Source: Candidatus Thorarchaeota archaeon (lineage in GTDB: Archaea > Asgardarchaeota > Thorarchaeia > Thorarchaeales > Thorarchaeaceae). From it: a stretch of 64,000 bases of DNA. A model generated the notes under the pieces. The model saw only the letters and a list, made by a program, of their open reading frames with translations. It ran no database searches and was not told where the DNA came from. The stretch lies in contig JAFGAR010000028.1 of the NCBI GenBank assembly GCA_016933575.1, forward strand, positions 64,001-128,000, written 5' to 3'. This document shows, in pieces, positions 1 through 64,000 of this stretch; within the stretch, counting starts at the first letter, position 1, and each line of letters opens with the position of its first letter. Both the position numbers and the translations under genes were made by a program.

Positions 1-167
1 GCGAGGATCAAGCTATGATTCTTCCAGCAATTGATGATTTAAGGGAGCGCCTCAATGCTTGGCTATGTCCAATGTGTGGTTCGCCCTTAACAAAAGATAA
101 TGTTGAGGATTTGAAGGCGGGTAGGGTTATTGTTTGTCCGTTCTGTAATGTTTCGATAGGAAGATGA
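1..167 (+). CDS. 3' end of a gene paralogous to 199..1290 (platform-like domain + C-terminal Zn ribbon); truncated by the window edge
   Basis: Frame starting at nt 3 reads EDQAMILPAIDDLRERLNAWLCPMCGSPLTKDNVEDLKAGRVIVCPFCNVSIGR* (TGA 165-167). This closely matches the C-terminus of 199..1290 (EDHAMILPAIDDLRERLSAWLCPMCSSPL...CPFCGITIGR). Not in the ORF track. Confidence 0.9.
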   Translation, partial: EDQAMILPAIDDLRERLNAWLCPMCGSPLTKDNVEDLKAGRVIVCPFCNVSIGR

Positions 168-198
168 CAGTGTACCTCAGAGAAGCCGAAAGAAGTGA

Positions 199-1290
199 AT
201 GATATTGGCTTATGATTCATCAGTAATTGATATTGTCATTGGGGGAGTAGCATGCATTATCTACATTTTCTACTATTTATGTAAAGAGGCAGATAGTGAC
301 ATAAAAAGTCTAGAAGAGGTAGAAAGAGGGAGAAGAGAGAGACTGTCATATCAAGAACGAATTGTAGGAAGAGATGGATTACCAGTAGGTTACGCAAAAG
401 GAATACCTCAAGCATCTTCGAAGAAACCAATTCCTGGACTAGCTCAGGCAATCTCAGAAGTAAGTAGAGAGCCTGCAAAACGAGAGGAGGTAGTAAAAGC
501 ACTCAGAGGTGGAGAGTTCATCGGGAATAGAATGAGATTCAAAGTCAAAGTGTTGAATGATTCGCCATACGTAATATCTGATGTTACTGTCTATCTCATA
601 TCATATCCAAAAGATGCATTGCGATTAGCTAACGGGAAGAAGGATATCCAATTTTCCAAAATAGAACCAAATGGATTCAGAAGTCCATCATTCGATTTCT
701 TGCCTACTCAAGACTGCGTAATGGGAGAAATAATTGCTGGTGTATCATATATCGATATGACAGGGAAGCCTCATACCCTCACTACAAAGCCATTTATCAT
801 ACGATCTGTATGTGACCTACTAATTCCCGAAAAGATTGGATCTAAAGAATTCGAGATAAAACTACAACAGCTTAACTGTGGTGAGGTGATAGTAAAAGTC
901 GACGAGTGGTCACCAGAAGAGATGTTTGAAAAAGCTCTACGAATTGTTAATGATGCTAATTTCTTCGAAGTCAGTAGTCAATTGGAAGTTGTTGATAACT
1001 TTGTACATGCAAAAATAACAGGACTTGCAAAAGGCAAATACACAGGAAAGAATATTGCAGTGGTGCTTCTTATATCAGGTCGATCGGAACAGAAAGGAGC
1101 AAGCTGTACAATAAGGGTGTCAGGAGAAGACCATGCAATGATTCTCCCTGCTATTGACGATCTTAGAGAAAGATTGAGTGCCTGGTTATGTCCAATGTGT
1201 TCGAGTCCTCTCACTCTAGCTAACGTTGAGAACCTCAAAGATGGGAAAGCAGTTCAATGTCCATTCTGTGGGATTACAATTGGGCGTTGA
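199..1290 (+). CDS. Single-pass membrane protein with Ig-like sandwich + alpha/beta platform (adaptin/COP appendage-like) and C-terminal Zn ribbon
   Basis: N-terminal TM (IVIGGVACIIYIFYYL). Beta-rich FKVKVLNDSPYVISDVTV..IEPNGFRSPSFDFLP, then LLIPEKIGSKEF and CTIRVSGEDHAMILPAIDDL. Ends CPMC..CPFC. Fold call is pattern-based. Confidence 0.6.
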   Translation: MILAYDSSVIDIVIGGVACIIYIFYYLCKEADSDIKSLEEVERGRRERLSYQERIVGRDGLPVGYAKGIPQASSKKPIPGLAQAISEVSREPAKREEVVKALRGGEFIGNRMRFKVKVLNDSPYVISDVTVYLISYPKDALRLANGKKDIQFSKIEPNGFRSPSFDFLPTQDCVMGEIIAGVSYIDMTGKPHTLTTKPFIIRSVCDLLIPEKIGSKEFEIKLQQLNCGEVIVKVDEWSPEEMFEKALRIVNDANFFEVSSQLEVVDNFVHAKITGLAKGKYTGKNIAVVLLISGRSEQKGASCTIRVSGEDHAMILPAIDDLRERLSAWLCPMCSSPLTLANVENLKDGKAVQCPFCGITIGR

Positions 1291-1382
1291 AGTGTTCCTG
1301 TACAATCTATTAATATGTATTCACGAGCACACACAAGCAGAATACCCATCTGGAGGGAACTGAATTTAACAAGGGCAATGAT

Positions 1383-4217
1383 ATGTTGAAAACAATATCA
1401 AGAATGAGAGTTTTTCCTGATGAAGTAAGATTCAATTCATCTTGGAGACCGTACCAAGCTCGGGTCTTGAGAGAACTTGAAGATTACCTCGATGATAATC
1501 GGCTTCATGTGGTAGCTGCTCCAGGGTCTGGGAAGACAGTATTGGGGATTGAAGTTGTCAGGCGATTAAACGGACCAACACTTGTTCTTGCACCAACTCT
1601 GGCTATTCGTGACCAGTGGATTCATCGATTTATCGAGCTATTCCTTCCAAAAGGTAGTAAACGTCCTGATTGGATTTCATCGGATCTAACAGAACCAAGT
1701 TTTTTCACCGTATCAACATATCAATCACTCCACGCAATAATGTCTAGAAAGAAAGGTGGAGTGGTGGAAACAGAGGAAGATGAAGAACTTCAGGATGAAG
1801 AACCCGAAGAGAAAGAAGAGCTTGAAATCGAAGATCGCTACGTACTGTCTTGGTTAGACCAATCCAAGAAAAAGAAAGGAAAGAACAAGAATACGTTAGA
1901 TGAGGAATTAGTAGGAAATTCTGCATCATTTATCGAACAATTAAACTCTCTAGGATTCAAAATTCTTGTTCTCGACGAAGCACATCATCTACGCTCGAAT
2001 TGGTGGAAGAGCCTAAATCAGCTGATTGAAAGATTCGAAGATTTGACTATCCTCTCGTTAACAGCAACACCGCCATTTGATGTCGCAGATTTCGAATGGG
2101 AGAGATATATAGAATTGTGTGGACCAGTGGATGCTCAGATTCCAGTTCCGGAGCTTGTAATAGAAGGAAATCTCTGCCCACATCAGGATTTGATGGTCTT
2201 CTCAACACCTTCCGATGCAGAGGAAAAAGAGATCTCACTGTTCAGGAAAGAGGTGTCTGATTTCATAGATTGGTTAAAACGCAATTCGAAATTCATTGAC
2301 CACATACAGTCACAATCGTGGATTATCGCACCAGAGAAGCATATTGAAGAGATCTTGGCAGAACCAGATTATTATTCTAGTATGTTGATTTTTCTAAGAG
2401 AATCGGGTGTGAAAATTCCCAGAGACGCAATTAGAATAGTTTCAGACAAGAGATCGAATCTTCCCAGTCTCTCGTTGGAATGGCTTGAAATATTACTCAC
2501 CAGAGTACTATATCCTCCAGGCGTTGATAGACCCAAGCATCCTGATTTTCTCGTTGAAGTTCAAGATGAATTGAAACGAATAGGAGCAATAGAACTACGA
2601 CGAGTTCAACTTAGAAATATCAAGGCAATTGAGAAAATACTGAAGCGAAGTATTTCGAAACTACAGAACATTGTTGAAATTGCAGAACTAGAAGATGAAT
2701 CGCTTCACGATGACCTTAGAATGGTTGTCCTCACGGATTACATTAGAAGCGAATCTATGCCCCGTGATGGCTCGAACAAGACACCTCTAAATAAGATTGG
2801 CGTAGTGCCGATATTCGAGGCTATCAGAAGGTCTAGTATTAATTCTAAACTTGGAATCCTCTGTGGCACGCTTGTAGTCATTCCTAGTAAATCGAGAGAA
2901 CTTCTTCTTGATTGTACACGGCGTCTAGGGATACAGAACGAGGAGGTTAGACTTGAGGTTTTGCCGCATGATGATTCATTTCTCTCTGTACAAGTTCCTG
3001 ATGATGAAAAACACAAGTTGGTAAGGTCGATTACAGACCTATTCATAGTTGGCGGCATAAACATCCTTGTAGGGACCAAGTCACTCTTAGGTGAGGGTTG
3101 GGACGCCCCATCAATCAATGCGCTCGTGATTGCCAGTTTTGTCGGATCTTATATGCTATCTAACCAAATGAGAGGCAGAGCTATCAGGAGTGAGCGAGGT
3201 AATCCAGGCAAGACTGCTAATATCTGGCATCTTGTATGTGTTGAACCAGATAGTTATGATGGCGGCGAGGACTACCTTACTATGGTAAGGAGATTCAAAG
3301 CCTTTGTAGGAGTCTCATATTTTGAACCAGTCATTGAAAATGGACTTGGAAGGTTAATCTATGAAAAACCACCGCTCAAAAAGGGGACTCTATCCAATCT
3401 GAATGAACGAATGGTTAAGAGTGCTAAGAATCGACTTAAGATGAGCTCTGACTGGGATAAAGCTCTTCGAAGAGGAGAAGATGGAATAAGACTGGTAGAA
3501 GACATTCAGACCAAGAGGGTCTCTCTACCCAGAGGATTCGTATTCTGGAATACAATTGCTTACCTATTCTGGGAAGCAACATTTCTATTCATGTTTATGC
3601 TACTTTATAATTTTGATGCATGGATTAGAATAGCGGCTGCCTCCGAATCAACTATCGCATTTTTGTGGACAGGATTGTTTTCGCTTTGTCTCTGCTTAGT
3701 AGTAACAACACCATTATTTCTCAAAGCGCTTTGGTTGACAATCAGACATGGACCAATTGCATCAAGTATGAAAGCAATTAGCACAGCGCTCCTGAAGACA
3801 CTCTGCAAAATGGGTGAGATCAGGACAGATTTCATTAACATGCGAGTTGTCGCAGATAAGGGAGATATGGGAGAGGTATTCTGTCACCTTGAGGGAGGCA
3901 AGCCTAGAGAGAAGGCAGTCTTTCTCAGGTCGCTTCAGGAAATCCTGGATCCAATAGAAAATCCCAGATACATTCTCGTGCGAAAGTCGAATCTACTAAT
4001 TATCCCGAGAAAAGACTATCACACAGTACCCTCAGTGATAGCAGCAAAGAAAGGGAATGCAGAGTATTTCGCTGAGATGTGGTCAAGATATGTAGGGAAA
4101 ATGAACCTAGTATATACTCGGAATAGAGAGGGAAGAATCGAACTACTCAAGGCGAGAAATAAATCACTCTCTGCGGCGTTTAGACCTAAGTCAGAGAGAA
4201 TTACAAGGTGGAAATGA
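1383..4217 (+). CDS. SF2 DEAH-box (ResIII/SSL2-like) helicase with C-terminal transmembrane hairpin
   Basis: Q-motif WRPYQ, Walker A APGSGKT, LDEAHH, TATPP, LGEGWDAP, QMRGRAIR. Two hydrophobic segments at about aa 720-785. Start may be ATG 1404. Confidence 0.85.
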   Translation: MLKTISRMRVFPDEVRFNSSWRPYQARVLRELEDYLDDNRLHVVAAPGSGKTVLGIEVVRRLNGPTLVLAPTLAIRDQWIHRFIELFLPKGSKRPDWISSDLTEPSFFTVSTYQSLHAIMSRKKGGVVETEEDEELQDEEPEEKEELEIEDRYVLSWLDQSKKKKGKNKNTLDEELVGNSASFIEQLNSLGFKILVLDEAHHLRSNWWKSLNQLIERFEDLTILSLTATPPFDVADFEWERYIELCGPVDAQIPVPELVIEGNLCPHQDLMVFSTPSDAEEKEISLFRKEVSDFIDWLKRNSKFIDHIQSQSWIIAPEKHIEEILAEPDYYSSMLIFLRESGVKIPRDAIRIVSDKRSNLPSLSLEWLEILLTRVLYPPGVDRPKHPDFLVEVQDELKRIGAIELRRVQLRNIKAIEKILKRSISKLQNIVEIAELEDESLHDDLRMVVLTDYIRSESMPRDGSNKTPLNKIGVVPIFEAIRRSSINSKLGILCGTLVVIPSKSRELLLDCTRRLGIQNEEVRLEVLPHDDSFLSVQVPDDEKHKLVRSITDLFIVGGINILVGTKSLLGEGWDAPSINALVIASFVGSYMLSNQMRGRAIRSERGNPGKTANIWHLVCVEPDSYDGGEDYLTMVRRFKAFVGVSYFEPVIENGLGRLIYEKPPLKKGTLSNLNERMVKSAKNRLKMSSDWDKALRRGEDGIRLVEDIQTKRVSLPRGFVFWNTIAYLFWEATFLFMFMLLYNFDAWIRIAAASESTIAFLWTGLFSLCLCLVVTTPLFLKALWLTIRHGPIASSMKAISTALLKTLCKMGEIRTDFINMRVVADKGDMGEVFCHLEGGKPREKAVFLRSLQEILDPIENPRYILVRKSNLLIIPRKDYHTVPSVIAAKKGNAEYFAEMWSRYVGKMNLVYTRNREGRIELLKARNKSLSAAFRPKSERITRWK

Positions 4218-4252
4218 TCCAATAAAATGTAAGACAAGGGTTGTTCCACCTC

Positions 4253-4300
4253 TCATTTTAGAGGATGAAGCTCGTATCATCGAGCTTCATTTCAAAATGA
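4253..4300. terminator. Hairpin between convergent genes
   Basis: Perfect 10-bp stem ATGAAGCTCG(4265-4274)/CGAGCTTCAT(4281-4290), with outer arms TCATTTT/AAAATGA. Confidence 0.6.
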
Positions 4301-4301
4301 C

Positions 4302-4958
4302 TTACCCACGTATCATACCTGGTGATGGAGGGCCAAATCGAATTCTAGCCATCTGTTTTGTCTTATCTTTTTCACTTGCTAGACGTCTCTTCTCTCGTTC
4401 GTATTCTGTTGCACATGTAGACTCAAGCTGGAATTTTGTCTGACCAAAAGTGATTGCATCTTTACTGATGGACTCCATCAGATAGGCTGGGACAATAAGA
4501 TCGCAATCAGGCTGGGCACGTATCTTTTCCAACAATTCCTCGAAGAAACCGCCTCCAATTAAGAACCACATTGTACTCTCAGTATCAAACCAGAGATCAA
4601 TAATATTTCCAACCTTAAACCCATCAGAATCTACGAGGTCTATCTTCCCAAGTTTAGAGAATTTTATGTTTGTTTCGCCTAAGACTCCAGGGTCAATCGT
4701 TTTCAGAAGTGAAGATTTCTTGACTTTAAGATAGACTTTGTCTGAAATGCTATCAATGTCTGAAATAGCACACACTGGATCAATGTCAGCTCGTGCATGA
4801 ATCGACTCCAGTAGTTCTTCAACAATTCCACCGCCTAAGACAAAATAATTCAATTCAATCTTATCGTGTGATATGTCAAAGATGGCATCAATGATTTCAC
4901 CAACTTTTTCCCCATTATTATCAACGACATCTTTGTTTCTAATTTCGCTGTATTTCAT
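4302..4958 (-). CDS. Tandem PRC-barrel domain protein
   Basis: Two repeats: SEIRNKDVVDNNGEKVGEIIDAIFD..GGGIVEELLE and SKLGKIDLVDSDGFKVGNIIDLWFD..GGGFFEELLE. Start placed at ATG 4958 (ORF track: 4985). Confidence 0.85.
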   Translation of the reverse strand: MKYSEIRNKDVVDNNGEKVGEIIDAIFDISHDKIELNYFVLGGGIVEELLESIHARADIDPVCAISDIDSISDKVYLKVKKSSLLKTIDPGVLGETNIKFSKLGKIDLVDSDGFKVGNIIDLWFDTESTMWFLIGGGFFEELLEKIRAQPDCDLIVPAYLMESISKDAITFGQTKFQLESTCATEYEREKRRLASEKDKTKQMARIRFGPPSPGMIRG

Positions 4959-5005
4959 ATTACAACATTGAATCATAATAACCACATTCTTGGTTCACAA
5001 TAGTT

Positions 5006-5020
5006 AATATATAAGCTTTC
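5006..5020 (-). promoter_or_regulatory. BRE/TATA promoter of the PRC-barrel gene
   Basis: Minus strand GAAAGCTTATATATT, a purine-rich BRE followed by TTATATA, just upstream of the ORF. Confidence 0.55.
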
Positions 5021-5067
5021 TTGTGAATGATTTGCAATACATCATAGTAGCCGTACATAAATCTAAC

Positions 5068-5109
5068 TAGAAGAAGAAAGAGGAGATTGAGCCCCCAAGG
5101 GGCTCTATC
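5068..5109 (-). terminator. GC hairpin + pyrimidine tail downstream of the gelsolin-like gene
   Basis: GAGCCCC(5089-5095)-CAA-GGGGCTC(5099-5105), followed on the minus strand by TCCTCTTTCTTCTTCT. Confidence 0.65.
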
Positions 5110-5123
5110 GACGTTGGTACTAA

Positions 5124-5426
5124 TTAATAGACTTCACGAGGACTTTCTCTGAGACGATCAGGTAGTTGACCACCTTCGCCCAAGACCTCAAGCTCATGAT
5201 CGCGACCATATCGGCCACCATCGTTGCACAAGAATCCGGACTTGGTGATTCCACGTGCCTGACGCTCAGCAGCACGTCTAGCTATCATACCCATTCCAGA
5301 TGGGACTGTCATCACGAGCTTCTTCTGACTCTCATCAATTGCTAGAAGAATAGCATCATCTGCAGCATTTCGTGTAGTCTCAAAGAATTGAGATGTTGTT
5401 TGATTAAACTCGAGGTAGATTGGCAT
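5124..5426 (-). CDS. Single-domain gelsolin/cofilin-like protein (Asgard type), putative actin regulator
   Basis: DDAILLAIDESQKKLVMTVPSGMGMIARRAAERQARGI fits the gelsolin strand-strand-long helix pattern. 100 aa, with GGAGG RBS, its own TATA and a terminator. Confidence 0.6.
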   Translation of the reverse strand: MPIYLEFNQTTSQFFETTRNAADDAILLAIDESQKKLVMTVPSGMGMIARRAAERQARGITKSGFLCNDGGRYGRDHELEVLGEGGQLPDRLRESPREVY

Positions 5427-5480
5427 TTGGAACCTAGTCCTCCAATGTCTAGTTTAGCATAGTTCTTTGTTTGGTGCATA

Positions 5481-5494
5481 TTAATAAATCTCGG
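5481..5494 (-). promoter_or_regulatory. BRE/TATA promoter of the gelsolin-like gene
   Basis: Minus strand CCGAGATTTATTAA about 55 nt upstream of ATG 5426; GGAGG in the leader. Confidence 0.5.
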
Positions 5495-5509
5495 GCGAGT
5501 TCCTAGCCT

Positions 5510-6220
5510 CTAACTCTTAAGAAGATGGGCTGTTCCGCAATGTGCACAGACAACAGCATCATCAAATTCACCCGGTAGTGGAAGTGGAGCACCACAATTC
5601 TGACATTTCAGTTCTTTTAATTGTGAACGTTCTTGGGGAGTAAGTCTGATTTTAAAAACGCGTTCAGCAACATCTTGGATCGTCTTGCCAACCTTTTGAG
5701 CAGCTCTCGCAATCGCACTGCGCTCAGGATTTGTAAGTGAACCGAGTCCTACAGCTTGGAAGAAACTATCAATCGCTTTACCAATCTTTCCAAACATCGA
5801 TCCCGCTTTCCATGCTATCACATCAGAACAATAGAGTTGCAGTATCTCTGAATCGGGATGACCAGGTATTTCATATCCTCGTTCCCAATCAATTCTATTT
5901 GATGTTGGAGGAGCCAGTTCCGCTCCACAATCTGGACATATTAATTTCCAATCAGGTTTCTTGAAGAAGCCCTTTCTAATTTTTCGTTCACCGACATCAT
6001 ACCAGCATCTCTTATGTGCAATCTTTTCACAAGAGGGACAGGAGAAGAGATAGTACATATCAGGCCTTACTTTAGCCTTCCCACCAGTGTGAACTCTGAG
6101 ATATGCCAAGTCCTTAGTTGTCCAATTGAGTAAGAAACTACCACATATGAAGCAGGTTCTTCCATCAAGTTTGTTCATTTTATCTGGCGTGATTCTCAAG
6201 GTTGTATGCACCATGTGCAT
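5510..6220 (-). CDS. Zn-finger protein: N-terminal C4HC3 (PHD/RING-variant-like) finger and C-terminal Zn ribbon
   Basis: CFIC..CPSC-x4-H-x2-C..CPDC; C-terminal CQNCGAPL..CAHCG. Confidence 0.75.
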   Translation of the reverse strand: MHMVHTTLRITPDKMNKLDGRTCFICGSFLLNWTTKDLAYLRVHTGGKAKVRPDMYYLFSCPSCEKIAHKRCWYDVGERKIRKGFFKKPDWKLICPDCGAELAPPTSNRIDWERGYEIPGHPDSEILQLYCSDVIAWKAGSMFGKIGKAIDSFFQAVGLGSLTNPERSAIARAAQKVGKTIQDVAERVFKIRLTPQERSQLKELKCQNCGAPLPLPGEFDDAVVCAHCGTAHLLKS

Positions 6221-6369
6221 TGAAGAGCAAGGGCATAAGAATCTTACATCTTGGGAAAATTCGGGTATATGGAAATGACGAAGTTGGATTTCACATCAGC
6301 CGAAACCCTATTAGCAAGGTTTGGTGCGGCGAATGAATCAGCTTCCATATAATTAAGGAGGTATCAGCA

Positions 6370-9078
6370 ATTTCCGATACAACACTTGTTGTAGATTTGA
6401 AGAACATTGATGCAGCAACACTGGCAATGACGGGTGGAAAAGCAGCTAATCTGACAGCTTTGAGCAAAGCAGGTTTTCAGGTCCCAAAAGGATTTGTCAT
6501 AACAACTGATGCCTATAGAGAGTTTATCTCATTCAATAATCTTGAGCAGATTGCCAACAAGTATCTTGTAGATTTCAATCATGAAGACACTGAGCAACTA
6601 AGAAACGCTGCAAATAGAATGAGAGAAGAAATAGAGAAAGCATCATTGCCTGATCACTTGATTTCGAAGGTCAAATTGGCTTATAGTGAACTCGGTGAAG
6701 GATCTGTAGCAATACGATCATCTGCAACAGCAGAAGACTTACCAGATGCTTCATTTGCTGGGCAGTATGATACATCCTTGAATATTGAAGGGATTGATAA
6801 CGTTCTACACCATATCAAACGATGCTTTGCATCAATGTGGACGACAAGAGCTATTGCTTATCGCGAGGAGAACCATATTCCTCACGAACATGTGCGTCTG
6901 GCAGTTGTTGTTCAATCAATGATTCAACCAAAATGCGCAGGTGTGATGTTTACTCGGAATCCATTCTCAGAATCAACCTCTGAAATAATAATTGAATCTA
7001 ATTTTGGATTAGGAGAATCGGTCGTTTCAGGATATTCGATACCAGACCGTTATGTAGTCAACTGTATAGCTCCTGAAAATTACTCATTAGTCAGTAGAGA
7101 GATTGGCACTAAAGATACCATCATTGAACGAGACCACAGTGGGAAAGGTACACAACAGATAAAAATCTCACAAGAACAAAGCCAAAAATCATCACTTGAG
7201 GATGATGAAGTGCTAGAACTTGCTAAAATAGGCAGTTCTATCGAGAGATTCTTTAAATCACCTCAAGATGTGGAGTGGGCCATTGATTCTAAAGGAGATA
7301 TACACATTCTCCAAGCTCGACCTATCACAGTCCGTTATGAGAAGACCTCCAATCAGAAAGATGATGTGTTTTGGACACGGGGGTATGCTGATGACTATTG
7401 GAATGATCCGGTAACTCCGTTATACTTCAATCTCCTCGGAGACCAATTAATACACATCGTAAATGTCGAAGCTAATGCAATAATGGGATACAAAGACATG
7501 CCTGAAGAACTTCTGAAATTGCATAAAGGACATGCATACTTCAACCTTGATGTATTGAGACGAAAGGTCGTCAATGAGATGCCACCATTCATTAGGTCGG
7601 ATGATGTGATGAACTACTTTCCTGAAGGAGCAGGACCTTTTGGGAAAGATACTATGAGAAAACTGCCTTTTGCACTCAAAACACGGATAATGGCAGAAAT
7701 CAGAGTGATGCTGCTAGATGGCGACGGGAGTATGACAAAGACGAATGATGTCTATGAAAAATGGACCAAAGAAGTATTCATACCAGAGTGCATGAAATTT
7801 GATGAAGCATTCAACAGATTAGAATCAGGGAGTACTGCTCAGGATTATTTGGCTATTGCTGATGATCTTGACATCACCATGATGAAGCATTTCAGAATGG
7901 TCAGATATGGTCTACCAGTACATACCCTAGGAATGAATCTAATTACCAACTATCTCCTTCGTCGTTGGCTTGGCGAGAAAGCGGCAACTGCTATGTACCC
8001 GATACTCCTCTCAGGACTGGAACACAAGACCAGTGAAACAAACAAGAGAATAGAGGAGCTTGCATCTATCATTCGACAGGACAAAAATCTTGAAGAGAAA
8101 ATCCTAGGTTTGAAATCCAAGGAGATTCTTGATTCACTAAAAAGAAGTAATTCAATAAATGAACGTACCTTCATTGAAAAGTTCAACACGTTTCTTGATG
8201 ACTTTGGAGATCGTGGTTTTACAAGAGAAACCTATTATCCAAGATGGAGAGAGTCACCAGAATATGTGTTTGATATTCTAAAATCACTTGTATCTGAACA
8301 AGGCAAGAACCTTATCCAAAATGAAGAAGCCCTAGCTAAGAGGAGGAAAAAAGCAGAGCAGTTAGTTGAAGAGGTGATTCGAAAACAACGATTTGGTCCG
8401 ATTAAATGGATGCTTTTCTCAACCATTTTGGGAATGGCAAGAACTTATGTCGGATTCCGTGAGAATCAGAGATTCAATTTGGATAGATGGATTACTCGAG
8501 AGAGAAAGGCGTACCTTGAGATTGGAAAACAACTAATCCATCAGGGGTATCTGCAAGAACCAAGTCATATTTTCTTTTTATACCGTAATGAGATTAGGGC
8601 GATTGTAAGAGAAAAGAACTCACTCAGTAAAGATGAAACGAAGTCATTTGTTGAGGAAAGAAAAGAAGAATTCCTCAAGTATGAGAATATCACACCGCCC
8701 AAGTTCATGTATGGAAACAGGGAATTTGATGATCCTATGCCAGATTCAGTCGAAGGATATAGTGGAATGCCTGCTAGTCAGGGACTAATTACAGGAACTG
8801 TGAGGGTTCTAAATAGCGTGGAAGAGGTTTCACAGGTGAGAGCTGGTGAGATTCTAGTAGTACCGCGGACTGATCCAGGCTGGACACCAGTCTTTTCAAA
8901 GATTGGCGGCCTTGTGACTGAAACAGGAGGACTCCTCTCTCATGGTGCTGTTGTTTCACGAGAGTTTGGAATTCCAGCGGTCACGAATATTAGAAATGCA
9001 TGTATGATTTTCAAGACTGGGCAAAAAATAACATTAGATGGAAATCTTGGAAAAATAGTCTTACATGAAACGGAGTAG
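6370..9078 (+). CDS. PEP-utilizing dikinase family, rifampicin-phosphotransferase-like domain order (ATP-grasp / substrate domain / His swivel)
   Basis: GGKAANL, RSSATAEDLPDASFAGQYDT, GLGESVVSG, PQDVEWA, LQARPIT, and C-terminal TDPGWTP..GGLLSHGAVVSREFGIPAV. ORF track start is TTG 6397; the RBS suggests ATT 6370. Confidence 0.88.
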   Translation: MSDTTLVVDLKNIDAATLAMTGGKAANLTALSKAGFQVPKGFVITTDAYREFISFNNLEQIANKYLVDFNHEDTEQLRNAANRMREEIEKASLPDHLISKVKLAYSELGEGSVAIRSSATAEDLPDASFAGQYDTSLNIEGIDNVLHHIKRCFASMWTTRAIAYREENHIPHEHVRLAVVVQSMIQPKCAGVMFTRNPFSESTSEIIIESNFGLGESVVSGYSIPDRYVVNCIAPENYSLVSREIGTKDTIIERDHSGKGTQQIKISQEQSQKSSLEDDEVLELAKIGSSIERFFKSPQDVEWAIDSKGDIHILQARPITVRYEKTSNQKDDVFWTRGYADDYWNDPVTPLYFNLLGDQLIHIVNVEANAIMGYKDMPEELLKLHKGHAYFNLDVLRRKVVNEMPPFIRSDDVMNYFPEGAGPFGKDTMRKLPFALKTRIMAEIRVMLLDGDGSMTKTNDVYEKWTKEVFIPECMKFDEAFNRLESGSTAQDYLAIADDLDITMMKHFRMVRYGLPVHTLGMNLITNYLLRRWLGEKAATAMYPILLSGLEHKTSETNKRIEELASIIRQDKNLEEKILGLKSKEILDSLKRSNSINERTFIEKFNTFLDDFGDRGFTRETYYPRWRESPEYVFDILKSLVSEQGKNLIQNEEALAKRRKKAEQLVEEVIRKQRFGPIKWMLFSTILGMARTYVGFRENQRFNLDRWITRERKAYLEIGKQLIHQGYLQEPSHIFFLYRNEIRAIVREKNSLSKDETKSFVEERKEEFLKYENITPPKFMYGNREFDDPMPDSVEGYSGMPASQGLITGTVRVLNSVEEVSQVRAGEILVVPRTDPGWTPVFSKIGGLVTETGGLLSHGAVVSREFGIPAVTNIRNACMIFKTGQKITLDGNLGKIVLHETE

Positions 9079-10054
9079 AACACCATTGGAACCATTGATA
9101 CATAGAATTGATTCGACAAATGCAGAATGGAATGAAAGTTATTACTTCATCTTCTATGACAAAGAGAATAGAATTGGAGGAATGAGTAGAGTAGGATTCA
9201 AACCGAATAAAAAAGAGGGGATGGCCTTCTTCTTCATCTTCCTACCTGATGGAACAGTTGCAGCATTTCATGCAAAAGATGATGCAGGAAATTATCCTGA
9301 AGCACTCAAGGTCGAATCAGTGAATCACCAATGCCAATGTGATGGTGCTTGGAAGTACTCCTTCGAGGGGCCTATGTTAGTTTTCAATAATCCGGAGGAT
9401 TTTGCTCAAGTACAGGAGAATCCTGAAGTCATCAGTGATTTGATTGGCGCTAAGCTTGATTTGAGTTACAATGCGATAAATGAAACATACGAGTACAGCG
9501 AACATATGACTGCTGAATCACTTAAGATTGGAAAAAAGACTGGTGATATGCATTGGGAGCAGATTGGAAAAGTCACAGGTACTGTTCAAATTGGAGAAAA
9601 GCTATACCAGATTAACGAATGCCTCGGACAGAGAGACCATACCTACGGGATTAGAGATTGGACCGGTGTTGGAAATTGGTTCTATTTTGTAATATGGTTC
9701 GATGAGAAACTTGCGATAAATCCTGCAGCTGTTGTTCTAGACGATAATCGTGTTGGGTCAGGTGGTTTCATTTTCAAGGATGGCGAGAATATACCTCTCG
9801 TAACAATCCAACTTTTAGAGCATAAATATCAAGAAAATGGGATCTTTCCAATTTCTACGACACTTGAGTTAATCGATGCAAAGGGACAGAAATATCTCTT
9901 GAAGGCAACACCAGGACCACTAGTACCCGTACCATTTAGAGGAGATGATGGCAGTCTCTCGTATTTGATCCAGTCATTCGGGTCATTCCAGTTGGATGAT
10001 TTAAAAGATGGATATGGTTCATATGAGGTTCTCAGGAAATCAATATCAGACTGA
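9065..10054 (+). CDS. AttH/CrtC/tocopherol-cyclase-like double beta-barrel protein
   Basis: WNESYYF near the N-terminus, HWEQIGKVTGTVQIG, GQRDHTYGIRDW (RDHSWG-type motif). Overlaps the upstream gene by 14 nt. Confidence 0.6.
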   Translation: MKRSRTPLEPLIHRIDSTNAEWNESYYFIFYDKENRIGGMSRVGFKPNKKEGMAFFFIFLPDGTVAAFHAKDDAGNYPEALKVESVNHQCQCDGAWKYSFEGPMLVFNNPEDFAQVQENPEVISDLIGAKLDLSYNAINETYEYSEHMTAESLKIGKKTGDMHWEQIGKVTGTVQIGEKLYQINECLGQRDHTYGIRDWTGVGNWFYFVIWFDEKLAINPAAVVLDDNRVGSGGFIFKDGENIPLVTIQLLEHKYQENGIFPISTTLELIDAKGQKYLLKATPGPLVPVPFRGDDGSLSYLIQSFGSFQLDDLKDGYGSYEVLRKSISD

Positions 10055-10110
10055 ATGTATGATGCACGAATATATTAGAGAAGAATGCGAAAAATGCAGA
10101 GGTCAGACTG

Positions 10111-10767
10111 ATGTTTGAATACGTGCAAGAGAGGGAATTCTCGGCCCGACTTGAACCGAGAACAATGATTTATGTCATTACAATTGGAGAAACTGAGGAA
10201 ATCGGTTCAACCAAGCTTACAGAGAAGGGGAGAAACCAAGTCCTGGAGCTTGCTCATTCTAGACTTGTTGCTGGAATCAGGATTATGTATAGCGATCCAT
10301 CAAATGCTGCAATTCAAACATCAGAAATACTCCGGAGAGAGTTTGAGTGCAAAATGGAGAAGAGAAGCTGTCTCTCGGAAATTAATTGGGGTTTCAAATG
10401 GGATGATATTGAACAGCTTAAGGAAAATCTGCCTAAGATGTGGTCTGATGAAAATGAGAGTGTGAACAGAGGAGAATCATTAGCTGAGGCTAGAGAGAGG
10501 ATAGGCATATGTATGAATGAGATAGCCGTAAAACATGTAGGAGATAGCTTAGCAGTCGTGATGCATCCACTCATAACAACGCTGTTTCATTCTCTTGTTA
10601 CAGCAGCACCACTTGAGTTCAAGGATTGGCTAATGATGGGATATGCAGCATGTGCATCTTATGAATATACAAAGAAAGGGTGGACACTAGTTATGCCTCC
10701 AGATAACAGCTTTCAGAGTGATCCCTCATGCACAGGCGATATTCTTCCAGAAGACATCTTTGAATAG
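10111..10767 (+). CDS. Histidine phosphatase (PGM-like) fold protein lacking the RHG motif
   Basis: LTEKGRNQ, YSDP..AAIQTSEIL, LSEINWG, GESLAEARER, LAVVMH. The RHG position reads IYVITIGET. Confidence 0.75.
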   Translation: MFEYVQEREFSARLEPRTMIYVITIGETEEIGSTKLTEKGRNQVLELAHSRLVAGIRIMYSDPSNAAIQTSEILRREFECKMEKRSCLSEINWGFKWDDIEQLKENLPKMWSDENESVNRGESLAEARERIGICMNEIAVKHVGDSLAVVMHPLITTLFHSLVTAAPLEFKDWLMMGYAACASYEYTKKGWTLVMPPDNSFQSDPSCTGDILPEDIFE

Positions 10768-10826
10768 AAAAAGAAAGAAATGGAAGTTGAAGCTAAGCCA
10801 CTCAGACTTGAACCTCAACAACCATC
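10768..10826 (-). terminator. Imperfect hairpin + U-tract downstream of the large surface protein gene
   Basis: Minus strand ATGG..GTTGAGG..CTTCAAC..CCAT followed by TTCTTTCTTTTT; lies between convergent genes. Confidence 0.45.
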
Positions 10827-10835
10827 CTAGTAGGA

Positions 10836-13800
10836 TTATCTTCGTCGATACATGACGCAGACAATTATCACAAGAGCAACAACTCCACCCACTATTATGT
10901 AAAGAGTGATTGGATTACCTTCACCAGTGGTGTAGGTCGTTGTTGACCCCGTTTGAAATGCACTTGTATATGCAACAAAAACAGGATCACAGATTATCTC
11001 TTCACCGCCCCAGTTTTCATAACCTGCAGTCATGAACAACATTGATGCTTCAATATTGAAGTTGGTCACAGAAGTACCTGATGCTGATTCGTACATGACA
11101 GAGAATGCACCAATCGGTGCAGTAGATGAACCAGATGTGTAGATAGTTGAATGACCATCTCCACCCCAAGTGTATGGCAGACCGCCCATTGTAACATTTG
11201 CATAGGGAGTATCCGCAGCTCCAAATTGATAATATGAAGCATCAAGACTTGCACCATTTGTGTCTGTAACAGGGCGTTGACCAGCGGTATAACGAGTTGC
11301 TGTCACTGTACCTAGAACACCGAAAAAGTTCACAGCTAGGCTGCGTCCTTCAAGTACACTATCATCAAAGTCGTGCATGGTCCATTCACCGAATCTCTGA
11401 TCAACTTTGAATGAAACAGCATGATTCCACGTAATTGGATCATCAGCATCGAATGCAACCATATCTACATTGAAAGTGATATCAAAAGACATCTCGTCCA
11501 CAGTTGCTTGAGTGACCCAATAGTCAAAGCTAGTGGAGTTCAGCCCGACAGCACCTTGGTAGGATTCTCTGAAGTCCCAGGCTCCTCTCAATGCAGAAGA
11601 ATGTTCGATGCGGAGAGGATAGATAGTCACATTGACATCAGTGATTGTGACTCCGAAATTGACCTCAGTATCAGGATCAACAATAACACTACCAGAGTTA
11701 TTCGTAGCACCAAAGGGTCTCCGAAGCTCTACCTCACCAACGCTATCGATGAGAACCAGATGAGTCACTTCATCTGAGGTGACTTGTCCTCCTTCTATTG
11801 AGAAATCTGGAGCACTTGGAGTAGGACCAAGACCGTCATTGAAGATCAACAAACCAGCATACTCTGCTCTGAAATGTGCAAGAGTGGCTTCTGTATCAGA
11901 CAGTGCAACAAAGAAGTTCTGTGTTGTTCCCCATGCAAACCATGTCGTAGACCACTTGCCATGTTCAATTCCTGGAATATTATCTAGATTGATTGTTCGA
12001 TTAACAGACAACCATGAGATATAGTCATACCCAGGAGTGGATACGTCATTTCCAAGATCAGCCCATAGCAGGTCTTGAATTTCAATCATCTCGCTTTCGC
12101 TAAGAGGACTGCCATCGGATGCGTGATACCAGTAGAAGGTCTCATTTGCTTCATACCAGATGTTCAGTTCAACAACACCCATCCAGTTTGAAGACCAGAA
12201 CTCATCACCAGCCACGCCGGGACTTGGATCAAAACCGACGCCAACTAGCATACCATTGATTGTGATATTGCCTTCATCACTCCAATAACCAGTTCTCTTA
12301 ATGAAGTACTGATCATTCGTAGTGTATTCATTGCCATCAAGGTCTATTGCACCATTTTCAGTCACGACCCAAATTGGTGGTGTGTATGAAGGAAGGTCTC
12401 CAAGACGAAGGTGACGTGGACTCCATAGAGTATCACTAGAGATGTCAGATTGTCTGTATTGATCCGTCCATTCATTATAGAGGATAAGATACTGTGCAAC
12501 AGTCATCTGACCAGCGGTTACCAACCACCAAGGATAGCTCCATGTACTATTTCCAGCATCCCAAATCCTCACATTCTGAATAACACCAATCTTCAACTGG
12601 GCTTGGTCAATCACCATTGACGGTGCAGTGTCATTGAAATGGAATTGAATTTTCAGAGTTGTGAGATCTTCACCTAGTTCTAGGTCATAGTCATCCACTG
12701 TCCAGTCATTGGATGTGATTACAGTACTCCACAATTGTGTACCACCACGCAAGTACATACTAATACGATATTGAGAACTAGTTGTAGGTAGACCTGTGTC
12801 AAAGTCAATTACCATTGTGTGAGTAATCTCATATCGCCAATAATGCGTGTCATTTCCATCCATTCCAGAACCTTTGACGTTAAGTGTGAAGTCTTTCAGT
12901 TCCTGAGAGATATTGAATAAACCTAGTCCATCTGGTGTCTTATAGACAATAGAGCCATTGATTTCGTTAACATTTCTGTGTACGAGAAATGTCAAATTTA
13001 ATGGCTGCTCTTGTAAGGCAATATCTGCAATATTACCTGTTAGATCATAGACAAAAGCTTCAATGAAAGCTGTACGGAATGCTAGTTTCATTGTTTCCTT
13101 GGTTGTTATCTCAGGTCTCTTAATTAGAGGATCTCCATTGACATCAAGAACTGTGACCAAGTCCATCTCAGGTCGAATGGTCCCACCAAAACCCCAAGCA
13201 GGATCAAGGTCTGTCTCGTTTGTGAAATATCCTCCCCATTGAATCCGGGTTCGACCATCAAAGATACCTGTGAGGACAGGTTCTGATACATAATACTTGC
13301 TGATGTCGATAGTTGAATTCTCAACACAAGTGAGGAAGGGGAACCACATTCCCAGATTACCGCCAAGATCGAGCCAGCTCCAAGTGACATTAAGATAACC
13401 AGCAAGAACATAGGCGTTTGTGGAATTGACCTTCAGAAACATAAACGGATACAGATCCATTTCAGTTTGAGTCCAAGCAACATTACTATTGAATAGAACA
13501 GACTCGCTTACTTCCAAACCAACAGGCATCGTCAAATTCCTTGCAATTCTAAGGTTTGAATCCCAAGTCAATTGTGTGAAGGGTATCAAAGTTTCTCCAA
13601 TTCCAGCATTAGATATTAGTCGAACGATAAACGTGTCATTAACATCAGCATAATGCATGATATGACTGGTCTCATCTACAATATCTGCATAGTAGTAATC
13701 TGGAAGAGAGAAATCTAACGGATTGACTGCCGTACCAAATCCGATTGGTGGACTTCCATATTCCCCACGAGTATTAGATGCAAGCCAGGAGGGTGAAACA

Positions 13801-14393
13801 GGTCGACCATCTGTATCAATGACTTGCATTCCAGTGTAGAAGATTCCTGCCATGGGCAAGTCAAACGTGACATCAAAAACCACGAGATAGTAATCAGATT
13901 CATCGTAATATTCTGAATTGATGCTATCTAGTGAAATGAAATCAGCAGGTCTTGGCTCATCACTTCCTAATATGTATGTGAAAGCCATACTATTCCATTT
14001 ATCAGATGTAGCATTATACTCAAGGCCGAAGTATGGAGCTCGAATACCTACTCGTATTCCCCAGAATTGAACTACGTCCAATTCATTACCTTCTCCAAGA
14101 AATGCCTTGGGTACTGTGATGTTTATGAATAGTTCATCTCCAAGGTTTATTCTGTAATTATTCTCAGCGATTTCAGTCAGGTTATCAGCATACCCAATCC
14201 ACACGTTAGGCTGCGGTCCAAAGACCCAGGTAGAGTGTTGATCCTCGTGAGAGAATTGAGTGGTCTCATTCTCCACAAGCCATTGAACACCTAATACTGG
14301 TTCAGCTTCAGACTGAGCTGTGGCTGGTTTAACTGCACCTGCGATACTCACCAATAACATAGTGATCAGCATAATTGTGCTTATTTTCTTCAT
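10836..14393 (-). CDS. Large secreted, C-terminally anchored surface (S-layer-like) glycoprotein
   Basis: GAGGTG RBS before ATG 14393. Signal peptide MKKISTIMLITMLLVSIAGAVKPATA. Acidic, beta-rich, many NxS/T sequons, Thr linker (TGSTTTYTTG), TM and RRR tail. Confidence 0.85.
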   Translation of the reverse strand: MKKISTIMLITMLLVSIAGAVKPATAQSEAEPVLGVQWLVENETTQFSHEDQHSTWVFGPQPNVWIGYADNLTEIAENNYRINLGDELFINITVPKAFLGEGNELDVVQFWGIRVGIRAPYFGLEYNATSDKWNSMAFTYILGSDEPRPADFISLDSINSEYYDESDYYLVVFDVTFDLPMAGIFYTGMQVIDTDGRPVSPSWLASNTRGEYGSPPIGFGTAVNPLDFSLPDYYYADIVDETSHIMHYADVNDTFIVRLISNAGIGETLIPFTQLTWDSNLRIARNLTMPVGLEVSESVLFNSNVAWTQTEMDLYPFMFLKVNSTNAYVLAGYLNVTWSWLDLGGNLGMWFPFLTCVENSTIDISKYYVSEPVLTGIFDGRTRIQWGGYFTNETDLDPAWGFGGTIRPEMDLVTVLDVNGDPLIKRPEITTKETMKLAFRTAFIEAFVYDLTGNIADIALQEQPLNLTFLVHRNVNEINGSIVYKTPDGLGLFNISQELKDFTLNVKGSGMDGNDTHYWRYEITHTMVIDFDTGLPTTSSQYRISMYLRGGTQLWSTVITSNDWTVDDYDLELGEDLTTLKIQFHFNDTAPSMVIDQAQLKIGVIQNVRIWDAGNSTWSYPWWLVTAGQMTVAQYLILYNEWTDQYRQSDISSDTLWSPRHLRLGDLPSYTPPIWVVTENGAIDLDGNEYTTNDQYFIKRTGYWSDEGNITINGMLVGVGFDPSPGVAGDEFWSSNWMGVVELNIWYEANETFYWYHASDGSPLSESEMIEIQDLLWADLGNDVSTPGYDYISWLSVNRTINLDNIPGIEHGKWSTTWFAWGTTQNFFVALSDTEATLAHFRAEYAGLLIFNDGLGPTPSAPDFSIEGGQVTSDEVTHLVLIDSVGEVELRRPFGATNNSGSVIVDPDTEVNFGVTITDVNVTIYPLRIEHSSALRGAWDFRESYQGAVGLNSTSFDYWVTQATVDEMSFDITFNVDMVAFDADDPITWNHAVSFKVDQRFGEWTMHDFDDSVLEGRSLAVNFFGVLGTVTATRYTAGQRPVTDTNGASLDASYYQFGAADTPYANVTMGGLPYTWGGDGHSTIYTSGSSTAPIGAFSVMYESASGTSVTNFNIEASMLFMTAGYENWGGEEIICDPVFVAYTSAFQTGSTTTYTTGEGNPITLYIIVGGVVALVIIVCVMYRRR

Positions 14394-14628
14394 TATCTTC
14401 ACCTCAGCAAGAACCAAGCGTGCAAGACATCCGTATTGCATATTCAACAATATGGGATTGACCTGAAAGAATATGATTGGAGTTTCCTACTGGTTCTCGT
14501 TGTTTTGGTGCTTTCATCCAAGGTACGTTCCTAATTACCTCTGATGGAAAAACCGACTAACTGCAGATATTCATGTATAATTAACATATATAGAGCATAT
14601 GTATGAATCATCCTTTTCACTAGAGATA

Positions 14629-16644
14629 TTATAATTCGTCAAAATAAACACGTAATAGCTCGGCAACACTTCTGGCTCGAGATACTGTACCTCGATCGCG
14701 ATGTGGTTTTGAACCATCGAACATATCTGAAACAGTACCAAGACAACCTCGACGAACTGAATTCAAGACTGGTCTGAAGAACTTCTTCTCAGCTTTTAGT
14801 TTATTCTCAGGAGTATCTCCATTTACTCGTAGCCATGCAGATATGTATGGACCAATTAACCAAGGATGGACAGTTCCCTGATGAGTTGCTGCTGCTCTAC
14901 TCCTAGGTCCACCCGTATAGGCTCGAGCATATCTTGTATCTGTGGGAGAAAGAGTCCTGAGTCCAAACGGAGTGAGTAGTTCTTTTGTCACAACTTTGAG
15001 AACAGAGTTGGCCTTCAATCTATCAAGGAGGGGATAAGGAAGACTGAGAGCAAAGATTTGGTTTGGTCGTATCGATTTATCATTTCCTTCATCAGTAACG
15101 ACATCATAGAGATAACCGAGTTCAGGATCCCAAAATGCCTGAATGAATGCTTCACGAATCCAAGAAGATACTGCTTGATACTCGTATGGGTCTCGTCCCA
15201 TGAACTCACACATCTCACCCATGGCCATCAATGCGTTGAACCAGAGTGCATTGACTTCTACACACTTACCAATTCTAGGTGTTGGAAACCAATCATCAAC
15301 ATGATCGTTCATCCATGAAACTTCAAAACCTTCGATTCCAGATATAATTAGACCATCATGATCTTCATGAATGTTAAATTTCGTTCCAATTCGATACGCG
15401 GCAATGATACTCTCCATTGTCTCCCAAATAATACCGCGAAGAAACTCAACATCGTTCGTGGCCTGAATGTATTTGTGCACAGCCATGATAAACCATAAAG
15501 ATGCATCAACAGAATCGTATTCTGGTTGAATACCTCTATCGGGAAAATCATTCGGCACTAGACCATATCGTGAATGGCGAGCATAATTCGTGAGTACAGC
15601 CCGAGCATCTTGAAAGCGACCGATGGACATTGTCAGTCCGGGGAGTGATACCATTGCATCGTGACCAATATCTGCAAGCTCATGATATCCTGCAATTATT
15701 GAACGCATGTTTGTAGATTCTCTATCTACAATGAATGTATCTGCATCAAGGATTAACCATTCTATATCTTCATCTCTTTCCTTCGCAGACATGGAGAATG
15801 CTCTGTCATTTAGAATCTTCCTTCTCCGTAGTTCTTCAAATCGTAGTTTTGCAAAGTCTTTCCTCTGTGCATTAGCGAGGGGTCCAAGACTACTCATAAG
15901 ATCTTTCTGAGAAGGACCTACAGCAAATAAGAATGATAGAAAATGTTCTCCAGGATCGAGAACTGTGTGAAAGACACCTGGAATGACCATCTCCTCCTCG
16001 TGAGGTAAGCCCATTGCTTTATCGCGTCTATAGATCTGGGGATCAGTTATCCGAATCTCACTTGGCATGAATTCAGCATCTGGAGTGTATGCATACATCC
16101 ATGGACTATTGGGTCGTTCATCAAAGGAGAAGTACGAATGGTTATTGATGATTTCAACGGAAGGAGTGAAATCAAGATGAGGGGGTCGTGCATGAAGGTC
16201 TCTACATGTTTGAAGAGGTGTCACTGTCAGAACACTTTCCTCGGTGTTCTTCAATTCATAATTTACGACGGTAATGTTCCGTCTATATGCCATAAAGACG
16301 GTCTTCTCAAGCTCAACACATCCAGTAGAATACACCATCTGAGGGAGTGGATTCAAATCGAATCGCTTTAGATATCTATAGCCTCGATGTGTTACTCCTT
16401 GTGTAGTCTGTTCAGTACTAAGATTGCATTCTCCTTCTGAATTAATCAGGACCTCGTCCAATCTTGATAATGTCAACCACCGGTCGACTGGAGGATTGAG
16501 AGATGAAACAAGAAGACCGTGGTATCCACGCACATTGAGACCTACTATTGTGGAAGAAGTATAGCCGCCTAAACCGTTCGTATAGAGCCATTCGAAAGTA
16601 ACAGCTCGATTCAATCGGAGATCAGCATCTTCCAAAGTTATCAA
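14629..16644 (-). CDS. Glycogen debranching enzyme homologue (GDE_N + GH133 amylo-alpha-1,6-glucosidase domain) with altered active-site motifs
   Basis: EWLYTNGLGGY, RGYHGLL, SIIAGY, GLVPNDFPD, DASLWF, TPRIGKCVEVNALW, IRPNQIFA, LLTPFGLRTLSP. Confidence 0.88.
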   Translation of the reverse strand: MITLEDADLRLNRAVTFEWLYTNGLGGYTSSTIVGLNVRGYHGLLVSSLNPPVDRWLTLSRLDEVLINSEGECNLSTEQTTQGVTHRGYRYLKRFDLNPLPQMVYSTGCVELEKTVFMAYRRNITVVNYELKNTEESVLTVTPLQTCRDLHARPPHLDFTPSVEIINNHSYFSFDERPNSPWMYAYTPDAEFMPSEIRITDPQIYRRDKAMGLPHEEEMVIPGVFHTVLDPGEHFLSFLFAVGPSQKDLMSSLGPLANAQRKDFAKLRFEELRRRKILNDRAFSMSAKERDEDIEWLILDADTFIVDRESTNMRSIIAGYHELADIGHDAMVSLPGLTMSIGRFQDARAVLTNYARHSRYGLVPNDFPDRGIQPEYDSVDASLWFIMAVHKYIQATNDVEFLRGIIWETMESIIAAYRIGTKFNIHEDHDGLIISGIEGFEVSWMNDHVDDWFPTPRIGKCVEVNALWFNALMAMGEMCEFMGRDPYEYQAVSSWIREAFIQAFWDPELGYLYDVVTDEGNDKSIRPNQIFALSLPYPLLDRLKANSVLKVVTKELLTPFGLRTLSPTDTRYARAYTGGPRSRAAATHQGTVHPWLIGPYISAWLRVNGDTPENKLKAEKKFFRPVLNSVRRGCLGTVSDMFDGSKPHRDRGTVSRARSVAELLRVYFDEL

Positions 16645-16711
16645 GGGATCAAGACCTCGTGTTATGTTTCATTCTTTGAATAAGTTTCTGATAATGAGCA
16701 CACTTTAAGGG

Positions 16712-18079
16712 TTGTGTCACATCTTACACGCCGAAACAGACATCATCATAAGGCGATTGCAGCACAAAGCGTTGGAAAAGGAGCTATCCATTTTGACCGA
16801 TCATGACTATCCAGTATCCCCTGAGGTGGAAACAATAGTCGATACTGGGATTAGCCCTATACGCTGGCTAGGGCTAAGCGGTAATCTTTGGAGGCTTGCA
16901 GGAGTAACTGGTATAGCTCAATTCTCGATGAGCCTGTGGGCTTGGCAATTTGGCATATTCCTCGCAGGTGTTGTTGAGAAGTGGCAGATTGGATTGACCT
17001 TTTCAATTGGTACATTCGCAATGATTGTAGGTTATGCGGTTTCAGGAACTGTTGCAGATTTTATTGGTAGGAAAAATGCCATGTCATTTGCATTCATTCC
17101 AATGTTCATCGGATTGGTGTCTCTGAGATTTCTTCCAATATGGCCGCTTGTTCCGTTAGAATATGGTATCACATCTTTCGGGTGGGCATTCATCATTATC
17201 ATGAGTCGAGCGATGCCTGCAGATGAGATTACTATCATTGGCACTGAGAATTCAGCAAGAATTTTCAATATGACCCTGTTGCCTGCATTTTTAGTAGATG
17301 GCATTAGTCCAATTGCTGCAGCGATGCTCCTGCAATCAGGGTATGTCGCTGGAGATTTGCATCTGTTGGCTGCAGTTGGAACCATGGTTGCACTTGTCGC
17401 AAACACAAGGATTGTACGAGAATCTCTCGGTAGAGATGTTATAGAAAAAGCTAAAGCTGGAGCACTGATTTCTTTCAGAGGCTTGGGAAAAAATTTCTGG
17501 ATCTTTACACTGGGCATGTTTGGTTATGTCTTCATGGGAAATCTAGCATTTCCATACTTAGGGAATCTTATCGTGGGAGAATGGGGCTTGGATGAAGCGA
17601 CCTATGGTTATGCCTGGGCTGCATATTCATTCACGAGTGTCATTCTAATGTACAGCGTTAGTGGAGTGACTGATAGAAATGTCCGTGTTGCATTGATAAT
17701 GGCAATCTGGAGCACTGCTGTTATAGTTGGTATATTTGCATTTGGTGAGGGTGTTCTCACACTTGTAATTCTGAATATAGTATGGGCTGCGCCACTAGTA
17801 ATATGGACAGGGGCTGAAAACATCCTTGCTGTAAATGGGGTAGGATCCGAAATGAAAGGACGTGCTCTTGGAACCTATCAGTTTATGATGAGTTCTACAC
17901 GCCTCTTTGGTTCCTTTGTGGGAGCGCTTCTTTGGGACTATTTCGGTAGTCTACGAACAGTCTATAGTATTTCAAGCATAGGTGGATTAATCATTACCAT
18001 TTTTCTTACGTATGCTTTGATGTCAATAAAGTTAGAACGAAAACCCAAAAAAGCACCTGTACTCGGCAAGACCGAGTAA
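16712..18079 (+). CDS. MFS transporter
   Basis: About 12 hydrophobic segments; motif A SGTVADFIGRK; MKGRALGTYQ. Start may be TTG 16793. Confidence 0.85.
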   Translation: MCHILHAETDIIIRRLQHKALEKELSILTDHDYPVSPEVETIVDTGISPIRWLGLSGNLWRLAGVTGIAQFSMSLWAWQFGIFLAGVVEKWQIGLTFSIGTFAMIVGYAVSGTVADFIGRKNAMSFAFIPMFIGLVSLRFLPIWPLVPLEYGITSFGWAFIIIMSRAMPADEITIIGTENSARIFNMTLLPAFLVDGISPIAAAMLLQSGYVAGDLHLLAAVGTMVALVANTRIVRESLGRDVIEKAKAGALISFRGLGKNFWIFTLGMFGYVFMGNLAFPYLGNLIVGEWGLDEATYGYAWAAYSFTSVILMYSVSGVTDRNVRVALIMAIWSTAVIVGIFAFGEGVLTLVILNIVWAAPLVIWTGAENILAVNGVGSEMKGRALGTYQFMMSSTRLFGSFVGALLWDYFGSLRTVYSISSIGGLIITIFLTYALMSIKLERKPKKAPVLGKTE

Positions 18080-18110
18080 TGTTCTTAACTGAACTTGGGT
18101 GGTACATTAA

Positions 18111-20054
18111 TTGTCTGGAGTCGTGGGGAAAGAAATGACTGATGACACTTCTTTCATTGGCCGCCGCCTCAAACAGAGTGGAGATCTACTCCTTGGCGGA
18201 GCTCGTAGACAAGTTGAGGATTATAAAGGCAAATTTGGTGGTCTGAAGGGAGTCTATGACGAGTTTCTTTCAAAACTACTTGTAACCTATCCAAATGCGT
18301 TATTCAATTGCAGATTTGTTGATGATTTTTTCAAGAAACGAACACTTTCATTAGCAGGGATAGATGGTACTGTTTTCAAACATGATATTTTCGATCTTCT
18401 CATCTTTTTTGCAGGAGCCTACTCAGCTCATGGTGAAATCAAAATAGATGACAAAGGTAAGGCAGAGATCAGCTATGATGAGAAATATCTAGAGAGAGGT
18501 CTTGGTGTGTCAAGTGTCTTACCAGTATATATCAACGAGGTTCCTCAAATTGATCAGACACTACTTGTCAGAGCAGAGGATGGAGATGTCGACCATTCCA
18601 TAACCTACTCTGATAGTTGGGTGGTTGATAATTCAGCATTTGCTGACTATCTAATGGGATTGTCAGAATTCTACCTTGCGTATAGACTTGTGAGTTCTGA
18701 GAATCCTGTGGACATCCTATTGTTGGATCGCGTGTTTTCCTCTGAAATTGCATCGTTCTATGCAGAGACCTCGGATTTTCGATTGAATCTTGACCATGAT
18801 TGTGGATTAATTGGTTACAGGATAGGAGGAAGACCATTCTCAAAGACTGAATGGGTCTATGCTCGAAGATTATTTGGGACTCTGGACCTTGGAACGCCTC
18901 CTGCTCGTGGAGAGAATCTTTTATCACGTGTCATTTTGGAATTGATGAATGCAAGTGGACATAGTCTAACGAGAGCAGAACTAGTTCGTTTACTTGGACT
19001 AGATAATGAGTTTAGACAATCCAGATTGGATAAGGAACTGAAGAAAGGAATTCGTGGTTCTGGAGAGATTGAAGGCATAATACTCAGAGATAGGGATAAC
19101 TTTGTCCTAAAACCTCAATATAGGGACCTCAAAGCACGTATCAAGCTACTAGTTGATGAAGTCTGTGGAAGACTCTTTTCACCTGATGCAGAAGTGACCT
19201 ATGAGGATCGTTTCAAAATCAATGGTCGCTGGCTTACAACAAATGACCTTGCATTTCTTAGTCTTGTTTCACTGTTGTTGACTATTGATCAGAGTTGGAA
19301 GAATCCAACCCTCCTTGTTGGTGTTGCGAAAGACACGTCAGCTCGAGATCTTAAACGACAAGTCTTGCCGGTTTTGAATTATGTCAATCGCTTCAAAGGT
19401 GGATTTGTTGATAGAGGTGAGGATACACCGGATACCGACAGGATGATTCTACAGTGGGTTTCATTGCATGAGCGAGACAGACTTAAAGTTCCTTGGGCAA
19501 CAGTTGAATATGATACAGCATTCAAGACAATTGTTCCGCATCTTGAGAGATTGCCGGGTGTCGTTTCTGGAGCTAGAAGGAATCAGATTTCTTTGGAGAA
19601 GACATTTCTAAAATCCTATTTCCAACTGTGCCAAGCAGCTTCTGACCCAAAATTAAGGAGCAATGTGCTTCTATATGATCGCTTGGTCTACCCATTTTAT
19701 GATATCAGACCAGGCAAAGTTGTTACGTTAAAACACGACTATGAGAACCGACCAGATTTTCCTGAACCTGTTGAAGTCATTTTCTTTGAGGGTCAGGACA
19801 ATCCAATCCAGTCATTTATCATCTCACTCTTCGGGATGATGACAAGTAATAGCATTCCAGAACTATTTGGACATCTTAAACCATTATACGTTGCTGATAA
19901 GGTAGCTAAATATCATTACACACAAATTAAAGGTATGATAGAGAGTACAGGGAACTGGTTGATGAATCGTCCAGACCTGCGTGAGTTCCTATTCTATCTT
20001 AGCAGTTTCAGAGAACGGAGGACTAGTATTGAGCAATCAAGACGAACACCATAA
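18111..20054 (+). CDS. nurA: NurA-family nuclease, enlarged (internal wHTH-like insert)
   Basis: LAGIDGT, DILLLDR, LVGVAKDT, TDRMIL, GHLKPLYVADKVAK. Directly upstream of a HerA ATPase. Start may be ATG 18135. Confidence 0.72.
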   Translation: MSGVVGKEMTDDTSFIGRRLKQSGDLLLGGARRQVEDYKGKFGGLKGVYDEFLSKLLVTYPNALFNCRFVDDFFKKRTLSLAGIDGTVFKHDIFDLLIFFAGAYSAHGEIKIDDKGKAEISYDEKYLERGLGVSSVLPVYINEVPQIDQTLLVRAEDGDVDHSITYSDSWVVDNSAFADYLMGLSEFYLAYRLVSSENPVDILLLDRVFSSEIASFYAETSDFRLNLDHDCGLIGYRIGGRPFSKTEWVYARRLFGTLDLGTPPARGENLLSRVILELMNASGHSLTRAELVRLLGLDNEFRQSRLDKELKKGIRGSGEIEGIILRDRDNFVLKPQYRDLKARIKLLVDEVCGRLFSPDAEVTYEDRFKINGRWLTTNDLAFLSLVSLLLTIDQSWKNPTLLVGVAKDTSARDLKRQVLPVLNYVNRFKGGFVDRGEDTPDTDRMILQWVSLHERDRLKVPWATVEYDTAFKTIVPHLERLPGVVSGARRNQISLEKTFLKSYFQLCQAASDPKLRSNVLLYDRLVYPFYDIRPGKVVTLKHDYENRPDFPEPVEVIFFEGQDNPIQSFIISLFGMMTSNSIPELFGHLKPLYVADKVAKYHYTQIKGMIESTGNWLMNRPDLREFLFYLSSFRERRTSIEQSRRTP

Positions 20055-21909
20055 GAAATACTTCACAGATTTCGATGGAGCTTTTGAAGGCAGGCTCGCA
20101 AGGGTAATTCCAATTGCTGCAAATTATACTTCAGAATGGGCTGGTTCAGCAGCTCGGTATGATTGTAGAATCAAAATCCGATATAACAAGGAACTCATGG
20201 CTCAACTCGAAGAAGGAATGCTGCTCGCTGTAAAGAATTTCAGAGGACAATCGAAGAAGTCTGTAAAGGGAAAAATCGAACGATACACTGTAATGGTAAT
20301 TAGCAAAGTTTGGCCTCTACATTATGGATTAGGTGGTGTGAGTGATAGTCACTATTATCCATTGCAGATGGAAATCATAGAACAGGCTGTGCCAGACTGG
20401 TCTACTGATGACCAGGCAACCATGATGGTGCATATGACAGCAATTCCAATTAACTATGATCTAATTGTCGATGCAAAGGGAGAGATTAGTTTCAAGAAGG
20501 GCTTCTCATATCCTCTTATTGGTGAGCGCGTTCATGTCATTAACATGGAAACAGTGGATTTCATCTACAATTCAAAGGTGAAGGAATCAATAGGTTTCAC
20601 AAAGTCCACTTCAAGTGCAGATCCTAAAAAAGATCCACGCGTAGGAGTTCTTAGAATGTTCATGGAGTCTGAAAAAGAGATTCCTATCTATGTTGACCTT
20701 CCCAAACTTGTACGTTATCACTTTGGTGTGTTCAGCTTCACAGGTGGAGGTAAGAGTAATCTACTCTCAAACCTGTTCAGACGAATTTTGTATTATTCAG
20801 AAGACACAAAGCTGGTTCTCTTTGATATCAGTTGTGAGTACCCGTTTCTTCTCAGTGATGTGTTCATGGATCCTAAGATTCCAAGCTTGATAGTTCTTGA
20901 AGAAGAAGCGAAAACAGCTGAGCAGTTCGCACGTTCAATTGTAAAACCTCGTGACTTTGAGGAGGATGATATGGCAAACGAAGTTCTGAAACAAATTTAT
21001 TCCAAAAGGAAAGTATCCTACTTCAACAGACCTCAAACTCAAGTCCCAACCTTTGGAAGTCTCATTCAAGAGATGAAAGGAATACGCACTGATAACTCTG
21101 CCAAACCTACTTACGTTCAAGCAATAGATGAGGTAATAGATGCTATCGTTCAATATATGGAGATAGAGAATAGGTCAGATCATGAAGAGATAGATGAGGA
21201 TGTTGTTGATCTACTCGATGCAGAAGCTAAGAAAGCTGTTGCCACCTTTCAAGTGCATGATAAATCCACGCTCTATGCATGGGCAACAACGCGAGGCACA
21301 CTGAAAGCAGTGATTGCTCGAGCAAAGAAAGCAAGTTCCACTGGTGTGACTGTAAAAGATCTTCTGAAGAAATTGTCAGGACCGGAGAGAGTGATTTGCA
21401 TATCTATTGCAGATCCAGACACCCTCAGAGACCTCGTTATCAAATTGACGGGTGCAGCTCTAAGGTATCGAAAGATGAGTTTCGAAATAAAACCCCAAAT
21501 CCTATTCGTCTTCGATGAGGCTCAAGAATTCATTCCATCAGGAGCCAGTGGCCATTTAGCACAGACAAGTTATGCTGTTGAGCGACTTCTACGACAAGGA
21601 AGAAAGTACGGATTAGGTGGTGCCTTAGCAACACAACGAATTGCGTATCTGAATACTAACATACTTCAGCAATTACACACATTCTTTGTAGGAACACTCC
21701 CAAGGCCATATGACAGAACTGTAGTCAGCAGCTCATTCCAAATTGATTTGAGTATTCTAGACAAGACACTGGAATTCCCACCTGGTTCATGGCTATTATC
21801 CAGCTATATTGCCACCGGATTGGATAATGTACCTGTCTTTGTAAAAGCAGATAATTCCGAAGATGTTCTTCGAGATCATATCTCAAAAATGTCAAAGACA
21901 TCGAAGTAG
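20029..21909 (+). CDS. herA: HerA/FtsK-family ATPase
   Basis: N-terminal HAS-barrel-like region, HFGVFSFTGGGKSN (Walker A), FDISCEY, FVFDEAQEF (Walker B), RQGRKYGLG, LATQR. Start set at TTG 20029 after GGAGG; overlaps the nurA end. Confidence 0.85.
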   Translation: MSNQDEHHKKYFTDFDGAFEGRLARVIPIAANYTSEWAGSAARYDCRIKIRYNKELMAQLEEGMLLAVKNFRGQSKKSVKGKIERYTVMVISKVWPLHYGLGGVSDSHYYPLQMEIIEQAVPDWSTDDQATMMVHMTAIPINYDLIVDAKGEISFKKGFSYPLIGERVHVINMETVDFIYNSKVKESIGFTKSTSSADPKKDPRVGVLRMFMESEKEIPIYVDLPKLVRYHFGVFSFTGGGKSNLLSNLFRRILYYSEDTKLVLFDISCEYPFLLSDVFMDPKIPSLIVLEEEAKTAEQFARSIVKPRDFEEDDMANEVLKQIYSKRKVSYFNRPQTQVPTFGSLIQEMKGIRTDNSAKPTYVQAIDEVIDAIVQYMEIENRSDHEEIDEDVVDLLDAEAKKAVATFQVHDKSTLYAWATTRGTLKAVIARAKKASSTGVTVKDLLKKLSGPERVICISIADPDTLRDLVIKLTGAALRYRKMSFEIKPQILFVFDEAQEFIPSGASGHLAQTSYAVERLLRQGRKYGLGGALATQRIAYLNTNILQQLHTFFVGTLPRPYDRTVVSSSFQIDLSILDKTLEFPPGSWLLSSYIATGLDNVPVFVKADNSEDVLRDHISKMSKTSK

Positions 21910-21937
21910 AAAAAGATTGAGAGAAGAGAGTATGTAA

Positions 21938-22666
21938 TTAGCTCTCTTTCGCCTCAAATCTTTCATGGATTTCTTCAATTTGATGAATAGTAGTTGTTGA
22001 AGCAAGTTCTCCAAATAGATGGCCTGATTTTTTGGCTTTGGTCTCAAGATAAGCTCTGCTGTACTCTGATGGCTCCACTATCAGTGGAATTCTCTCATCA
22101 ATCTGAATTCCTGCACTTCTCAATTGATGGATTTTCTCAGGGTTGTTAGTCAACAATTTTATAGATTTGACTTTCAAATTCTTCAGTATATTTGCAGCGA
22201 TACCATAATCTCGTTCATCTGGTTGATAACCAAGGTGTATATTTGCATCAATTGTGTCGAGTCCCTCATCTTGAAGTGCATAGGCTTTGATTTTTTCAGT
22301 TAGCCCAATATTTCGACCTTCTTGTCGAAGATAGAGGACAACGCCTGTTCCTTCTTTTTCAATAATCTTTAGAGACTCAAGAAGTTGATCTCGACAATCG
22401 CAACGTTTGCTGCCCATTACATCACCAGTGAGGCATTCTGAATGAACCCTAGTAACAACTCCAGTCTTATTGACAATATCTCCCTTGATAATTGCCGTAT
22501 GTTCTTTCCCATCACAGGGACTGACAAATCCACAGATTTGAAAATCGCCGAATCTACTTGGCAGATTGGCAATAGCAACAAGCTGCACACAGCACTCATC
22601 AGTGGTACATACTTGCTTTTCACTAGCATCGAGGAGCATACTAATTTGTTCTTCAGTCAATTTCAT
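21938..22666 (-). CDS. ribA: GTP cyclohydrolase II
   Basis: RVHSECLTGD..SKRCDCRDQL, YLRQEGRNIGL, KIKAYALQD, DERDY, LLTNNPEK, YLETKAKKSGH. Confidence 0.95.
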   Translation of the reverse strand: MKLTEEQISMLLDASEKQVCTTDECCVQLVAIANLPSRFGDFQICGFVSPCDGKEHTAIIKGDIVNKTGVVTRVHSECLTGDVMGSKRCDCRDQLLESLKIIEKEGTGVVLYLRQEGRNIGLTEKIKAYALQDEGLDTIDANIHLGYQPDERDYGIAANILKNLKVKSIKLLTNNPEKIHQLRSAGIQIDERIPLIVEPSEYSRAYLETKAKKSGHLFGELASTTTIHQIEEIHERFEAKES

Positions 22667-22797
22667 CGATTACATCTCCTTTTCTGACCTGGTTCTCTTT
22701 TTCATTATGAATAAAGACCTTGCCTTATGTCTTTCCGGCATCGCTAAATATGATAGATAAATCTCATAGCCATAATACCTGTTCTGGAGAACTCGCA

Positions 22798-23871
22798 ATG
22801 ACTCGAGACCACAAGAAAGTTATCGACAAGATGCAAGAGATACTCAAGGAAACAACCAAGAGATATGCATTCAAAAAACTCGAGAAAGAAATTATACAGA
22901 CTGGAGCATGCGTTGAATGTGGAGCCTGTGTTGCTGCCTGTCCTGTTGATGCAATCAGTGGAGAGCGTCTGAACAACAAGTATATTCCATCACTCACTGG
23001 GGAATGTATTTCGTGTGGCATTTGTTATGCGATGTGTCCTAGAACTTACCCATTACAAAACCAATTGCTTGGGAGATTTCGAAGTGCGTGGAAAGTAAAA
23101 GCCTCCGATAATCATCCTCGACAGGATGGTGGAGCTGTCAACGCTATTCTCGGATATATGCTTGATAGCAATATGATTGAAGCAGCAGTCGTAGCATGCC
23201 AATCAAAAGACATACCATGGTTGCCAGAGCCCAGAACTGCTACCAATTCCAGTGAACTATGGAGATGCGGTGGAACAATCTATACTCATGCACAGACAGT
23301 CAATGAAATGCTTGAAAACTATAAGAAGGGACTATCGTCGTTGGCGGTTGTTGGCACAGCTTGTAATATTGAATCAATTCATCGAATGAAGGAACACCAC
23401 GCAGGACTGTTTGCCATTGATAAAGATGCAAGTATCTTCACTATCAGTCTCTTCTGTATGGAATCTTTCAACTATCAGGACCTTGTTGTATTTCTAAAGA
23501 GGGAAGGAATAATGATTGATGATGTTGAACGTTTTGCTATTGCGGGAGGAGAATTCAAGATTACAATCAAAGAACAGGAGAGAACTTGGCCTGTAAGTGA
23601 TCTTGATTCAGCAGCTGCTACATCATGTGCTTATTGCAATGACCTGACAGGATTTATGGCAGACCTATCATGTGGAAATATTGGTTCAGAAGAGGGTTGG
23701 ACTACTGTCTTAGTTCGTTCAGCCAGAGGAGAAGAAGTGCTCCATGCCGCCCACAAGGCTGGAAACATCGAAATTGAACCATTAGGAGACAAGGCATTAA
23801 ACACACTATCAAATTCAGCCAGATTCAAGATGAATAAATTCTATATACTACGTTCACCTCATACAGAGTGA
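22798..23871 (+). CDS. FrhB/FdhB-family F420-binding subunit with N-terminal 2x[4Fe-4S] ferredoxin (FpoF-like)
   Basis: CVECGACVAACP, CISCGICYAMCP, QDGGAV, VGTAC, LFCMESF, CAYCND, GNIGSEEGWTTVLVRS. ATG 22798 follows GGAGA. Confidence 0.88.
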   Translation: MTRDHKKVIDKMQEILKETTKRYAFKKLEKEIIQTGACVECGACVAACPVDAISGERLNNKYIPSLTGECISCGICYAMCPRTYPLQNQLLGRFRSAWKVKASDNHPRQDGGAVNAILGYMLDSNMIEAAVVACQSKDIPWLPEPRTATNSSELWRCGGTIYTHAQTVNEMLENYKKGLSSLAVVGTACNIESIHRMKEHHAGLFAIDKDASIFTISLFCMESFNYQDLVVFLKREGIMIDDVERFAIAGGEFKITIKEQERTWPVSDLDSAAATSCAYCNDLTGFMADLSCGNIGSEEGWTTVLVRSARGEEVLHAAHKAGNIEIEPLGDKALNTLSNSARFKMNKFYILRSPHTE

Positions 23872-23916
23872 ATAATGCTGTATTCACCATCCACGATTGC
23901 GTAGATTGACTCTTAA

Positions 23917-25674
23917 TTATTTGACTTTAGTCCGGAAGTACAGAACTGCAATTACTAGAAGAGAGAGTCCACCAAGCAAAACAACTATAGCATAGAGAGG
24001 CGCAGGAGCTGTATTAGAACTCATCTTTGTAACAGTGATACTCGTCCAATCGGTTTCTTGAACATTGTTCAATGAGGAATTATCCACTGCAATTACCTTG
24101 TACCAGACTATTGAACCATGAGTGTATTCACCAAGATGGGCAATGAAGTAATCAGCAATCTCTGCAAGATCCATAGCTTTGGTCTCAAACGTAAAACCTG
24201 CATCCTGTGGATTGCCAATACTCCATTCAATAGTAATGCTTGAGATGTTATTAAGATCCCAAACATATGCCTGAACAGTGATGTTATTGGTCGATGGAGA
24301 ATTCAAGGTCTGAATGACTTGTACTCCAGAAATTATTGGATTATGTGCATCTGGTTCTACTTCAACTACAATTACTGCAAACGAAGTGGCGTTAAAGTAA
24401 TCCTTGAGCGTTAAGTTGTATGTGTAAGTACCCACAGCCAGTTTATCAACATTGATTGTTATGTTTTCACCACGCCATGTGCCGTTCAACAAGACAGTGC
24501 TATCTAGTGTAAGATTGAATGATAGTGGATTACTCTCTTCAGCACTCCAAGTAAGAGCATAACCCGTGTATCCTTCTTCATACGTAAGATCATCATCTGC
24601 CGTTATGATTGGTGCTCGAATATCTTTGTATATAGTGAGATTAACAATGTCTTGTGATGATCTCTCAAAATCATCAAAAGCTGTTATGATGAATGAATAG
24701 TTCCCAAGAAAGAGACCATCAAGAAGAACAGTGATATTCTGACCTTCTGGATTTGGAAAACTCCAATCAGCCTGAGAGATGTTCACAAATGAATGAAATG
24801 CTGATACATTTCCATATGTTGTATCATTGTAGAGAATTACAGCATCTATAGTGTAGTTTTTCGGATTGCTATCATAGACGAACCATTTTATCTCATGTCC
24901 TGTTGAGCCAAACTCAAATGAAACATCAGCGGGAGAAGAAACTACTGGGTTAGTCAGGTCAGGTAGAACTGTGACATTCACAAAACTCGTTGCATTTCGA
25001 CCAAATGTGTCATTGACAAATAGTGTGTAAATATACCAATGGCTTTCGTTCAATCCATCGACATTGATGATGATATCATCACCATCCCATGAACCGCTAG
25101 CAATCTCGGTATAATTCGTACCACTTTCGTTAGACTCGCGTGTAACATTATAAAAGTCAGGATTTGACTCGGTGATGTTCCAATGAATCTCATGACCAAA
25201 AGAACCAACCTCATAGGTAATGTTATCGTGGGATTGAATGATTGGTGCACTCTCATCCAGTATTACACGGACTGTGGTTGATACTGAAGCTGATTCATTC
25301 TGTTGATTGAACACTTTGACAACGAAATTGAATTCTGTTGGTAGTGTATCAATCATGTTTCGAGTGTAGAGATATATTAGGTATAACGTAATATCATCTC
25401 CATCCCAAATGCCACTATCATAAATTGTGCCATTGGCAGTGATAGAGTAGTTCTTTGGAGATGCATCAGAAGCCGTGTATACGATGGTTTCTCCTGCGCT
25501 TCCATTTTCAAATTGATAGAAGGAAGGACCAGTAATCGTTGGAGCAGCAGGTTTCATTATCGTGACCGGACCTTGATTAATGCTCACATAACTGACAGAA
25601 ATCATGTAAGGTGATAATATAATCCAAGTAAATATGAGAGCGAATATGAAACAACGTCGATTACGCAAGGCCAT
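23917..25674 (-). CDS. Surface glycoprotein with four ~100-aa Ig/HYR-like repeats and a C-terminal anchor
   Basis: Repeats AP.I...D..(Y/F)E.G..G..I.W...(D/E)SNP..Y....G.W.G..I...VDGL. Hydrophobic N- and C-termini, basic tail. Confidence 0.85.
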   Translation of the reverse strand: MALRNRRCFIFALIFTWIILSPYMISVSYVSINQGPVTIMKPAAPTITGPSFYQFENGSAGETIVYTASDASPKNYSITANGTIYDSGIWDGDDITLYLIYLYTRNMIDTLPTEFNFVVKVFNQQNESASVSTTVRVILDESAPIIQSHDNITYEVGSFGHEIHWNITESNPDFYNVTRESNESGTNYTEIASGSWDGDDIIINVDGLNESHWYIYTLFVNDTFGRNATSFVNVTVLPDLTNPVVSSPADVSFEFGSTGHEIKWFVYDSNPKNYTIDAVILYNDTTYGNVSAFHSFVNISQADWSFPNPEGQNITVLLDGLFLGNYSFIITAFDDFERSSQDIVNLTIYKDIRAPIITADDDLTYEEGYTGYALTWSAEESNPLSFNLTLDSTVLLNGTWRGENITINVDKLAVGTYTYNLTLKDYFNATSFAVIVVEVEPDAHNPIISGVQVIQTLNSPSTNNITVQAYVWDLNNISSITIEWSIGNPQDAGFTFETKAMDLAEIADYFIAHLGEYTHGSIVWYKVIAVDNSSLNNVQETDWTSITVTKMSSNTAPAPLYAIVVLLGGLSLLVIAVLYFRTKVK

Positions 25675-25839
25675 CTATGATACATCCTATGTTACGATTC
25701 ACACGTGTTGACCGGTCGAACTTCAGAGTGTGGTTTTATACTCTTCGGTACTTCAACGACTGCACAATTCCGTTATGGGATATTTATCAAGAATAGGCTG
25801 ATAAGAGTATAAGTCACTCTGAAAATAAGACTAAGTCAC

Positions 25840-26790
25840 ATGGGGACAGTGACTAAGGGGAATCTTATAGTGCCAAAGGCAATCTTTTCCATTTGGTGGG
25901 ATGATAGATTAGGACCAATGGTCGGTCGATCCTATCCCGAGGCTGCACCACTGACAAGTGAAGAGGCTGTCACCGTGTTCATGGGACATGGCGTAAATCA
26001 GGAAACAGAGATAGGATATTCAAAGATACAGAGCGGTCTAGTAATTTCGTATATGCGACCACCAAATTGCCTTGTTGTGCTTCTTGAGCAAGGCGAAAAC
26101 AGTGCATCTATCGAACGTAACTTGTTGCGTTTAGCTCCCACTATAGATTTTGATAGTGATAATTGGGATAAAGAACTAGAAAAGGCATTTCATGGGTTAA
26201 AAGATTTAATCACTGAGACCTCTGGTGAAGAACTGCTATTGAATCCAAGCGTGAAAATGTTAGTTGGAGATATGATGTCAGGAAGATTACAGAAAATTAT
26301 TCCGAAACATGTTCTAAAGGCGACAGTGAGATACCCTGAGGCTCATCAATACCTAGGTAATGATGACGATGAGGTCTCAAGGCTGTTAAGAGACCTTGAA
26401 GATGAAGAAGTATTGGAATCCCGAACCTTTGGGCGTAAGGTTGAATGTCGACAATGTGGAAACTCTGATCTCTTGGTGGAATTGCAGTGTCCTACCTGCT
26501 ATTCTAGTGATATCCACAAAGTGTACACAGTATTTTGCCCAAAGTGTAGCAATCAATTTCATGCAGTGATTGTAGATGATTTGGCAGAGGTGACATGCGT
26601 CAATTGTAAACAGCCAGTGAAAGTCAATGAACTTGCTGTAATTGATGTCGAGCCCCTATGTAATGCATGTGGAACAGCTTCGAATGATCCAAAAATAGTA
26701 TTCAGATGCGCTACTTGTGGAAAGCAACTTAAAGGAGCAGATTTGCTTTCGGGGACTGGTCTGGCATATTATTTTAGAGTATCAGGTTGA
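25840..26790 (+). CDS. Longin (uDENN/NPR2-like) domain fused to wHTH + multi-CxxC (TackOD1-like) region
   Basis: AIFSIWWDDRLGPMVGRSYP resembles the F(x)3-4[DH]xxxGPxxxxxxP longin signature. LLRDLEDEEVLES helix, then CRQC, CPTC, CPKC, CVNC, CNAC, CATC. Start may be GTG 25870. Confidence 0.65.
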   Translation: MGTVTKGNLIVPKAIFSIWWDDRLGPMVGRSYPEAAPLTSEEAVTVFMGHGVNQETEIGYSKIQSGLVISYMRPPNCLVVLLEQGENSASIERNLLRLAPTIDFDSDNWDKELEKAFHGLKDLITETSGEELLLNPSVKMLVGDMMSGRLQKIIPKHVLKATVRYPEAHQYLGNDDDEVSRLLRDLEDEEVLESRTFGRKVECRQCGNSDLLVELQCPTCYSSDIHKVYTVFCPKCSNQFHAVIVDDLAEVTCVNCKQPVKVNELAVIDVEPLCNACGTASNDPKIVFRCATCGKQLKGADLLSGTGLAYYFRVSG

Positions 26791-26825
26791 ATTGTAGTAT
26801 ATAATTTTCACAGGATTGAACTTGT

Positions 26826-27143
26826 TTGTTGTATGAACAGATTACAGATGAACCACGCCTTGCTAGCAAGAGCTGGATGACGGATTGTACAGAACCATTA
26901 ATCCCAGGTGAGAACAATGATATGCTTGCAAGTGTCTTCACAGGAACAGGAGTGTTAATCCATGCGCATCCTTTGAATAAGAGGATTGCAATGAGAGGAT
27001 GCGGCAATTGTGAGAGTATGAATGTTCTAGTTATTTATGCTCAATGGTCTGTAAGCACAGCAAGTGGAGATGCCTATTGGGATTATGAGATATTGTGCAA
27101 TGATTGTCAGAAATATACATCACGGTCCTTTTCAGAAAATTAG
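26826..27143 (+). CDS. Small Zn-ribbon protein
   Basis: CGNC and CNDC pairs; fills the gap between co-oriented genes. Confidence 0.6.
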   Translation: MLYEQITDEPRLASKSWMTDCTEPLIPGENNDMLASVFTGTGVLIHAHPLNKRIAMRGCGNCESMNVLVIYAQWSVSTASGDAYWDYEILCNDCQKYTSRSFSEN

Positions 27144-27223
27144 TACCTTTTTAGAAAATGCATATATCAGAGAGATACCAGTCGATTTCTATCAAAGTGA
27201 AATGTACAGAAGGATACTCTATT

Positions 27224-28081
27224 ATGAATTTTAACTTGGCTGTGATTAAAATTGGTTGCATTGCATCATCACCCCTTCTAGAGTTGATTTTCGATGAACG
27301 AGCAGAACGCTCAGATTTTCACGTGAGGGTCTTCTCGAGTGGTGCAAAGATGGATCCAGAATCATGCATCAAAGCCACTGAGGTATGGGGAGAATTCAAA
27401 CCAGATCTGGCAATTATTGTAAGCCCAAATGCCAGTCTAAGCGGACCTTCAGAAACACGAGTGAAACTCTGTGATATAGGAATTCCAGTGATATCGATAT
27501 CAGATGCGCCATCAAAAAAGGCTTGGCAAACGAAAGATGAATCAGGAAAGCAAGTCACTCAGGTGAATAAGAATGAGGGTTTCATCATTGTCCCATCTGA
27601 TTCGATGATTGGAGCGAGAGCTGAGTTTCTAGACCCAACTGAGATGGCTCTCTTCAATGCGGATGCTATCAAAGTCCTGTCTGTGTGTGGTATCATTCGA
27701 GCACTTCAAGAAATCATAGGCGATGTCATTGATGATATAGAAAAAGGAAATGATCAAAGGTTGCCAACTATTACACTTACCTCAGAATTGGCAGTGCAAT
27801 ATGCAAAGTTCAATAACCCGTATGCTAAAGCAAAGGCATTTGCAGCATTAACGATAGCTGAATCAGTAGCTTCAATCACCGCGAAAGCATGTTTTAAGAC
27901 TGAGAAGTCAGATGATTATATTCCAATGGTTGCAGCAGGTCATGAGATGATGAGGTCTGCAGCTAAATTGGCTGACGAGGCTAGAGAAATTGAGAAGTCT
28001 CAAGACACAGTCTATCGTACGCCTCATAGTTCGGATGGTAGGATAAAGGGCAAAGAGAGGTTGTTAGAAAAACCAAAGTAA
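27224..28081 (+). CDS. mtd: F420-dependent methylene-H4MPT dehydrogenase
   Basis: KIGCIASS..FDERAER, SSGAKM, SPNASLSGP, DSMIGARAEFLDPTEMALFNAD, NPYAKAKA, AGHEMMRSAAKLADEAREIEK, RTPH. Confidence 0.93.
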   Translation: MNFNLAVIKIGCIASSPLLELIFDERAERSDFHVRVFSSGAKMDPESCIKATEVWGEFKPDLAIIVSPNASLSGPSETRVKLCDIGIPVISISDAPSKKAWQTKDESGKQVTQVNKNEGFIIVPSDSMIGARAEFLDPTEMALFNADAIKVLSVCGIIRALQEIIGDVIDDIEKGNDQRLPTITLTSELAVQYAKFNNPYAKAKAFAALTIAESVASITAKACFKTEKSDDYIPMVAAGHEMMRSAAKLADEAREIEKSQDTVYRTPHSSDGRIKGKERLLEKPK

Positions 28082-28087
28082 TATCTA

Positions 28088-29692
28088 CTATGCTTTCTTG
28101 CTATTTCCTTTCTTTATTGTTTTTTGAACAACTTTTCTTGCATCCTTCAGTATCTTCTCAGCTCGAGCAATTGTCAATCCATCAATCTTCTGAGCTAGAC
28201 GTTGTGCAGTTTCACCTGCAAGCTGAGCGGCAGAATCATAACCTGCCGAATGCAATTTCTTCTCTAGAGCTTCGCCGATACCAGGCACACTTCTAAGTGG
28301 CAGTGAATCCTTCAGTTCAACACCAAGTATCTCACTCATGTCACTGTCACTAATCTCAGAACCAGCATCAATGATATCCAATTGACTCTTTATCGATGCA
28401 AAATCATCAGCACCAACAAAGGCATCAACAGTCTTCTTGACCTGACGTTCATCAAAATCAAGTGCAAGCTCTTCTATTTCGATTTCCCTTCCAAGAATAG
28501 TTGGAAGTGGTCCAATGAGATAGAGAGCAATCAGCGAAAATAGAATAGCGAATTGACCACCAACTGCATAGACAACTGAAGGAATATGAAATTGAATTCC
28601 AAACACTAATGAATTGAGATCAACAGCCCAATAGAGAGCCATAAAGCCTAGAAAGAAGAACCAGACTAAAGATAGACGTAGACCTTTGGATTTCACTGAC
28701 CCCAGTTCAGGCCAAATCAACAGGAGATATAGACCAAGAAGATAACCCTCGATAAAACGCTCCGAACCTAATAAGCTAATCAACAGAATTGTTAGGTCTG
28801 GATCTAGAAAGTATGCATTGTACAAAGCTGATCCGAAAATGGTCAAGAGACCCATTAGTAGAAGACTGAAACTGAATGCTGGCTTTCGACCTCGTATGTC
28901 AGAGATAAAACCAGCACAGAGAATTCCAATAATTAGAAGTGCATACTCCAAGTATTGTAGATTCACCAACTGGGGTAGAGAAACATACGATGGATCTCCA
29001 AAGAAACCTTGTTGAATTGCAAGTTTTGTAACCATGTACCATAGTAGATAGGAGGCCATGATGAGTACTGTAGGTATAAAGTAGCGAATAACAGTACCAG
29101 ATGCAGCGAGTGAAACACGAGGTTGTTTCCAAGGCCTTAGACCTACTGTTATGAAGACACTAATCATAGCTATGAGTGCAGGTACTATTAGAATTGATGA
29201 GTTGATAGTCAGATTGATCTGAGGTAGTATGGCATATACAGCTGACAAAATCACAGCTAAAGCAAGGAAAAGAGCTGTGCTACGACCTCTATATCTTACA
29301 ATAATGCTCTGGTTAACACGGATAGTCCAAAAGACCAATAGTGATGATAGACATGCAAATGAAGCGATGACTAGCACAAAATCAATACTCTCTACCATAT
29401 CCAATGAGAGCGTTGTTAATTTCGTTAATCCTAAAGATGCCGGGATAATCGATACGAGTATTATTAGTGGATCAAGTCGTTTGACTCGATCTGCGACAAT
29501 ACCTGATAATGGAAGGGTGAATACTCCAGCTAATGCTCCATAGCCAAGCAATCCATGATGCTCAAGCAGAGTGAGCTCAAATAAAGTACCAGAGATTAGA
29601 TTCGTGATGATGAATATGCAAAATGCAAAGGGGGCTGCAAAGAGTAGAAAGATGATAGTAGTCTTTATTGGAAATTCTCGATATTGAAGCAT
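28088..29692 (-). CDS. MFS-like polytopic membrane protein fused to a C-terminal helix-hairpin-helix domain
   Basis: About 12 TM segments with SGIVADRVKR and AGFISDIRGRK. Acidic linker, then LRSVPGIGEALEKKLHSAGY..KIDGLTIARAEKI (RadA N-terminal-like HhH). Confidence 0.75.
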   Translation of the reverse strand: MLQYREFPIKTTIIFLLFAAPFAFCIFIITNLISGTLFELTLLEHHGLLGYGALAGVFTLPLSGIVADRVKRLDPLIILVSIIPASLGLTKLTTLSLDMVESIDFVLVIASFACLSSLLVFWTIRVNQSIIVRYRGRSTALFLALAVILSAVYAILPQINLTINSSILIVPALIAMISVFITVGLRPWKQPRVSLAASGTVIRYFIPTVLIMASYLLWYMVTKLAIQQGFFGDPSYVSLPQLVNLQYLEYALLIIGILCAGFISDIRGRKPAFSFSLLLMGLLTIFGSALYNAYFLDPDLTILLISLLGSERFIEGYLLGLYLLLIWPELGSVKSKGLRLSLVWFFFLGFMALYWAVDLNSLVFGIQFHIPSVVYAVGGQFAILFSLIALYLIGPLPTILGREIEIEELALDFDERQVKKTVDAFVGADDFASIKSQLDIIDAGSEISDSDMSEILGVELKDSLPLRSVPGIGEALEKKLHSAGYDSAAQLAGETAQRLAQKIDGLTIARAEKILKDARKVVQKTIKKGNSKKA

Positions 29693-29786
29693 AGTACTCT
29701 CTCCTAAGCCTAATTCATGCTGAAAATAATGGAATATGGATGTTTCGCATTCAAATCCTTTTCTGGAAAATATTGTGTTTACATGC

Positions 29787-29830
29787 GATAGCTTAAAGAC
29801 CTCTCAGATTTGGGAGAGAATAAGGAGTGA
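29787..29830 (+). promoter_or_regulatory. Putative BRE/TATA and RBS for the longin operon
   Basis: GATAGCTTAAAGA (29787-29799) and AAGGAGTGA (29822-29830) ahead of TTG 29837. Confidence 0.5.
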
Positions 29831-29836
29831 ATAGAA

Positions 29837-30739
29837 TTGGTTGGTAAACTCGGCGTTAATGAATTCATGGTTCTAACATCAGGGGGTACACCAATCTTTC
29901 ATTTCTCACGAACAAAGACAAGAAAATTGGATGATCTACTTTCTGGATTCCTGAGCGCAATAACTAGTTTTGCCACTGAATTAGGAGAGCGGTCGATTCA
30001 GAGTCTTTCTTTTGAAGGATCAGAACTCCTCTATGAACAATATGAGAGTGATTGTCTCTTCATATTTCTTGTAGAAACTAATTCTTCTGAGAAGGTTCTT
30101 CGAGCTGTCCTTCGTGAATTAAGTAGGAAATTCATGGCACGTTATGAAAATGAACTAAAAATGGAAATACCAATACTTGACGTCTTCATGGATTTTGAAC
30201 ATGAGGTCAAAGGCGTATTCACATACTACGAGGGAATCTTACTGGTAATGTCTAGCCTCAGTGCGTTCGTTGTCCCAAAATTAAAGACAACCTCAATGAA
30301 CATAGCAATCAGATCAGGGAATTTCCTAGACGAGTTCCATAGAGATTTTGGAGGTTCTGGCAATAGAGCACTTTCAGCAATCGATGGTAAGACATCTCTA
30401 TATGACATGAGTAGAAACCTTGGTCTAGCTCCTGAAGAGATATCCGATGTCATCGAATATCTCGCAATCAGAGGATTGTTATCAATTTCCAAAATATGTC
30501 CAATGATTCGAACAAATGATGCGCGTTTCGATGCATACCTAGATCTTGTGGGACTTCCAAATAAGGACTATCAATTACTCGATAGAGCAAAGAACCTGTG
30601 CAACGGAAACAGAGCCCTTGTGGATATTAGCGAGAGATTGGGAGTTGTGCCAGAGCGGCTTTACGAAGTTCTAGAGAAACTTGGTGAAGAAGTTGAATGG
30701 CGTTTGGTAGATGTTACAGGACTCGTCGAAGATTCATAA
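29837..30739 (+). CDS. Longin + two winged-helix domains (paralog A)
   Basis: FMVLTSGGTPIF..DLLSGFLSAITSFATELG..IQSL (Asgard longin pattern). AIDGKTSLYDMSRNLGL..VIEYLAIRGLL and LCNGNRALVDISERLGV are HTH-like. Confidence 0.8.
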   Translation: MVGKLGVNEFMVLTSGGTPIFHFSRTKTRKLDDLLSGFLSAITSFATELGERSIQSLSFEGSELLYEQYESDCLFIFLVETNSSEKVLRAVLRELSRKFMARYENELKMEIPILDVFMDFEHEVKGVFTYYEGILLVMSSLSAFVVPKLKTTSMNIAIRSGNFLDEFHRDFGGSGNRALSAIDGKTSLYDMSRNLGLAPEEISDVIEYLAIRGLLSISKICPMIRTNDARFDAYLDLVGLPNKDYQLLDRAKNLCNGNRALVDISERLGVVPERLYEVLEKLGEEVEWRLVDVTGLVEDS

Positions 30740-30813
30740 CTAACTCTAAATCTCTAGAAGGAATTAAGTGCATATTTGCAATGAAATACTTGTTGTGATT
30801 AGGAGACCACTCA

Positions 30814-32091
30814 ATGGTCAAAGAGATCATCGTACTTAGAGAAACAGGGATCCTTCTGTACCACTATAGTGTTAGTGGAACAAGGAAACTTGATGAACTG
30901 GTCGCTGCATTTCTTTCTGCTGTTGGTTCTTTTGCTAAAGAAGTAAGTCAAGATAAAATCACAGTGATGTCGTTTGCAACAAATAAACTGGTGTGGGAAA
31001 AGAAAGGCGATCTATTCTTTATCGCGCTTGTTGCTGAAGAAGATAGCGGAGAGATTCACAGAGTAATACTCCAAGATCTTGCAGAGCAATTTGTAAGTAT
31101 GTTCTATTCTGATCTCATGAAAGAATTGCCAGATTCAAAGAGCTTCAGACCTTTTACCGACATAGTTGAAAAAACACTTCACAAATTTAATGGGATTCCG
31201 GGACTTGCACGAAAATACAAAACAATCCTTTTGCCATCTGAGGATTTGAATCGTCTAAAGAAATCGATGGCTGAGGTTGAAGTGAATCGTGATATACTAC
31301 GAGGAGCTTTAGTCACTCACGATGGATATGTAGCTGTATCAAATCTCAGAGCTTATGAATTGGAAGCTGTATTGGATTTCATATCGTCATTTGACAAAAA
31401 CATAGAGATACACGAACACTCAAGTCTAGAAAAAGCTACAGCCTTTCTCTTGGTCAATCTGAAGAAGAAAGGGGTATGTGCATTTGTTATTAACTTAGGT
31501 ATGTCAGAAAAGACATACATAGAATTGGTAAATCCGTTCCTTGCTCTAGCTCAACTCACTAGCTTTGAAGAGGCTAAAAAATTTGAACCAGACAAAGCAG
31601 AGGGTCCAATTTCATTCTATGATTTTGATGGAATTGAACCTATTGTTGCATTGGAGAAAATACAGAGTGAAATTAGTATCATGCTTTCCAGAGCTCCAGA
31701 GAGCGTTCATTCTGGTGCACTCAAACTCCTTGAGAAACTAGAGAAAATGGCCACTGTTGCAGAATTGCATGAAATAATGGGCTTACCAAGAGAGCAAGGA
31801 GATGAATTATTAGCCCAATTGATTGCTAAGAGCATGATCCGTATCATACGGCTCTTCCCTGTTTTGGAAGACCGTGATGAACGGTTTGCGGCGTACCTTG
31901 AAGTCATAGGAATTAAAAAAAGGGACTTTGATATTGTCAATACAATCTGGAAATATTGTAATGGAAGTTATTCTATAAGAGAAATTTCAGAAAGAACGAA
32001 TATTCCAGCAGGTAGAATAATGGAAGTGTTGCGTGTGCTGGGTAACAATGTAACATGGTCAAAAAATAGGGTGTTAAGTCATGTCAGGTAA
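30814..32091 (+). CDS. Longin + roadblock-like + two winged-helix domains (paralog B)
   Basis: IIVLRETGILLY..ELVAAFLSAVGSFAKEV. Central ILRGALVTHDGYVAVSNL is roadblock-like. C-terminal YCNGSYSIREISERTNIP aligns with paralog A. Confidence 0.8.
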   Translation: MVKEIIVLRETGILLYHYSVSGTRKLDELVAAFLSAVGSFAKEVSQDKITVMSFATNKLVWEKKGDLFFIALVAEEDSGEIHRVILQDLAEQFVSMFYSDLMKELPDSKSFRPFTDIVEKTLHKFNGIPGLARKYKTILLPSEDLNRLKKSMAEVEVNRDILRGALVTHDGYVAVSNLRAYELEAVLDFISSFDKNIEIHEHSSLEKATAFLLVNLKKKGVCAFVINLGMSEKTYIELVNPFLALAQLTSFEEAKKFEPDKAEGPISFYDFDGIEPIVALEKIQSEISIMLSRAPESVHSGALKLLEKLEKMATVAELHEIMGLPREQGDELLAQLIAKSMIRIIRLFPVLEDRDERFAAYLEVIGIKKRDFDIVNTIWKYCNGSYSIREISERTNIPAGRIMEVLRVLGNNVTWSKNRVLSHVR

Positions 32092-32833
32092 AATAATCTC
32101 GATACATAGTTTTCGTGGTGGAACAGGGAAATCCAACATTGCCGCGAATTTAGCAGCTTTTGCAGCTTTGCAAGGAAAGAGAGTTGCAGTAATGGACACA
32201 GACATGGCATCGCCAGGTATACATGTCATATTTGGCCTTGGTCGGGAAAAGATGAAGTACACATTGAATGATTACCTTCGTGGCACATGCGATATCACTG
32301 ACACGTGCATCGACCTGACAAACAGGTTGGACATAAAGAAAGGTAAGCTCTTCTTGATACCAAGCTCCATGGCAGCAACTGACATCACTAGAATTCTTAG
32401 AGAAGGCTATGAAGTAGGAGATCTCAAGAAAGGATTTACTGATGTCATAAAGGGAAAAGACCTAGATTACCTGATTATCGATACACACCCAGGACTTGAT
32501 AGAGAGACCCTACTCTCAATGGCTACAGCTCACATTTTATTCGTGGTAGCAAGAATTGATGAACAGGATCTACTGGGGACTGCTGCAACTTTGAGTGTTG
32601 CTCGAAAACTGCAGGTTCCTGAGATTCGTATAATCATCAATAAGAAACCAGGGATCTACGAGAATAAAGCAATAATCTCAGAGGTAGAGTCGAAGTTTAA
32701 AGCACGAGTTGCTACGATTATTCCACTACTACCGCTCCTCATAGAGGTAGGAAGTCGTTTTGTTGTTATACTACGGTACCCCGAAAATGAGTTCACAAAA
32801 AACATTGAGGACATCTACAAGTTGATGCTGTAG
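32081..32833 (+). CDS. MinD/ParA-family ATPase
   Basis: IISIHSFRGGTGKS, VMDTDMASPG, YLIIDTHPG, IINK. Overlaps the upstream gene by 11 nt. Confidence 0.92.
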   Translation: MSGKIISIHSFRGGTGKSNIAANLAAFAALQGKRVAVMDTDMASPGIHVIFGLGREKMKYTLNDYLRGTCDITDTCIDLTNRLDIKKGKLFLIPSSMAATDITRILREGYEVGDLKKGFTDVIKGKDLDYLIIDTHPGLDRETLLSMATAHILFVVARIDEQDLLGTAATLSVARKLQVPEIRIIINKKPGIYENKAIISEVESKFKARVATIIPLLPLLIEVGSRFVVILRYPENEFTKNIEDIYKLML

Positions 32834-32957
32834 TAAATGATTGCCCAAACAAATTAGGCGCTTGGATTATTATCACTGCAAGAATCAAAATTATCAGACA
32901 TACTATGAGTACTAGAACAAGCACAGAGTCAGAATGTGAAGTAGGTTCGTATGTCAT
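32793..32957 (-). CDS. Possible small single-TM protein with a CxCxxC tail
   Basis: MTYEPTSHSDS-VLVLVLIVCLIILILAVIII-..CRCPQCFL. Occupies the gap after MinD and overlaps its 3' end by 41 nt. Confidence 0.4.
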   Translation of the reverse strand: MTYEPTSHSDSVLVLVLIVCLIILILAVIIIQAPNLFGQSFTTASTCRCPQCFL

Positions 32958-33065
32958 CAATCTATAGAAGGAGTAAATCAAATTAACTCTTGCTTTTATT
33001 CACCAACCAAAACCTTTCTAATGCTTTCTTGTTTAGAAACCAAGGAAAATTGGAGGCCTCTTTTG

Positions 33066-33512
33066 ATGGTCATTGATGTCAAGCTCGCTACTGCCCAAGA
33101 TCGAACAGCACTAGACGAATTCTATGCACGAGAAGGACATGATTTTCAAAAACTCGCTGCACAAGCAGCATGTACACCAACTAGTGGCATCCTAGAAACT
33201 ATGTTCATAGTTGCTTGTACTAATGATATGGTTGTTGCTGCATTGAAGCTTGATATCGGTAAAGATCCTAAATTAGGAAAAGTCGGTGTTATTCAACATT
33301 TTGAGATCGAAGACGAACTTGAAGGAACAGATTTGGGATTAACAATGCTCAAGAAAGCTATCGAGATAGCTGAGGAAAAAGGACTCAGAGCGCTTGATAC
33401 ATTGGTCAGTGAATCAAGAAATGATGTGATCAACCTGTATACCGAGTCCGGTTTCTCAGAGAAGAGAAAAGAAATCTACCTAAGAAAAGACTTCAAACCA
33501 AGTTTGTTCTAA
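33066..33512 (+). CDS. GNAT-family acetyltransferase
   Basis: IQHFEIEDELEGTDLGLTML (motif A-like), NDVINLYTESGF. GGAGG before ATG 33066. Confidence 0.8.
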   Translation: MVIDVKLATAQDRTALDEFYAREGHDFQKLAAQAACTPTSGILETMFIVACTNDMVVAALKLDIGKDPKLGKVGVIQHFEIEDELEGTDLGLTMLKKAIEIAEEKGLRALDTLVSESRNDVINLYTESGFSEKRKEIYLRKDFKPSLF

Positions 33513-35335
33513 GTATCTTTTACCAGAGAGTCAAGTCCGAGGTCAATTATAGTTTCACGAGTTGGAACACCATCTAATCCCCACCCACGAAGAGCGTAGT
33601 ACTCGTTCAAGGATTTCTCAAAGTCATCTTGATCTATGAATGCTTTCATGCCCTTTGATGATCCAACTGTTTCAGCATGCCAAAACTTTGGAGGAAGAAT
33701 ATCATCCTGACGTGTGATACCTTCTCGAATATTAAAGAGTCGTGTAAGGGTTTCAACACGTTGACCGAATTTTGAAATTTCTTCATCATCATAGACTTTG
33801 CCTGTCGCTCCATTGACTAGTGCTATCTTTTGTTCTCGACTCAGTGGGAAATGCCAAGTGAAATGGCAGATGACCATTGAATCTGTAAGTGTTTTTGTAT
33901 CTCGTTCTATTACCATGGAACGAACTACATTAACTGCTGACTTATCGGGCTTATCTGTTGTCTGAGGCCATCCACGAAGATGACTGGCTCCGACATCAGC
34001 AGTCGCATAAGAAAGTCCCAGACCCAATTTGCCTCGGGGATCCCAAGCTGCCGTTTCCAATCCCTTAACATGAACAGCTAAAGATTCACTTCCTTTGCCA
34101 ATCTCATTAGCAGCACTACGAGTGCCTTTTGCGAGAGTAGCCCCGATACCTTCTTTGAATGCAATCATTCTCATGATCTTCAAAGCAGCCTCACCATCAC
34201 CGAACCTCAGGGGAAACCCAATCTCTTCTTCAGAGAGAATACCATTTTCAAAGGCATCCATTGCGAAGCCAATAGTTGACCCTGCACTTATCGTGTCGAG
34301 ACCCAAATCATCTGCTAGAAAATTGAGACGAAGCACTGATTCAAAATCGCTGATACCCAAGTTGCCGCCACACAATCCAAATGTTTCATACTCGGTTGTT
34401 GATTCCACCTCTACCCCGGGATTACTGGGGTCTTCGATTCTATAGGCATGAGTACAACGCATTATACAATGGGGACAAGAGAGGTGAGCTCCTTTGGCTA
34501 AGTCTTGATGTTTTTCAGGATTCAAAGATTCATATCCATCAAAATAACTATTCGACCAATTTCTTGTTGGAAACTGTCCTCGCTCATTTGAAAATTCCAC
34601 TAGGCATCCTGTACCATAATACCTGAAATCATCGTCAGTCTTTGCCTTCCAGATATTGGCTACAGTTTTATTCGTTTCTCGTAGAATATCAGGATTACTT
34701 GCTACGATCTTTTTAGTACCTCTTACAACTAAGCCTTTCAATTTCTTGGAACCTAGGACTGCACCAATTCCGCCCCTTCCCGTTTGATGAGCTAGTTCAC
34801 AACAACCAGTCGCTGTTAGAACAAGGTTCTCACCAGCAGGACCAATCACATAGACTGCTGAACCTTCGACATGTCTTGCATGGAGCATTTTTGTTGAATC
34901 TTGAGTTCCCACGCCCCAGAGATCTTTGGCATCCTCGAATTCAATTCGTTCGTCATTAATGACAACAACAACGGGAATCTCGGATTTTCCCTTGATAGCG
35001 ACAACGTCGTATCCTGATTTCTTTATCTCACGACCCAGGGGTCCACCACAATGGGAATCAATGAATAGACCTGTCAAGGGAGATTTTGTGACAACAGACC
35101 ATCTTCCAACATTAGGTGCAGGAAGACCCTGAAGAGGGCCAGTCAAAAAGAATAGAGTATTTTGAGGACTAAGAGGATCTACTCCCGCTTCAAGTTGACG
35201 ATATAGTAGATAAGCGCCAAGACCTTTGCCGCCGATGTACTTCTCGAGAATCTCTTCCGATAGTTCTTCAATCTCGGTCTTTTTTGATGTTAAATCAATC
35301 CAGAGTATCTTTCTGTTCCATCCAAATGTCGTCAT
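33509..35335 (-). CDS. aor: Aldehyde:ferredoxin oxidoreductase family (W/Mo-pterin)
   Basis: YIGGKGLG, TKSPLTG, GRGGIGAVLGSKKLK, CPHCIMRC, EYET, DDLGLDTISAG, WDPRG, GASHL, YYALRGW. Confidence 0.95.
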   Translation of the reverse strand: MTTFGWNRKILWIDLTSKKTEIEELSEEILEKYIGGKGLGAYLLYRQLEAGVDPLSPQNTLFFLTGPLQGLPAPNVGRWSVVTKSPLTGLFIDSHCGGPLGREIKKSGYDVVAIKGKSEIPVVVVINDERIEFEDAKDLWGVGTQDSTKMLHARHVEGSAVYVIGPAGENLVLTATGCCELAHQTGRGGIGAVLGSKKLKGLVVRGTKKIVASNPDILRETNKTVANIWKAKTDDDFRYYGTGCLVEFSNERGQFPTRNWSNSYFDGYESLNPEKHQDLAKGAHLSCPHCIMRCTHAYRIEDPSNPGVEVESTTEYETFGLCGGNLGISDFESVLRLNFLADDLGLDTISAGSTIGFAMDAFENGILSEEEIGFPLRFGDGEAALKIMRMIAFKEGIGATLAKGTRSAANEIGKGSESLAVHVKGLETAAWDPRGKLGLGLSYATADVGASHLRGWPQTTDKPDKSAVNVVRSMVIERDTKTLTDSMVICHFTWHFPLSREQKIALVNGATGKVYDDEEISKFGQRVETLTRLFNIREGITRQDDILPPKFWHAETVGSSKGMKAFIDQDDFEKSLNEYYALRGWGLDGVPTRETIIDLGLDSLVKDT

Positions 35336-35372
35336 CGTTATTTCAAACCTGTATCAATCAATTCTGCCAGTT

Positions 35373-35522
35373 TCAATCAATCTGTATTTTCGAGATTTTC
35401 TTTATATCAACATCTCGAAGGTTATTCAGTATTGCAAGCATCACATCTGAGATAACGCTGGCTACAAATTCGTTCATAAATAGCTTTTTTCCCTTAAGGT
35501 ACACTTCCAAATCGACTGCCAT
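35373..35522 (-). CDS. Small (49 aa) protein resembling the MobB C-terminal/AOR-associated module
   Basis: MAVDLEVYLKGKKLFMNEFVASVISDVMLAILNNLRDVDIKKISKIQID*. GGTGA lies 7 nt upstream of ATG 35522. Co-oriented and 37 nt before aor. Below the ORF-track cutoff. Confidence 0.7.
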   Translation of the reverse strand: MAVDLEVYLKGKKLFMNEFVASVISDVMLAILNNLRDVDIKKISKIQID

Positions 35523-35617
35523 ATCCATTTCACCAAAATCTTGATAGTTAATTGATGATGAAAACCCAAACTATTATGCTTTTGTAATTCTGTACGCCTT
35601 GTCCGATACGCATTTAT

Positions 35618-37630
35618 ATGCCTCATCTTCGTTCATCCCAAGATGGTGACCATCACCAAGTGAGGAATTTAGACATGGCACAAATGAGTACTGTACTTTC
35701 AGCAATTCGCAGAAAGTCAACTGATGACGCGCCCGCGGATATTGTAGGTGTGTTTGCTGGTTTTGGTAGCATCTTATCCATCATCGCGGCCGCTATTGGA
35801 TTGTTAGCAGGAGTCCCACTTATTCCAATAACTTCCACAACTTGGGAAGTCGTAGTGGACACTCCTATTCAATGGAGTATTGCAGGTAATCCTCAGTATC
35901 ATCTGTTTTCAGGAGCATTTATGGGTCTACTCGCAATTGGATTAATCCTTCAAGCTTTTGGCTCTCGTGATTTGAGGGCAAAACTTGGAACCATCTTTGG
36001 TTCAGTGTTGTATGTTGCTTTCCTAGTAGCTGCAGTGATTGCAGTATATGTACTGATTGGATACTTCAATATTAATTATGCATCAGAAATTGGAGGATTC
36101 TTGGCAAATCTGTATTTACTAGGATCCATTTTCGTACTAACTTGGCAAATGGTATCAGTGCTCTATGTCGATTCAAGTAAGACATGGATTGGATTCTTTG
36201 CAGGAATTCTGAATGGATTGTTCATTCCTATCCTTGCTCTAGGTCAAGTACTTGGTCCACTCCTCGTCTATGGAGCATATGCAATACTTCTTGGTGGTCA
36301 ATTATGTGCATTACTCTTCTGGTGGTCTCCAAACAGCACCATTAGAGAGTATGCCAGGAGTCCTGAGAAGGCAAAGTTTGCTTTTGGTCTCGGTGGATTG
36401 CTTACTTTCGCTATTGGGACAGCAGCCGTGTTTATCGGGCCAATCACAACACATCCAACAGGCAGTACCATCTGGAGACCATGGATTACTCTAGCACCTT
36501 CCGGTACTGAGTATGTCACAAATCCAGCATTGATTTTCGGATTTCTAGCTGCCATGGTATTTTGGATTTTGTTATCACCTAGATTAGGCGCAAAGGAATT
36601 GAAGACTGCTGCTATAGGAGAAGACATTATCAAAGGTGGAAGCAAATGGTTTGCTGTTTTCCTTCTTCTAATTGGGCTTTTAGCAGCAAGCCAATCAGGT
36701 ACATTTAGTACCGCAATAGGATCTTGGGGATTCTTCTTGGTCATTGCACCAGCTGGTGCCATGATTCTAATAGGAGCTCTTTATACTGCTAAAACTGATA
36801 TTGTAACAGGCTTTCCACTAATAATCACAGCAGTGCTGATTATGATCAATCCTCACTCCCTAGCAATTTTCGTAATTGCTGGTTGGATGCTAATCCTAAT
36901 TACCCAAGTCTTTCTGACAATAGAGTGTAAAATTCGTGGACTAACTGGTTTCAGTCAGGGAGCTGTAACTGTGCTGATGAGTATTTTGACTTCGATAGTA
37001 CTCATTGTGGTAATGTTTGGATGGTTAGGAAGTGGTCCTCAAGCATTATGGCCAACTAATAGATGGTTCAATATCGCGCTTATTCCAGGAGTCGATCGTG
37101 CAGTTCAGTCAGCATTCATCATCATCATGCCATTCCTAGCTTTGCTCCTTAGAAATGCAGCTTTAGCTGGATTTGCTCACGGTAGAGGATATAGCACTGG
37201 TGGCATTCTAATGGGAATTACGGTGATCTTTGCTCTCATGATTCCAGCGATTGCTGGTAACTTTACAGTAACTCATGAGGCTAATACAGGAGCTGCATTA
37301 TTACTTGCACTCTATGCGATGAGTCTAGTAATGGTGGTATCACTGAACCTCAAGCTAGCTAATGACGTTGAGGAACAAGGCCATGATTTTGAATCAACTC
37401 TCATGAAAGTAGCTTCAATTGGACAGATCATATTTTCAGCGGCAGTTCTTCTCATTGTTCTAGTCTACTTTAGTGGTTTACCAACTCCTGAGGAAATAGC
37501 GTTTGTCATCTCAATGCTAGTTGTATTTGTTGCAAGTTCTGAAGTACTATCAATCATTGGGTGGCTTATCGCAGGTATAAGATTAGGTCTACTGAAGGAA
37601 GGATTCCGATTCACTAGACTCGGTCAGTAG
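35618..37630 (+). CDS. Large polytopic membrane protein, unknown function
   Basis: Roughly 18-20 hydrophobic segments; no motif recognised. Start probably ATG 35675 (GAGG upstream). Confidence 0.8.
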   Translation: MPHLRSSQDGDHHQVRNLDMAQMSTVLSAIRRKSTDDAPADIVGVFAGFGSILSIIAAAIGLLAGVPLIPITSTTWEVVVDTPIQWSIAGNPQYHLFSGAFMGLLAIGLILQAFGSRDLRAKLGTIFGSVLYVAFLVAAVIAVYVLIGYFNINYASEIGGFLANLYLLGSIFVLTWQMVSVLYVDSSKTWIGFFAGILNGLFIPILALGQVLGPLLVYGAYAILLGGQLCALLFWWSPNSTIREYARSPEKAKFAFGLGGLLTFAIGTAAVFIGPITTHPTGSTIWRPWITLAPSGTEYVTNPALIFGFLAAMVFWILLSPRLGAKELKTAAIGEDIIKGGSKWFAVFLLLIGLLAASQSGTFSTAIGSWGFFLVIAPAGAMILIGALYTAKTDIVTGFPLIITAVLIMINPHSLAIFVIAGWMLILITQVFLTIECKIRGLTGFSQGAVTVLMSILTSIVLIVVMFGWLGSGPQALWPTNRWFNIALIPGVDRAVQSAFIIIMPFLALLLRNAALAGFAHGRGYSTGGILMGITVIFALMIPAIAGNFTVTHEANTGAALLLALYAMSLVMVVSLNLKLANDVEEQGHDFESTLMKVASIGQIIFSAAVLLIVLVYFSGLPTPEEIAFVISMLVVFVASSEVLSIIGWLIAGIRLGLLKEGFRFTRLGQ

Positions 37631-37658
37631 CAGAATAATAAAAGGATGGTGATCATCA

Positions 37659-38417
37659 ATGGCTCCTCTGGTTAAAGGAGTTAAAACTTACCCAGAAGGA
37701 GCCAACATTGCTTTTTTGTTAGTACATGGTTTTTGTGCGGCTCCAGATGAAATGCGCACTCTATGGGAATTCCTAGAGGATAATGGGATTGCCTCCTTCG
37801 CAGTGAAAGTTGAAGGACATGGTACTACTCCAGAAGACTTGAAAAACACAACCTGGAAAGACTGGTTTAATTCTGTCAAGATTGGGTTAGAGGAAGTAAG
37901 GTCTTGGGGCACCAATTATGTATTCATCGCAGGACTATCGATGGGCGGAGCACTTTCCACACTCTTAACAGCAGAATCCGAAGATATTGATGGACTAGTC
38001 TTAATCGCTCCAGCTTTGAAGATAGAAGGTTTACTTCCAAAGCTTGTTCCTATACTGAAATATGTCCTCAAGGACAGAGAGATCGATGTTGAAGCATCTC
38101 AAGAGAAGTATGATATAAAGAGGACAAAGTACTCTAGAGAACCTGTTTCAGCATATCACGAACTCTTTAAACTTCAAAATGTAGCAAGAAAAAGTATGAG
38201 TCGAGTGTCTGTTCCTTGTATAATAATACAAGGTACTGAAGATAAGACAATAGATCCCAGAAATGGCAAAATTGCGTACGAGGGAATTGGTTCAAAGGAC
38301 AAAGAACTTCACTTTATTGAAGGAGCTGAACATGTAATAACGTGCCATCCTACGAGAAAGGAAGCATATCCTTTGATTCTATCATTCATCGAGAGGATTG
38401 TGAAAAAGTCTGTATGA
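37659..38417 (+). CDS. Alpha/beta hydrolase (carboxylesterase / monoacylglycerol lipase-like)
   Basis: LVHGF, GHGT, GLSMGG, QGTEDKTI, GAEH: complete Ser-Asp-His triad. Confidence 0.9.
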   Translation: MAPLVKGVKTYPEGANIAFLLVHGFCAAPDEMRTLWEFLEDNGIASFAVKVEGHGTTPEDLKNTTWKDWFNSVKIGLEEVRSWGTNYVFIAGLSMGGALSTLLTAESEDIDGLVLIAPALKIEGLLPKLVPILKYVLKDREIDVEASQEKYDIKRTKYSREPVSAYHELFKLQNVARKSMSRVSVPCIIIQGTEDKTIDPRNGKIAYEGIGSKDKELHFIEGAEHVITCHPTRKEAYPLILSFIERIVKKSV

Positions 38418-38437
38418 AATGATGATAGAGTATTTTC

Positions 38438-39142
38438 CTAGGAGTCTGTGACTTCAGATCTTGCTTTGACACCAATATCTGGAAAATCTGTAATTATACC
38501 ATCAACCCTAAGATTTCTAATTAAATCAAACATTCGATCAATATCATTTACTGTCCAAGGATAGATCAACACACCATGATTATGTGCTTGACTAACTATC
38601 TCGTTCGTTATGATTTCATAGTGAGGGTTTAGAGCATCTACTCCGAGCTCGCATATGTAATTAATCAAATCATCTTGTGAATGAGATATTAAAGCAGCAG
38701 TAAACACCCGTTTATCCAGTTCTTTCATAACGAGGAGTGTTCCATGGTAAAAAGAGCTTATCACAACATCGTTAATCATTTGTCTTTCAACGAGTAAATC
38801 AATAATCTTCTTTTCGACGCCTAAGGTCTTCAATTCGATATTGACCTTCAATCTATTCTTAGCGTAGGACAGGACCTCGCTTAAGAGTGGTATTCTCTCC
38901 CCCTTTCCAGCATCTAATTCTCGAAGCTCATTCAGTGTATGCTCTGAAACTAATCCAGTACCATCCGTTGTTCGTGACACATCAGCATCATGGATACAGA
39001 CTAAATGGCCATCCAAGGTTTCATGTATATCCAATTCGACCATGTCAGCTCCAAATTCAAATGCAGTCTGAAAAGATAGTAGGGTGTTTTCTGGAGCATG
39101 TCCAGCGGCGCCTCGATGTCCGATTATAATGCAATTCTGCAA
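38438..39142 (-). CDS. Glycerophosphodiester phosphodiesterase
   Basis: GHRGAAGHAPENTL, ELDIHETLDG, HD..VSRTT, NIELK, WTVND, GIITDFP. Confidence 0.93.
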   Translation of the reverse strand: MQNCIIIGHRGAAGHAPENTLLSFQTAFEFGADMVELDIHETLDGHLVCIHDADVSRTTDGTGLVSEHTLNELRELDAGKGERIPLLSEVLSYAKNRLKVNIELKTLGVEKKIIDLLVERQMINDVVISSFYHGTLLVMKELDKRVFTAALISHSQDDLINYICELGVDALNPHYEIITNEIVSQAHNHGVLIYPWTVNDIDRMFDLIRNLRVDGIITDFPDIGVKARSEVTDS

Positions 39143-39166
39143 CTATCATGCCTCTAGAGATTAGAT

Positions 39167-39463
39167 TTATTGATCATCTGGCGCGAGCCCAGTTCCTCCA
39201 CATCTTGGACAAGTTTCGCCATTGACTTTTCCACTTCCATTACAATAGTAACAATCATCTTTAGTCTGTGTAAGACTCTTATCAATACCTTTTGTAAAAG
39301 CGGCTCCTATAGCTATCAATACAACTGCCATAAACATACTAAATAGTGATAGAAGATACAATGAAGGAATCTGCAGAAGAATGACCAGAGAAACAATAAA
39401 TAGTAGAAATCCGGCTACAAACAAAATCGGACCAGTTCTCGCTCTTTCCATTTTACCAACCAT
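39167..39463 (-). CDS. Small 2-TM protein with a DnaJ-type CxxCxGxG Zn finger
   Basis: Two hydrophobic helices, then CYYCNGSG and CPRCGGTG. Confidence 0.8.
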   Translation of the reverse strand: MVGKMERARTGPILFVAGFLLFIVSLVILLQIPSLYLLSLFSMFMAVVLIAIGAAFTKGIDKSLTQTKDDCYYCNGSGKVNGETCPRCGGTGLAPDDQ

Positions 39464-39633
39464 TCCAAGTCATTATTGGAGGTCTAGGATTACATAACTC
39501 CTAGCTACGAACTGTTGCGCTCCTAAATCATCTAAATACATTGCGGAATATAAAATATCAGAATTAATGATAGTGGACGATTCAACCCTAAGAGATAATA
39601 GCAAAGATGAATCATGTCTAGCAATGTGGGAGA

Positions 39634-40557
39634 TTGAATACAATGTCTAGGACTGATATATTCGCAAAATACTCTCAAGTCTATGCAAAAGCTCACGCAA
39701 GAGTTGTTGTTCCAGAAGGACCATTTGTTAGACAGCTAACAGATGTTCCAAGAAAGAAGTATGACATTGGCTTATTCTTCAAACCAAATCGAAGTAGCCG
39801 TTGTGTTCAAATTCATATGGGAAATCCAATACCCAAAGAAATCTGTGAACAAGAGGGTTTCTTGGAAACAGATGAGACAACATACCTCAGTAGAACATTG
39901 CTGTCAAAATTCAAGACACTCGATTTTCTCAGAGTTGTGATTTCTGCAGGAGCAATATGTGGAACGAAAGAAGAACGAATTGATTTCTTAAAAACAGCAC
40001 AACGAGTTATCGATGTGGTTCTACGAAAAGCAAAAAATGTGATGCATATCGCAGAGTTCGAACCATTTCGTTTCGATAAGTGTGTTCAAACCCTTAACGA
40101 ATTTCTAGTAAAAGGATTGAAAATGGATGAGGTGTCAGTTGAAGCAGCATCAATTCCGTTCTACGTAGCATCTCCTGAATATATTCTACTTTCAAATAAT
40201 GACATTATTGTCATTGGTGAAGAACCAAGAGTACCCCAAGGTGAATTCTTTCTTGTAGGAGGGATAGGATATACATTTGACAAGACGGAAGGAGCTGTTA
40301 GTGAAGGACGCCTATTCAGATCAACAACAGACCTGTCTGCTCAAGGTATTGATGAGGCATACATTGACGGTATGATATCAAGGATTACTGAAGATTTCCA
40401 AAATAGTATGCACTCACTCATATTCGCGGATGTCTGGAAGAAGGCAAAGGTGAAACCAGTAGGCGTCAATTTTGGTAGTGATCTCTTTGTAAAAGCTGAA
40501 CCCTCTAGTGAGATTTGGACCGGTGTTTTTGAGGTATATGTGAAATCCCCAAAGTGA
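39634..40557 (+). CDS. Hypothetical soluble protein
   Basis: 307-aa ORF filling the interval; no motif recognised. Confidence 0.75.
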   Translation: MNTMSRTDIFAKYSQVYAKAHARVVVPEGPFVRQLTDVPRKKYDIGLFFKPNRSSRCVQIHMGNPIPKEICEQEGFLETDETTYLSRTLLSKFKTLDFLRVVISAGAICGTKEERIDFLKTAQRVIDVVLRKAKNVMHIAEFEPFRFDKCVQTLNEFLVKGLKMDEVSVEAASIPFYVASPEYILLSNNDIIVIGEEPRVPQGEFFLVGGIGYTFDKTEGAVSEGRLFRSTTDLSAQGIDEAYIDGMISRITEDFQNSMHSLIFADVWKKAKVKPVGVNFGSDLFVKAEPSSEIWTGVFEVYVKSPK

Positions 40558-40572
40558 TGAACATAATAGATC

Positions 40573-42156
40573 CTAGAACATTAAAACATCAAAGGAATCT
40601 ATTGCAAAGAAGACAGCACGATATGCATAGATTCTGAAAGTATAGGTCACTTGTGAATCAGCTGTTACCAACATTATTGCTCTCAGAGTCCCAATAGCAT
40701 CTGAACCAAATGTTGTAAGAAGCGAAGGAAGAGACGCTATAGTTAGATTTGTGAGACCATGGTTTGAGGCAGATATCAAATCATTGACAAAGATTTGCAT
40801 CGTGGTGTATACTGAGTCAATACGGCCATCAATATCAGTTGAATTACCAATCTCGCCTAATTTGATTGACCAAGTCGAACCTATTGTCCTAAGGGAGCTT
40901 GCATAGGAGTATGCTAAGTATTCGCCTACATCACCTAGCATTTCGAATGAGAATCTAGACCGTTCACATGAGATCTCTACGGAGTTCCAGAGAGAGAGAG
41001 TATCTGCAGTGACGCCACACAGTCGCATAGTTAATGTATCGCCATCTTGAAAATCGTCAATTGCAAATGACTCTACTAATACACCTGCCTTAAGATTAGC
41101 CTCATCCGATGCTTGGATTAATTCAGCAGTATCTTCCTCAATGACAGTTGGATCGATTGAGAAGATTGAAGACCTCATAAGTCCCGCAAAACCCACGAGA
41201 TCTAGATTTCGAGTGTACAACATTAATTGTTGCCATTCAATGCGGGACAAAGTAAAATCATATTGAAGCTTTAGGGGACGGTTCATTACACCTACTAACT
41301 CAGTGGATACCTGCTCTAATGCATCATTATGGGACACAAACATTTCATGAATAACTTCAGTCGTACCTAACGATGTCGGATGAGAACCAATCATACTTGC
41401 TCTGTCTGAGGAGAGTGTAATGATGTAAGGTACAGATGTGAGATTCAGAGCTCCAATCCATGTTTGTAGACGTGACCATGATTCCGAGCTATTCTCTTGG
41501 ACTCTGATGTCAAGACCAAACTGATTTACTAGCACATCGTTCAACAGTGATTGTGTAGGTGTAATGTTGGTGTAAGGATAATCAAAATCCGCCAGAGGTA
41601 CTTCAAACATAGTATAAGAGGATCCGGTGTTCGATACGCTTGCAATCGGAACTTCACCCATAATAATGACAGAAACAGGAAAACTAAATCCAAGCATATT
41701 GAGGAGTATGATATACGCTATTGCTTTCTTTCCAGCTTGCCTGAAATTGGACTTAGGTCGAAAGCGACCAAGAAAGAAAAGTAAAATGATTGCAACAAGA
41801 TTGAATATCAGACTAAAGAGGAATCCTCGAATTAGTAGGGTGAGTAGCCCAAAGAATATACTTGATATCACTAAGAAGATTAAATTCCATACAGCGGCCC
41901 GGTCGTTATGAAAAGATTGTATCATAAATGGCAGGAATATCATCAGAGGAAGTATATAGAGCGCTATTGGCATTGAATCAACAAGACTGACACCACTCAG
42001 AGTCATTCTAATGGTCACTGAGAGCATTGCATAGAGAATGAGAATCATATTAACAACAAGAACAAAGATGATGAAGGTGTTGAATCCCCTATCAAGACGC
42101 TCGTTTGAATTAATAGAACTACGAACATCTCTGCGCCTCTGTAGTATTATACTCAT
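40573..42156 (-). CDS. Membrane protein (about 5 N-terminal TM) with a large soluble domain, unknown function
   Basis: Hydrophobic aa 25-165 followed by an acidic alpha/beta region with NxS/T sequons. Confidence 0.75.
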   Translation of the reverse strand: MSIILQRRRDVRSSINSNERLDRGFNTFIIFVLVVNMILILYAMLSVTIRMTLSGVSLVDSMPIALYILPLMIFLPFMIQSFHNDRAAVWNLIFLVISSIFFGLLTLLIRGFLFSLIFNLVAIILLFFLGRFRPKSNFRQAGKKAIAYIILLNMLGFSFPVSVIIMGEVPIASVSNTGSSYTMFEVPLADFDYPYTNITPTQSLLNDVLVNQFGLDIRVQENSSESWSRLQTWIGALNLTSVPYIITLSSDRASMIGSHPTSLGTTEVIHEMFVSHNDALEQVSTELVGVMNRPLKLQYDFTLSRIEWQQLMLYTRNLDLVGFAGLMRSSIFSIDPTVIEEDTAELIQASDEANLKAGVLVESFAIDDFQDGDTLTMRLCGVTADTLSLWNSVEISCERSRFSFEMLGDVGEYLAYSYASSLRTIGSTWSIKLGEIGNSTDIDGRIDSVYTTMQIFVNDLISASNHGLTNLTIASLPSLLTTFGSDAIGTLRAIMLVTADSQVTYTFRIYAYRAVFFAIDSFDVLMF

Positions 42157-42242
42157 GAAAGCTCATAGGTAGGTCTTCGTTTTAGCAGATAAGCTTCACG
42201 CATACGAATCTAGCATACTCTATATATTGAGAAGATTGGGCA

Positions 42243-43463
42243 ATGGATTATAGTAGGTTACCAATCATGTATGATGTTGCAGTGATAGGAGCAGGTCCTG
42301 GAGGATCTACAATCTCACGTTATCTAGCTAAGGCTGGATTAAACATCTGTTTGGTTGATAAGGATGCATTTCCGAGAGACAAACCATGTGGAGGAGGTTT
42401 CTCACAACGGATTCTCGATGAATTTCCATACCTTCGAAAACGTGCGGATGATTTCCTCAAAGGTATAGCAAAGGTTGGAGTACTTCACTCACCAAATCGA
42501 AGAGTGATTCTTGAAGGAAAGGTTGACATGGCAGTGACCTTACGAACTGATTTTGATAATGTCCTTTTTGAATGCGCCATAGAACAAGGTGCAGAACCGA
42601 TTGTTGGTCTTCGAGCGAAATCATTGAGAACAACATCCGATTATTCGGAAGTCTATCTTTCTGGGGGAAAATCCATCAAAGCCAACTTGATTGTTGGTGC
42701 AGATGGAGTGACAAGTATGGTAGCACGAAACACGGGTTTAAATAAAAGATGGCCAAACTCGACAGTAACGGCGTGTCGTGTTGTTGAAGTTCCTGCAACG
42801 AATGACGAAATCATAGAAAGGTATACTGAACAGCTTCATTATCATTTCTTTGCTAATCTAGGAGAACTCCCGGGCTATGCTTGGATTTTTCCAAAACGAG
42901 AAACTATCAATGTTGGCTTAGGGATTGTTGGTACTCATGCTAGAGGGCTCCCCAGTATCTTTAATGCATTTGTAAAATATCTAAAGAAAGAAAACCTACT
43001 GATGGAAGATTCTGATCTTAAAAAAGCCAAAGGTGCTCTTGTACCCACCAACGGACCAATTCGCAGGTCATATGCAAATCGTTGTCTTTTGGTTGGGGAT
43101 TCAGCTGGAATGGTGAGTCCGCTTACTGGAGGAGGAATTGCATACGCTATGAAAGCAGCCCGCTACGCGGTGCCAGTAATTCAAACCTGCATTGAAAATA
43201 GCGATTTCACAGCTACAAGCTTAGAAGATTATGAAACCGCCTGGCGGAGAGCCTTTGGTAATGAATTCAAAGAACAATTACTTGCTCAGAAGATATTTAC
43301 AAGTCCATTTACAGAAGTACTGTTCGCTATTGGAAGTCGTGATAAGAAAATTCAAACAATGGTCTCAGAGTCTATGGCAGAATCATCAGAACAAGGAATA
43401 AGTATCACTAATTTGGTCGCTCGTACATTGTTAGTATGTCTAAAATCAGCAATCAGAGTCTAG
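42243..43463 (+). CDS. Geranylgeranyl reductase family flavoprotein
   Basis: YDVAVIGAGPGG, FPRDKPCGGG, GADG, GYAWIFPK, LVGDSAGMVSPLTGGGI. Confidence 0.92.
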   Translation: MDYSRLPIMYDVAVIGAGPGGSTISRYLAKAGLNICLVDKDAFPRDKPCGGGFSQRILDEFPYLRKRADDFLKGIAKVGVLHSPNRRVILEGKVDMAVTLRTDFDNVLFECAIEQGAEPIVGLRAKSLRTTSDYSEVYLSGGKSIKANLIVGADGVTSMVARNTGLNKRWPNSTVTACRVVEVPATNDEIIERYTEQLHYHFFANLGELPGYAWIFPKRETINVGLGIVGTHARGLPSIFNAFVKYLKKENLLMEDSDLKKAKGALVPTNGPIRRSYANRCLLVGDSAGMVSPLTGGGIAYAMKAARYAVPVIQTCIENSDFTATSLEDYETAWRRAFGNEFKEQLLAQKIFTSPFTEVLFAIGSRDKKIQTMVSESMAESSEQGISITNLVARTLLVCLKSAIRV

Positions 43464-43535
43464 CTTCATTTTTGTTTCCTGAATAACATAAGGGATAAAT
43501 GAGAGTATACGTAGTAACTTGTATTCCGATTCTCA

Positions 43536-45233
43536 GTGATGAGAGAGAGGAGAGAAAAATTGGATAAACCATGGTACAAAAACTATGTGGAAGGTACCCC
43601 GCACGAGATTTCGATTCCTGAAGGTCCGCTCTGGACAGGACTTGATAATGCCATCAAGAATTATCCAGATAATATTGCTTTGTTTTTTGAAGGAGTCAAA
43701 GTCACCTATCGCGAACTTGGAGAGTTAGTAGATCGAGCTGCCAATGGATTCGCGAAGTTAGGGGTCAAGAAGGGTGATGTTGTAGCAATCATGCTTATCA
43801 ACTGTCCCCAATTTGTAATATCGTATTTTGGTGCACTGAAGTGTGGTGCAACTGTAACTCCTGTGAATCCCCTAGCTGTGGCCAAAGAACTCAGGATATA
43901 CTTGCAGGATACGAAAGCAAAAGTGATGGTAGTTCTCAATTTCTTCTATGGTGTAGTTCAAGCTGTTCGTGAAGAATCGAGTCTTGAGAAAGTGATTGTT
44001 GCTGCTGGTTGGGATATGATGTCAAAGATAAAGCAAATCTTGGCTCCCAAGACAGTTTACAAGAAAGAGATGAAACATGTTCCACCAATGCGCGAAGGAG
44101 ATATTCTTTGGAATGATTTTATTGCAGGCGCAGTTCCTGAAGCACCCAAGGTGGACATCAATCCTGCAAAAGATATTGCAGTGTATCAATTTACTGGAGG
44201 AACTACAGGTATCCCAAAGGCTGCCATGTTAACTCATGATAATCTAAAAGCAAACTGTGAGCAATGTGGAGCATGGATGGAGGCAATTGCTGAAAAAGGA
44301 AAGGAGTCCTTTGTGGCGGCACTGCCATTACAGCATATATTTGGTCAGACAATTTCAATGAATCTAGCCATATCTTGGGGTAGTACGATTATCCTAGTTC
44401 CCAATGCGAGAGATATCAAACACCTACTGGAATTGATTAGCAAGGAGAGACCTACATTCTTTCCAATTGTATCAACACTCGCAATCTCAATTTATAGTCA
44501 CCCGGAAGCAAAGAAGTATGACCTTACATCACTGAAACTGTCTATTGCAGGAGCCATGGCACTTCCACCAGAAGTGACACGTAGATTTGAAGAAGCCACT
44601 AATTCAATTATCATAGAAGGATATGGACTAAGTGAAGCTTCGCCTGTAACTCATGCAAATCCACTCGATAAGGAGAAGCGAAAAGTAGGTTCAATTGGAC
44701 TACCATTCCCAAGTACAGACTGCAAGATTGTAGATCTTGATAACAAATCTAAGGACTTGGCAGTTGGAGAAGTGGGTGAGCTTGCTGTTAAGGGCCCACA
44801 GATTATGGCAGGTTACCATAACCGACCAGATGAAACAAAAGATGTTCTCTCGAAAGATGGCTGGTTGTACACAGGTGATATTGCGAAGATTGACGAACAT
44901 GGATGGACATACATAGTTGATAGGAAGAAGGATCTCATCAATGCGAGCGGCTACAAAGTTTGGCCAAATGAAGTTGAAGAGGTTCTCTTTGAACATCCCA
45001 AGATTAGAGAAGCGGCAGTTATAGGAATTCCCGATGAAACGCGTGGCGAAACCGTGAAAGCCTTCGTCGTTCTTGAACCCGGACAGACTGCAACAGTTGA
45101 TGAGATTCGAGCTTTCTCAAAAGAAAAGATGGCTGTGTATAAGGTCCCAACGCACATTGAATTCGTTGATGAATTGCCAAAATCACAGGTGGGTAAGATT
45201 CTCAGAAGAGAGTTACGCGAAGATACAAAGTAG
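43536..45233 (+). CDS. fadD: Long-chain-fatty-acid--CoA ligase
   Basis: QFTGGTTGIPKAA, EGYGLSEASP, WLYTGDIA, IVDRKKDLI, LPKSQVGKILRR. Start may be TTG 43560. Confidence 0.92.
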   Translation: MMRERREKLDKPWYKNYVEGTPHEISIPEGPLWTGLDNAIKNYPDNIALFFEGVKVTYRELGELVDRAANGFAKLGVKKGDVVAIMLINCPQFVISYFGALKCGATVTPVNPLAVAKELRIYLQDTKAKVMVVLNFFYGVVQAVREESSLEKVIVAAGWDMMSKIKQILAPKTVYKKEMKHVPPMREGDILWNDFIAGAVPEAPKVDINPAKDIAVYQFTGGTTGIPKAAMLTHDNLKANCEQCGAWMEAIAEKGKESFVAALPLQHIFGQTISMNLAISWGSTIILVPNARDIKHLLELISKERPTFFPIVSTLAISIYSHPEAKKYDLTSLKLSIAGAMALPPEVTRRFEEATNSIIIEGYGLSEASPVTHANPLDKEKRKVGSIGLPFPSTDCKIVDLDNKSKDLAVGEVGELAVKGPQIMAGYHNRPDETKDVLSKDGWLYTGDIAKIDEHGWTYIVDRKKDLINASGYKVWPNEVEEVLFEHPKIREAAVIGIPDETRGETVKAFVVLEPGQTATVDEIRAFSKEKMAVYKVPTHIEFVDELPKSQVGKILRRELREDTK

Positions 45234-45246
45234 AAACAAACCTGAA

Positions 45247-45288
45247 ACCGGAAGCATAAAGATGCCTTCCGGTATTCTTCTTTTTCTC
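45247..45288 (+). terminator. Hairpin + pyrimidine tail after fadD
   Basis: ACCGGAAGCAT-AAAG-ATGCCTTCCGGT followed by ATTCTTCTTTTTCTC; lies between convergent genes. Confidence 0.7.
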
Positions 45289-45290
45289 GC

Positions 45291-45851
45291 CTAATCCGAC
45301 GGCTGAAACGCATCTGTTTCATAATTTTCAATGAGTGCTTGAACCTCAGGTCTGCCTAACAACTTCCGACGGGTTTCAGAGAGATTATTGATCACACAAG
45401 CAATACCTACAACAGAGGCACCAACACTCTCAACAAATTTCTTCACTGCGAGGACAGTTGTTCCATGATGTAACCAGTCATCTACAATTGCGACTCTATC
45501 GCCGGGATCAATCGACTCAGTAACAATAGCGAGTTTTCGATCAGCAAAACGACTTACAGGGAAGATTTCCACTTCTCTATTGTATTCCTCAGGCAGATAA
45601 TAAATGGAACGAGCAGGAACAATTCCACAGCCTAGATAGTAAGCAATAGCACTACCTAGAGCAATGCCACGTTGTTCAATGCCAATAATCTTGTTTGGTT
45701 TGACCTCTAGAAGCGGTTTTGCTAAAGCAACTACAGCTTCATGAAATATATTGGGATGTTCTAGAAGTCTGCTAATGTCACAGACGGCCTTTCCAGGTCC
45801 AGGCCAATCCTTAATCACTTCAATGTATTTCTTAAAGTCAACATTTGCCAT
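45291..45851 (-). CDS. Adenine phosphoribosyltransferase-like type I PRTase (divergent)
   Basis: IKDWPGPGKAVCDISRLL, GIEQRGIALG, RVAIVDDWLHHGTT. Confidence 0.8.
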   Translation of the reverse strand: MANVDFKKYIEVIKDWPGPGKAVCDISRLLEHPNIFHEAVVALAKPLLEVKPNKIIGIEQRGIALGSAIAYYLGCGIVPARSIYYLPEEYNREVEIFPVSRFADRKLAIVTESIDPGDRVAIVDDWLHHGTTVLAVKKFVESVGASVVGIACVINNLSETRRKLLGRPEVQALIENYETDAFQPSD

Positions 45852-46008
45852 CGTTCCATCACTACTGGAGGCTAGCTACTAGTTAGACTTAATCCTTTCG
45901 TTGTCAAAAGAGACCACATAAGATGGGCAATCGGGACACCACACGCGAAACAGTTAAGATGAAAGCAGCAGCATTTGTTGAACATAACCGTTTGGATGAT
46001 AGGTCACC

Positions 46009-47337
46009 TTGATAGTTCCAGGCACAACAATATCACTAACACTCCTACCCACTTTCATAGAGGTACGAGATAAGGGTATAGTCAAAAAGAAGGTCCCTCT
46101 GAAGTCAAGATCTTATGATGATATAGTGTTGGAATTGCAGAAATACTTCAGGTATCTTGGTAAGAGGTTAGCTCCGGGTGTTCTTGAAGATGTTCTTCAT
46201 AAAATAGGAGTACCTAAAGCAAGACGTATCATTCCAGAACCTGAGCTTGAACCCGAACCAGAACCTGAAATCGAAATAATAGAAGAAGAAGTTGTACCTG
46301 AACCCGTCAAAGAAAGAGAAGTAATCAGTGAACCTCCAAAGAAGAAGGAAAACGAGAAAAAGAAAGAGAAGGAGAAAAAGGAGAAACAAATACCAGCTGC
46401 GACCTTCGTAGAGAAACCTAGTGAGAGTGCAGATGAAAAGGGAGTCATATCAGCAGATGATTTCGATGATATTTCAGATGCATTGAAGGCTGTTGAGTCT
46501 TTGAGTGACTCATTCATGACGGGGACAAAGGATACAGGGATTAAAGAAGTAAACAAACCTGAGATCAGTATTAATCTGAAGGGACAAGAGGAAATTGTTG
46601 CTTCTGGCAGTACATATGTTAGAGAGCCATATAGCAAGGAAATTGCTAGTAAGGAAATAGAAGAAGCATCTGAAGAGATAGAACTCATTGCGGAAACAAT
46701 AGAAGAAATTCCAGAGGAAGAAGAGATAGAGACCCCTGTCCATGTGACTCCAACTCATCAAATTAAGCCAATAGTGGAGTGCAAAGCACTTCTTCTGGGT
46801 GAAACAGGTGTAGGCAAGAGAAGTCTTCAACAGAAGGCAGGACTTGAACCAATTGTAAATAATGAAGAAACTGGAGAGGTCTCTTCGTATATCTTTGGAA
46901 GCTTGATCGATTGTGCAAATCATCGGATCAGACTCAATGTATGGTCTTTCGATGTTGCTGTGAAAGCAAAAGTGCCAAGGAAAGATTTCTACGATGAAGC
47001 ACAATTGCTTATCATTGTCTACGCGGCTTCTGATAGATGGAGTTTTGAGAGTATTGATTTCTGGTTGAGAGAGGCATCAATATCCTGTGAAAACAATTTA
47101 CCAATAGTAATCGCAGCAAACAAGATCGACTTGCGTTCTGACAATGCTGATGATTCGGGAGAAGAACCTGTCACTTACGAGGAGGGATTCCAGTTAGCAG
47201 AGGAATTAGCAAAGAGATTTGGTGTAGAGGGAAAGTTGCATCCTGTTGCATTCATAGAAACTTCCTGTATCAGTGGTGAAAACACCATGGAGGTCTTTAA
47301 GACAGCTGCTCAGCTCTTTGAGAATAACCTCAAGTGA
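46009..47337 (+). CDS. Rab/Ras-like small GTPase domain (degenerate) with a long acidic N-terminal extension
   Basis: LLGETGVGKRS (G1), LNVWSFD (G3 position), SFESIDFWL, ANKID (G4), ETSC (G5). The preceding ~190 aa are low complexity (E/P/K-rich). Confidence 0.85.
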   Translation: MIVPGTTISLTLLPTFIEVRDKGIVKKKVPLKSRSYDDIVLELQKYFRYLGKRLAPGVLEDVLHKIGVPKARRIIPEPELEPEPEPEIEIIEEEVVPEPVKEREVISEPPKKKENEKKKEKEKKEKQIPAATFVEKPSESADEKGVISADDFDDISDALKAVESLSDSFMTGTKDTGIKEVNKPEISINLKGQEEIVASGSTYVREPYSKEIASKEIEEASEEIELIAETIEEIPEEEEIETPVHVTPTHQIKPIVECKALLLGETGVGKRSLQQKAGLEPIVNNEETGEVSSYIFGSLIDCANHRIRLNVWSFDVAVKAKVPRKDFYDEAQLLIIVYAASDRWSFESIDFWLREASISCENNLPIVIAANKIDLRSDNADDSGEEPVTYEEGFQLAEELAKRFGVEGKLHPVAFIETSCISGENTMEVFKTAAQLFENNLK

Positions 47338-47447
47338 TAGTTATCATAATAAGGTTCAAAGGTTCATATGACTCAGAGAATTCATATAGTGGTCAGTTAT
47401 TGTAAATGACAGCTGAGAACATACATTGATGACACTTGAATACATAG

Positions 47448-47762
47448 ATGGTGATTAAATCGGTAGAATACTGCGAGAGTTGTGGTAAAGAGTTAGACCC
47501 CATCAGACCAGCTACGAATCTAGAAGACAATTTCATCAATGATACAAGACAGAATCTTTTCATCTGCACCGAGTGTTTTAAGAAACGCTTCAAGACCGTG
47601 ACTAAGAAACGTTCTGGGTATGGCGGAACAATTTACGAACTTGAAGAACGCCCACCGCCTCGATTTGGACTTGGCAGTCAATCCTTTTCCTGTCTCAAGT
47701 GCAACTGGGTAGCTTGGAATGAGGAAGGACTTGCAGCACACATGAAAAGGCGTCACTCATAG
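47448..47762 (+). CDS. Small Zn-finger protein (C4 + C2H2)
   Basis: CESC..CTEC; CLKC-x12-H-x4-H. Confidence 0.75.
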   Translation: MVIKSVEYCESCGKELDPIRPATNLEDNFINDTRQNLFICTECFKKRFKTVTKKRSGYGGTIYELEERPPPRFGLGSQSFSCLKCNWVAWNEEGLAAHMKRRHS

Positions 47763-47764
47763 AC

Positions 47765-48406
47765 TCATTTATTCATCGCAAATTGCTTGTTTTCACGGAT
47801 AATCTCGTGACCAGATATTTTCAAACCCGGAATTCGTCTTGCAGCACTTTCAAGCATGCCCATTCTATACGTAGCTGTTCGGGGTCCAAGTCCATGAAGC
47901 CATTCTAGCTGAGCCATGTCGAGCTTCTGGTTTGCTGCGAAGTAGAGTTTCAAATCTTCGCCAATCTCGCGAGACCTCTCAAACATAGCAGTGGTAAGAC
48001 CAACACTTGGAGCTGCAAAGGCGGATAATACCCATATGAAAATGAAGGGGTCGTCGCTAAACTTGTCGTAAAAGAACATGAATCCAAACAGAGTTGGACC
48101 AACAAGCGATAGTACTACCAAAATTAGAGACAGATGTTGTGTAGAGTCGTCACTTCCTAGTCCAGCTAGTCCGATAACATCTTGATCAGGAGGATAGAGA
48201 TAGACTAGGACGCCGCCTGAAGTGATACCTACTACCAATGCAGAGGAAATTGTTAGCATAATATATCCGAATGCACGACTAGTCCAAATGTCTGGAAAAC
48301 TCAATAGAGATTGCAGTGTCAAAGATATGGTAATTAATAAGGCTCCAACTATGAAACCTTGCCAACTGAAGAACTCATACTTCCGTGCCATTATCTCATC
48401 AGACAA
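47765..48406 (-). CDS. 4-TM membrane protein, unknown function
   Basis: Four hydrophobic segments and a soluble C-terminus; GAGGTG upstream. Confidence 0.75.
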   Translation of the reverse strand: MSDEIMARKYEFFSWQGFIVGALLITISLTLQSLLSFPDIWTSRAFGYIMLTISSALVVGITSGGVLVYLYPPDQDVIGLAGLGSDDSTQHLSLILVVLSLVGPTLFGFMFFYDKFSDDPFIFIWVLSAFAAPSVGLTTAMFERSREIGEDLKLYFAANQKLDMAQLEWLHGLGPRTATYRMGMLESAARRIPGLKISGHEIIRENKQFAMNK

Positions 48407-48600
48407 TGATTCGCTGCACCTCTAACTATTCTATGATGAAATAAGTCTTCAATAGAGATAAAGCTTACTCATCATTAATCATGTGTCACAAATCCATTAA
48501 GATTGATTGCAAATACGCAAAATGTAAGAAAGCATTGCTTTATTATTAGGAGATAATCCTACCCAACGGCAGTCAAAATGATAGCGGTGTAAGATTTTCT

Positions 48601-51357
48601 ATGTCTGTTCTCATGAAAGATCGTCATGGATTCAAAGACAGACAGAGAATAGCATTGACTCTAATCTGTCTAACCATAGCAACAACCATTGTTGTTAGCG
48701 TTTCAATCTATGTTGATTCTGCTTCTGTCAGTGAGTGGTCACGACAGATAGACATCGGACCTGTATCCATGATGGTTGCAGGCAATGGAATTAAAGATGA
48801 CATTGATGCCATTAGTGAAATACTAGGAGTCACTAATGTTTCAGGTCTTGACTCAGCTCATGGTGAAATTTCTAGAACAAATGTGATTTATGGTTTCGAA
48901 ACGAGTGGGAATATCTACACATTGACGGATGACTATATGGAGAAATTCCCAACAACGTTTACTTTGAAAACTGGGAGATGGCCTCAGAACGAGTCAGAGA
49001 TAGCTATTCCTCAAACGCTAGCGGATCAAGCATTCATAGGAATCGGTTGGCATGTTAACTACTCCTTTGGACTAGGCTTCCCAGAAACATTACTTACAAT
49101 CGTTGGTACATATATGCAAACCACAGGAGACCTCTATAGTCATTATTTTTATTCTAGTATTGGTGTCGTCGTGGATTCACTTCTCAATGTGAATACAACT
49201 GCTACACGAGCGTATCTGAGTGTTGATACGACCTCAATCACTCCTTTTGATGCAGATGGATCCCTTTCTTACTTAGCTAACATCCAAGAGGAAATTAGAT
49301 TATTATACCCAGGCTACCCAGAAGAACTTTTATTTTCAGGCTATACTGTCTTCGATTATTTATCCACTGGAATTGAAGCTTATCTGAATTGGCGAAATAC
49401 TGCTAGAAGTTCTCAGATTGGGAGAGCATCAGGCATAGTACTGATAGTCGTCTTGATTGATATACTTGCAATTCAGTATAATTTAAGATGCAAGAAACCA
49501 GAATTGGACTACCTTAGAGCGAGAGGCGCGAGTTCAACAAAAATAGAAATTGAAGCAGTAAAGGAGATATTTTTCATCACGCTGTTTTCAGCAGTGTTGG
49601 GAATCTTTTTTGCAGTATTGACAAGCAGACTCGCCTTAATGGCTGTTGGTTATCTGCAATTTGATTTCTCACAGATTATGATATTACCAGTACTGATAAC
49701 ACGTGATACTATTCTACTCTGCGTGATTGTGAGCATCATAATTCCAGCACTGGTTTATCTAGGAATCAAAACTGCTGTATCGAGTAGAGGTGTAATCTCT
49801 GATGAAAAGGGGAGAATGGGAAAGATCTCAAAGCTGCTAAAAATCATTAGATGGGATTTGGGCGTTATTATCCTCTCATTAATACTGATGTTTGCATTCT
49901 ACACCACAAGTGCATTAATTCAAAGAAATCCAGTTTTTAATTTAATACTCCCATACTTGCCTGTTCCAATTTATCTTGCAGTCAGTAGTCTCGTTATGAA
50001 GGGATTGGAAAAGAGTACGAACTATTTCTCTTCAGCAACAAAAAGAGTTCTTGGAAAGATTCCAGCATCGATAGGCATACGACGAATCGGAAAATCTGCA
50101 AAGAGTGCAGGTCCAGTAATCATGATATTAGTGCTTGCTATAACATTATCATGGAATAATGTAATTGCAGATGTTTCTTTACCTGAGACAAGGGAGGTTC
50201 ACGCTAAGTTTGCACTGGGAGGAGACATAGTCTTTCATATCAAGAAAGATGAGTCTCCAAGATGGACAGAGTTCATGGAGAATATTACGGACCGCCCAGA
50301 GGTCATTGATGCAACCATTGTATCTTTGACAAGACTGTTCCTTTCTGCAGGTTTTGTGGGAGCTGCTGATTTTGTAGGGATAACACCTGATGAATACAGG
50401 CATATTGGTTATGATTATCTAGGTAACCGCTTGAATGAATCTATCTACAATGATCTACTGCTAGAGATGATAGAGAATCCTAAAGCAGCGATAATGACGA
50501 GAGATATTGCAGAGCAATATGAGATTTCCGCGGGTGATACCTTCAGAGCCTTTAGAACTCAATCAGATACCAATTACTATACCTTCACTGTAATCGCAGT
50601 TGTAGATTCACTTCCACAACCGATGATACCTGAGTCAACATTCATACCAAGTGGAGAGGGCTATAATGTTGGAGCACACAAGATATTCGTCAACAGATTA
50701 TATCTTGGTGAAAAAATAGACCTAGTGCGAGATACTTATAGCTATATCTCAGTATCTACCTTCGATGATGTCAACTCTACTGAAACAGCAATCAATCTAT
50801 TAGAGACCGGTGGTGACATTGTCACGTATGCAGGAGATTGGGCGGTTGTCGATAATGAGGTTGACTCATATCTCTCATCGACAGCTTATAAGATGGATAG
50901 GTCTGTAGATAGTATGTTATCCATCACATCTGTTATTCTATTACTTGGTGTCCTTAGTGTCTACACGACTGAGAGTATAAAGACCCGGAAACGTGATGTT
51001 GCACTACTTAGAGCGATGGGATCTGAAACTAGACTGATCACGAAGATTGAGATTGCTGAACTATCTTTCCTATTGTTATTCAGTCTTGGACTATTAGGAT
51101 TATATGCACCTTTGTTTGTTGCAAATTCTCTAATTGCGTCACTGAATGTGTATGCTTCATGGTCATTCAGATTCCCAGTACAGGTATTTCCTGTGATTCC
51201 GTGGTTTACTTTGATTTTACTTTTATCAATCTTCGTACTAGCAATAATGGCTTTTATTGCAGTAGTAGCCATAAAGAGCTCCCGAGTCGAGCTCAATGAA
51301 GCCCTAAGTAATACTTGGGCAAAAGCAGGTCCAATAATGGAGAGTGAAATTCAATGA
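48601..51357 (+). CDS. MacB/FtsX-type ABC permease (class A, copy 1)
   Basis: Two TM + extracellular repeats; GRWPQNESEI, LRARGAS, RDVALLRAMG. Confidence 0.88.
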   Translation: MSVLMKDRHGFKDRQRIALTLICLTIATTIVVSVSIYVDSASVSEWSRQIDIGPVSMMVAGNGIKDDIDAISEILGVTNVSGLDSAHGEISRTNVIYGFETSGNIYTLTDDYMEKFPTTFTLKTGRWPQNESEIAIPQTLADQAFIGIGWHVNYSFGLGFPETLLTIVGTYMQTTGDLYSHYFYSSIGVVVDSLLNVNTTATRAYLSVDTTSITPFDADGSLSYLANIQEEIRLLYPGYPEELLFSGYTVFDYLSTGIEAYLNWRNTARSSQIGRASGIVLIVVLIDILAIQYNLRCKKPELDYLRARGASSTKIEIEAVKEIFFITLFSAVLGIFFAVLTSRLALMAVGYLQFDFSQIMILPVLITRDTILLCVIVSIIIPALVYLGIKTAVSSRGVISDEKGRMGKISKLLKIIRWDLGVIILSLILMFAFYTTSALIQRNPVFNLILPYLPVPIYLAVSSLVMKGLEKSTNYFSSATKRVLGKIPASIGIRRIGKSAKSAGPVIMILVLAITLSWNNVIADVSLPETREVHAKFALGGDIVFHIKKDESPRWTEFMENITDRPEVIDATIVSLTRLFLSAGFVGAADFVGITPDEYRHIGYDYLGNRLNESIYNDLLLEMIENPKAAIMTRDIAEQYEISAGDTFRAFRTQSDTNYYTFTVIAVVDSLPQPMIPESTFIPSGEGYNVGAHKIFVNRLYLGEKIDLVRDTYSYISVSTFDDVNSTETAINLLETGGDIVTYAGDWAVVDNEVDSYLSSTAYKMDRSVDSMLSITSVILLLGVLSVYTTESIKTRKRDVALLRAMGSETRLITKIEIAELSFLLLFSLGLLGLYAPLFVANSLIASLNVYASWSFRFPVQVFPVIPWFTLILLLSIFVLAIMAFIAVVAIKSSRVELNEALSNTWAKAGPIMESEIQ

Positions 51358-51451
51358 ATAGTACAATCCTTAGTACTTGGAAGCAGTCATTTATTAGTTC
51401 TCATGTAGAAAGTGAAAGACGTCGCGGTGAATTCTATCGGAGTGGGTTGAT

Positions 51452-52153
51452 ATGAACTCAGATATAATTGTAGACCTTCAATCTGTTGCACGTGTATATA
51501 GAATGGGTGAGATTGAAGTACATGCTCTTAGAGGAGTGTCTCTTCAGATAAAACGAGGCGAAGCAGTTGGTATTATGGGACCCAGTGGTTCGGGAAAGAC
51601 AACACTTTTGAATCTCATCGGAGCATTGGACAGACCAACGAGTGGTAGGGTTGTCATTGATGGCCTTGATATCACGGAGATGTCTGAATCTGCTCTAACA
51701 AATGTTCGACGAGATAAGATCAGCTATGTCTTCCAATTCTTCAACCTACTGCCAGTATTGACAGCGTATGAAAATATCGAGCTACCTCTTCTTATTGCAG
51801 GAGTAGATGAAGACACTCGTAAAGATAGAGTTGACCATCTCCTCTCACTAGTAGGTCTCGCAGAGAGAGCAGAACATCGACCAGATGAATTGTCAGGCGG
51901 AGAGCAACAGAGAATTGCTATTGCACGCGCTTTAGCTAAACCTGAGGGCTCTGCCAGTTCTATCGTTGTATTAGCTGATGAACCAACTGGTGACTTGGAC
52001 TATAACACAGGGCAGGAAATCCTCGACGTTCTTGTGTCTCTGACGAAAGGAGAGGGAGGTACTCTAATCACAGTCACTCATGATCCAGAAGTAGGCGAAC
52101 AGATGGATCACGTCTTTCGAATGCGCGACGGTAAAGTTGAGAATCCACAGTGA
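51452..52153 (+). CDS. ABC ATP-binding protein, LolD/MacB family
   Basis: VHALRGVSL, GPSGSGKT, FQFFNLL, LSGGEQQR, LADEPTGDLD, VTHD. Confidence 0.95.
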   Translation: MNSDIIVDLQSVARVYRMGEIEVHALRGVSLQIKRGEAVGIMGPSGSGKTTLLNLIGALDRPTSGRVVIDGLDITEMSESALTNVRRDKISYVFQFFNLLPVLTAYENIELPLLIAGVDEDTRKDRVDHLLSLVGLAERAEHRPDELSGGEQQRIAIARALAKPEGSASSIVVLADEPTGDLDYNTGQEILDVLVSLTKGEGGTLITVTHDPEVGEQMDHVFRMRDGKVENPQ

Positions 52154-52164
52154 GGTTATGATCT

Positions 52165-54957
52165 ATGGCAGCTGTGCCCGTGGGTTATGAAGCGTTCCAT
52201 AGTCTCCGTCGGAAAGGAGTCACACTACTCTGCTTCTTGCTTGCATCTACAATGGCCATGGGTATTGCTGTCTATGTCGACTCATACTCCATTCATGAAT
52301 GGGACAAGAATCTTGATGTTGGAGATATCGCAATCAGGGTATCAGGTTCAATCCTCGCTACACAATTAGATGATATTCGAAATATTCCAGGTGTGACAAA
52401 AGCAGAAGGAATAAGGAGTATTTATGGATCGATCTTTTGGGGGTATATCGAGGAGGAGGATTATTGGGAAAATGATTTTTCTGGCGATTTAGTAGCTCCA
52501 AGCCAGGATTTCCTTGAAGCATTTCCTAATTACGTCCAATTCACAGAAGGACGTACGCCGCAAAACGAAAGTGAGATTGCACTCATCCAATCTCTGCGAT
52601 CATATTATGATGTAGAGATTGGCCAATTACTCAACCTTAGCTCCTACGATTTCTTTGATACTGTCCAAGTTGTGGGATTCTACAAACATGAGAGCGAAAT
52701 TGACTCACCCTATTATTGGAGATTTGAAAGTCTCGGTATTGTTGTTCCTTCAGTTATTGATGAGTATTATGAACAATATGAAGTCTGTGTAGACGTAAAT
52801 CGTGCATCCCTCACAGCATTCAATCCTTCAGGTTCTCTCGCATACATGAGTGGGATTGATCAAGCCATCAGGGAATTAGATCCATTTTACGACCCTGTCT
52901 ACCAACCTTGGTCTAACATCTATGTTTCAGATCGTCTTGCCTCAGGGATTTCATACTATATTATGTGGGTTCAGGGAATGAGAATTGCACAGATGTTAAG
53001 ATCAACAAGCATCCTTCTGCTCGTTATCTTAGTGACATTTCTGGCAATACGACATAATGTGAATGAGCGAAGGTACGAGGAGAATATGCTTGTTTCACGG
53101 GGGGCTTCAAAAGGAGACCTGGAAAAAATCGTGACACGAGAGGTTCTTATTCTCGCAATTATATCATGTCTTCTAGGTATACCCCTTGGAATTCTGTTTA
53201 GTAGATTTGCTCTTGCAGCAACTAGTTACTTTGTTTTTGACATTACAAAACTAATCTCAGAACCACTACTAGTGAGTCTTGACTCACTGGTCATTGCATT
53301 AATCGTTGGAATAGTTCTTCCAATGATTACTCTGGGAGGCTATCGTATAATCTATTCAACTAAAAAGAATGTTGATGAAGAGAGAGGAAAGGTGGCTAAA
53401 ATTGCCAAAGGTTTCAATCTAATTCGCTGGGACCTGATTACCGTAATCATTGCAGGTCTTATACTACTAGCATTATCAACAGGAGGAGCCACCGTTTCAA
53501 ATAATGCAATCCTTGCCTTGGTTATGCCAATAATTCCTTTGCCGCTTTTCCTTGGGGTCGCGAGTCTTTCAATGAAGGCACTCAAAAGAGGCGCTAATTG
53601 GATATCAAGACGTTTTAAGAGGCTTGTTGGGGAAATACCTTCATCCATCGGAATAAGACGGATAGGAAAAGAGGCTTCATCAGCAGGTGCGGCTGCCATG
53701 GTGCTCGTTCTTGCAATCTGCCTAAGTTGGAACAGCGCAATAATCGATGCATCTCTTCCAGTGACTGCAGAGAATCAAGCCAGGCTCTATGTTGGCTCGG
53801 ATCTCACATTTGCACTGGACTCTTATTATGCAGCTGATTGGGATGAGTTCATTACCAATGTAACACAACATGAACTTGTTCTTCAACAGACAATGGTTTC
53901 TGAGCTTCAGTTGTATCTCACATCAAACTATTGGGATGGGAGAGAGTTCCTAGCTATTGACCCATTAGAATATGCAGAAATTGGGTATGACTACCTAGGT
54001 AATAGATTGAACGAATCAGGTATCTTTCAGGATCTCGAGTTGCTTGAGAACACGCCAGACGGGGCAATCTTATCAGCTGATATTGCACAGGAATTTAATT
54101 TCGAAATAGGGGATATACTACGTGCGACTTCTATGGGAGAAGATACACTGCAGCTCTCCTTCAGGATTCTGAGTATTGTAGAAGCTTTGCCAGAGATGCC
54201 CGAAAGGAGTTATTATTATGATTACTATGGACCATACTATGATTTCTATCCAGGATATTATTCTGGCTATATGGTTGGTAGTAATCGAGTCTTAGTGAAT
54301 CGAGACTTTATTGGTACTCAGTTCAACTTGGTGAATGACACCAATAACTATCTCTGTGTAAGTACTCGTAAAGGCGCAAATACTACTACTATCGTCAGCG
54401 ACTTATTTGCTGTGGGTGGGAGCATTGTTGTTTCAGAGGACATCTGGGATGGTGTGAATACATTGGTTGAGGAGTACATTGGAGGTACTCAATACAAAAT
54501 AGAACGGGCATTAGATACAATGCTTACTTTTCTTACCATTGGAACAATAGTTGGTGCCTTTACGATTTATGCAGTTGAAGGACTTCGTTCAAGACGCAGG
54601 GAAATTGCACTACTTAGATCTGTAGGAGCGGCGAGGAAAATTATTATCAGTGCACAGTCTGTTGAGATGTTAATATTACTACTCTTCAGCTTATTCCTAC
54701 TTCTTTTGTATTCACCACTATTTCTAAGTACATCCCTAGCAATTGCTGGTGGTTCAACAATCCGATATGGTGAAATATTCCCTATTTCAGTTTTCACCGT
54801 CATACCTTGGAATATAGTCCTGTTAGTCCTTGGCTTTTTCATTGCTATTGTTTCAATGTTCATTGTTGTCATTGCCGCACTTAGTTCCAAGATCAACTTA
54901 GCAGAAGCTCTAAACACTGCATGGGCTGAAGCTGGACCTTACGGAGGAGATGTCTAA
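52165..54957 (+). CDS. MacB/FtsX-type ABC permease (class A, copy 2)
   Basis: GRTPQNESEI, SRGAS, IRWDL, GYDYLGNRLNES shared with 48601, RRREIALLRSVG. Confidence 0.9.
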   Translation: MAAVPVGYEAFHSLRRKGVTLLCFLLASTMAMGIAVYVDSYSIHEWDKNLDVGDIAIRVSGSILATQLDDIRNIPGVTKAEGIRSIYGSIFWGYIEEEDYWENDFSGDLVAPSQDFLEAFPNYVQFTEGRTPQNESEIALIQSLRSYYDVEIGQLLNLSSYDFFDTVQVVGFYKHESEIDSPYYWRFESLGIVVPSVIDEYYEQYEVCVDVNRASLTAFNPSGSLAYMSGIDQAIRELDPFYDPVYQPWSNIYVSDRLASGISYYIMWVQGMRIAQMLRSTSILLLVILVTFLAIRHNVNERRYEENMLVSRGASKGDLEKIVTREVLILAIISCLLGIPLGILFSRFALAATSYFVFDITKLISEPLLVSLDSLVIALIVGIVLPMITLGGYRIIYSTKKNVDEERGKVAKIAKGFNLIRWDLITVIIAGLILLALSTGGATVSNNAILALVMPIIPLPLFLGVASLSMKALKRGANWISRRFKRLVGEIPSSIGIRRIGKEASSAGAAAMVLVLAICLSWNSAIIDASLPVTAENQARLYVGSDLTFALDSYYAADWDEFITNVTQHELVLQQTMVSELQLYLTSNYWDGREFLAIDPLEYAEIGYDYLGNRLNESGIFQDLELLENTPDGAILSADIAQEFNFEIGDILRATSMGEDTLQLSFRILSIVEALPEMPERSYYYDYYGPYYDFYPGYYSGYMVGSNRVLVNRDFIGTQFNLVNDTNNYLCVSTRKGANTTTIVSDLFAVGGSIVVSEDIWDGVNTLVEEYIGGTQYKIERALDTMLTFLTIGTIVGAFTIYAVEGLRSRRREIALLRSVGAARKIIISAQSVEMLILLLFSLFLLLLYSPLFLSTSLAIAGGSTIRYGEIFPISVFTVIPWNIVLLVLGFFIAIVSMFIVVIAALSSKINLAEALNTAWAEAGPYGGDV

Positions 54958-57813
54958 TTGTTTCTCTTTTCACGTCTTTCAGCACGAGCCCCAGAAGTCA
55001 TTACAACACTTTTGATATTTTCACTATCAAGTGGAGTTCTGGGTGGAATTCTATTCTACATGGATTCTGCATCACCAGATGTTCTCGATGACATGACATC
55101 TAATGTCCCAGTTGACATGGAAGTAGCTTTTACTCAATCATACTATATGCAGAATTTTTCCAATCCAGAAAGCGTGACTGCTAATGATATTGAGGACAGT
55201 GTGGCAGAGCAAGAATTCGTTCTGGCTACTGAGCAGGTCACTTTTGCAGAAGTGCATGATTATGGAGAAGAAGATTACACATTTTCAAGGAAAGGTTTCC
55301 TAGGTGCTGATTATGATGTCTTTGAGAGCTTTTCGGATGCAATAGATGTCGATATTGGAGATCTTACCTATAATGACAATTCCTGTTTGGTTGAAATATC
55401 CCTCTTCTTACGACTCGGTCTAGAGATTGGTGAGAATTACACAATTGAGATGCTAGTCTATAATAGTACATGGGACGAGGTCTCTGTAGAACGAACATTC
55501 ACAATTGTTGGTACATTTTCTTCACATGTCTATCTGTACCAACCATATTGGGGTGAATCGGTCATCACATATCTTCAAATAATCACTACTAGAGATGCTA
55601 TCAAAGATACCTTTGGTTTTCTTGGACATGATTCATATTATGGGCTCCAAGAAAAAATCTGGGTAAAATTTGATCACAATGTCATAATTCAGTCAGATAC
55701 GTCAATTGTTGTCAATGAACTATCAAATATTGAAAGAAGAATCGAGCAGGATAACTTACCATTCGCTCTTGTTGATGACTTTCAACTGATTGGGTCTGTG
55801 TATGAATTTGCTTCATGGTCTGTCAGTATGAGAGCGATTGCACTTGCATTTTCAATCCCATCTGTAATCATGGGTGTAATGCTCATTCAATACAATTTTC
55901 GTCTCCTCGCTAATACGCAGAGAAGAGATGTGGGAACTCTAAAAACTAGGGGCTCATCAGGTTTCCAAGCATTTTCCTGGGTCCTGAGTAACGCAATAGC
56001 TACAGGGTTCATTGGTAGCTTAGGCGCTGTATTGACAGGGATATTAGCAGCTCTCTTCTCAAGCACTGTGAAAGAGTTACTGGTCTTTGACTTGAGTCTT
56101 TTGAGTGGCTTTACGATTCTCCTCCAACCTATCGCGATCATCACGGTCTTTTTGTTCTCCTTTCTTGTAGGTATAGTCGTTGCCTTACCTGCTGCAATCA
56201 AGGCTCTATTGATGACTCCAACAGAAGCTCATAGCACATTGGAGAGAGAAACCCTATCAGATTCGGAAAAGATGGGGAGTTCAACTGTCGATCTATTATT
56301 GATAGGTATCACGGGTTGGTTATTGGCACCAATGATGACAATCCTTGCATACTCAGGAATAACATTCTTGAGCTCTGCGCTTTTTGCATTAGTCATTGTC
56401 ACATTATTGGGCATCTTTCTATTCTCGTTCACAAGGCTCTTATCAAGGCCTACTGCGATGATAAAAGCAAAAGTCTTAGGAAGGGCGAAACGACCATCCA
56501 TTGTTGTGGGCACAAGACTCATGTCTAGAACAGTACTCATGTTTAAAAAATCTGAAACGATGGGTACAATGTTTATCGCAATGGTATTTACTGCAGGTCT
56601 CTTTGCATCGATATCTGCGACGACAGGCGGTGACCATATGAAACAGGTCTTCATGTTCCAGACCGGGGCAGATATCGTTATAGATGTAAATCCCAGTTTT
56701 ACTAACGTCACTCTTGATATCATGGACAACATCACTGCAGTAGAGGGTGTTACGCAGGTAAGTCCGATGTATCGCACAACTGGTTACGTGCTCTACTGGG
56801 ACTCGTTGTATTTTGGCGGACGTTTCTATATCAATCGTTCAATATCCATATTTGGCGTTGATCCTGAAACATGGATTGATGCCGCGTTCTGGCTCAGTTA
56901 CTTCGCATACTCTGGTTCTCCGAGTACGTCAATCGCAGAATTAGGCGACCAATCAGGGGATAGGATGAATATCATTACATCATTCAAACCTATTGACCAT
57001 TATACTACAGATTCCTATGGGAGTCAACGTCCTGAATATGGTAACTATCTGGATCTCCAGATTTCCATGCCAACTTGGACTAATATAACTGAATGCTACA
57101 TTACAGATCTTCTCGCTGCAGGAATCAGCAATTCAGGAGGTTATCAGACCTACTTCCCTGGAGAACCTGATGCAACAGACTTTGTTATTGCAGACATTGG
57201 ATATGTACATGCATGCGAAAACACTACTCAGGTCACAAAATTCTATGTGAAAATTGATCCCTATGCCAATTATACAAAAGTGATGGAGGATATTCATAAC
57301 GTTGCTCCTCATACATTCAATGATATTGAATCACCCTACACGAATATCGATGAAACTCTGAATTCCAGAGCAACCCAATCTGTCTATGGAGCGTACACAT
57401 TGAATGTCATATTTTCACTAATCTATCTAACAATCGGTATGACGATTGTCAGTATAGTGAGGGTGAGAGAACTTAGAAAGCAGTTCTCTGTACTTCGTGC
57501 ATTAGGTGCACCAAACAAGTCAATTATTGCTGCATCATTGCTTGAAACAAGTGTGGGTCTGTTACTGGCAGCAATCATCGGAGGAACAATAGGAGTAAGC
57601 CTAGCAGTCATCTTAAAGGATGTGCCCCTTCTTCATATGGGTGGATCCACATATGGACTATGGCAAAGATTACCCGTTCTTTTGGCAATACCTTTGCCGT
57701 TAGTTGCGACCATTGTAGGAATATCTATCATAGTTTCATTGATTGCTACATACTACATTTTAGTACGGACATTGAAGTTGAATATCGCAGAAGAAATACA
57801 ATATAATGAGTGA
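54958..57813 (+). CDS. MacB/FtsX-type ABC permease (class B, copy 1)
   Basis: RRDVGTLKTRGSS, FQTGADI, FSVLRALG. Start abuts the upstream stop. Confidence 0.9.
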   Translation: MFLFSRLSARAPEVITTLLIFSLSSGVLGGILFYMDSASPDVLDDMTSNVPVDMEVAFTQSYYMQNFSNPESVTANDIEDSVAEQEFVLATEQVTFAEVHDYGEEDYTFSRKGFLGADYDVFESFSDAIDVDIGDLTYNDNSCLVEISLFLRLGLEIGENYTIEMLVYNSTWDEVSVERTFTIVGTFSSHVYLYQPYWGESVITYLQIITTRDAIKDTFGFLGHDSYYGLQEKIWVKFDHNVIIQSDTSIVVNELSNIERRIEQDNLPFALVDDFQLIGSVYEFASWSVSMRAIALAFSIPSVIMGVMLIQYNFRLLANTQRRDVGTLKTRGSSGFQAFSWVLSNAIATGFIGSLGAVLTGILAALFSSTVKELLVFDLSLLSGFTILLQPIAIITVFLFSFLVGIVVALPAAIKALLMTPTEAHSTLERETLSDSEKMGSSTVDLLLIGITGWLLAPMMTILAYSGITFLSSALFALVIVTLLGIFLFSFTRLLSRPTAMIKAKVLGRAKRPSIVVGTRLMSRTVLMFKKSETMGTMFIAMVFTAGLFASISATTGGDHMKQVFMFQTGADIVIDVNPSFTNVTLDIMDNITAVEGVTQVSPMYRTTGYVLYWDSLYFGGRFYINRSISIFGVDPETWIDAAFWLSYFAYSGSPSTSIAELGDQSGDRMNIITSFKPIDHYTTDSYGSQRPEYGNYLDLQISMPTWTNITECYITDLLAAGISNSGGYQTYFPGEPDATDFVIADIGYVHACENTTQVTKFYVKIDPYANYTKVMEDIHNVAPHTFNDIESPYTNIDETLNSRATQSVYGAYTLNVIFSLIYLTIGMTIVSIVRVRELRKQFSVLRALGAPNKSIIAASLLETSVGLLLAAIIGGTIGVSLAVILKDVPLLHMGGSTYGLWQRLPVLLAIPLPLVATIVGISIIVSLIATYYILVRTLKLNIAEEIQYNE

Positions 57814-58706
57814 TCATCATGTCGGAAAATCTAGAACAATTAGCAGAAGAATACAAGATTGTTATACGTGACCTCATGAAAGTCTACCGAAGAGGACAGA
57901 AAGAGGTAATTGCACTCCGAGGTGTTGACTTCGAGGTAAAGCAGGGAGAGTTCCTAAGCATTATCGGTCCTAGCGGTAGCGGAAAATCGACACTACTTAA
58001 GATGCTTGGTGCGCTGGACAAACCAACTGCAGGGGCAATCCTTTTTGATGGTCACAGTGTCACTGCACTTGATGATAGGCGATCAATGCTCTATAGAAGA
58101 CAGAAGGTAGGTTTTGTGTGGCAAATCGGTAATCTTGTGCCCGGTCTGAGTGCATTGAACAATGTCATTCTCCCCATGAAGCTTGCAGGAGCTCCATCAC
58201 GAGCCTCTGCAGAACGTGCAACCATGCTCCTTGAAACACTAGGTCTGAGTCATCGTTTGGACCATAAACCGAATCAGCTATCTGGAGGAGAGAATCAACG
58301 AGTGGCAATCTGCGTAGCACTTGCAAACAATCCAGAGCTAGTGCTTGGAGATGAGGTGACTGGAGAGCTGGACTCTGAAACAACGGAGATAGTCATGGAG
58401 GCACTAAAGAGGACAAACAAGGAGTTTGGTACTACTGTCATCAATGTCACGCACAATCCAAAAGTTGCCGAATATGCAGATAGAGTGTTGAGAATACGAG
58501 ATGGTCTCATAGAGGGACAGAAACATGTACTCTATGGCGATATTACAGAGATTGACGCAAAAGGTAGAATGGTCATTCCAGATACGGTAAGACGGCTTGC
58601 AGGACTTGGCAAGAGAGTTGTACTTCGTGCAACATCAGAAGGTCTATTGATCAGTCCATTAGATACTAGTGGCTACGACGACAACAATGACCAGGGAAAT
58701 GACTGA
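57810..58706 (+). CDS. ABC ATP-binding protein, LolD/MacB family, with C-terminal AbrB/MraZ-like domain
   Basis: GPSGSGKS, LSGGENQR, LGDEVTGELD, VTHN; tail EIDAKGRMVIPDTVRRLAGL..LLISP. Confidence 0.92.
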   Translation: MIIMSENLEQLAEEYKIVIRDLMKVYRRGQKEVIALRGVDFEVKQGEFLSIIGPSGSGKSTLLKMLGALDKPTAGAILFDGHSVTALDDRRSMLYRRQKVGFVWQIGNLVPGLSALNNVILPMKLAGAPSRASAERATMLLETLGLSHRLDHKPNQLSGGENQRVAICVALANNPELVLGDEVTGELDSETTEIVMEALKRTNKEFGTTVINVTHNPKVAEYADRVLRIRDGLIEGQKHVLYGDITEIDAKGRMVIPDTVRRLAGLGKRVVLRATSEGLLISPLDTSGYDDNNDQGND

Positions 58707-58738
58707 GATATTCTGAGTAAGGTCTATATCGGACAATA

Positions 58739-58987
58739 ATGAGCGTAAAAGTGATTGTTATGACAAAACAGCAGATGCCATGGTCATTCTATTCTACACT
58801 GATTTCATTTGGTGTTTTCTTTGCTTGTCTGAATATCTATATCTTGACTAAATGGTTGGCGCATCCCTTAGCAAGTGAGTATTGGCTGATTGGGGTCATT
58901 GTCGGTTTTATTTGGTTAATCTATTCGATTAGAATGGTAAGAGTTCACCAGAAGGAACTCATCGAGAAGAAAGTAGTATTAGCGTGA
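58739..58987 (+). CDS. Small 2-TM membrane protein within the ABC array
   Basis: Two hydrophobic helices; co-oriented with its neighbours. Confidence 0.7.
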   Translation: MSVKVIVMTKQQMPWSFYSTLISFGVFFACLNIYILTKWLAHPLASEYWLIGVIVGFIWLIYSIRMVRVHQKELIEKKVVLA

Positions 58988-59052
58988 TTAGGTATCAATT
59001 TAAGACAGAACTAAGGCGTTCTAATTAGTACGTGGAGGTCTGAGAGCTCTAT

Positions 59053-61791
59053 ATGTATCAAATGGGACATCTGAGCAAATCAACAAAGCGTAGAGGCTTT
59101 GTAACCTTCATCTGTTTTCTGATTATTATAACAGTAGTTTCTTCAACTTCGATTTTCATCGATTCAGATTCACTATCAAGATGGAACTATTACAATGATA
59201 TTGGCCCAGTAGCAATGAAAGTTGAAGGAGATGGACTTGAGAACTTTGTTGATGAAATTAGTAACATCTCATACGTAACTCAATCATGTTCAGTACAAAC
59301 AGCTCAAGCATATCTAAGAATGGACCAGAATGATGTCTATTATGGATCCCCAACAGATCCATTAGAGCCAATGTTTCTTGTCACAGGAAGAGCATATTCA
59401 ATTAATGATGATTTTCTAAATGCATTTCCAACTGAATTTGCTTTACTACAAGGAAGATTCCCTCTCAATGAATCTGAGATTACGATTGCCTATAGTGATG
59501 CTGCTTATTGGAATATTCCAATAGGGAGAATGATGAACTACACCCATCAACTCAATTCCGAGAAACGAACTGTTTTTGTTGTTGGCTATTTTGAAGTAAC
59601 TAATGATGCCCTTAGAGCTGTGATTACAGATGCCGTGGCAATCGTAACATCAGATGTACTTAATCCTAACACCATCCAAACCAAGGTCTATATCGATGTA
59701 GACCGAAGTATTGTATTTCCCTCAGATCCAGTTGTAGGTCTTACCACTCTTCGTGATATTGAGAATAGAATCTCAAGTCTAAGCTCTGATGACTTACAGT
59801 ACCAAGGATTCTTTGTTGATAATTATCTAGCAAATAACATTCAATTGTATCTTGATGAATTGAATGCAATCAGATCTAGGCAACTATCAAGATTGAACTA
59901 CATTGTAATTATAGGAGGACTACTTGCTTTTTTGGGAGTTCGGTTTAACGCCATATTGCTAGATCAGACCTTGAGTGATCTAGAAATGAGAGGTGCTTCA
60001 AAACTAAAGATAAGATTCACAATTCTAAGAGAGATAGTAACCATTTCAGTTCTTGCAGGTGTAATAGGGCTTTTCATGGGTATTATGCTAAGCAAGGTGG
60101 CATACTTATCATCGAGTAGCAAACCGTTTGATATTGCGGTTTTTATGAGTGGCCCTTTATTGATTAGCTCTAATACAATCGTATTCGTGCTTATGATCAG
60201 CATTATTCTACCACTAGCTGGATATGCTATAGATCAATTACTTAGAAGACCACGGGCAAGTGTACAAGAAACAGGAAGGATTGCAAGAATCGTCAAATCA
60301 TTTCATTTAATTCAATGGGATTTTGCAATAATCATTATAGTAACTATATTGATGATTCTCCTATACATAGGAGGACCATTGATTAGTGACAATCAGATAC
60401 TCTCACTAATTGCTTCGTATTCACAGATACCACTTTTTATTTCTGTAGCTAGTCTTTCTTCAAAGATAGCTCAGGCTGCCACGAGAGTAATTTCAAGACT
60501 AAGTAGACCTCTAGTCGGTAGATTATCAGCCGCAGTTGGAATGAGGAGGGTTTCAAAGAAAAAATATATTGCTACTCCGGTTGTTCTGATTATTACTATT
60601 GTATTTTCGCTAGTCTTTGTTAACAATTCATTAGTTCTGAGTCTTCCAAACACGCATTTAGCACATTCAAGGTACTTAATTGGAGGAGACATTTGTTTCA
60701 AACTAGAGGAAGTAGAATCAGAGCGGTGGGTTAATTTCACTGAAAGTGCATTACAGACGTACGGCACTCAATCAGTGTCCTTAGTTTCAATTAGTACTCT
60801 CTCGTTATCAGAAGGGGCATCAGGAGTAGTTGAGTTTGTAGCAATTAATCCAGAAGAGTATAGTCATGTAGGTTATAATTATGCAGGAGTTACCCTAGAC
60901 CAGAGTGATCAACAACAGCTACTAAATGAACTTGAAATAAATCCAGAAGGGGCAGTACTAACATCCGATATCGCTCTTGAGTACAATCTGAATTTAGGAG
61001 ATACAATGCGAGTCTTTTCTTTCGGTGAAGATTCAGGGACAGTGGAATTCAGTGTAATTGGCATTACAAATGCGATAACCAGACCAATTATTGCGGGTAG
61101 TCCTCAGGGGAGCGAAACGATTGGTACGAGAAAAATCTGGTTGAATAGGAATTACATTCAGACATTGGTCAACCTAAATGAAACGATTGAAACATATCTC
61201 TGCATTCGCACAATAAATGGAGTAAACTCAACTGAAATAGTAGAGGGCATTCTTGATACAAGTGGATTGACTTTCTCTTCAAGTGATTGGTCATCTGTTA
61301 CTCACGAGCTTGACGCCTATACATCTCGTCAAGATTACATCCGTGATAGAGCAATTGATACCATGCTCACTTTTGGATCAGTGTTTAGCATTTTTGTGGG
61401 CATAGTGATCTATCGAATTGCCTGTACAGTCAGATGGAAAGAAGAGGATGCCATTCTCAGTGTACTTGGAGCTTCAAACAAACAGACACTACAGATTTCA
61501 ATCGCAGAAATTCTGGCACTCTTTCTTTTTGGTTTGGGAATCTTCATTCTTATTGGGCCACTCACGCTAGCAAATATGTTGAGAATGGAGTATATTGAAT
61601 ATTCAGTTTGGAATTATGAATTCCCAGTTTCAATAGTCTTCTCGATGAATTGGATATACTTTATAATTATTATACTAAGTGTTTTCATCTCTTCAACTAT
61701 TCTAGCTATAGCCCATTCTCTTAAAGGAGCAAGAAAAAGTGTCAGTACTGTCTTGAGAGAAATGACACTATCAAGTGGAGGGAATGTGTAA
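59053..61791 (+). CDS. MacB/FtsX-type ABC permease (class A, copy 3)
   Basis: GRFPLNESEI, MRGAS, IQWDF, GYNYAGVTLDQS, LSVLGAS. Confidence 0.88.
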   Translation: MYQMGHLSKSTKRRGFVTFICFLIIITVVSSTSIFIDSDSLSRWNYYNDIGPVAMKVEGDGLENFVDEISNISYVTQSCSVQTAQAYLRMDQNDVYYGSPTDPLEPMFLVTGRAYSINDDFLNAFPTEFALLQGRFPLNESEITIAYSDAAYWNIPIGRMMNYTHQLNSEKRTVFVVGYFEVTNDALRAVITDAVAIVTSDVLNPNTIQTKVYIDVDRSIVFPSDPVVGLTTLRDIENRISSLSSDDLQYQGFFVDNYLANNIQLYLDELNAIRSRQLSRLNYIVIIGGLLAFLGVRFNAILLDQTLSDLEMRGASKLKIRFTILREIVTISVLAGVIGLFMGIMLSKVAYLSSSSKPFDIAVFMSGPLLISSNTIVFVLMISIILPLAGYAIDQLLRRPRASVQETGRIARIVKSFHLIQWDFAIIIIVTILMILLYIGGPLISDNQILSLIASYSQIPLFISVASLSSKIAQAATRVISRLSRPLVGRLSAAVGMRRVSKKKYIATPVVLIITIVFSLVFVNNSLVLSLPNTHLAHSRYLIGGDICFKLEEVESERWVNFTESALQTYGTQSVSLVSISTLSLSEGASGVVEFVAINPEEYSHVGYNYAGVTLDQSDQQQLLNELEINPEGAVLTSDIALEYNLNLGDTMRVFSFGEDSGTVEFSVIGITNAITRPIIAGSPQGSETIGTRKIWLNRNYIQTLVNLNETIETYLCIRTINGVNSTEIVEGILDTSGLTFSSSDWSSVTHELDAYTSRQDYIRDRAIDTMLTFGSVFSIFVGIVIYRIACTVRWKEEDAILSVLGASNKQTLQISIAEILALFLFGLGIFILIGPLTLANMLRMEYIEYSVWNYEFPVSIVFSMNWIYFIIIILSVFISSTILAIAHSLKGARKSVSTVLREMTLSSGGNV

Positions 61792-64000
61792 TGTTCCTGT
61801 CTTCACGGATAACAGCAAATGCGACTGAGCTAGTTGTTGCATTTCTTATCTTCTCTCTATCTTCAGGAGTTGTAAGTGGAGTCCTTCTATATCTTGATAG
61901 TTCAGGTCCTGACGTTCTTTCGGAGATGTCAAATGAAACTCTTATTGATATGCAGGTTAACTTCCGACCTTCTTTCTACGAACAAAATCAGACTACAATT
62001 GAATTTCATCAAAATACAATTCTAGACACAGAGTATGTATCTGCAATCGAAACGATTTCTTTGATAGAGATTAATGATGATAGTATAGAAATCCCTGAGT
62101 TCAGTAGAAGCATTGTTCTTGGATTAGAAGACACATATTTCAATACGTTTCCAAAAAGCATCGATTTAGCAGAAGGTAACCTTCCTCTAAACGAATCAAA
62201 TTGCTACATTCAAAGACAGAGATTAGAAACTGAGGAATTATCTTTAGGCGATAACTTTACAATTTCTGTGCCGACCACTGAGGGTAGGTTGAACAAAACA
62301 TTTTCAATCGCTGGTACTTTTGACTCTAATCTATATACAAGAAGACTAACATACAATGCAGAACCGTTTTCGTATCTTTATATTATTCTTGAAAGAAATA
62401 CACTATTGACAGAATTTTCGAATTTAACACATTCTGGAGATAACAGCCTTTCAGACAGGATTTGTGTATCTTTTGATAAAAATGAATTATTAACTCAGGA
62501 CCCATCATTGATAGTAACCATTCTAAGGAATGTTGAGAAACAAATAGAACAGAGAATTCTTCCTGATGCCTCAGTAACTGATTTTTCACTTATTGGAGTA
62601 TTCTACGAATACTCATCTTGGATCACAGGTATGAGAATTATCGCCTTAGCATTTTCAGTCCCATCAATCATAATGGGAGTTATGCTGATACAATACAATT
62701 CGAATTTAGAAGCAAATCAACAGAGAAGAAATATTGGAGCGTTAAAGACACGGGGTGCATCTGGCTCTCAAGCAACACGATGGGTATTGAGCATTTCAAT
62801 ATTCACTGGCGTCGTTGGAAGCATTGGGGCTCTACTCACCGGGATTCTAGCTGCCTATCTTACCGGTGGTGTGAGAGAATTGATGATTTTTGACTTTACT
62901 CAAATGGATATCTTTGGAATAGTGATACTGCCACAGACCATCGTCATGCTCTTTCTCTACTCATTTACGATTGGATTTCTTGTGGCTATTCCAATGGCAA
63001 TCAGAGCATTTCTCATGTCCCCTGCAGACGCGCATAGTATCATTGAAAGAGAGAACAACGCAACAACAGAGAGAATGAGTAATCCTGTCTACCAAGTACT
63101 AGCTGTATGCATCGCAGGTATTCTCCTTATCCCACTAATAGATAGTATGGAGTCATTCTCCAATCTTTCAATGGGATTTGCAATCTGGGGATTCTTGATT
63201 ATTATCTTATTAGGAATTTTTATTCTAGGATTAACATATCTTCTTGCTCGACCATCAGCGAAATTAAAATCTCTTGTTTTATTGAGAGTCAAAAGAAAAT
63301 CCCTCATCGCTGGACTCAGAGTCGTGGGCAAGAGTGCTTTCACATTTAACAAGAGTGAGATGATGGCAGTAGTATTCATTTCACTTGTATTTACAGCAGG
63401 TACATTCTCTATCCTTGCTGCAACGACTGGAAGCAATCACATGAGAGAGCTATTCATGTTCGAAGTTGGAGCAGATATTGTCGTTGATGTAAAACCGGGA
63501 CTTGAAAACATAACACTCGATATGGTTGAAGAGATTGAATCATTGGAAGGTGTATCCCATGCAAGTGGCATGCTCAAGACATCCTCAAGAGTGACTTTTC
63601 CAATGGACTATAATGGGTATCTTTACTATTATAACCAATCCACAACGCTATATGGGATTCAACCTGAAAAGTGGACTCAATCAGCTTTCTTGAAATCATA
63701 TTTCACATACTATAATGATCCTATCACTTCTCTGGAGGAACTGGAAGATTCGGAAGATAAGGTGATTTGCAACTTTAAACCAATTATTGGCTATACTTCA
63801 GATTCATTTGGACAGTCTTATCCAATATATAGGGAATACCTCTCTATTGAACTTCTTGGGCTCGAGGGTAAGCATATTATGAATTGTTCAATTATTGATA
63901 TTATGGCTAATTACCCAGGAGGATTTACACGCGGTAACTACGGCTATCTTGGATATCGAGGCATTAGCTACTTACCTGGTGAAGATGTAGAGAGTCCTTT
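61791..64000 (+). CDS. MacB/FtsX-type ABC permease (class B, copy 2), truncated by the window edge
   Basis: TAATG overlap at 61789-61793. MFLSSRITANATELVVAFLIFSLSSGVVSGVLLYLDSSGPDVL matches the 54958 N-terminus. The same frame is in use at the window end (..SYLPGEDVESP). Absent from the ORF track. Confidence 0.88.
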   Translation, partial: MFLSSRITANATELVVAFLIFSLSSGVVSGVLLYLDSSGPDVLSEMSNETLIDMQVNFRPSFYEQNQTTIEFHQNTILDTEYVSAIETISLIEINDDSIEIPEFSRSIVLGLEDTYFNTFPKSIDLAEGNLPLNESNCYIQRQRLETEELSLGDNFTISVPTTEGRLNKTFSIAGTFDSNLYTRRLTYNAEPFSYLYIILERNTLLTEFSNLTHSGDNSLSDRICVSFDKNELLTQDPSLIVTILRNVEKQIEQRILPDASVTDFSLIGVFYEYSSWITGMRIIALAFSVPSIIMGVMLIQYNSNLEANQQRRNIGALKTRGASGSQATRWVLSISIFTGVVGSIGALLTGILAAYLTGGVRELMIFDFTQMDIFGIVILPQTIVMLFLYSFTIGFLVAIPMAIRAFLMSPADAHSIIERENNATTERMSNPVYQVLAVCIAGILLIPLIDSMESFSNLSMGFAIWGFLIIILLGIFILGLTYLLARPSAKLKSLVLLRVKRKSLIAGLRVVGKSAFTFNKSEMMAVVFISLVFTAGTFSILAATTGSNHMRELFMFEVGADIVVDVKPGLENITLDMVEEIESLEGVSHASGMLKTSSRVTFPMDYNGYLYYYNQSTTLYGIQPEKWTQSAFLKSYFTYYNDPITSLEELEDSEDKVICNFKPIIGYTSDSFGQSYPIYREYLSIELLGLEGKHIMNCSIIDIMANYPGGFTRGNYGYLGYRGISYLPGEDVESP

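Follow-up and report, generated by a model that had tools for sequence, protein, structure and literature searches.

A longin/roadblock and winged-helix protein pair encoded with a variant MinD/ParA-class ATPase in Thorarchaeota: a candidate signalling or positioning module

Within a 64,000-nucleotide stretch of a Thorarchaeota contig (the window), a run of three genes on the + strand (29837-32833) encodes two proteins, A and B, that resemble NPRL2 and NPRL3, subunits of a nutrient-sensing complex of eukaryotes, and an ATPase of the MinD/ParA class. The group is recognizable by its domain architectures, the paralogy of A and B, an overlap between the last two genes, conserved gene adjacency and a shared phyletic range. 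Our best explanation, to which we assign a probability of about one half, is that one or two NPRL2/3-like proteins form a longin/roadblock platform that is the partner of the co-transcribed, variant ATPase, with an MFS-HhH membrane protein encoded divergently, and that the whole is a conserved module shared by Asgard archaea of the Thor and Hermod types.

Results

Proteins A and B

Protein A (300 aa; 29837-30739, + strand) has a longin domain (aa 6-139; nt 29852-30253), a helical linker and two winged helices (aa 160-226, nt 30314-30514; aa 227-292, nt 30515-30712; all + strand). Its TTG start is backed by a conserved AGGAG ribosome-binding site 9 nt upstream (29823-29827, + strand), and also by residues 5-11, which 15 orthologues conserve. 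The protein exceeds the Pfam cut-offs of Fuz_longin_1 (26.8 bits, cut-off 26.1) and HTH_47 (29 bits, cut-off 27.1). When its AF2 model (pLDDT 82.2, pTM 0.75) is used as a Foldseek query, the best 12 matches are all NPRL3, NPRL2 or Npr chains of GATOR1/SEAC, with E-values from 6e-8 to 5e-5. In structure alignments, residues 6-134 match the longin domains of VAMP7 (Z 15.0) and Sec22b (Z 14.4) and LD1 of Fuzzy (Z 13.1), and residues 6-297 align with NPRL3 (7t3b_C; Z 10.7, 257 aligned residues, rmsd 12.4).

Protein B (425 aa; 30814-32091, + strand) combines a longin domain (aa 1-126; nt 30814-31191), a roadblock domain (aa 137-250; nt 31222-31563) and two winged helices (aa 280-352, nt 31651-31869; aa 353-418, nt 31870-32067; all + strand). 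Its AF2 model (pLDDT 78.5) retrieves Fuzzy, Mon1, Ccz1 and NPRL2/3 as leading Foldseek matches (E 1e-7 to 1e-6; the NPRL2/3 chains at 3.5e-7 and weaker). Residues 1-128 match the VAMP7 longin with Z 14.9, so that both N-termini model as longin domains, and the tandem of longin and roadblock (residues 1-250) aligns with Fuzzy (Z 13.8, 216 aligned residues, rmsd 7.5). The middle module is modelled as alpha-beta-beta-alpha-beta-beta-beta-alpha, and residues 144-252 match the Asgard protein Roadblock3 (9jue_B; Z 11.8, rmsd 2.4, 105 aligned residues), in agreement with the extra roadblock-like module suspected from the letters alone.

According to BLASTP, A and B are 34% identical over 128 aa at their N-termini (E 2e-21) and 27% identical over 112 aa at their C-termini (E 4e-17), values far past chance. 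The sequence-only reading had described the two as paralogs that share both ends, with a roadblock in B and a stop codon that overlaps the start of a MinD-family ATPase gene; this observation is confirmed, and the strings that it quoted are all found in the open reading frames at their positions. The predicted winged-helix C-termini are likewise seen, as two winged helices at the end of both models. In a tree of the shared domains, A, Thor-B and Hermod-B form well supported clades, and the protein of family f2 groups weakly with A (89/73).

The proposed likeness to NPRL2/NPRL3 held up at the level of whole-chain structure comparison, for both A and B, but not at the level of sequence families. 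Neither Pfam NPR2 (PF06218) nor NPR3 was matched at E<=0.1 by any of 15 A and 16 B members, and HTH_NPRL3 (PF24064) fell short of its cut-off of 27.2 bits and was seen in only 5 of the 16 B members, with E 0.002 at best. Fuz_longin_1, on the other hand, is matched at E<=0.1 by 10/15 A and 11/16 B members, and Intu_longin_1 by 3/15 A members; judged by sequence, the longin domain appears nearer the Fuz/Mon1/HPS1 type than NPR2. Whole-chain TM-scores to NPRL2/3 are low (0.25-0.32) because the domain orientations differ. Sequence profiles of A and B gave nothing significant against PDB chains (best NPRL2 at E 0.58 and a Thor roadblock protein at E 0.41), no NCBIfam model was found for either protein, and DUF742 is absent from the Pfam matches listed at E<=0.1 (the best 25 out of 31 families in one list and out of 38 in the other).

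A variant MinD/ParA-class ATPase

The third gene (32081-32833, + strand) encodes an ATPase of 250 aa that belongs to a distinct subfamily of the MinD/ParA class. Its ORF overlaps the end of B by 11 nt (32081-32091). The protein is above the Pfam cut-offs of AAA_31 (57.8 bits), ParA (53.1) and CbiA (49.8), but remains far from the NCBIfam cut-offs of TIGR01969 minD_arch (73 bits, cut-off 201.75) and TIGR01968 (50.9 bits, cut-off 212.9). The nearest solved structure is that of A. fulgidus MinD-1 (1hyq, E 2e-16).

The Walker A GK[ST], the switch I Asp and the Walker B Asp are present, and the protein has intact DTD and DTHPG motifs; R12, K17, S18, D39-T40-D41 and D134 do not vary among 14 orthologues. 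In one respect the P-loop (HSFRGGTGKSN, aa 9-19; nt 32105-32137, + strand) deviates: the signature Lys of the deviant Walker A motif (KGGxxGK[ST]) is replaced by the invariant R12 (RGGTGKS), an exchange that the orthologues of Thor, f2, Hermod-like genomes and Helarchaeota have in common. By eye, no amphipathic membrane-targeting helix is evident at the C-terminus, where the chain stops at the last core helix without an extension.

Elsewhere, genes of the same ATPase subfamily follow those of other partners: in Helarchaeota a TPR protein together with one of 106-110 aa, and at another locus dCache and cNMP-binding proteins. This swapping of partners between lineages fits an ATPase-plus-adaptor system. 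The Helarchaeota TPR and 106-110 aa proteins matched no informative Pfam family, and did not resemble B in hhalign comparisons (probability <1%).

The divergent membrane protein and the intergenic region

Upstream of A and divergent from it lies the gene of a 534-aa membrane protein (28088-29692, - strand) with an MFS fold, followed by an acidic linker and, at the C-terminus, an HhH_5 tail (residues 465-520 match Pfam HHH_5 with E 7.2e-9). Its ESM Atlas structure matches MFS transporters with TM-scores of 0.60-0.67. This conserved neighbour had gone unmentioned in the sequence-only reading.

The two genes are separated by 144 nt (29693-29836) that hold the ribosome-binding site of A and two BRE/TATA-like blocks (about 29735-29747 and 29785-29799), which are conserved in an alignment of 23 orthologous upstream regions with the consensus TATG.A..TTTCG and GCGA...CTTAAAGA. 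By their sequence, the blocks look like two BRE/TATA promoters and not like an operator palindrome. Repeat arrays were not found in the three flanking intergenic regions.

Conservation in Asgard genomes

Gene order was surveyed by tblastn on 49 loci. Most genera of family f1 have the order A-B-MinD, and in six genomes of genus g12 MinD comes directly after A. In f2 and in 9/9 Hermod-like loci a B-type gene precedes MinD. Independent contigs repeat the arrangement of an HHH_5 membrane gene divergent from B and MinD, and the MFS-HhH gene is adjacent and divergent in Thor and Hermod-like loci; in f2, it is on a different contig from the module. Departures from strict adjacency were seen in G016 and G075, where 1.2 and 3.3 kb separate B and MinD. 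Linkage to MinD, as B-MinD or A-MinD adjacency, is thus kept across Thor genera and in the Hermod-like Asgard lineage. It was not seen in the distant double-winged-helix relatives P0199 and P0267, which no MinD gene adjoins. For P0233 and P0251, Loki-type relatives of 360 aa, the contig breaks off too near the gene to show its neighbours.

Among 300 Asgard genomes, MinD orthologues (E<=1e-50) are confined to f1 (62/76), f2 (1/1), f12 (17/19) and f28 (1/1), which means every family that has full-length A/B and one more besides. The MFS-HhH protein (E<=1e-10) is found only in f1 (65/76), f2 (1/1) and f12 (11/19), and its phyletic range is the same as that of the MinD orthologues. Adjacency in Thor is weak evidence by itself, since synteny there extends over the entire neighbourhood (TackOD1, Mtd, GNAT, AOR), and synteny and co-distribution together amount to few independent observations, as the module occurs in only two or three independent lineages. 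Two further candidate relationships around the locus were rejected: in a profile comparison, the TackOD1 protein (25840-26790) did not resemble the B longin in its N-terminal half (hhalign probability 0.16%), and the 670-aa membrane protein of the window (35618-37630) is not related to the product of a 624-aa gene that lies downstream of the module in the Hermod-like locus.

Prediction of a complex

A complex of B with two MinD and two ATP was predicted alongside three controls. The ipSAE values were 0.50/0.58/0.50, compared with 0.00 for the best control; at least 89% of contacts agreed between runs, and partner pLDDT was at least 73. In the benchmark, the ipSAE mark is reached by 58/80 solved complexes and 2/110 mismatched pairs, and the band at 0.60 or under holds 7/80 solved complexes and both passing mismatches; the B-MinD score lies in this weak band, and the complex was returned without an interface. 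The prediction lends weak support to binding of B to the ATP-bound MinD dimer.

Discussion

Together, these data suggest the following model. The module would consist of three or four genes, with one or two NPRL2/3-like genes that are probably co-transcribed with the ATPase gene and, in Thor, translationally coupled to it. The longin and roadblock domains would dimerize, into an A-B heterodimer where both proteins exist and a homodimer where there is one. This modifies the earlier proposal of an A-B heterodimer, which cannot be obligatory for the family, since Hermod-like and f2 genomes hold only one paralog, the B-type, and the six g12 genomes hold only A before MinD. The dimeric platform would bind the ATP-bound dimer of the MinD-like protein and act as its activator or adaptor, as do MinE, ParB and McdB for other MinD/ParA ATPases, and in parallel to the longin/roadblock platforms that act on small GTPases. 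Like those of NPRL2/3, the acidic winged helices may contact other proteins and not DNA. The MFS-HhH protein, with its HhH tail presumably in the cytoplasm, would be a likely membrane anchor, cargo or input. The interpretation offered in the sequence-only reading is supported in part: the longin domains, the winged helices, the structural likeness to NPRL2/3 and the MinD linkage hold up, and by sequence the longin is nearer the Fuz/Mon1/HPS1 type than NPR2; the proposed binding to MinD has a weak pass in the complex prediction.

Other explanations have to be weighed against this model. A regulator gene divergent from a transporter gene is a classic prokaryotic layout, and A and the MFS gene are arranged in just this manner. 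A and B might then be transcription factors that bind at the divergent promoter through their winged helices and regulate both their own operon and the MFS gene; the longin/roadblock domains would be the sensor, and the ATPase would merely be co-transcribed. The winged helices do match TrmB/MarR-type DNA-binding models (TrmB is above cut-off for B, at 28.5 bits against 25.6, and is matched at E<=0.1 by 15/16 B and 13/15 A members), and in G055 and G075 the MFS-HhH gene remains beside A where A is apart from B and MinD. However, in both families most winged helices have a net negative charge, the intergenic blocks resemble promoters without an operator palindrome, and the lineage-spanning coupling of B to MinD and the co-distribution would be left unexplained. 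Moreover, the winged helices of NPRL2/3, the nearest structural analogues, serve protein contacts. We consider regulation of transcription improbable on balance. A partition-like cassette, with MinD/ParA as motor, A and B as centromere-binding adaptors via their winged helices, and the HhH membrane protein as a tether of DNA, seems very unlikely: the acidity of the winged helices again speaks against it, as do the lack of repeat arrays in the flanking intergenic regions, the atypical position of the partner upstream of the ATPase, and the location of the single-copy locus within conserved core synteny. It draws on the fact that ParA-type ATPases are normally paired with a DNA-binding partner (archaeal SegAB; pNOB8 ParA-AspA-ParB), on the non-specific DNA binding of HhH motifs, and on the basic character of the ATPase in this genome (pI 8.9), although the net charge ranges from -4 to +7 across orthologues.

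It is also conceivable, and in our estimation just as improbable as a role in transcription, that A and B regulate Rag-, Arf- or Rab-like small GTPases encoded elsewhere, and that the MinD-like ATPase is a separate neighbour or an indirect partner. Every solved longin/roadblock platform that matches the A and B models acts on TRAFAC GTPases, and Asgard archaea have many small GTPases, typically encoded outside operons with their regulators (PMC10933270). Yet no small GTPase is encoded within the conserved block, be it in Thor or in Hermod-like loci. Only the MinD-like NTPase follows the family both in its position and in its phyletic range, and the complex prediction with MinD was a weak pass with clean controls.

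The module can be compared with several known systems. NPRL2/NPRL3 (GATOR1/SEACIT; Npr2/Npr3) are also a paralogous pair with N-terminal longin and C-terminal winged-helix region. They form a heterodimer that binds DEPDC5 and serves as a GAP for Rag GTPases by way of an arginine finger. In the present module, B has a roadblock where the NPRL-specific inserts lie, and the locus has a MinD-class NTPase and no DEPDC5 or Rag partner. The tri-longin RabGEF subunits (Mon1, Ccz1, Fuzzy, Inturned, HPS1, HPS4) share the Fuz/Mon1/HPS1 type of first longin with its G-x-P-[IL]-[FY] turn; they have three longin/roadblock domains, however, compared with one in A and two in B, which both end in two winged helices and are linked to no Rab. 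MinDE, ParAB, McdAB, archaeal SegAB and MinD4 place a deviant-Walker-A SIMIBI ATPase beside a lineage-specific partner, but the partner here is of the longin/roadblock/winged-helix class known for small GTPases, and the ATPase has an Arg at the signature-Lys position and is far below the MinD model cut-offs. In the Streptomyces conservon CvnB-CvnC-CvnD and in MglB-MglA, the genes of a roadblock platform, an HTH-like protein and an NTPase lie together, and that of a membrane sensor is close by. These may offer a parallel in layout, although they use separate small proteins and a Ras-like TRAFAC GTPase, and not fused domains and a MinD-class NTPase.

The earlier suggestion of a new system needs to be qualified. 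Liu et al. 2020 had already named an NPRL2-like family, present in most Thor MAGs; what we did not find reported in the literature searched is its coupling to MinD and a transporter, nor did we find there a link of longin or NPRL2-like proteins to MinD/ParA in Asgard archaea. A bolder reading would have a GATOR1/Mon1-Ccz1-like platform whose nucleotide switch is a SIMIBI MinD-class ATPase in place of a small GTPase, wired to an MFS-type “transceptor” with an HhH tail. Archaea would then use permease-coupled modules for sensing or positioning that foreshadow the permease/GATOR/Rag logic of eukaryotes with another class of NTPase. We regard this as doubtful.

Asgard genomes encode scores of longin/roadblock proteins, which are counted as eukaryotic signature proteins and whose partners can almost never be deduced, because they are rarely in operons with NTPases (PMC10933270). 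An NPRL2/3-like family with fixed NTPase and membrane neighbours in two Asgard lineages names partners that can be tested with recombinant proteins, and the module is in this sense a rare testable clue to the role of “eukaryote-like” proteins in archaea. If the coupling is physical, longin/roadblock platforms would not be confined to TRAFAC small GTPases, the MinD/ParA family would gain a new class of partner, and the finding would bear on the origin of GATOR- and Ragulator-type sensing modules.

Results

Three open reading frames follow one another in tight succession on the + strand: A (29837-30739; 300 aa, TTG start), B (30814-32091; 425 aa) and the MinD-like ORF (32081-32833; 250 aa), which opens with an ATG that overlaps the last 11 nt of B. 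The names carried by homologues assign the genome to Thorarchaeota. The TTG start of A is supported by an AGGAG 9 nt upstream, which is kept in 23 orthologous upstream regions, and by the conservation of residues 5-11 among 15 orthologues. All strings quoted in the sequence-only reading were found in ORFs of the window, and A and B are indeed paralogous at both ends (34% identity, E 2e-21, for the N-terminal alignment; 27%, E 4e-17, for the C-terminal one).

AlphaFold2 models of A (pLDDT 82.2, pTM 0.75) and B (pLDDT 78.5, pTM 0.45), built from orthologue alignments, were of usable quality. Both proteins are predicted to open with a longin domain (beta-beta-alpha-beta-beta-beta-alpha-alpha), as had been proposed from the sequence; its Z-scores against the VAMP7 longin are 15.0 (A) and 14.9 (B), compared with about 14.4 for Sec22b and 13-14 for SRX and Fuzzy LD1. 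The model also bears out the roadblock-like extra module ascribed to B: residues 137-250 adopt an alpha-beta-beta-alpha-beta-beta-beta-alpha fold that matches an Asgard Roadblock3 homodimer structure (Z 11.8, rmsd 2.4). Two winged helices, linked by an invariant D-x-R-F-x-x-[YF]-L...G motif, close both proteins. In whole-chain Foldseek searches, the best twelve matches of A come without exception from GATOR1/SEAC (NPRL3, NPRL2 or yeast Npr chains; E 6e-8 to 5e-5), and those of B comprise NPRL2/3 as well as Fuzzy, Mon1, Ccz1 and Inturned (E 1e-7 to 1e-6). Whole-chain TM-scores reach only 0.2-0.3, since the domains are placed differently relative to one another.

The NPRL-like character of A and B is real, but it is limited to the architecture and fold that they share with GATOR1/SEAC NPRL2/3, and does not extend to membership in that sequence family. 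The nearest Pfam longin by sequence is Fuz_longin_1 (26.8 bits for A, cut-off 26.1), matched by 10/15 A and 11/16 B members; Pfam NPR2 is matched by none of these 15 A and 16 B members, and HTH_NPRL3 only weakly, by 5/16 B members. Nor is this character new, since it has already been published (Liu et al.). A, Thor-B and Hermod-B each form a well-supported clade in a tree of the shared domains, which places the protein from the sister family f2, which has B architecture, weakly with A (89/73). It is plausible that a B-like ancestor duplicated within the Thor order and that one copy then lost its roadblock domain.

The MinD-like protein passes Pfam AAA_31, ParA and CbiA and falls far under curated MinD models (minD_arch, 73 bits; cut-off 201.75). 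Its closest solved structure, A. fulgidus MinD-1, matches with only E 2e-16. Fourteen orthologues have HSFRGGTGKSN, DTD and DTHPG in common, with an invariant Arg where deviant Walker A ATPases carry their signature Lys; Helarchaeota orthologues have the same Arg motif. By eye, no C-terminal extension able to act as a membrane-targeting helix was seen. Two close orthologues (proteins P0337 and P0340) bear public labels that look wrong, one (92% identical) being filed under "Thermoplasmata archaeon M9B2D" and the other (93% identical) being named CDP-dideoxyhexulose reductase.

The MinD linkage is kept in relatives, judging by tblastn searches with A, B and MinD as queries at 49 loci taken from 300 Asgard genomes. 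A-B-MinD is the order in most genera of f1, the family of the window; f2 encodes one B-type protein ahead of MinD, and the same B-type-then-MinD arrangement occurs at 9/9 loci of the Hermod-like family f12 (labelled Hermodarchaeota, Hodarchaeota or "Promethearchaeota" at NCBI). In genus g12, MinD comes straight after A in six genomes, in which B was not found with this tblastn query. Exceptions are a gap between B and MinD of 1.2 kb in genome G016 and 3.3 kb in G075, and a separation of A from B in G055, G075 and G239. In a single-contig g12 genome, the match to the MinD orthologue 3' of A (G245:C1:2225160-2225663) is confined to residues 1-165, within an open frame of 209 codons; the gene may be truncated here, in a lineage where B has been lost too.

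Single-copy MinD orthologues (E<=1e-50) are present in 62/76 f1, 1/1 f2, 17/19 f12 and 1/1 f28 genomes; the 26 further families that were sampled yielded none. This range agrees with that of full-length A/B matches, with one family more for MinD. Profiles searched exhaustively against 1.8 billion representatives recovered full-length B in only about eight clusters and A in one (50% identity), the remaining matches covering the longin part alone or the double winged helix alone.

Divergent from A lies the MFS-HhH gene (28088-29692, - strand), whose product is a membrane protein of MFS fold that also has an acidic linker and, at its C-terminus, an HhH_5 domain. The gene adjoins the longin gene divergently in both Thor and Hermod-like loci, and remains next to A where A is split from B-MinD; in f2 it sits on a separate contig. 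At E<=1e-10 it is found in 65/76 f1, 1/1 f2 and 11/19 f12 genomes and nowhere outside these families, a range common to MinD and full-length A/B. The MFS-HhH gene is a third conserved neighbour. A partial second copy at a contig end of the window's own assembly (G000:C135:7-1005; 51% identity across residues 194-529) may represent a paralogue, or come from another strain binned with this genome (estimated contamination, 6.9%).

Hermod-like genomes lack the broader synteny seen in Thor (TackOD1, Mtd, GNAT, AOR), which is not counted in the module. In Thor genera the TackOD1 gene (25840-26790, + strand) is syntenic with the module. Its 316-aa product ends in a TackOD1 zinc-ribbon output domain (Pfam E 2.7e-17); the N-terminal half is unassigned and showed no likeness to the B longin by hhalign.

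Discussion

The winged helices of A and B match TrmB/MarR-type models. These winged helices are mostly net acidic across both families, and the conserved blocks of the 144-nt divergent intergenic region, TATGGATGTTTCG (29735-29747) and the oppositely facing GCGATAGCTTAAAGA (29785-29799), resemble two promoters rather than an operator or centromere array. The blocks probably represent the BRE/TATA elements from which the membrane-protein gene and the A-B-MinD operon are transcribed. On these grounds, a reading of A and B as DNA-binding regulators, or of the module as a partition cassette, is less probable.

The sequence-only reading also proposed an A-B heterodimer with the ATPase as its cognate NTPase. 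Folding B with two ATPase copies and two ATP gave ipSAE values of 0.50, 0.58 and 0.50 (best of three controls, 0.00), with contact agreement between runs of at least 89% and partner pLDDT of at least 73. The ipSAE mark is passed by 58/80 solved complexes and 2/110 mismatched pairs, but at values up to 0.60 by only 7/80 solved complexes and by both of those mismatches. The verdict on this fold was weak support, with no interface in the output; given the prior from coupling and synteny, we read it as modestly favourable to B-MinD binding and no more. The physical and regulatory link between A/B and the ATPase is one that we infer and that the predicted complex weakly suggests.

Members of the same MinD subfamily occur beside other proteins. 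In Helarchaeota, a RGGTGKS ATPase (52% identity) lies downstream of a TPR protein and a 106-110 aa protein, in neither of which a likeness to B was found. On two Helarchaeota contigs (L066:4089-6756 and L067:4118-6753) the TPR protein has 513-518 aa, the 106-110 aa protein is of no known family, and an MCR-alpha-like gene is located a few kb upstream of the trio. A metagenomic locus (L086:804-8185) has a 54%-identical member in a same-strand run of a dCache_1 sensor, an 865-aa protein without Pfam match, the MinD-like gene, DUF7005 and a cNMP-binding protein, which looks like a signalling neighbourhood.

Overall, what was noticed in the sequence is borne out, and its interpretation is supported in part. 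The conserved coupling of A/B to a variant MinD ATPase and an MFS-HhH protein, which we did not find in the literature searched, is solid. The differing partners are what one would expect if a MinD/ParA ATPase operated with partners or adaptors specific to each lineage.
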